A DNA stretch of 56,221 bases, filler included, from Platydemus manokwari (taxonomy: Eukaryota): the NCBI GenBank assembly GCA_037951405.1. It is 4 parts of 4 records of this genome, joined end to end, with 100 filler letters (N's around TTAATTAATTAA, not from the genome) between each part and the next. Parts side by side here need not be neighbours in the genome. Positions count along the whole stretch, not along the records: positions 30,190 to 43,908 come from JBBMOY011635848.1; 3 more parts are not named here. One strand, 5' to 3'. The notes under the pieces are model-generated. The model searched no databases, was not told the origin of the DNA, and worked only from the letters and a program-made list of their open reading frames with translations. Positions 1 through 56,221 of this stretch are shown here, one piece after another (within the stretch, counting starts at the first letter, position 1; every line of letters begins with the position of its first letter). The position numbers and the translations under genes are program-made.

Positions 1-12570: not shown

Positions 12571-15500
12571 TGCGAAAAATCTGAGCAAAATTTAATAAGA
12601 AATTGATTTGAAAAAGGTTTTAAAATAATCGATTAATTTATTGCACTGATTATGTAATGGAATTTAATTGATTTAAACACTCATCACAAGATAAAGAATT
12701 ATTTTATTTAATTGATTCAAATTGATAATTTTGATAAATTAAAAATTTTTCACCATCCTGGAGTAATTTTTTTGTGAAATTTATTTTTTTTAAAAAAATT
12801 TGCCTTTAATGAATTTTTTGAGTTGAAAATTTTCCCTGCACGATTTTCATCGAGTTTTCAATTTTATTTTATAAAATTTTCATTAAAATTTTAAATCGAT
12901 AAAGACATTTTTATTGAAATCCCGCTTTTAAATGTGATGGAATCGAAATAGTATTTGAAGAGATTTACCGAACAGAAAATATTATTTCGAAAATGAAAAA
13001 TATTCTAAATAGCCTCCAATTAAAATTTAACAACGTCTGAGAAAATGTGAAAAATTATAAAAGTTTGAGTTCTAATTTTATCGATCTATGCAGAGACATC
13101 GGTCTGGCCATAGATGATCACTGAAAATAGAGAGTGTGTAAATAGAGAGTGTCGAAAAGGATAAAGAAGAGTCAAACAATCCAAAGTCTTCCCAGCTCAG
13201 CTGCCAACCATGTGTTTGTTCGTTTAACCTTTATAGACTCGCCCTTGCTGGCATATACCTTGTTGATTGTATGTAATAACTCTGTAACTTTGTTTTTACA
13301 AATATATATTATTATATTACAAATATATATAACTAATGTTCCATCTATGTTCTAATCTATAATTAGTGAAAAATTGATTTAAAGCTCTTTGCATCTGTTG
13401 TTATTAAGATGGAGAATAAAATGAAATTTGGTTTGGTATGGCAATGGCGACTGTGATATCTGCTATGATAATTACATCATAATTTATTATTATGCACAGA
13501 GCCCCTATTTGAACCGAAATAACAAAAGCTATTGATTATTTGAATTGCATAATCTTGAATTATTAAATCTTTGTTGTCACATTCGATAATAATCGTCATT
13601 GTAAATCATATTTGTAATTGATAAACACCACTCGAACATATCGAACAGGAAATACATTTCTGATGTACCTCACAACACTTTGCCAGCTATTTATTTGTTG
13701 TTTGTTTTACAAAATAAATAATCGATAATATAAATTAATAAATTGACCATAATTTTTGATTATTTTCAAAGATATTGATCGAATGATGTTATTGAACCGA
13801 TTGAAGACCTTGGTTGTTGTGATGAGGTTTTCCAATAATCACGAAAGATATTGATTGAACACAATGGATTGTTTAACGGACATGAACACAATTGTTTGAT
13901 GAGCACAAAATGTTATTGATTTACATGAAAATATTGATGAGTCAATGAAATATTATTGATGATAAGCTCAGCAATGTTTGTCGAGATAAATACAACCAAC
14001 TATTACATACATTTCGATATCTTATGACACTGCAAATACTATTCATGATAATTTCATCGCTTATCAATGATAAACCGATGGAGATTATTATAAATTTTGC
14101 GTATTTATTGATTTTCAATATTATAATGGATAATGTTTTCATTTATTCGGCTATTGATTATTTGATGTGATTATATATTTAGATGGATCATGAAGTGAAG
14201 TCCGTATATGTTGACTTATTAATGTGAGGTTGTTAGGTATAACGGATAATGAATGGTGTAGGTTTCTCTGCATAGATATGAGCCAAAATATTTATACATA
14301 ACCATATTTAAAATTGTTATTGATTATAATATTAAACAATAATAAATATAAATTATAATGGTAATATATTATCTATGAGCAAAGGATGCTAAAATGATGA
14401 GAACAGGTGTTTATTGATTTACTCATTCCGAGATTAGCAGACTTAGATAATTGATATTTTTTTAGTCATTGTTACAGCTCTGGTCTAGAAGGACTCTAAA
14501 ATTTCTATTGATTAAATTTTTGTAACATTCCCTTAGTAACAGTTCGATCGATAACTTTATTAATATTTTCGTTAACATCTTAAACTACTTATACTATACA
14601 ATTATCCATGATACCATGGTGATGATTGTTCAGTGGTCAAGTCAGAATCAACCATAGATCCGAATATTTTATTGAAAGATTTTCTGTATTGGGACTGGGA
14701 AATTCATAAAAATTATTTCGTCAGTGAATAATAGGAAAGATTAATCCTAATCGAACAGGTAAAATAATCGATGGATTAAATTTTTATATTTCAAGTCGAT
14801 TGATTGAAAATTGATGACGTAATTACGTTAATCTGGTTAATCTTGAATTGTCTTGACAGTTCTCGATAATGGATCGATAAATAAAGAACAAGTTCGTCAA
14901 GGCAAATGCGATTTGTCTCATTTTAGTGTTCATATTGGGATAGAAATGAAATAAATTGACCGAGACTCCCTTTAATGTATTTACCTTAATTTAGTTAGGA
15001 TATAATTAATAATTTTACCTTATAAATGTGAAGGATAAAAGATAATCACAACAAGTTTTCAAGGCTTTATGAGAAACGAATGCAGTTGACAAGGAGAAAC
15101 ATTTATAGCCATACTTATAATCATAATGCAAAATAAAAGCTGCAATGCGGAACTTGGTTCCTAATATAATTTGCCTTGACAAACGTTAATAACCAATTTC
15201 GAGAAATCGAGGCCTTTTAATATAATTCCAATCGATATTGATGTGTCACTGAAAATGTATTACTGTCAAAACAATTGTCGGTGAAAGGCCATTCTCTGAA
15301 GATTTGAATTAAAAATAATATTAAAATATCTAAGCCTTAACTGGTATTCATGGAAGATGTTATCACAGAACATAAGAAGAATAGACGATAAATAAGTTTT
15401 AAAATTTTGCGACTAATATCTGCCTTTCTAATGAAGAATTAATAATAACTGAAATGGAAGTGATAATTATTTAATTAGGGATTACAATTACAGATGTGGA

Positions 15501-17784
15501 CAGGTTGAAAATCGATAAATTTAGAAATATTAAAAATTACGGCTCAGTTTATTGTATCAAAACATAGGAGTAGTAGGGAAGAATAGGGTATTAATAGATG
15601 TAAGGATAATTCGAAAAAGTACGAATAGTAACGTTGGATAAACAGGGAGACACAGCGACGTTATATAATAATCATAAATAAAATACATATAATTATAAAC
15701 AAGCATAAAATTTTGACAAATAAAAATCACATTGTAGGCGTCAATAAGAAATAAATTAATAAAAACGATTAATCCACATTATCCTGGAAACATTAGGCAC
15801 AAGGATTTAAATTTGAATTTAAACCTCAAATTGCCATAGCAACGTAGGAAGCTACTATAAAAAATATGAAATTAGTCATAAAATAGTGTAAAAAAGCAAT
15901 TATCAAATCGATTCCACAAAATTCCTTCTTACATTTAACGTTACTCGGACATATGTGATTTTCATTTACACATTCGCAACATATCAAGATTAATTTCGAT
16001 TAATACATTCAGGATTTAGTCAGGATCGAAATCCTTTTCATTGTGGAATATTCATCAATTTCAAATTATTTATGATAACAGTTATTCTCACTTCATTCTC
16101 ATCCATCTCCGACAGTAGATTAGAAGAGAAATATTATTCGCGTTCTCCACAAAGTTTGATTAGAACTTTTTGGATTTTGAAATCATATATTTCTTTTGTT
16201 TTTACATCGAAGTAGGGTGCCACATAGTGTCGGCAATTGATTTTCCATTCTTGAGGTCACAATGCTGCTGTCTTATAAATTACTCACGGCACACTTGTTA
16301 GTCATTATTATAATCAATAAAAGTATTACTTCTTCATAGTTATTTATTTATATTAGTGGAACTAATTAGGCAATTTTTACCTAACCAAAGTAAACAAAAA
16401 ATAATAAATCAATATAATTTTTTTCAAATTAAGTCTCAAATTAAGAAAATAATAATTCCAGAAATTACAAAAATATTCATAAGATTTTTAAATTTGTTTT
16501 ATTGCATCAAAACCAATAAACATTAAGGTCATTAGGAAATTCCGCGTCAAAATCTAAAAATAGAACCTCCGATGAAAGGAAAACATTAATAACAACATTC
16601 GTTGCTATAAATAGACACAGGCTAAAATAGTAACCTATGCTGTACATATGCTAAAATTATCAACATATGCTACTAAGCATAGAATGTTACCAAAATAGCA
16701 ACAAGTTGCATGACTCACAATAAGACACAAAATAGTATAAATACTGGCAGAAACTTCGCACTTCGACTAATCACAGTTACAATATTGTACGAATTTTTGC
16801 AAGCTCAATTCCGAAGCTATTTATTTTTCAATGGTATGCTAATCTCGATCCGCAGATTGTACCATTCTGAAGATATTTTTTGTATGCCAATTTTGATTTG
16901 AAGATTTTAATGATGCAACCCACAAGTAATTTTTTTCACTGCTCAATTAATTTTCGACCCATGAGGTCTACTAAAATGATATAGGTTCTACTTAAAGGTT
17001 CCCCACCTTCACTTTTGTCACTGTTTTCTTGACTAACACTCTTTCCTCCCACAATAGCGAACATCGCCTTTAGTAATTTAAATTCTTTGTATTCAGATTA
17101 TTGTTAATTAATACATTTTATTTTGTCTTATTTTGCATTGTTCATGATATTTTATTTTACTATAATTTATATTTTAAATATTATCCTTACTACATCATCC
17201 GAGTGATAAAGCGACAACAACCTCTTATCTGTTTGGAGTCCAGATAAGTTGAAGATCTAGAGCAACTATTATTTGCTCTATTTAAATCCTTCTGATAAAG
17301 TTTCGCGCGTATTATCTATATCTTTTTACAAATTCCGCATTTGAAATTTGAACTTTTTATTATTATTTTAATACAACCCCGACATTCTTTAACAAGTGGC
17401 ACGCAACTAATTATCTGTTAGTTGTCACATCTTGGTGGAAACATCAATTATCGGTCTCTAACAGCTTGTAAATTATTAACGGCTTGAATAATCGAGAATA
17501 TCTTATTGATTTAAATATACCAAAATCGCCTATTAGAAAAGCACCAATAAACGTACGAATGGGTTGAGATTTAAATTTAACAAATTTTCTAATCTAGAAT
17601 TTGTGAAATTATCACTCAAACCCCGATATTTTAAAATCTTAGATAACAAATTCGGCATTCTCTTTTTATAGTACTTATCAATGAAATCTTTAATTTATCA
17701 AATTAATTATATTAGGTGTATAACCTTAAAATTTCGGTTTTTTTTGAAAAATATTTATTTATTTAAAGTACATTTTGCATAGTA

Positions 17785-17884
17785 NNNNNNNNNNNNNNNN
17801 NNNNNNNNNNNNNNNNNNNNNNNNNNNNTTAATTAATTAANNNNNNNNNNNNNNNNNNNNNNNNNNNNNNNNNNNNNNNNNNNN
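17785..17884. other. Artificial contig spacer: 44 N + TTAATTAATTAA + 44 N
   Basis: Identical 100-nt structure at three sites. The 12-mer gives stops in all six frames. Confidence 0.95.
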
Positions 17885-18298
17885 TGTTTCGTTCCATATT
17901 AATTTATTGTTATTCTTCCCACATAATTCTTCTAAGGCTCTAGATTTTTTTGAGTAGTCTTATATAAATCTCCTATAATAACCACAAATTCCCAAGAAGC
18001 TTCTTAAAGTTTTTAAGCATTTAGGTCTTTCAAACTTTTTAATGGCTTCAATCTTGTTTAGGTCAGTTTTGATACCTTCTTCACTTATTATGTGTCCAAA
18101 AAACTTGATTCCCTTTTTAAATATGTTACATTTTTCTGGATTTATCCTTGATCCAGCTTTTCCTTTTATAATGATCTTCCATAGTTTTCGAAAATATTAA
18201 TATATCGTCTAAGTAGACCATTGCATCTTTATCTTTCATACTTGTCAATATTTTTGTCGTTAGTTCTTGAAAAGTACCAGGTGCCGCTGCTATTCCAA
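17885..18298 (-). mobile_element. Ty3/Gypsy LTR retrotransposon reverse transcriptase fragment (degenerate)
   Basis: Minus strand reads GIAAAPGTFQ...AMVYLDDILIFSKTMEDH...INPEKCNIFKKGIKFFGHIISEEGIKTD..KIEAI...LRSFLGICGYYRRFI*DYS, with an in-frame stop and a deletion. Bounded by gaps. Confidence 0.9.
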
Positions 18299-18432
18299 NN
18301 NNNNNNNNNNNNNNNNNNNNNNNNNNNNNNNNNNNNNNNNNNNNNNNNNNNNNNNNNNNNNNNNNNNNNNNNNNNNNNNNNNNNNNNNNNNNNNNNNNNN
18401 NNNNNNNNNNNNNNNNNNNNNNNNNNNNNNNN

Positions 18433-18590
18433 CTACTTAGCTTGTAATTGATGTTTCAACAGAAGAACTCATTTTCTTAAAATTTATTTAATTACAACAC
18501 TTAATACAATTTTTAAAACAAATTATAATTCCGGAAAGTTTCGATATCGATCTTAACCAGGTCTATATAAAACAATATTAAAATAACTTT
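18433..18590 (+). repeat. Dispersed ~180-bp degenerate repeat, copy B
   Basis: ATTGATGTTTCAACAGAAGAA...TTTTCTTAAAATTTATTTAATTACAACACTTAATACAA...GATCTTAACCAGG. Confidence 0.7.
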
Positions 18591-19175
18591 AAATTATCTC
18601 ATTTTATATAATAAATTTTAAAACATTATTTTTAAAATTTATTAACTTATTTATTATTTAAAATAATCTTCTTTAAAATCTTTATTTAAAATAATGATGT
18701 TAAAATTAATTTAAAAACTATTTTAAATTATTTTGAAATTTTAAAATTATTATCATTTAATTAAAATTAATGCTCATATAACCCACACAAAATGCTACAA
18801 GTATACTGATCGAACTCTCAGAGTAAATAACTAGTAATTTTATTATGATAAATATAAAACTTAGAAATAAATATTTAATTTTGAATATTTATTTGCACAC
18901 TGAGTACACATAAACAGTTTTAAAATATTTTAAACATTGCTAAAACTGGAAAATCTGCCAATTCAAGCAACACAAAAGCAAACGTAAATAATAATTTTAT
19001 TTTTTATCGTATCTTTTGCAGATTGCTCCGTGTGCTAGGAAGTAGAAGTGGTAATAATATATTGTATAGTGTTACTGGATTTTACTTTAAAGAAATGTTT
19101 TACTTTATTTGTTTTAATATAGGATATTGACCTTAAGAGATAAAAGTATATCTTAATATATTTCATTTTAATCAA

Positions 19176-20207
19176 ATGATTATAGGAAACACTTTAAAGC
19201 ATTTTTTCAAAAAAAGAATTATTCTTTCGATTATATTTGGTCAAATTTTATCTGTTTTTATATGTGGAACTGCTGTGACTAGTGCTTATCTTAGTGGACG
19301 CAATGTTAATATACCACTAACTCAGAGTTTCTTAAATTACTTACTAATAGCCTTTACGTATGGCTTGTTTTTCACTTATAAATCATCCAATGCATTGGTT
19401 AGTATTGTTAAAAATCGTGGATATATTTATCTAATTGCAGCAATTATTGACATCGAAGCAAATTTTTTGATAGTCAAAGCCTACCAGTATACAAATGTAA
19501 CCAGTGTTCAATTGTTGGATTGCCTTACAATACCTACAGTTTTTATACTAAGCATGATTATATTTAAAATTCGATATTTTTGCTCTCATATTATTGGTGT
19601 TATTCTCTGTCTACTTGGTTCTACTGGCATGGTTCTAATTGACTATTATACAAAATCAAAGGTTTCACACGGAGAAAATCCTCTTTTGGGTGATTGCTTG
19701 GTAATATTTGGTGCAATGAGTTATGGTGTATCTAATGTTATCCAAGATTATATGGTTAAGAAGCATGGCAGAATCGAATATCTAGGATTTATTGGGATAA
19801 TCAGCTCAGTGATCAGTGGTTGTCAGATATTAATTCTAGAAAGATCATCCATTGCTTCAGCATTTATGAGCAATTCTAATAACGTATTGTTTTGGTTGAG
19901 TTTAATGGGCTTTACAATGTCAATGTATCTTCTCTATTCATTAATGCCACAAATGATGATTATGAGCAGTGCTGTTTTGATGAATCTTTCATTGTTGACA
20001 GCCGATGTTTACGCTTTAATTGTCGGTATATTTTTATTTGGAAATTCATTCCATGTTTTATATTTTGTGGCGTATGTCGTCATTATGATCGGAGTAGCCG
20101 TTTATGTGTCTAAGAATCCCGCCGATAGAGATAATAATAAAGTTGTCTGTGATATGTTTCCATGTTATCGAAAAACGTCAGAAATTGAAATGCAAACCGA
20201 GTGTTGA
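19176..20207 (+). CDS. SLC35F2: SLC35F1/F2-family solute carrier (DMT superfamily, ~10 TM), single coding exon
   Basis: 343-aa ORF with family motifs GQILS..ICGT, QSFLNY.L, IDIEANFLIVKAYQYT.VTSVQLLDC.TIP, GD.LV..GA..YGVSNV.Q and SSAV.MNLSLLTAD.Y. Confidence 0.9.
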   Translation: MIIGNTLKHFFKKRIILSIIFGQILSVFICGTAVTSAYLSGRNVNIPLTQSFLNYLLIAFTYGLFFTYKSSNALVSIVKNRGYIYLIAAIIDIEANFLIVKAYQYTNVTSVQLLDCLTIPTVFILSMIIFKIRYFCSHIIGVILCLLGSTGMVLIDYYTKSKVSHGENPLLGDCLVIFGAMSYGVSNVIQDYMVKKHGRIEYLGFIGIISSVISGCQILILERSSIASAFMSNSNNVLFWLSLMGFTMSMYLLYSLMPQMMIMSSAVLMNLSLLTADVYALIVGIFLFGNSFHVLYFVAYVVIMIGVAVYVSKNPADRDNNKVVCDMFPCYRKTSEIEMQTEC

Positions 20208-23200
20208 TTTTGTGGGTTTTTCTGATGTTGGATTTGATTGTGATTTTTTTGGGGGGGTATTTTTTGTGATGACAAAATCTTTTATTTTATTCATTTTTTA
20301 TGCTAGAAACTTTATATTGATTAAATATGATAGAATTTTTTAAAAGTAGTATAAAGTTGTGAAAACAATTTGTAAAGTATTTATTGAATGGAATTTTTTT
20401 TAATAATTTACAGTCTAATTTTATGTTGTTTTCGAAATTATTATTATAATTGGGAATTTTTGAAAGTAGTACAATATCAAACATTCAATGAATGTTTGGT
20501 GATTATAATAATTATTATAAAAAGAACTGGTTCGATTGAAATATGTGAAAGGTTAAGTTGATCAGATAATCATTATCTGACTTTGTTTATTTTAGCACTT
20601 TATCAATAATGTGAAATGCCAATGGAAATTTTAGAAATGCAATTCACGAAATTCGAATATAATCTGCTTCAATTTATTATGTTGATATAGATTGATTATC
20701 AATGATATTTATTAGTAAACAGAAGTTCAAGTGAGTCTGTAACGAAATGTCTTTCAATAATAAGAAAATTAATTCAAAAATTTTAAATCGAAGCATTAGT
20801 TTTCCTTCATTAATACATTTCTAAAATCTAAATAGTTCTTAAATTAATATTTTTAATTTATTTTTTGTCTATTACTGGTTGATAATAATATTTGATTGTG
20901 TTCGAATTTTTAGAATATCTGAAATATAATTCTAAGATATTGGTTTAATGAGTGCATATGACTGAAATGCGCATCTGGTATTTCTTATTATTTCACTAAT
21001 GGCTTTTCCAAGTTAGCTCTTAATCAGATTGAAAATATTCAATGATTGTTTATCAACCATTCAGTTTTCATTAACAGTAAAATACATTAATTAAAATTTA
21101 TTGGTATAAGTCACCTCTCAGTTCAAAAAGTTGCATGAATTCACAATAAACTCTGCAATATTAGAAATGTTATCACTCGAAAAAATATTCAAATCAAATG
21201 GAATGATCAAAAAATAATATCCATAATTTTATGGAGTAAGTTTGTGTGAACCATTCAGTGAATAGCAAGCCAAGCTGATTTTATGATAAAAATCACGATA
21301 GTTTACGTAATGGTGTCAAATAAATTAAGAGCTGATAATGATACTTATTGTTAATAGATTATTTACTTATTTTAGGTTTATTAAATCGGAAGTACAATTG
21401 TATGTGTGTTGGAAAATAACAGATTAGATCAATATTATTCTGAATTTCAATAACAACTGAAATTGATTCCAATCGAATACTTATTACATCATACTTATTT
21501 ATGAACTGACAAACATTTGATAATCTTATGAAAATATCAGACTACATTTCATTATTTATGTAATTTATAAACAATAATGATATTATTTAAAATTATTAAG
21601 TCATAGTGGTTATGAAAAACTTTTTACTTGTAAAGCAGCAACAAATAAATAATTGATTGATTTTCATCAACTAGTGATTTGATGTGAGGAATAATCTGGT
21701 GCTAATGGTAATCAATCGAGCGGTAACTTATAATTCTAGATTTTGACCCGTTGATTAACAGTTATTGACAATGAACAGGTAACAAAAGAGAAATACAGAT
21801 TATAACTTGAATAATGATTAAAAAATTAAATTGATTGACTTAAATATCTATTATCATACCAATGACAAGAAGAAAACTAAAAGAAATAATCTTCTAAAGT
21901 TGAAAGAGCAGAAATGTACAGTTCGTTGATTTGTAAAGTTGGCTTTAAATGACAAGAGAATTTGTTCCAAGAAGTCATTGGATGAAGAAGCGACTAAAAA
22001 CTTAAAATTTGGTTACAAGGTCTTATAGGAAGTGCGAGATAATCGCAGTACGTGACAAAATAGATTAAAATTGATTAATTGACGCACAAGAATCACAAGC
22101 AATGAACATTGAGATACGTCAATTACGTAAGTGATAGAAGAAAATTTGTCGACGGACTAAACTTCAAAGTCTTCTAACAAATACAAATCAAAGTTGCAAG
22201 GTAGGTAGATATCTACACTAGTTGCCGGTGCTATACTTGAAAATTATAAATTATCATTATCATTATTTATTGTAATTATATATTGTAATTGAATATTATA
22301 ATAATATATAATCTTCAAAATTTCCAATTTAATTACCAACACATTTGCATAAATTTATTATATATTTTATTAAAAAAGAAATTAATATTTTTTCATAAAT
22401 TGAGAACACATCACTTCACACAAATTATAATACATACTAAAAGCATAAAATAAAAAAATTAATTAAAATTTTTTTTAATAAAATATTAATTTTAACAAAC
22501 TAAAAGATCTTAATAATAAGTTGGTTTATTATTTGAATGTCTCTGAATGAGATCATATTTAGAAGGCAATTAAAATAATTTAGAGCTATTAATGTTAATA
22601 TTTTCAAATTTTGGTATATTGAAGAGAATTTTTGAAATGATATGAAATCATGGGAAAATAAAACGAGTTAAATCTCGAGGACAATTGCGAGTGTTGTATC
22701 GTTGGTAATTTCTTTCATTACTTTTATTTTTCAGATGCTGATTTAATTTTAATTTTGAAAATTTGGATTTTCTGAGTAACTTTGATCATGTCATTGAATT
22801 TGTACAAATTGTTATTTTTCTATTATAACTCTGAACTTTCAGCATTGTATCTATGTATCTATTTTAACACACGTGAGTGAGTGAGTAGACTCAAGATTAT
22901 GACCTAAATACATACAAAAATCAAGAATAATATTTAATTAAATAAATAACATAAATGCGAAAAAATTAATTGAAAATTTTTACGATTAACACACATGTCG
23001 ACACAAATCAATATAAGACTTAAAAGACCAATCAAATGATTCCAAAAAACGTAGAGCCAATAAAAACGCTTAAACAACAAAGTTGTGGGAATAACTGACA
23101 AAATTACACTAAAATTATGCACTCTTCTACAATCACCATAAAAATAAAAAACATTGACTCAATTCCAGTTGATAGGCAGTTATTAGCTAAATATTTATGC

Positions 23201-23794
23201 AACCAATGTTTGTTCGGTTATTGTCTGATTATCACATTTTGTGATTTTCATTATCAAAATTAAAACTTGTTGAACAGTTGTCTTTTATATATTATATTAG
23301 GCATAAACAATGATAAATACAATACTCAATCAACCTATGTGATAGTAGTTAAAGTTTTTATTTCGTCCCTTCACAAAAATACAATGTTCGTGCCTCACAA
23401 AATTTAGTTATTCTCAGATAAAAATAATAAATAGAATTTGATTTTGAAAAATAAAATCTTGAAAATAGTATTTCACGATACGATAATTCATTTTAGATAA
23501 CCATTTTGTTGATGAATTTAAATTTGTTGTTTAGAGAGTTAATTGTCCAATTAAAAATTAAACGAACAAGATAATCTAGACGAATAATTTAAAATTAACT
23601 ATAATTTAAAGCAAAAATAATTCCTGTTATAAATCGACAAGATGTTCGTTTTATTAATAATATTTCTGAACTAACACTGACCACTGATCAAATAAATTTT
23701 GGATTAAATTAGTATGAAATTTATAAATTTAGTACTCGGTTTAAATCTATTGTTTGTGTCTTTGAGATTTTTGCACTGTCTTCATTGAGTATGT

Positions 23795-23975
23795 TAGTAG
23801 CGGATACTTCACTTGGAATTGATGTTTCAACAAAAGAACACATTATATCGATTTTCTTAAATTTTATTTAATTCCAACACTTAATACAAATTTTTAAACA
23901 AAATATAACTTCTTTTTCTAGAGAGATTTGATTTTCAATCTTGATCAGGGATAGCTAAAATATTAAAATATTTTT
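23795..23975 (+). repeat. Dispersed ~180-bp degenerate repeat, copy C
   Basis: ATTGATGTTTCAACAAAAGAA...GATTTTCTTAAATTTTATTTAATTCCAACACTTAATACAA...CAATCTTGATCAGG. Confidence 0.7.
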
Positions 23976-24399
23976 CCAATTATTTAAAAATTATTTAAAA
24001 TTATTAATTCTCACAGGCTACAGTCATGAGAATGTGCTTGTCATCTATATTCAGTAAGTAGTTGTTACGTTGTATTTCCATGGTGTTAAACTATTCTCCA
24101 GAGAGCCATGCTGATTATGTTTGTGATAATGCGTGCAATTATTAAAGTTAAATTAATTGACAAGTATCGATAGATGAAGTCATAAAACCAAATATTGGTT
24201 TAACACTAATAAGTCCAATTTAATTTACAATCTTACATGATAGCTCAAAGTAAAAAACAAAAATACTAAGATAAATATGGTAACTTGCATAAATATTATA
24301 ACATGATATATTAAGATTCATTGTACATAAACATAACAACACAAGCCCTCACGTCGGCTTTTAAATTGATTTGTTAAGATTGATAAATCTAATATTCTG

Positions 24400-26600
24400 T
24401 TTCGAGATTTCTTTATTTGAAGTCTTCTCATTCGCTTTGCAACATTGCCGAGTAGCTCTGTTACACATTAGTTTGTTTTGACTGACCAGTGCTGAAGAGT
24501 TAGTACTCGATCACAACAGATATTCTTTGATTTTCTTTGGTCCGAATGGACCTTGTGTGTTGCATAGGCATCTCTGAGCAATGTCGATATTAGGAACCCC
24601 GAGATAAACGTGATTTGCCTTTTATCGAGTGTGATATTCAAAAGGACCTTGTCATTGCGAGGGTCCCAAGACCCTAGTATATCGATGCAGAGGACATCGA
24701 GATGAGTTTCGGATCTCATTTTCTTGCATATCTCTTTGGTAACAATTCTGTATTTCTCGTGATTGAGGAATCGATAACTCTTGAAGTTGTCGCTCTTAAC
24801 AAAAGAAATTTTAAGATCGACAGTGTAGGGTTGAGGTTTGTTTTTGTTTTTGATCACCAAGTATCGGCGTAGTTTATTCGCAAATTCCGGTGGTGTTGTA
24901 TCGATATCTGTGTCAAAGCCTAGTGACCGTAAATTTTTGGAATGGTAACCACACTTTGGAACATTGATGACAAGGGGAATGTGGATCAGATGAATGATTC
25001 TCAGTTCAAGATTTTCTTCAGAGTTGGCTATGATGACAATATCATCTGTGTATGCTAGGGTAGAAAATTGCTTTTGATGGATTGTTAATGAATTTGATAA
25101 TTGTGCAGAACACCTGATGAGGTAGTCGGTTGACATAGATAGTGGGTATCCTTCTTAGACACTACTTTGAATGGGAACTGATGGTGTCTTCAGCTCTCCA
25201 CATTTGGAGTTCTTGTATAAAGTTTTTATTATTTTAGCATAGTGAGAGTTGCTTCCCATTTTCTCAAGAGTATACCAGATTAGGTCACGCGATATGCTTA
25301 AGAATGCGTCTTTCAAATCGATCCAGCAGAAGTGCAAGTCTTGATGCCGTTAAGTTGTGTATTTGGATTGGGTAATTAAGTAGGCGATGTGTTCAGCACA
25401 TCCGTTAAAAGTGAACATTGCTTTTTGTTGGGAGATAGAAGGTTGCCAGCTTGTATCCAGTTGAGGATTCGTAGGTTCAGGATAGCTGCGAAAATTCGGA
25501 ATGATGTGTCCACGAGAGCTATCGGGCGCCACGATGGCAGAAGTGTAAATTTGACTGTTTTCCTGGTTTAAGAAGGAAGTTAGTGTTACATTCTATCCAA
25601 TGATTTGATATGGTCTTTATTCGAAGGATCTTGTTGAAGAGAGCGAGCAGAAAACTATGTTCGGGGTCTATAGTTTTCCAATCTCTGTAGATTATACCGT
25701 CTGAACCTTGAGTAAATTTTGACAATTTTTGGAAGATGTTTTTGCAATCTATGCAATAGTGATGTCTTTGAGGTTTAAGTTATCCTCAGGCCAAGGTAGA
25801 GTAGGAGAAAATTTTGATGGTAGTGCTGGAGGAGCTGAGATTATGCAGTATGCTATGATCTGTTCCAAAGTTGGCAGAGATGTTGGTGTTACGGAGTGAA
25901 GAATATTTCTAATTGTCTTTTTGGGATTACTGAGAAATTTTCCATGAAGTTTAAAATCTGAAATGTAATACTGAAGGTTTGAAATGTTAGTTTGGGGCAA
26001 ATCTATAGGGTTCGACGATGGACAAGGCTGTTCTGGCAGTCGATAGTATTTATGTAAGATCTGGAGAATTAATCTCTAGCATCTTGATAGCATCAAACAG
26101 TAATGGATGTGTTATTTACACTGTAGCTGGTTCGCTACGAGTATTAGGCCTAGAAGGGAGTTTGCTTCATTGATCATTGATACCGGGTGAAGCTGAGTTT
26201 GGGCTAATTTTCTAATTGGTTAAGATATGTCTTGTAAAGGAGATTGGGAGCACGTATTTTGTTGAAGTTTGGTAACTAACTTTATTGCAAAAAGGGTTCA
26301 TCCATTTAGAGCTAATGTCGGATTGAACGGTTTTGGAGCAAGTGGTGAATGAGCACGGAAGTAGAACATAGATGTGAAGCAGTTGGTATGCTCTATCTTG
26401 GATTTTCGATTTGAATTTGAAATCGCATTTTATTTTGGCGTTGCCCTCGATGATTGGAGACTTGCATAGTAGGTCATTTTACAACGGACAGAGATTAACG
26501 TGTGAACATGAACGTTTGATCAATGATGAACTCGAACCCCAATTTACTTTACACAACTTCACTGAAATTCACTGCTTTCTAACCATGGATATATGTTGTA
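24400..26600 (-). mobile_element. Degenerate RLE-type non-LTR retrotransposon (NeSL/Utopia/R2 superfamily): RT plus restriction-like endonuclease
   Basis: RT motifs across frameshifted ORFs: GSDGIIYRDWK..DP, WRPIAL.DT.FRIFAAIL, QKAM..NGCAEH, WIDLKDAF, SV*EGYPLS, LAYTDD. RLE motifs: VDLKISF, EKY, ILGSWDPRND. Internal deletion between RT and RLE. Confidence 0.85.
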
Positions 26601-28639
26601 TTTTGATTTTGTATAACAGAATATTCATCATAAACTGATACAAATTAATTCGAATACGATGAAATGAAAAATCTCTTAAAAAATTAAAGTAAAAAACATT
26701 ATATATATTTCAAAACATTGTAACACATTGATTGATCCATAACATAAACCAGACAATATGTAAATGTCAGAAAACAATATAGAACAATAGTGAAAGTATC
26801 TGGTGCGTAAATCAAAAATAAATAAATGTCATGTTGTTTGAATGTTGTCTAAAAGAAATCCATCGTCATTGTAGAATTTGTATATGAGCTAAATGATAGA
26901 CATTAGTTTGCGATAAAATATTTCAATAATAACTAATAATAAGATATAATAATAGATGAAAACGCAATCACCACTGTAAATATAGTGGTCATAACTAGTA
27001 CTTAAGATTTATATAGAAAACAATATATTGTCCCCGATTTTTGTAATTCATATGAATTTGAATCACAACTGCTTTTGATCTAATAGTGCTGTTTTTTAGA
27101 ATCTATTTATTAACGTTAGAAGAATATCATTTTTTAATTTTATTATCAAACCAAAGAAATCCAACTCTAGTCAAAATAATAAAGTTCACAACAACATAAA
27201 ACAATTATTCATATCAATAAATTATCTGAAATACATTGTGGTGGAAATAGACCAATCAGATCTTACATTTGAAATATTTACCATTTTGATTACAAATTTA
27301 TACATCAAATAATTGATTATAAAAGTCATTTTAAAACTAATAGGATTAAAGTGGAATTACATGTCAAATAATCATCAATTATTGATTTAAATGAAATCTT
27401 TACATTTCGATATTCATAAAATATAAATAAATGTTTTAGGCATATGTATAAGTATAATTTATTCTTTATCAAATAAAGCTATTAAAGCTATTTGATACTG
27501 AAATATCCCAAAATAACAATATAAAATATAAGTGTTTTTTCAAAAATCCAGGACCCTTCTAAAAATAGAAACTATAAATACAAATATAAATATAATTTAT
27601 TAAGGCTAAAAACAGAAATATTAATTTAATAATTATGAAAATAGAATTATAAAAGCGTAGGAATACAAAAGTAGCATAAAGAAAATATATTAATAACCTA
27701 AAAAGATGATATGCCAAAAAAGAGATAAATAACAATATAAAAAGAAAGAGATGACGCATAACCGCTCCCATACTTATTTGATTTACAAAACACAATTACT
27801 ATAGTTCAAAAACTGTACGTGTTAAGAAATCCATAACCCATTCTATTTAAAGCTAAGAGATTTATTTATTGGAAAACGCATACTAATTATTGGAGAAACT
27901 CTCAATAACGTGGATTATTGATTTATAGAAGCCAACCATTATTGTCTAAACTAGGAAACTATATATAGTTGTCCAACGAGAAAACAAAACACGAGCTAGA
28001 ATGAAGAAAATATTTCTGTCTGCACCGCGATATAAATAGCTTTATTTTTTAAAAACTTTTCACAATTGATAATGTCTATGTTAAATATTGTAACCATTCC
28101 TATTATCAGTGTCTTGACGTCGTCCAACCACTATTTAATTAAAACTTAACCTATTTCAATTGTCGAAATATTATCCGTGTAGTTGCCGGACTATTAGATC
28201 TTCAACTATCTTCGAATCACATTATGAACTTGCATTTCTCCGTAAAAGGGACAACTAAATTCATAAAAGCTAACAATAGTCGTTAATTACTAGACGTATT
28301 GATTAATTCACCTGGTTATTTGTTTATATCCATTAATAATTAACTATTGCAATTCATATTTATGCTCATAGATTTGTAATCTGATCCAGTAATTATATTT
28401 TTTTATATTATTGTGTTTATTTATTTATATTTAAATTATTTCTATCATTTCTACTTGAGCCTTCGGAGCCAAGCACAATTTATGTAAAATACACTACGAG
28501 CTTAACAACCTTCTGAAATTCACACCCGAACAAAACCAAACAAATAAATTAAATTAAAATTTTTCTCTAATGCCTTTATCAAATCAAAATCATTATTATT
28601 CAAACGATAAAAGAAAATAATTCCAGAATGTATAATTCT

Positions 28640-28932
28640 TACATTCTCAAATTTATTTTTTAATATGTCTTGAAATGAACTTGGTTCCAAATTCAATGGA
28701 ATATTTTTTGAAAATTCAACTTCCTTTTTGGGTTTGTACACACTGCGATATGCTGACAAATTGGCTGTGGGAATATAAGATTGATCAAGAGTTAACTGCA
28801 GACAATATTAGATAACATTAAAAATTAACGAATTATTATTACCAGTTCACTCTCGGATGTTAACGATACTTCTAGAACACGTCTGTTGTCACATTGACGA
28901 ATAATGACAGAGGAATTTGGCAATAGAGAAAT
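28640..28932 (-). CDS. Two putative exons of an unidentified gene or gene fragment
   Basis: AG/GT-bounded phase-0 exons ISLLPNSSVIIRQCDNRRVLEVSLTSESEL and LTLDQSYIPTANLSAYRSVYKPKKEVEFSKNIPLNLEPSSFQDILKNKFEN. Start and end not resolved. Confidence 0.35.
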
Positions 28933-29049
28933 CTAGAAATTTTACAAAAAAATTCAAAATTAACTTCATTTAAAATGAAAAATTTAATACATATAATTTT
29001 CATGACAATATTTTAGTTGGTACCTAACTATTGCTGAACTCAGATGTAT

Positions 29050-29600
29050 TCATAACGCACGGACAGACAACCTTCCCACTCAGAATAAAAAGGAACGGAA
29101 TACAGAGAATGCTTATATGAAGTGTACCTACTGTAAACCATCCCACTCTTTTGTACTCTATCGGAACGACAAAATCATAGATATACTGGTCAAGGAAATT
29201 GTTAACAATACGGGTTACAGTTTTTGTAGAGAAAGAATACCAATTCACGGAATCCAAATTAAGAGTAGATCTTCAACTAATAAATGATCGAAAATCTACG
29301 ATCGGCCTATTCGATGTGAAATGCCCTATGAACGAACCTGCTGAAATGGCCGAAACAGCTTAAAAGAATATAAAAAATACTCAGACCTCCGAAATTTGAT
29401 AAGAAAGCGAATTATTACTGGATTGCAGAACTGTTCACTTTTGATGTGGGGGTTCTAGAAACTTGGTAAACACAGACCAATAATACAGTCGTAAAGAAAC
29501 TTTAAGCAATATTAAAAAAAATGATAAATAAAATAGCTCTTACTTGCATGAAGTATAATATAAATGCGAGTTATGTGTAATGGAAGTGCCACAAGAGAAA
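29050..29600 (+). mobile_element. 3' fragment of a second RLE-type non-LTR retrotransposon (zinc-knuckle remnant plus PD-(D/E)xK endonuclease)
   Basis: Plus strand reads ARTDNLPT...KCTYCKPSH...YRNDKIIDILVKEI...(fs)ESKLRVDLQL...IGLFDVKCPM...KNIKKYSDL...(fs)FDVGVLETW, with stops and frameshifts. Confidence 0.8.
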
Positions 29601-29878
29601 GTCAAAAGAGTATAGCGTTAAAACTTTCTTAAAACCTATTCTGTTATCATCAATCAGCGATTCCAATAAACAGTTTTATATTTAACAATCGAACATTTTG
29701 TTAATAAGCATCATTTTAGTTGAGTGACATTTTATAAATATATAATTTGTTTCGGAATTAATGTTTTAATTGTTGGTTGGAATTTTGAATTTATCTGTAT
29801 TGAAAATTTATTTATTGAATTTTTGATATAAGTTGTGATTTATACACAAAACATCTATTGCAAAATTGATATGAGAAA

Positions 29879-29962
29879 ATAATAATAATAATAATAATAA
29901 CAATAATAATAATAATGATAACAATAATAATAATAATAATGATAACAACAATAATAATAATA
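29879..29962. repeat. Imperfect (AAT)n microsatellite
   Basis: Direct reading, with AAC and GAT interruptions. Confidence 0.9.
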
Positions 29963-30089
29963 TTGGGTCTATAACTTAATAACCGGAATTTGACACCAGA
30001 TGTAAACACTTATGTGTGTGCTGTAGCAAATCATTAACATACACGTCATTTTGAAGCTCTATTCATAAGCTATCAAAATCAGTCAACAT

Positions 30090-30189
30090 NNNNNNNNNNN
30101 NNNNNNNNNNNNNNNNNNNNNNNNNNNNNNNNNTTAATTAATTAANNNNNNNNNNNNNNNNNNNNNNNNNNNNNNNNNNNNNNNNNNNN
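30090..30189. other. Artificial contig spacer with TTAATTAATTAA
   Basis: Same 100-nt structure as 17785-17884. Confidence 0.95.
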
Positions 30190-31799
30190 TATATCAGTTC
30201 ATATTTAGAATTCAAAAATCAAATAGCACATACCAGCAACAATCAACAAACATCAAGATTCGCCAATGCCATGACAGATACAAGAGAATTTGCCAATTCA
30301 GCGACGTGTGAAAGGCTCTATCGATTAAAAAGTGAAGTTCTTAGACATCAAGCAATGAGTACTTAACCGTTAAAACAATTCAAATGACTTAGCATTGATT
30401 TTAGAACTTAATAAATACCAACATACATACAAGTTTCAAAATTAAGTCATTTATCTCTTAAATACATATATGCTTATCTTTAAAAGTTAATCGGTATTTA
30501 TCCCTGTTGGCCACTACACTTTCATAAAACAGGCTTTGGAAATCAACTGACAAATCATGACACCAAATGTTATGTTGAATATAATTATTCAAATTTCAAT
30601 TTCAAATACTTATAACTTGTATCTGTTTCTTTCCACAACAATTTGTTTGAACGATCTCAACGATGTGGCAATAATATATTGTTAGTTCAATTATCCAACT
30701 ATTTATATCATTTTCATAGTAGCCAACTTGTGCTAGTTTATTTAATTATAATCTTTATTATAATCTAAAGTATATAAACTTTGCCTTGTAGTTCTTTAAA
30801 TATATTTTTAAAGAAATTATCAATCATGTGGTTTCATTGAATAAATATTAAAAAATTTGCATACTTGTTTGAAATCATGATCTTTAAAAAGTTCCTATGG
30901 TTAATTATCATATCAGAACCAGAAAGTTATAACAATGGCAGTAATTGCTAATCATAAAGTTCTTTGAAAGACTTATTATCCGTGTTGTTCCTTTGTCTAG
31001 TAATTTTGCTTGTCATCTACCAGAACCCTCTTAATACCAACTTACTAACAGGTTTTCTTCTATTTTTCAGCTCGTTGGTGTATCTCGATGTTCGTTTCCT
31101 GTGTTGGTCTGCTTCGATTGACGATCGAATTTTATTTATGGGTTTATGTAATTGAGGCATTTGATTGGTCAATGCAATTCATAAATATCTTATTCACTAA
31201 ATTTCTCTTCAACTTAATTGTGAAATTTTATTAAATTATTTTCACAATTCCAATTGTGGGAAATCAGCTATCTTTAAACAAATTAGAAGAAACTTTACGG
31301 TACAAATTTTATTATATTTATTGTAAAATTATTATTATTTTTATTGTTAGTGTAAACCATGTCTATCAGATTGTTATTGTTACTTTACTGAACTTGTTCA
31401 TGCTAAAGTTTTATCAACTTCTCTCAATATCATCCAATTTTCTGTACTACATGATAATAGTAACAAACTAAATTATAATAATAAAAACGCACAAAATACA
31501 TACAATAATCATGAGTAGTTCAATATGACAAAACAATATGATTAATATTAATCAATGATTAAAATTAAACTTCAGAACATCAAAGGCAAATTTAATTCAA
31601 TGTATTTATTACATTTAATAAAATCCTAAACTTCAAATTTAAGTAATAATTTTTAGATTTAATTTTTAAAAAATTTTACATTATCTTACTAAAACGGTAG
31701 CACTTTTATTTATTAAATAAACTTTCTCTAACCTTTTTAAAATATATTTTAAAATTTTACTCCACGGTAAGAAGAAGTAAGGAACAAAAAAATCTAATG

Positions 31800-32763
31800 G
31801 GCAACAAAAAGACCCGCATATTGGATCTTTTCAATGCAACTAAGTGTTACCCAGCCGACTGTCTATCGTTGAATTCAGGAAGCGGAAAAGCCTGATTTGC
31901 GTGGAGGAATTTATAATTCACAGGTTACTTTAGAACATCAAAATGCGATGTGTAACCTAATTGAAAATAACCCTCGGATCACTCTGGCTCAATTAACGGA
32001 TAAACTATTTGCTTTGTATTCGTTAGTTGTTTCTAAGACTATGGTATTTAGACACTTAGATGCAGTAACGTAAACACTGAAACAAATACGTTTTGAGCCA
32101 GAAAGGGCAAATATTCCAGAGAATATGGAGAAGCGCAAAGTGTTTGCTCAAAGATTACTCGCTTTTCAAGGTCAGAATCTCCATATTCTCTTTCTGGATG
32201 AGAGTAATCTCAATATACGAGGCACTTGGTGTAGTGCAGCTGCAGCGGGATCCAAGGGGGTTAATGCACATATGATTGGGTGTATTGGATCTCTTGGCCT
32301 AATTCACTTTGAAATGCGGCGTGGTGCATTTCATAAAGAAGATGAGCACGAATGGTTAAAAATATGCTTTCGAAAAGCATATTCTTTGTACGGAAAACCC
32401 ATTGTCCTGGTGCTAGATAATGCTCATTGCCACAGTCGTGTCGAGGAAGTGTTAATAGAAGAGAAATTTAAAGAACATTCACTCCTCCGGTAAGCACCAT
32501 ACAGCCCAATGCTCAATCTAATTGAGCAAGTTTGGTCCGTTATGAAAGTCCATATTAAACGAAATATGGCCGAAAACATTTCTTCATTATTGAATGATAA
32601 ATTCAGAGGCCAACTGACTGTAAAAGAATATCGTCTCCAATTTTTGGAAAGATATATTCAAAACGCTGTGGAGCTGATTATACCTGGATTGTGTTGCTTC
32701 TGTTTAGCATATATTCAAGGTAAGTTACCAGATGTGCTGGCGCTAGAGGACATTGAGTTCTAA
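31800..32763 (+). pseudogene. DDE transposase pseudogene (DD35E spacing)
   Basis: HTH region NPRITLAQL..KL...SVSKT..RHL. Catalytic FLDES, LVLDNAHCH and LR*APYSPMLNLIEQVWS. In-frame stops near 32071 and 32491. Confidence 0.9.
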
Positions 32764-32980
32764 TAAATGGTTGTTGTCGAATGTTACATTTTTCTTATTT
32801 ATACCTTTAAATATTAATTAAATTATGTTATTTTATCTATTTATCATCTGTTTGCTATTATCTAACAAATTGATTTTCATAACAATTTATGATTTAAAAC
32901 AACAAATTATTTCAATATTATTGTTTTACTTTTCGGTTGGTTTTTGATACATACGTAATTTATTTAATATTATTTCTTTC

Positions 32981-33106
32981 CATTTAGTTTGTTGTTACTA
33001 TCATTTAGTTTGTTACTATTATCATTTAGTTTGTAGCTTTTATCATTTAGTTTGTTACTAATACCATTTAGTTTGTTGCTATTATCATTTAGTTTGTTAC
33101 TTTTAT
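32981..33106. repeat. Six tandem 21-bp subterminal repeats (CATTTAGTTTGTTACTATTAT)
   Basis: Six exact-period 21-bp units at the right end of the transposon. One inverted copy at 31451-31473. Confidence 0.9.
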
Positions 33107-34446
33107 CAAATAGTATGGAAAATGATATAGTGTCAACTCCATTGACCATTTAAAACAAATTGATGAATACCAAACCATTAATTAACAAATAATAAGTTAA
33201 TTAATGAACACAAATTGATGATTTATAAATAATCTGGTGCCTTTAAAAATCAATACAGCTCAGAAAATATAAAATATACTTCGAATTTTTAAATATTTAA
33301 ATAAATGAAGCCATTAAAGAGGAAATAAAATGCCTTTGGTGAATGACATTCTGGTAAATTTCACAGCGAGGATACATTATATATAACTGCACAGATCAAT
33401 TGAGTTCTGTCAATACATCGAGATCATCTAAGTTTTTCTTACATACTAAGGCCCCATATTTTATTGCAAGCCGGGTGGTTTCAACTGTAAATCGCTTTTT
33501 ATAGAAATCACGACTATAAACACTGTATTGATACTTTACACATACGCATGCCTGTACAGTCATTTTGGCTTGCAAACCTTGCAGTTATGTGCCGAGCAAT
33601 AAATTGTTTGGAATCAATAATCTTGGTATTTAACACCATCAACAGAAAGAAGTCCGATCAAAACATAATAATAGTTATAATTGATAAAAACTGAAATAAA
33701 TATTTTGCCCGTCGTTAATGGGGTACGTGGAAAGATTATTTGGAAATCAGAAGCATTACTTGATTCATGATAAAGCCTCAATTCATATAAAAATTCAAAC
33801 ATCACATTTCAACAAATTATCTATCAACAAATTATTGATCATTTTGGTAATCAGTTTTGATGATTTTTATGATGATTCCTGGTGCTAAAATTTCGCTTCA
33901 TTCTCATTTCGGAACCATAAAGATAAATAAAAACTTCTCCAACAAGTTAAATTACGATTTTATTTGTGTATACATTGATATATAAATAATATCACGAATT
34001 TAAACAATCTCAATACGATGTTAAAGAAATTGTTTAACTAATTAAAAAAATATTTATAAGAAGATCAATTTTAAATTTATATTTGCCACCTTATTTAAAT
34101 TTAAAGTCATTTTTAAAACATTGAAGAAAAAATAAAAAATCCGATAATGCTTTTTACTAAAATACAATAAATTGTTAGAAATATGAGAGCAGGTCAATGT
34201 AAAAATTCTCTAATATTAATCGATAATACAACAAATCTGTAAATTTTGGCACATTGACCCGGAATCAATAAAAATAAAATTTTTTATGTTTAATTGGGAT
34301 GAAAATGGGACTTTTATTTTGAGGGCAATAGTTATCATTATAATGATCCAATAAATGATAAATTTTTTGAAATCAATATAAAATGATAATAATTTATTCA
34401 TCTAAAAAGTATTAATATTGCAGTTATACTCAATTTGTTGTTGTTC

Positions 34447-35643
34447 TCAATTCGTTGTTGAAAGAAGTTTCTTTGTTTCGGCTTTTGAAATGGCAGATCT
34501 TCGATTTTTGAAATGGTTTTTCACTTTTTTACTTTCAACGCCAATTTTTTTAGCAATGGATGCAATGATTTCATTGGGTGGATTCTGATTCTTCTGGAAT
34601 TCCTCTTGGAGAATATCCAATTGATCTGGTGTAAACGTTATTCGTTGATCTCTGGCCTTGTTGGAACCTACAGGAATCCATCAAATTACAGATTAAGTTA
34701 TCAATAATCATTATTATAAGCATATTTATTTAGAAAAATTATTACTGCCGGTTTTCTTTGAGCTCGATTGCGCACATGAGGCCACCTAAAAACATAATCA
34801 TTATCGTGAATATATCTACAAACAACAATATAATAAAATATCACATATATTTGATTCTGTAGCAATAGATTCTGTCTTCTATTTTGTTCTTCTATTTGAC
34901 TGAGATACTGTAAATTCTCATATTAGATAATTGATTCTAATAATTTTTAAAAAAATCAATGAGACTTGATTATATTTATTTATATCATAAAAATAGTTGG
35001 CATTATATGATAAATATTTATCATTGTATTGGGCTTGATTCTGGAACAAATTGATGAAATGATTGAGAAATATTTTTACAAAACACGTTACGTAATGATC
35101 ATGGAAATATGGTGATGCAGAATTGAGCAGAACATCGTCAGAATTGGGCGTACTATTTGAAGATGTAAAACTACCATAATCCGATGCTGCCTGAATTGTA
35201 GATTATTAAAATAATATATCATTTGAAATTCTCCCATATTACGTCATATCCATTGGAAATATGAGGATTACAATTGATTATTCTGATATTGTTCTGGTAT
35301 GGATTCAATTGCTGGAAATAACAATCAAATAATTTTATTTTATCTATGAAAATAATCACTGGATTGACATAATGATTGTTTGAATTATTGATATTATGAA
35401 AATATGGCATCATGTTTTGGTTGCCCATGGTGATTGGTGGATTCTAGAAAATCAATCGATAAAAAATCATATTTGGTGGAATATTGCACAAATTCATTGT
35501 ATAAATGATATCATTGTAATTACATTGGCATAATACGTCTGTGATTGATGTGCATATTCATTTGGAAAAGATAATTGAGTGATTAAATTATTCTGATAAT
35601 AACCATATTGTGTGGTTAAAGGATTTTTCGGGCAATTATTTAT
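34447..35643 (-). CDS. Divergent homeobox transcription factor (multi-exon, N/Q/Y-rich N-terminus, C-terminal homeodomain); 5' end unresolved
   Basis: Last exon 34447-34667 encodes ARDQRITFTPDQLDILQEEFQKNQNPPNEIIASIAKKIGVESKKVKNHFKNRRSAISKAE (R5, F8, L16, F20, F49, N51, R53). Upstream exons 34746-34785, 34845-34907 and about five more splice in frame with GT-AG introns. Confidence 0.8.
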
Positions 35644-38317
35644 CTAAGTGATAGTCAACTAATTTTCTTTCCCGTTTATTATTAGATTATTACTTGATAA
35701 TTATTATTCATAACTATATATGTTAATCACTACCAAAATCGGCAACAATTAATGAAATTTAAAAACAAAATTGTTTTTTTTTAATTTAAATATTCACTTA
35801 AAATCTACTTTATGAATTCGTTGCAATTTAAAACAAATTATTTTGTACTTTTAAATTAATTGAAATCCTTGAGTTTAATTTCATCGGATCTCCTGCATTT
35901 ATCCATTCTTATTTTATTATTATTATCTATGAAATTATAAATATTTTTTGAAAGTTTACAAGCGCTAATTTTTTTTATGCCTTTTGTTTTTTAAAATAAT
36001 TTTTTAATTTCCAAATCGACATTTTAAATCCATGATTTCAAAATAAATTATTTCGATATAGTTATAATATATAAATTATTATTATAAAATTATTATATTA
36101 TACTATCATAATTAGCCGACCAAAATTATTCATACATACTTACACAGATAGAGCTACTAATATCGGTTTTTATTTTCGAATATTTTTATTGTCATTCATA
36201 CATTTATTTTGTGTATACTATGATGACGATTGCTTTATGGTGCTAGAAGAATTAGAAATCAATACAAAACATAAATTAAATATATAGGGTTTATCGATAT
36301 TTATTAAAGAATGTTTATCTAGATCTTCTCTCTTATGATACGTATAATTGTGTTGGATAAGTAAAGCCTACGTTTAGACTTAAACGTTTATTGACTCTGA
36401 ATAGTGCTACTCAGCACTAACATAACCAAAAAACCGGTACATTAAATATGTTTGATTGGTTTCCACTAACAATAGACCATATTTGCATTGCAATTTATAG
36501 TCGGATGTTAATGTGTATTGATTGTGTTTACCAGGTTACTTTTGATTGGTCGGTTAACATGTAATCAAAAGTAAGTAACTAAGTTTAAAAATTTTCTAAA
36601 AACTCTTCGTTAATTATTTGAATTGTTTTGTTTCTTATTAAATAAATAAACAAAAAATGTTTCCTATTCAAATGCAATAACTTTAACGAAAAATCTTGAT
36701 CAAAGAATATTTATCATGCTCGTCATTGTTGATGAAATGTGGTATTTGAAGTGCTTGACATTCGTTTTATCTTTCAAAAAACTCATTTAAATGTTATCTT
36801 TATTAATTTAAAATAAACAAACTGAGATCTTTGAAATGTCTTGAAAATTATCAAAAATCATTTTCAACTACTTCATTATAATATTTTTATTATAATTAAT
36901 CTCATTTCGAAATTATAACTGAAAGCCATTTTTGAAATTTATACCCAAATGCTCCATTGATCAAATATAAATACTTATCTTTTTCTAATATATCTGTAAC
37001 AAATGAGAGCAAGTTTATTGATAATTATGAGTGATTTGCAGAAATTTTTGAGTATTAGCTTTCTCCAAGATTCCAACCTTCAAAGTTTTCCAAGCAATCA
37101 TTCGATAGGATTCGCACATCACTGAAATCCAATCAAGGAGATGGGGAATATTATAAATTAAAGTAAATATATTATTATATTGTGAGAATAATGCGAATTT
37201 TGAATTTTTCTTTTGATAATTTTGGAAATATTGTAAATTTAAAATTTTTCATGCGGTTGAGTATTTTTCCTAAACTTGGTGGGGATAATGCTTAATTTTC
37301 ATTAAAATGGATGAAAGAAATTCGAAAACACTCATTATGCGTTAGATTTTCTGACGACAATTCTTTTTTGATATTTATCTTTCGTTTGGTCTGATCTCGC
37401 AGGATATTTTTGTCATTGTTTATGATTTAGTCATTTTGTGTCTCCACAAATTTTTATAATATCATGTTATACGTTATTACACAAGTGATTATGTAATTTC
37501 ATAACTTTAAAGAAACTTTAATTTTTGGTAAATTATGATTTTCTAGATCGGATTTGTGTCTTTTATAGTGAAAACAAGAAAACTTAATATTCTAGTTTCA
37601 AAATATTTTCATATTTAACTATTCTGATACCAAATATTTCTTTTATAGAAATGAAACTGTTGATTAAATTAAGAGTCCTCAGCAGGGTAATATTCTAACA
37701 ATAAATTCCCAACATTTTAAACTGCAATATACTATTCATACAATTTTCATTCTTTATCTGAATTCTCCAATAGAAAATCACACAAATAAATTAATAGTTC
37801 TTATAAGTTTATTCAAAGATTAGACTTAAATTAAACGATTTATGAACAGTTTTGCATTTACATTTATATTAATATTAAAAGATCGCATCGGGTTAGTTAT
37901 TTGGTATCAAGATCGAGGAAATGAGGTGAGATTTAATTTATGTTTACTATTTCAGGACCTCGGTACTTTATCATAAATAAAAATTATTGAAAGGAATATT
38001 CATCGGTATAAAATTATTTAAAAAACCTTTAATTGATTTTAAATTAAGAATAGAGTTTCAATATCAATAAAGGTAATTACATCAGGATTAATTAATATAG
38101 TTTATAAAGAATTTCACAGATTGATAAAAAAAATCAAAATTTCTTACATTTCAGTGTTGTATTTTTCGTTTTTAATCAGCAATCGATTTTTATATTTTTT
38201 TGAGTTTTATCGGCAATTTATTTACATGTAATTTTAAATATTTAATTCTTACATAATTATATTTTTTTCGTTTAAATAAACCAATTTTATCTTCAAACAT
38301 TTACCGAAAATTCAAAT

Positions 38318-40201
38318 ATGTTATATAAAATTACTGATTTTGAAAATTTTATAAAAATCGGTGAAGGTATTTGTTTCCATTTCGAAATTTTAACTAAGGA
38401 TTTATATTTCCGGATCTTTCAACAGGTTCTTATGGTGTTGTTTGTAAAGCTATAAATAAAATTACAGGGAAATTGGTGGCCATTAAACAATTTATCATTC
38501 GAAACGATGATAATGGAATACCAAGTACCTGTTTGAGAGAACTTTCTATACTCAAAGAACTTCAACATCCAAATATTATCTGGTAATGATTTGTTTACCA
38601 AAATGGATCTTGAATCCTGTAATTTTCAGCATGGAGCAAGTGTTAACTTGCGATAAAAAGCTGTGTTTACTGTTCGAATATATGGATATGGATCTTAAAA
38701 GATTTTTGGTGACTTATGAGAACAATATCGCTTTAACTAAAACATTCAGTTATCAAATCATGCAAGGTCTTCTTTATTGTCACGGAAAACGAATAATTCA
38801 TCGTGATTTGAAACCAGAGAACTTATTGATTGATTTACATAAATTGATAATTAAAATAGCGGATTTCGGATTGGCAAGAACAGTGACAATTCCCGTGAAA
38901 CCATACACTCATGAGGTAGTGGTTCTAGTAAAATGGATTTAATGTTTTCTCGTATATTCATTGCTTAACACCATTATTGATAAAACGATTCGAATTCTAT
39001 TAATAATAATCCATTAGGTTATGACGCTTCATTATCGAGCACCGGAAATTATGTTAGGCTGTGGGAAATATTCGTTTCCAATCGATGTTTGGTCTGTAGC
39101 TTGCATTATGGCAGAAATGCTCACAGGCCATGTTCTATTTTTAGGAGACTCTGAAATCGGTCAGTTGTTTGCCATTTTTAGAATACTCGGCACTCCCGAT
39201 ACCGATAGTTGGCCTGATTTCTATGAACTGACAACTTGGAAGACAGAATTTCCTAATTGGAAGAATTCGTTGATGAAAGTGTTCGGAGACGATGTGGATA
39301 AATTATTCTTAGATTTATTGAGTGTAAGTTATTTTATTTATTTATTTTTCTTTATATTTTTCTGTAATATTCTAATGTTCTGCACACGAGAACATTTGAT
39401 ATTGAATAAAATCAATCATTTATATTTTCTAACTGAATCTCTATGATGAGCATGTTTTGAAATTGCAAATCAGATTGGTATCTATAATAATTATCATGAC
39501 ATTTTTTCGTGAGGTTTGGTGGACGAGTATCAGAAATTTTTAGAATCCATTATAATGTGTGTGTAACAAGTTAGCATAATCCAAACCAACGGTTTAATGC
39601 AATGAGTTTAAATCATCTGGATAGGTATAAATTGTCTGGTTAAATTCGAGTTCTTAATGACTAACATTGCTCCATTTGTCAAATTATAAGAAATCATTTT
39701 GAGATATTATTGATCATCTTATTTATTTTTGATAACCAATCGTATCACACGCATATTAATCTTTCACCAATGATTAACTCCGGTAATATCACTGTTGTAT
39801 TGATTTTTTGTAGCCACAAATCCATGAACATTTACTAATTTATTTCAATCCAATATATTAAACTGAATGATTGAGAACATCGAGCGCGTTATCATGTAAT
39901 TGTTTAGCTTATAAATTGTTATCCAATTATCGAATAGAACGATAATTTGTCTTTATAATTCTTATACTAACATCACGGATTATAGTGTATTTTTGTGTGC
40001 ACAATTATTAATATTGTGGCTTATCGATTGTCATTTTAGAAAATGTTGATTTATACTCCTGAAAATCGAGCTACACTACGAGATGCTCTTTATCATGAAT
40101 TCTTCGACGATCTAGACAAATCGTCTCTACCAGCAACAGACGAAGAAAAGCGTATGAATACCGAACTGATGTTTGAGTCATTATTGAATTCTTCAAATTA
40201 G
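38318..40201 (+). CDS. CDK1: CDK1-like cyclin-dependent kinase (5 exons), divergent PSTCLRE variant
   Basis: IGEG|[59 protein letters not shown]|[18 protein letters not shown]. Last exon KMLIY.P..R...[23 protein letters not shown] after the stop. Confidence 0.9.
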
Positions 40202-40706
40202 AGTCCAATGATTATAATTTTGCTTTTATTTGAATAAATATTTCTTTGATTTCGCTAATTCATGTATTAATTTATTATTACATTTCATTGGCATTTATTT
40301 CTATACAGATAATATTTCCATTTTAATAATCGTCAGAAAATCTGATGACAAATTTTTCTGTAACACATCTTATTGGTTTTAGATAATGAGTTATTTTTTT
40401 AAATAGTTTTCGGGATGTAGTTTGATAGGTCGTTTTGCTAATCTGAATACTGGAATCATTAATATTCGTGTTGAGGAGTAAAATTCGATAGATGCCATCA
40501 TTATTTGGCTTTATGTATTCTACATATTATGAATGTGTGTTATCGGTTCTTGATTTTTTCTATGAATCTTTAATATAAATACACTTTTATTTAATTTTTC
40601 ACTGCCAAATTTTTACTTAAAAAACAATAATAATAAGATTTTATTGATGGTTAAAACCTAATAAATACATATTATAAAGTTATAACTTAGAATTGATGAT
40701 GGAATC

Positions 40707-42231
40707 TCAATGTCTTGTGATGAAATTGTGTTTGAGAACATCTCCTAGAATCAATTGAAATTAACTAATGAATTATAGATAATATAATTGGTAACCTGCA
40801 AAATATCTGTTGGATGGATGTAATTCCAGCATCTTGGAAATCAATTGAGACAATTCTTCTGAACCATGTTGTGAGTAACTAAAACGGATTTCATTGTTTA
40901 TTTATTTCCCCAGCAAAGCGTCTTACTCCAAATCATTAATATTCTTTGACATCATGTAACACACGATTATTCCTAAACTCCATATGTCGACATTGCAATT
41001 AGAATCTTTTCGTGCTACTAATTCAGGTGCCTGATTGATATCATACATTAATGGAATAATATATATTTTACCATGAAGTATTGATTACCAATCGAGGTCA
41101 TTCCATAGGCGTACTTTATAATTTTTGATATTCCAAAATCAGCTGAATAAAATTATTCTCGTTGAATTTTGAACAATTAACTGTTACATTTATTATTTTA
41201 TATGTACATGAATACTGAATGTGAAATAATATTTTCTGAAAATAATTATCAAGCATCCAATCAGAATGACTCAATAATTGTTACTAAATTTATATTTGAA
41301 ATTTCATTGGGTTTCGTGTAATAACTTTGACATTATTTATTCATTTTTCAAATGTATTCATTGTTTTGAAATCATGGAAATCAGAATGACTCAATAATTG
41401 TTGCTAAATTTAGATTTGGAATTTCATTTGGTTTCATTTTTCAGACATTATTTCCATTCATTTTTTAACATTATTTATCATTTTGAAATATTGATATCGA
41501 TTATTAATTAATTATTCATTCAATCTCACCAATTTTATAACTTATTTGATTTTGTGGACGCTTTATGAGGATATTTAGTGGCTTGATATCACGATGAACA
41601 ACATTATTATGGTGGAGGTATTTCAATCCATTGGCTTAATTGAAAGGCATTAATATTTCATTTATTAGCACATTTGTTCCTTACCTATTTGACGAACGAA
41701 ATTTCGAATTTCACCTTCAGTAATTTCTCTGCCTTCAATGAAATATTTAATAATTCAAATAATTTTCGTCAAATGTCTCACCAACACTTCGAATTCTATC
41801 TTCAAGATCTTCATCGCATGGTTCCATAATCAAGAATAATTTTCCATTTAAAATCTGAATAAATGAGCTCAATAATTTATTCGGATATAATGTTAAAGAA
41901 AATTGACTTCGTGATCCAGCAGCCGCACGATGTTCTTACAATTCAAGCCCTTGTTATATATTTATAATATAATTGCTAAAATTAACTGAATTACTTGTAT
42001 GTGTTCTATTTCTGATTTTTGATTGTTATAATTATCATTGAGATAAAAGTTATCAATAACTTTGATTGCAACCTCTTTACTTGTCTGTAATTACATACAA
42101 GATTACAAAAAAGAATCAAGAATGTATAAAATACTCACTTTATTATTTCTGCCTCGATATACATATCCAAAAGCACCTTTTCCAAGAAAATCTTTTTTAT
42201 TATATCCATAATATCCGATATTCCACAACAT
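40707..42231 (-). CDS. Ser/Thr protein kinase, ULK/Atg1-like, kinase domain only (~245 aa, about 10 short exons)
   Basis: Spliced: MLWNIGYYGYNKKDFLGKGAFGYVYRGRNNK|TSKEVAIKVID...EIEHIQ|GLNCKNIVRLLDHE|ILNGKLFLIMEPCDEDL...|...VRQI|ANGLKYLHHNNVVHRDIKPLNILI...YKI|ADFGISK...SIGNQYFM|APELV...VDIWSLG...|...LISKMLELHPSNRYFA|GDVLKHNFITRH*. All junctions are GT-AG and in phase. Confidence 0.85.
41259..41490. repeat. ~120-bp tandem duplication inside a kinase intron
   Basis: TCAGAATGACTCAATAATTGTT.CTAAATTTA.ATTTG.AATTTCATT.GGTTTC at 41261 and again at 41381. Confidence 0.85.
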
Positions 42232-43908
42232 CTTTAGATATTGGAAAATGAAAATTTGATGAAAACATGGCGTTAAATTATAATGGTTAATTCATAAACC
42301 AATAGAAATTCGACACGTAATGTCGTAATTTTAAATTTGGAATTCCATCACACATTTTACGGATTTTGACTTAATTGATTTATAAAGTCATCTGATAATT
42401 TTCTAAATTCGCTGCATTGCAAGGGTTTTATTAAAATGTAATTATGTGTAACGAATAGTTGATTAATATTTATAATTAATGATGAATTTGTTATGGATTT
42501 AATTATAATTTTATTATTTGCATTGTTATTGCAGATGGGAATTGTAATTCTGTACTAGTATTTGCAAAATAAATTCACTATTAGAACAACATTTACGTGA
42601 AACAAATGTGATACAGATTTTTGAGTTCAAATAAAATTAGAAAATATTTTTGAAATTAATCTCTAATAAAAATTATAATATATTATGAAAATCCGTAATA
42701 TTATCTTATTCAATCAACTGATTAGTATTTATGATTATTAGTATTTATGATTATGATCGTTATATTAATAATAATAATAATAATTAATATGATCATTATT
42801 ATTATTATATTTGTTATTATTATTACTATGTATCAATGGAGTTTAGAAATAAATTATCTTCTACTACGATACTACATCCAATATGTGCAAGTTTAATTTT
42901 GTTATAATACCTGATAAGAATATCATAATAAATAAAGATTATGGAGTTTGTATTCGTAGATAAATGATCTTAATGATAAATCAGGTGATCTTGAACAGCC
43001 TTAAATTTTCCACCAGAAGTTGGCATCATCATCATCTGGTATTTTGTGAAGTATTTTTAAAACCAAATTTAGCGATTCCAAACCTCATATTTTTGAGTTT
43101 CATATAAGATATTCATGAACCATGATCATTCTACAAGAAACATGATTCAGATGAGGATTTTTATAATTTTGAAATTTGGTTTGAAAAATTTCACCGTCTG
43201 ATATGTCATACCAGAAGAAATATAATTTTTGAAATTAATAAAAAAAATAATCAGAAACTACATCCAATTTATTACAATGTCTTCATTCATTTGGTATAAA
43301 TTCCAAGAGAAATAAGTCTTTTTCTTTTGTTCTTTTACATTATTTTGACGATTTGTGGTTGAGGACTAAAATTTTACTATGTCACTTGACAACAACTCTT
43401 GCCAAAACCATAACTATAGAAAACGCATCCCGATATATTTTATATGCATAAAGGTTTAGTTAAAAAATTAATTAAGAAATAAATTAAAATTAACATTTTC
43501 AAAAGCGATTTAGAAATCTTCATTGAAAATAAATGAATGACAAGTGGTCAGCGATTTGCTTATGTACTGACCTTAATAAAACATCTTTACTTTTATTTAT
43601 TAAGAAATTAGCGGCTATTTATTTAAAACTACATTCCTCGTTCGCTAAGAACCTAATCCAGGATGAAAAGTACAGGGCCGATTAAGTTCGAAATAACGAG
43701 AAGTTCTCATTTTAACAATATTCGCTAAGATATTGATTTTATTGAGTATCATTTTTGATATTGTGAATCAGACATTGTAGAGCTTTACCTGGAGAAACCT
43801 GATGAATTATTCGAAAAATACTGAAACACACAAATATTAGGTGTACCGGAAAATAATATCGTATTTTGTGATTGAATAAAAACACTTAATTTTATATTAA
43901 TATACATA

Positions 43909-44008
43909 NNNNNNNNNNNNNNNNNNNNNNNNNNNNNNNNNNNNNNNNNNNNTTAATTAATTAANNNNNNNNNNNNNNNNNNNNNNNNNNNNNNNNNNNN
44001 NNNNNNNN
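43909..44008. other. Artificial contig spacer with TTAATTAATTAA
   Basis: Same 100-nt structure as the other two spacers. Confidence 0.95.
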
Positions 44009-47000
44009 AACATCAGTCATAAATTTCACTTTGAAAATATCTTTGTCAATATCGGTAATGCTGGAAATGAAATCAAATATAAAGCTCGTTTAACAAGTAG
44101 ATTTAGTCAATGTATAAAATAAAATCACAAGTCGAATTAATATGATCTCGATCACTGCAAGTTACACTACAAACTCCTTCCATTAATAACATACAAGAGT
44201 TACAGGTTTATTTTACAGATTTTCAATGAGGAATTTTCATGACTTAATTAACATTAAGATGACAGATTTATAAAAACAAACCTTAATAAATTTATCACAA
44301 ATGAAAATATTTTGAACACTATCTTTTGTTTTAATCAATCTCCGGGAGTCATTATGATTCTCGGAAAATTATAAATTATTTCTTAACTGATTCTTCCTAG
44401 ATCATTTCAAAATTCATGTAAATACGAGATGTTTGTTATTGGACAATGTTAGTAAAACCTTTTTGTTTGGTCAATGATGCGAGCGCTACCACATAAATTG
44501 TCTATTTATAATTTATTGTAATTAATCTTGTTCTACCTTTGCCAATAAAGGTAATGCAATGATCACGATATAATGCTTTAGAACTAATGAGCAATAACTT
44601 ATAATATTTGTTACAGTCAATAATAAAGGAACTGTATACTAGATATAATACAAAAAATATCTTACCGATCTTTTCTTGATCTCAAATGGTAATTGTAGTC
44701 GAATGATCGGACTTGTATAATTTCCAGTCTAATTTTTCGCTTATCTATCACTGGCGGCTTTAAGGTCTGACGAATCTTGATGTAACTTTTGAATTGTATC
44801 ACAATGTTTCGGCCAACTGCTAAACATAACTGGGTCTGGTTTTATGATTCTTTATTGTCGAGACTTTTTCCAGTTAAATAATTTCTTTTGTTACTATTTC
44901 TTTTAATTTTTCAATTCTGAAAATTTAGACAATAAAGGGGAATTTCAGTTCTTATAAGGGCTTATTTGGTCTTTTAGTTATTTTTATTAAACGTAAATGT
45001 GGGTGGTATTTCATTTCAGTATTTATATTATTCCAGATTATTTTAATGCTTGTTTTATTGATGAGCCAAAATGTGGGTTATTATTTCTGGATTTTTAAAT
45101 TAAGCTTTATTTGCTTTTAGTTTACGATTTTTTTTAATATCATTTTCTTCTGAAATTATCAGAAAAAATAAAAAATATATTTATTCTAATAAAAAGACGT
45201 TTCTTTTAACCCCCAAATCAAACTTTCTTCACTAAAATTAACAGTTTTTCATTAAAATATTATTATAAAAACATTATATTGTCATTAATACCCATATTTT
45301 AATCCTGAAATCATTGGAAGATAATCGATATTAAAAATCTTTTTACAAATTCATTGCCGATCAATTATCGTCGATGGGTAATGTAAATTAGAAATGTAAA
45401 TTGGTTTTCAAAAAATAAAATTTTAATAACACTTTCAACACGATAAGTTAATCTCGATATAATTTTTCCATAATTATATTTACGTAACTATTTAAACTAT
45501 AAAAACTATTTTTACTTCGGCTAACAGAAATCAAGCTGAGAATGGCACTTGTTTTTGTAAATGAAATCAAGCAGAAAGATTTTTCAAATTAAAACAAATG
45601 TTATAAAGTTACCTTCACACTGATTTGTTATTTTTAATTTTCTTCTGTGACTCTTTTGCTCTGCTTCCGATTGACTGATCGTTCGTTTCAAACTTGCCGG
45701 CTCACAATGAAAGTGTTTCTATCGGACGCATTGTTTAGTTTTATCTGTCTGTTGAAATTTGGTAGAAAAAAATATTAATTTGTTTATTATTATATTATTG
45801 TTTGTTTATTTTGTTTATATTATTATTGATTTATTATTATTATTATTATTAATATTATTATTAAAGAGCTCATCTAATACGAATATAATAAAAATAAAAT
45901 ACTAGAATATATAATTAAACAATGTTTTATAAGTGATTGTTCTGATGTTTAATAATGGAAGTGACACCGCTGAGAAATTGTTACAAAATCGGAACAAATG
46001 CAGGCCAAAATACCAACTCAGTAAAGTTGGTGGAAATTGGACTATCTGTTCGAGTAATTCAACCGATTTAAGGATAGAAAAAGACAAATTCTTTATAAAT
46101 AAGGAGGAATTCTGATTGAGATTGCCATTTCGTAGAACTTAAAGATCAAGCAAGAGTCTGATTGCTACCTGAGCAACAAGAAAAAAATTATCTAGGAGGA
46201 ATTTTTGAAGAAAATCAAGAGAAACTGTTTCGGAAAAAACAAAAATCAAAACTTATGTTGAAACAAATTCTATTATAGCAGGTCATTTCATTTTTATTTT
46301 ATTAAAGGTAATTCCGAATATCGGTAAAGGTAAAATATTTAAAGTGACACCAACTAATTATATGTGAATTATTAATAATTCGTCATTCAGTGAATTTAAA
46401 GCATAGCCTTCTTCCATAATTTCTTTAAGCTGTTATCGGACATTGTACGTTGTTATCATATATGATTATTCGTCAGATATATGATTGTTAAATAACAAGA
46501 CATCATGATTTCCAAATACATATTTGTGTGTATCATTACACCTACTGGTATCACGTAATTAATTAATTCATGTTGTATTTTACTTTAACTGTTAGGTTAG
46601 ATAATAAGCACAGTATCGTTTGAGATATTCTAAAATCATTCGATTATTTTAGTACACCATTTATCTTCAAACATTTATTATCATCTTCATAGGCCAGTAT
46701 AAATATTAAATATGTACTATAATTACAAGATATGCTTGCAATGATAGAAAACAAAAAGTCGTTATATAGTTGATTCTAATTTAAATCATAATACTACACA
46801 AATTATAAAACATGCAAATGAAGAATGTTTTTTAATTCATGTGATTGTTGTGTAGTCAATTTATTATAACAAAAAATTATCACATTTAATAATTTTTCTT
46901 TAATTTTCAACTCTCATTTTTCATTCAAATTATCATTCAAAGTCCTAAATTAAATAACAAATTCAGATTTCTATTAAACGAGAAAAATAATACAAGAAAA

Positions 47001-47022
47001 ATAAATATAAATGTATATTTAA

Positions 47023-53377
<6,355 letters not shown>

Positions 53378-56221
53378 CTGTAAATCACTTTAATGTTTTA
53401 TTTATTAAAAGTGATTTATCTATTTGAAATTCCGATTTCGATAATTTTCTTAGTCAAATCAATCGATATTTATATGGAAATTTATCCTATGAATTCTGTG
53501 TTAATTATGTAATTAACTTTTGTAATTAGGATGTGAATAATTAGTCATTAATGTTTTCTGTATGGGATATTTGGATTATCAAAATATGATCAATTACGTA
53601 TACACACTCATTGTAATACAAATCATACAACACTTAATTCTATCATCAATTTTATGTAAAAATGATTTTGTTCAAATGATAAATCTTTGAAAAAATTAAT
53701 CGAACTTCCTAATGATATTTTAAATTATAATCTTCATAAAATTTAACAAATAAATGTGACGATGTATTATTTTCATTCATATGGATAATAGTGAATGAAT
53801 ATGATAAAGTGAAAACCATTTCTTTGAATTAATATGCTCAATAATTTCTTAAAATGAAGGAAATTTTCATCTAAAAATTACTACAAAAAACATCGTCTTA
53901 ATTTCCCATTGAATTCAATACAATAATTTCATTTGCTTTAATTTTGTTTTCATTTTCAATAACGATATAACCATTCAATATGATTATCTACATTTGTTAT
54001 TACTATCCAAAAATGAGATGAAGTAATGGATAACAAATTCAGCATCATTGATTTATTCAAGAAATCATTCATCTTGAAATTTGGTTATAACAAATCTTTA
54101 TACTGTAATCGATATGCTTACATTATATCAATCTAATTTAAAAATTCATATATCACCATTTCATGAATTCAACAACCCTAATTTTGATTATTATTGCCAT
54201 TAACAGACTCCATGATTTAATTTATTCGTATTATGGATTTCAATAATAATTTTAGCTTAAATGATATGAAATAATAATGAAAAGTATAATATATTTACCA
54301 TTATTGCTATCAATGTTTATGTCAACCATGTATTTCCTATAATCCTTTTTTATATTTGTAAAGGTTTAAAAGTTTATAATGAAAGACGAAATTTTGAGTA
54401 AAAATCTGTATTGGATGTTTTAATATTATCTATAAGATCTGCAGAATTCGTTATAGGATTTTAAACTTATTTTTATCATTGTAATGGTTATCATTTTTTT
54501 TAATAATAAAACTGCGAAGATTTCTAGCAATATCAAATTGTTTATTTTTAAATATTATTTCATCAATTTTTTATCAAAATCATTATATCATAATTTTTTT
54601 AAAGAAAGACTATTTCACAATTCATCTTAAAAATGTGACGCTTTCAGTGCGATGACATTGAAACGTAAAATATTGAGTTTTGAATAATAATTCAATCATA
54701 ATTCAGTATTTACATTTGAATATTATTGGAATAGGCTAAATAATAGTTGCTTAAAGCTTTATTTAATCTCTAAAGAAATTATATAAATAGCATAATCTGA
54801 TGTTTTGGAACACTGCATTTCCTGATTGTTTTTATGTTCAATGTCAAGAAAGATAAGTGGTTTATAATGATTGTTTTTAAATATCACTATAATTTGTCTA
54901 TTCCATTTAAAATTTAAACCAATACTATAATCAAATTATTTTTGGATATCAAGTCCACCTGTTTATTTGAATACTGAAGAAAGTTGGACATTATAAATAA
55001 ATCAATGATTTGTTACGGTCAATAAAGTTTTGTGTTTTTAACTGTCATTTAATTGGTCATCACCGTGTTTTTGGAATTCTTGGGAAAAATAATGTTAATG
55101 ATGATTATTCATTATCATTTAAAATTATTTTGATAACGATGAAATGAAAATGAAAAAAATTAAGAAACATCAACAAACTTTTTGATTTTTCAGTCATCAT
55201 TCTTTTATGTTTTTCTTAAATTATTATTCTTTTTTTATACTTTTCATAAATATTTATTTTATTTTATTTTAAATGAATACATAAAATAATTAACCAACAT
55301 TATCTCTGTCAACTGTCTTGCCAATTTTCTTTAGTCTCATTGAAGAGTTGTTGTAGAGGTTATCACGTGTAATTTTATTTATTGGGTTATATTTTTCATT
55401 TTCCCAATGTAATTCCCTCAATTTATAGACTCATTTTCTCCATCTTATTCGTAATTATGATTTTGTGGAAGAAATTTATTCACAATTGGAAAATTTCTGC
55501 GTTCATGATCCGGTATTTCTCTTTCCAAACGCCATTCCTCTTAACAGCCACATTTTTTCCAATTCCCCAAAAATGACGGTTAGGAGGAGGAATACTGTAT
55601 TATGGATTTTTCTTTTGTATTATTTTATCTGGATATCATTAATTTAAAGATTTTTATATACATTTAGCTTTGTTAATAGCATACGGACTGAATGATGGAG
55701 TTTATTGCATATACATTTCTTAATAATTTATTCAGTGTAGACAAAATTATCGATCCTTATTATTAGTGAAAGAATATGCTTAAATGAAGGAAATGTCTCA
55801 TAAATTATTGAGAAAATGTTTTAAATTGATTAAGTATTTTTGGGTTGAGAAAATCATGGTCACGCTAATTATTGGGTTTATCGAACTTCTTTATAGGAAG
55901 TTTCATTTTACTAATTCATTAAATCAAACAAGTATCACATCGAAATGATCGAAAATTATGAATTCATTAAGAAATGTTTACAAATAAAACTGAAAGCAGA
56001 GATATTTTTTTTCTACTGATAGACAAATGATAAGAATTTGAATTTGGAACATTTCTGAACATTTCTTCATCATTGTTAATGTACCAGTTATTTGGAACTT
56101 ATAAGTATAATTAAAATGTATGTGAATGAAACTTATAACTTTATTTAGATAATATCATTGCCATCGTGGAAAAATTTGATTTCAAAAGAGTCTTGGCATT
56201 GCTTACCTAAATCTTGTATAT

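Follow-up and report, generated by a model that had tools for sequence, protein, structure and literature searches.

A predicted PRD-like K50 homeobox gene of Platydemus manokwari with histidine at the hallmark tryptophan position of its homeodomain

A 56,221-nucleotide stretch of DNA from Platydemus manokwari (here called the window) encodes, on its minus strand, a homeodomain in which the hallmark tryptophan of position 48 is replaced by histidine. We propose that this domain probably belongs to a functional, taxonomically restricted homeobox gene with a product of about 262 amino acids, which carries a PRD-like homeodomain with lysine at position 50 (K50) and would act as a sequence-specific transcription factor. 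The argument rests on the domain itself, on the spliced gene model around it, and on one close relative that also does without tryptophan 48.

A homeodomain with histidine at position 48

Translation of the minus strand fits the 60-residue homeodomain register without gaps, with R5, F8, Q12, L16, F20, F49, K50, N51, and R53 in place, N47 and H48 as first described, and a helix 3 that reads VKNHFKNRR. The initial annotation had described both the ungapped register and this helix, and both can be read directly from the translation. Its assignment of the segment to the homeodomains is likewise borne out by Pfam. Profile PF00046 matches the 73-amino-acid exon over profile positions 1 to 53 of 57 with an E value of 4.4e-15 and 55.7 bits, against a curated cutoff of 22.9 bits, and the match is therefore far beyond chance.

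The codon of position 48 reads ATG on the plus strand and hence CAT on the minus strand, three substitutions away from TGG. That a single base-call error could not explain the histidine had been argued from these three substitutions, and a separate build now agrees. A Logan contig of run X1 (depth of about 11) spans positions 34300 to 34922 with zero listed differences, and so the unusual codon is no slip peculiar to the assembly, X1 being the sole public run with this DNA, one that is not recorded as RNA, and probably derived from the same sample as the assembly. A variant genetic code or editing was also considered as the source of histidine for tryptophan and was rejected: a neighboring kinase gene has CAT at the invariant histidine of its HRD motif and TGG at conserved tryptophans, and thus the ordinary genetic code applies.

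Of the signature residues L16, F20, W48, F49, N51, and R53, five of six are present, and W48 is the exception, being His here and Cys in the relative described below. Because Phe or Tyr may also stand at position 48 under the family definition (PMC4901127), the sequence places the window domain as an atypical member of the homeodomain superfamily rather than as a nonmember. Several residues that usually contact the DNA backbone are altered as well (Y25 to N, R31 to I, and K57 to S), and these changes may weaken DNA binding.

Structure of the predicted gene

The homeodomain is encoded in the last of nine predicted exons, which join in frame and are separated by eight predicted GT-AG introns of 48 to 80 nt each (Table 1). 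GC content is 32% in the exons versus 19 to 27% in the introns and about 25% in the whole piece. The acceptor of exon 8, at 34785, keeps the frame, and the corresponding 40-nt exon of the relative agrees with it. In a dynamic-programming analysis, the best spliced open reading frame (ORF) score for the real upstream region was 792 versus 298 ± 113 for 300 first-order Markov sequences modeled on the upstream 1,300 nt, the reading frame being required to end at the homeobox exon; none of the 300 reached the real score. The initial count of about eight in-frame exons thus holds, with eight exons found in addition to a putative 18-nt first exon. An ORF track had been said to miss the domain entirely, and this is accurate for the N-terminal part only, since a 57-amino-acid, TTG-started ORF at 34447 to 34620 covers homeodomain residues 13 to 60. 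We infer the expression of the gene, its DNA binding, its target site, and its start codon.

Table 1. Coordinates of the predicted homeobox gene, its elements, and neighboring features, counted along the window
Feature	Coordinates	Strand	Remarks
Homeodomain, 60 residues	34477..34656	(-)	Translation ARDQRITFTPDQLDILQEEFQKNQNPPNEIIASIAKKIGVESKKVKNHFKNRRSAISKAE; Pfam PF00046 match
His48 codon, CAT	34513..34515	(-)	Plus strand ATG; L001 has TGC (Cys)
Putative exon 1, 18 nt, MNNNYQ	35694..35711	(-)	ATG, putative start, picked independently by the spliced-ORF dynamic program; donor CAA/gtaataat
Exon 2, 120 nt, phase 0	35524..35643	(-)	N/Q/Y-rich; open frame between cacttag/ and /gtaattac; without Pfam match
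Exon 3, 84 nt	35360..35443	(-)	Open frame, splice sites; without Pfam match
Intron, 48 nt	35312..35359	(-)	Open in frame; precedes exon 4
Exon 4, 69 nt	35243..35311	(-)	Open frame, splice sites
Exon 5, 99 nt	35092..35190	(-)	Open frame, splice sites
Exon 6, 75 nt	34966..35040	(-)	Open frame, splice sites
Exon 7, 63 nt	34845..34907	(-)	YLSQIEEQNRRQNLLLQNQIY; homologous to 72-nt exon of L001 (39-110), same phase
Exon 8, 40 nt, followed by phase-1 intron	34746..34785	(-)	Ser-rich linker; L001 exon exactly 40 nt (162-201), same place and phase
Exon 9, whole homeodomain, 16-residue tail, and stop	34447..34667	(-)	Pfam PF00046; 60% identity to L001 exon 251-465; X1 contig
TGA stop codon	34447..34449	(-)	End of the 262-residue reading frame
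3' untranslated region (UTR) block	34410..34427	(-)	ATAACTGCAATATTAATA, also written ATAACTGCA(AT/G)ATTAATA; about 20 nt past the stop; conserved with L001 at about 481-498; introns unalignable
AATAAA	34393..34398		Near the 3' UTR block
Tc1/mariner-type DDE_3 transposase remnant	31897..32763	(+)	ORFs of 58, 122, and 84 aa in the same frame, split by stops
CDK1/2-like kinase gene	38586..40201	(+)	About 50% identical to human CDK1/2
His codon CAT of TLHYRAPE	39030..39032		In the CDK1/2-like kinase gene
Second protein-kinase gene	40923..42231	(-)	Several short exons; in convergent orientation to the CDK gene

Tryptophan is wholly absent from the predicted 262-residue protein, in which Asn, Ser, Gln, and Tyr are abundant. 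Exon-by-exon Pfam searches, which are a weak test in a low-complexity region rich in N, Q, Y, and S, found no SIX, CUT, paired, or any other domain in exons 2 to 7, in keeping with the earlier remark that no SIX domain lies upstream. Within the 13.7-kb piece of the window that holds the gene, tblastn detected no homeobox paralogues, and there was no Rfam match.

In seven of the nine exons the length is an exact multiple of three, and some introns, too, have lengths divisible by three and are open in frame. One of these, the 48-nt intron before exon 4, is ambiguous between intron and coding sequence from the DNA alone. With exons that are multiples of three and at least one in-frame open intron (48 nt), intron retention would therefore preserve the reading frame. 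Downstream of the stop codon, the conserved 3' UTR block may be a polyadenylation or regulatory element.

The one close relative

A HMMER search of 1.84 billion representative proteins yielded 406 matches at E ≤ 0.001, most of which ranked high through many homeodomains each, and all 406 were rescored domain by domain. By this measure P0013, a 63-amino-acid protein that scores 74 bits, is the sole close relative; no other single domain exceeds 36.7 bits, the level of a generic homeodomain. The next-best matches are a mixture of ZFHX-type domains (VVQVWFQN), a TALE-type domain (WFINAR), TVNAWFQNKR domains that look fungal, and a "cone-rod homeobox-like" protein of Tetranychus that reads NWFKNRR. 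Word-index protein searches with the 73-amino-acid exon and with a two-sequence profile, which covered fragments of about 40 to 128 amino acids, found nothing beyond P0013, and zero relatives came from a JGI metagenome scan with peptide patterns or from a degenerate DNA pattern for VKN[HC]FKN[RK]RS[AS]I. The suggestion that the gene is lineage specific is thus supported, with one close relative among the 1.84 billion representatives.

P0013 is encoded on L001, a contig of 577 nt from a metagenome assembly in ENA; L001 shares the last three exons and their intron phases with the window gene. The third-last exon has 72 nt in L001 and 63 nt in the window and is followed by an intron of 51 and 59 nt, respectively; the second-last exon has 40 nt in both; the phase-1 intron has 49 nt in L001 and 78 nt in the window; and the homeobox exon, including the stop, has 215 and 221 nt. 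In the 70 codons of the last exon that align without gaps, 42 residues (60%) agree, and identity at codon positions 1, 2, and 3 is 73%, 76%, and 44%. Nucleotide identity is 64% in the last exon and about 36% in the upstream segment made up of the 40-nt exon and the introns. Nei-Gojobori estimates for the last exon are a pN of 0.23 and a pS of 0.84, a value at which synonymous sites are saturated, and neither the window copy nor L001, over its 577 nt, contains stops or frameshifts. A low pN beside a saturated pS, together with intact frames, therefore indicates that the protein has been held by purifying selection across a long divergence, and saturated synonymous change may also be compatible with a recent relaxation of constraint in the window copy.

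Helix 3 of L001 reads VKNCFKNKR, so that position 48 is Cys (TGC) and the VKN-x-FKN frame around it is identical in both copies. With His48 in one copy and Cys48 in the other, Trp was therefore lost before the two diverged, and the position has changed again since. L001 could be an orthologue in a different species or a paralogue of long standing, and the ancestral loss of Trp would be independent of which. The change from TGG to TGY takes one step and that from TGY to CAT at least two more, for instance via Tyr, which is accepted at position 48 (PMC4901127). The initial annotation had allowed that orthologues might all carry W48 while this copy evolved neutrally; what was found instead is a relative with Cys48 and the mark of purifying selection. 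The two family members also have in common the base- and groove-contact residues R2, R5, K46, N47, K50, N51, and R53, and the core residues F8, L16, F20, I34, I38, V40, V45, and F49 are intact and conserved in both.

How rare is histidine 48?

According to Burglin and Affolter (2016), the core signature of the homeodomain consists of L16, F20, W48, and F49, and position 48 can be Phe or Tyr; their paper mentions neither His nor Cys at this position (PMC4901127). Similarly, a study of Zhx proteins anchored domains on W, F, or Y at position 48 (PMC7144352). We took a census of position 48 in 378 register-checked homeodomain stretches from the 150 best representatives. Trp occupies the position in 364 of 378 stretches, Tyr in 8, Phe in 3, Cys in 2 (one being P0013), and His in a single stretch, in P0068. 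Because P0068 has it too, His48 is rare and outside standard descriptions, yet not unique, and it tends toward divergent, probably fast-evolving homeobox genes.

P0068 is a metagenomic protein of 574 amino acids with three homeodomains, of which one reads VKKHF (His48) and two read VKKYF (Tyr48), while one homeodomain of P0090 reads VRRCF (Cys48). Both proteins have multiple homeodomains and only generic similarity to the window gene (25 to 30 bits), and they fall outside its family. P0068, P0090, P0078, and P0131, all of metagenomic origin, carry multiple homeodomains, several of them with Tyr, Phe, His, or Cys as residue 48; P0001 packs 14 homeodomain stretches into 1,666 amino acids. Such arrays form an unexplored pool of signature-breaking homeodomains.

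Natural homeodomains without Trp48 are also known from ONECUT and SATB/COMPASS proteins, which have Phe, and from domains with Tyr48. Their substitutes are aromatic and hydrophobic, whereas the family described here has His or Cys. Moreover, the window gene differs from the ONECUT and SATB/COMPASS genes in that it lacks a CUT domain (by exon-wise Pfam) or a COMPASS domain and has His, not Phe, as residue 48.

Fold and class placement

The initial annotation had allowed for altered folding or specificity and had named structure prediction as a check on the domain; AlphaFold2 gives an ordinary homeodomain fold. With the 70-residue window segment placed first in an alignment of 54 homeodomain segments, the mean pLDDT is 87.6, residue blocks 11 to 60 of the 70-residue model reach 93 to 97, and helices are modeled at homeodomain positions 10 to 22, 28 to 38, and 42 to 65. 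The model confidently predicts a three-helix homeodomain fold with its helix-turn-helix, as a plausibility check that is silent on domain stability, AlphaFold being insensitive to single core substitutions.

By structure, the best PDB matches in Foldseek are CRX, CDX2, GSC, DLX5, PITX2, and Paired, with TM scores of 0.75 to 0.9; CRX, CDX2, GSC, and DLX5 lead the list at 0.8 to 0.9. By sequence, the best PDB relatives are DUX4, Engrailed, ZFHX3, HESX1, OTX2, POU6F1, GSC, and CRX, with E values of 1e-7 to 1e-5. These sequence matches are mostly of the PRD class (DUX4, HESX1, OTX2, GSC, CRX, Prd, Al, PITX2, and PAX6), with En, ZFHX3, and POU6F1 interleaved at similar scores. The window domain thus fits a PRD-like K50 type, by a small margin over other classes. 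The initial impression of a PRD-like N-terminal arm can be extended to helix 1, as evidenced by DUX4, OTX2, GSC, CRX, Paired, and PITX2 among the best matches by sequence and fold.

In detail, the window gene shares with the PRD-like K50 genes (OTX/CRX, GSC, and PITX) the residues K50, N51, and R53 of helix 3, the helix 1 pattern R5-x-T-F-T-x-x-Q-L-x-x-L-x-x-x-F, and the absence of a paired domain, and these genes supply its top Foldseek matches (CRX, at TM scores of 0.84 to 0.88, and GSC) and rank among its best PDB sequence matches. It differs from them in having His48 rather than Trp, N47 rather than Val or Ile, N25 rather than Tyr, and I31 rather than Arg; in that no OAR or eh1/octapeptide motif was found; in the C-terminal location of its homeodomain, with just 16 residues after it; and in an identity of only 30 to 37%. 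DUX4 and other fast-evolving PRD-like genes resemble it in another way, being likewise taxonomically restricted and divergent, and they provide the top PDB sequence match (DUX4, E of 3e-07, its summed score coming from two domains of the target) as well as the nearest Atlas clusters. However, the window gene has a single homeodomain, and DUX domains, with Q50 or E50, retain W48.

The pair N47 and K50 (NxFKNRR) had been called SIX-like, and the residues are indeed those of the SIX class, but the likeness seems to be coincidental. SIX homeodomains characteristically lack R5 and Q12, both of which are present in the window domain. In addition, SIX proteins keep W48, and exon-wise Pfam found no upstream SIX domain in the window gene.

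We found no orthology to a named bilaterian family, such as Otx, Gsc, Pitx, or others; besides P0013, nothing among the 1.84 billion representatives exceeds 36.7 bits for a single domain. We read the gene as a predicted fast-evolving, lineage-restricted transcription factor of PRD-like K50 type. The initial proposal of a new homeobox class overstated the case, in that two sequences with generic PRD-like similarity would make an orphan family, not a class.

Proposed mechanism and alternative explanations

The product, with a Trp-free N-terminal region rich in Asn, Gln, Tyr, and Ser and a C-terminal PRD-like K50 homeodomain, would act as a sequence-specific transcription factor. Helix 3 would lie in the major groove, to be bound by N51, K50, N47, and K46; there N51 would touch adenine, and K50 would read the bases on the 3' side of a TAAT-like core. 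The minor groove would be occupied by R2 and R5. K50 would confer a preference for C or G after the TAAT-like core. N47, at a position usually taken by Ile or Val, would probably shift the core preference, and in combination with the missing Y25, R31, and K57 it could leave the site shifted or weaker. Trp48 was lost before the two known members split, and the position is now His (CAT) in one and Cys (TGC) in the other; with His or Cys found amid identical VKN-x-FKN flanks, position 48 has therefore probably become permissive. The remaining hydrophobic core (F8, L16, F20, I34, I38, V40, V45, and F49) would hold the three-helix fold around a repacked interior.

A functional gene need not encode an autonomous DNA binder. 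The replacement of W48, Y25, R31, and K57, and the variation of position 48 between His and Cys while its neighbors are fixed, might instead signal a changed job, in which the loss of Trp48 and of phosphate contacts has turned the homeodomain into a protein-interaction or cofactor module like HOPX. A feature-based Atlas search does place "Homeodomain-only protein" among the nearest clusters, although its scores of only 0.87 stay below 0.9, the tool's own level for more than a lead. We consider such a module unlikely, as the retention of R2, R5, K46, N47, K50, N51, and R53 in both members would make little sense in a protein that does not bind DNA; the window model also differs from HOPX-like proteins in its length of 262 amino acids, with about 190 residues N-terminal to the domain, and in keeping R5, K50, N51, and R53. 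Quite unlikely, too, is a copy, decaying or evolving neutrally, of some canonical W48 PRD-like gene elsewhere in the genome, whether as a pseudogene or as a very young orphan. The N-terminal region is of low complexity without recognizable motifs, as such a copy might be, and the genome evolves fast, with only about 50% identity between the neighboring CDK and human CDK1/2 and with a hallmark Trp missing from that CDK too. Nevertheless, the frame is intact over nine predicted exons with good splice sites, L001 shares the exon structure and retains 60% protein identity despite saturated synonymous change and with stops in neither copy, and the relative lacks W48 too, so the loss is old and tolerated.

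His and Cys are both classic zinc ligands and are the sole two residues at position 48 in the family (two sequences), and the passage from TGC or TGT to CAT needs at least two steps and so is nontrivial. That the alternation is adaptive, with residue 48 binding a metal or sensing pH or redox state so as to switch folding or DNA binding, is nonetheless very improbable. Each domain has only the one His or Cys, with no other conserved ligand, and two sequences cannot tell adaptation from a permissive site. No new function is needed to account for the data if the path led from Trp to His through Cys and Tyr as tolerated residues; substitution by Tyr is accepted at position 48 (PMC4901127), and P0068 has Tyr48 alongside His48. 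Distinctly improbable in our judgment is the related proposal of a conserved family in which a titratable or ligand-type residue in place of the core Trp48 makes folding or DNA binding responsive to pH, redox, or metal. If true, it would offer a homeodomain that is switchable by nature and a natural experiment in how the fold persists once the most conserved residue of its core is gone. An artifact of sequencing or assembly, or a divergent SIX-class member, is exceedingly improbable: the pair N47 and K50 is of SIX type, but the second contig build agrees with the assembly, CAT and TGG differ at all three bases, exon-wise Pfam gave no SIX-domain match upstream, R5 and Q12 are present, and the best matches are PRD-like.

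Neighboring genes

The CDK1/2-like kinase gene near the homeobox gene has TLHYRAPE where CDKs have TLWYRAPE, a second change of a hallmark Trp to His less than 5 kb from the first. CLK kinases carry His at the site equivalent to this Trp, and therefore the kinase probably tolerates the change, which may be due to fast evolution of the genome or to AT pressure on it. Only one exon of the second kinase gene has a Pkinase match, and a weak one. The transposase remnant has a GC content of about 37% versus 25 to 27% around it, and with its ORFs split by stops it therefore looks decayed and is perhaps a fairly recent insertion.

Implications

On the sequence evidence, the homeobox gene is real and under constraint, and what is new here is an orphan family, PRD-like and of K50 type by prediction, with a nonaromatic residue at hallmark position 48. 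It leaves knowledge of how homeodomains work unchanged, being an unusual, not a revolutionary, variant of a very well-known domain. Trp48 has nevertheless been counted as a signature of the homeodomain and used as an alignment anchor, with only Phe and Tyr listed as substitutes (PMC4901127 and PMC7144352), and annotation rules that demand W, F, or Y there will overlook genuine homeobox genes in genomes that are AT-rich and evolve fast. A family in which position 48 drifts between His and Cys under purifying selection would be a natural test of how far the fold and DNA affinity of homeodomains depend on residue 48.
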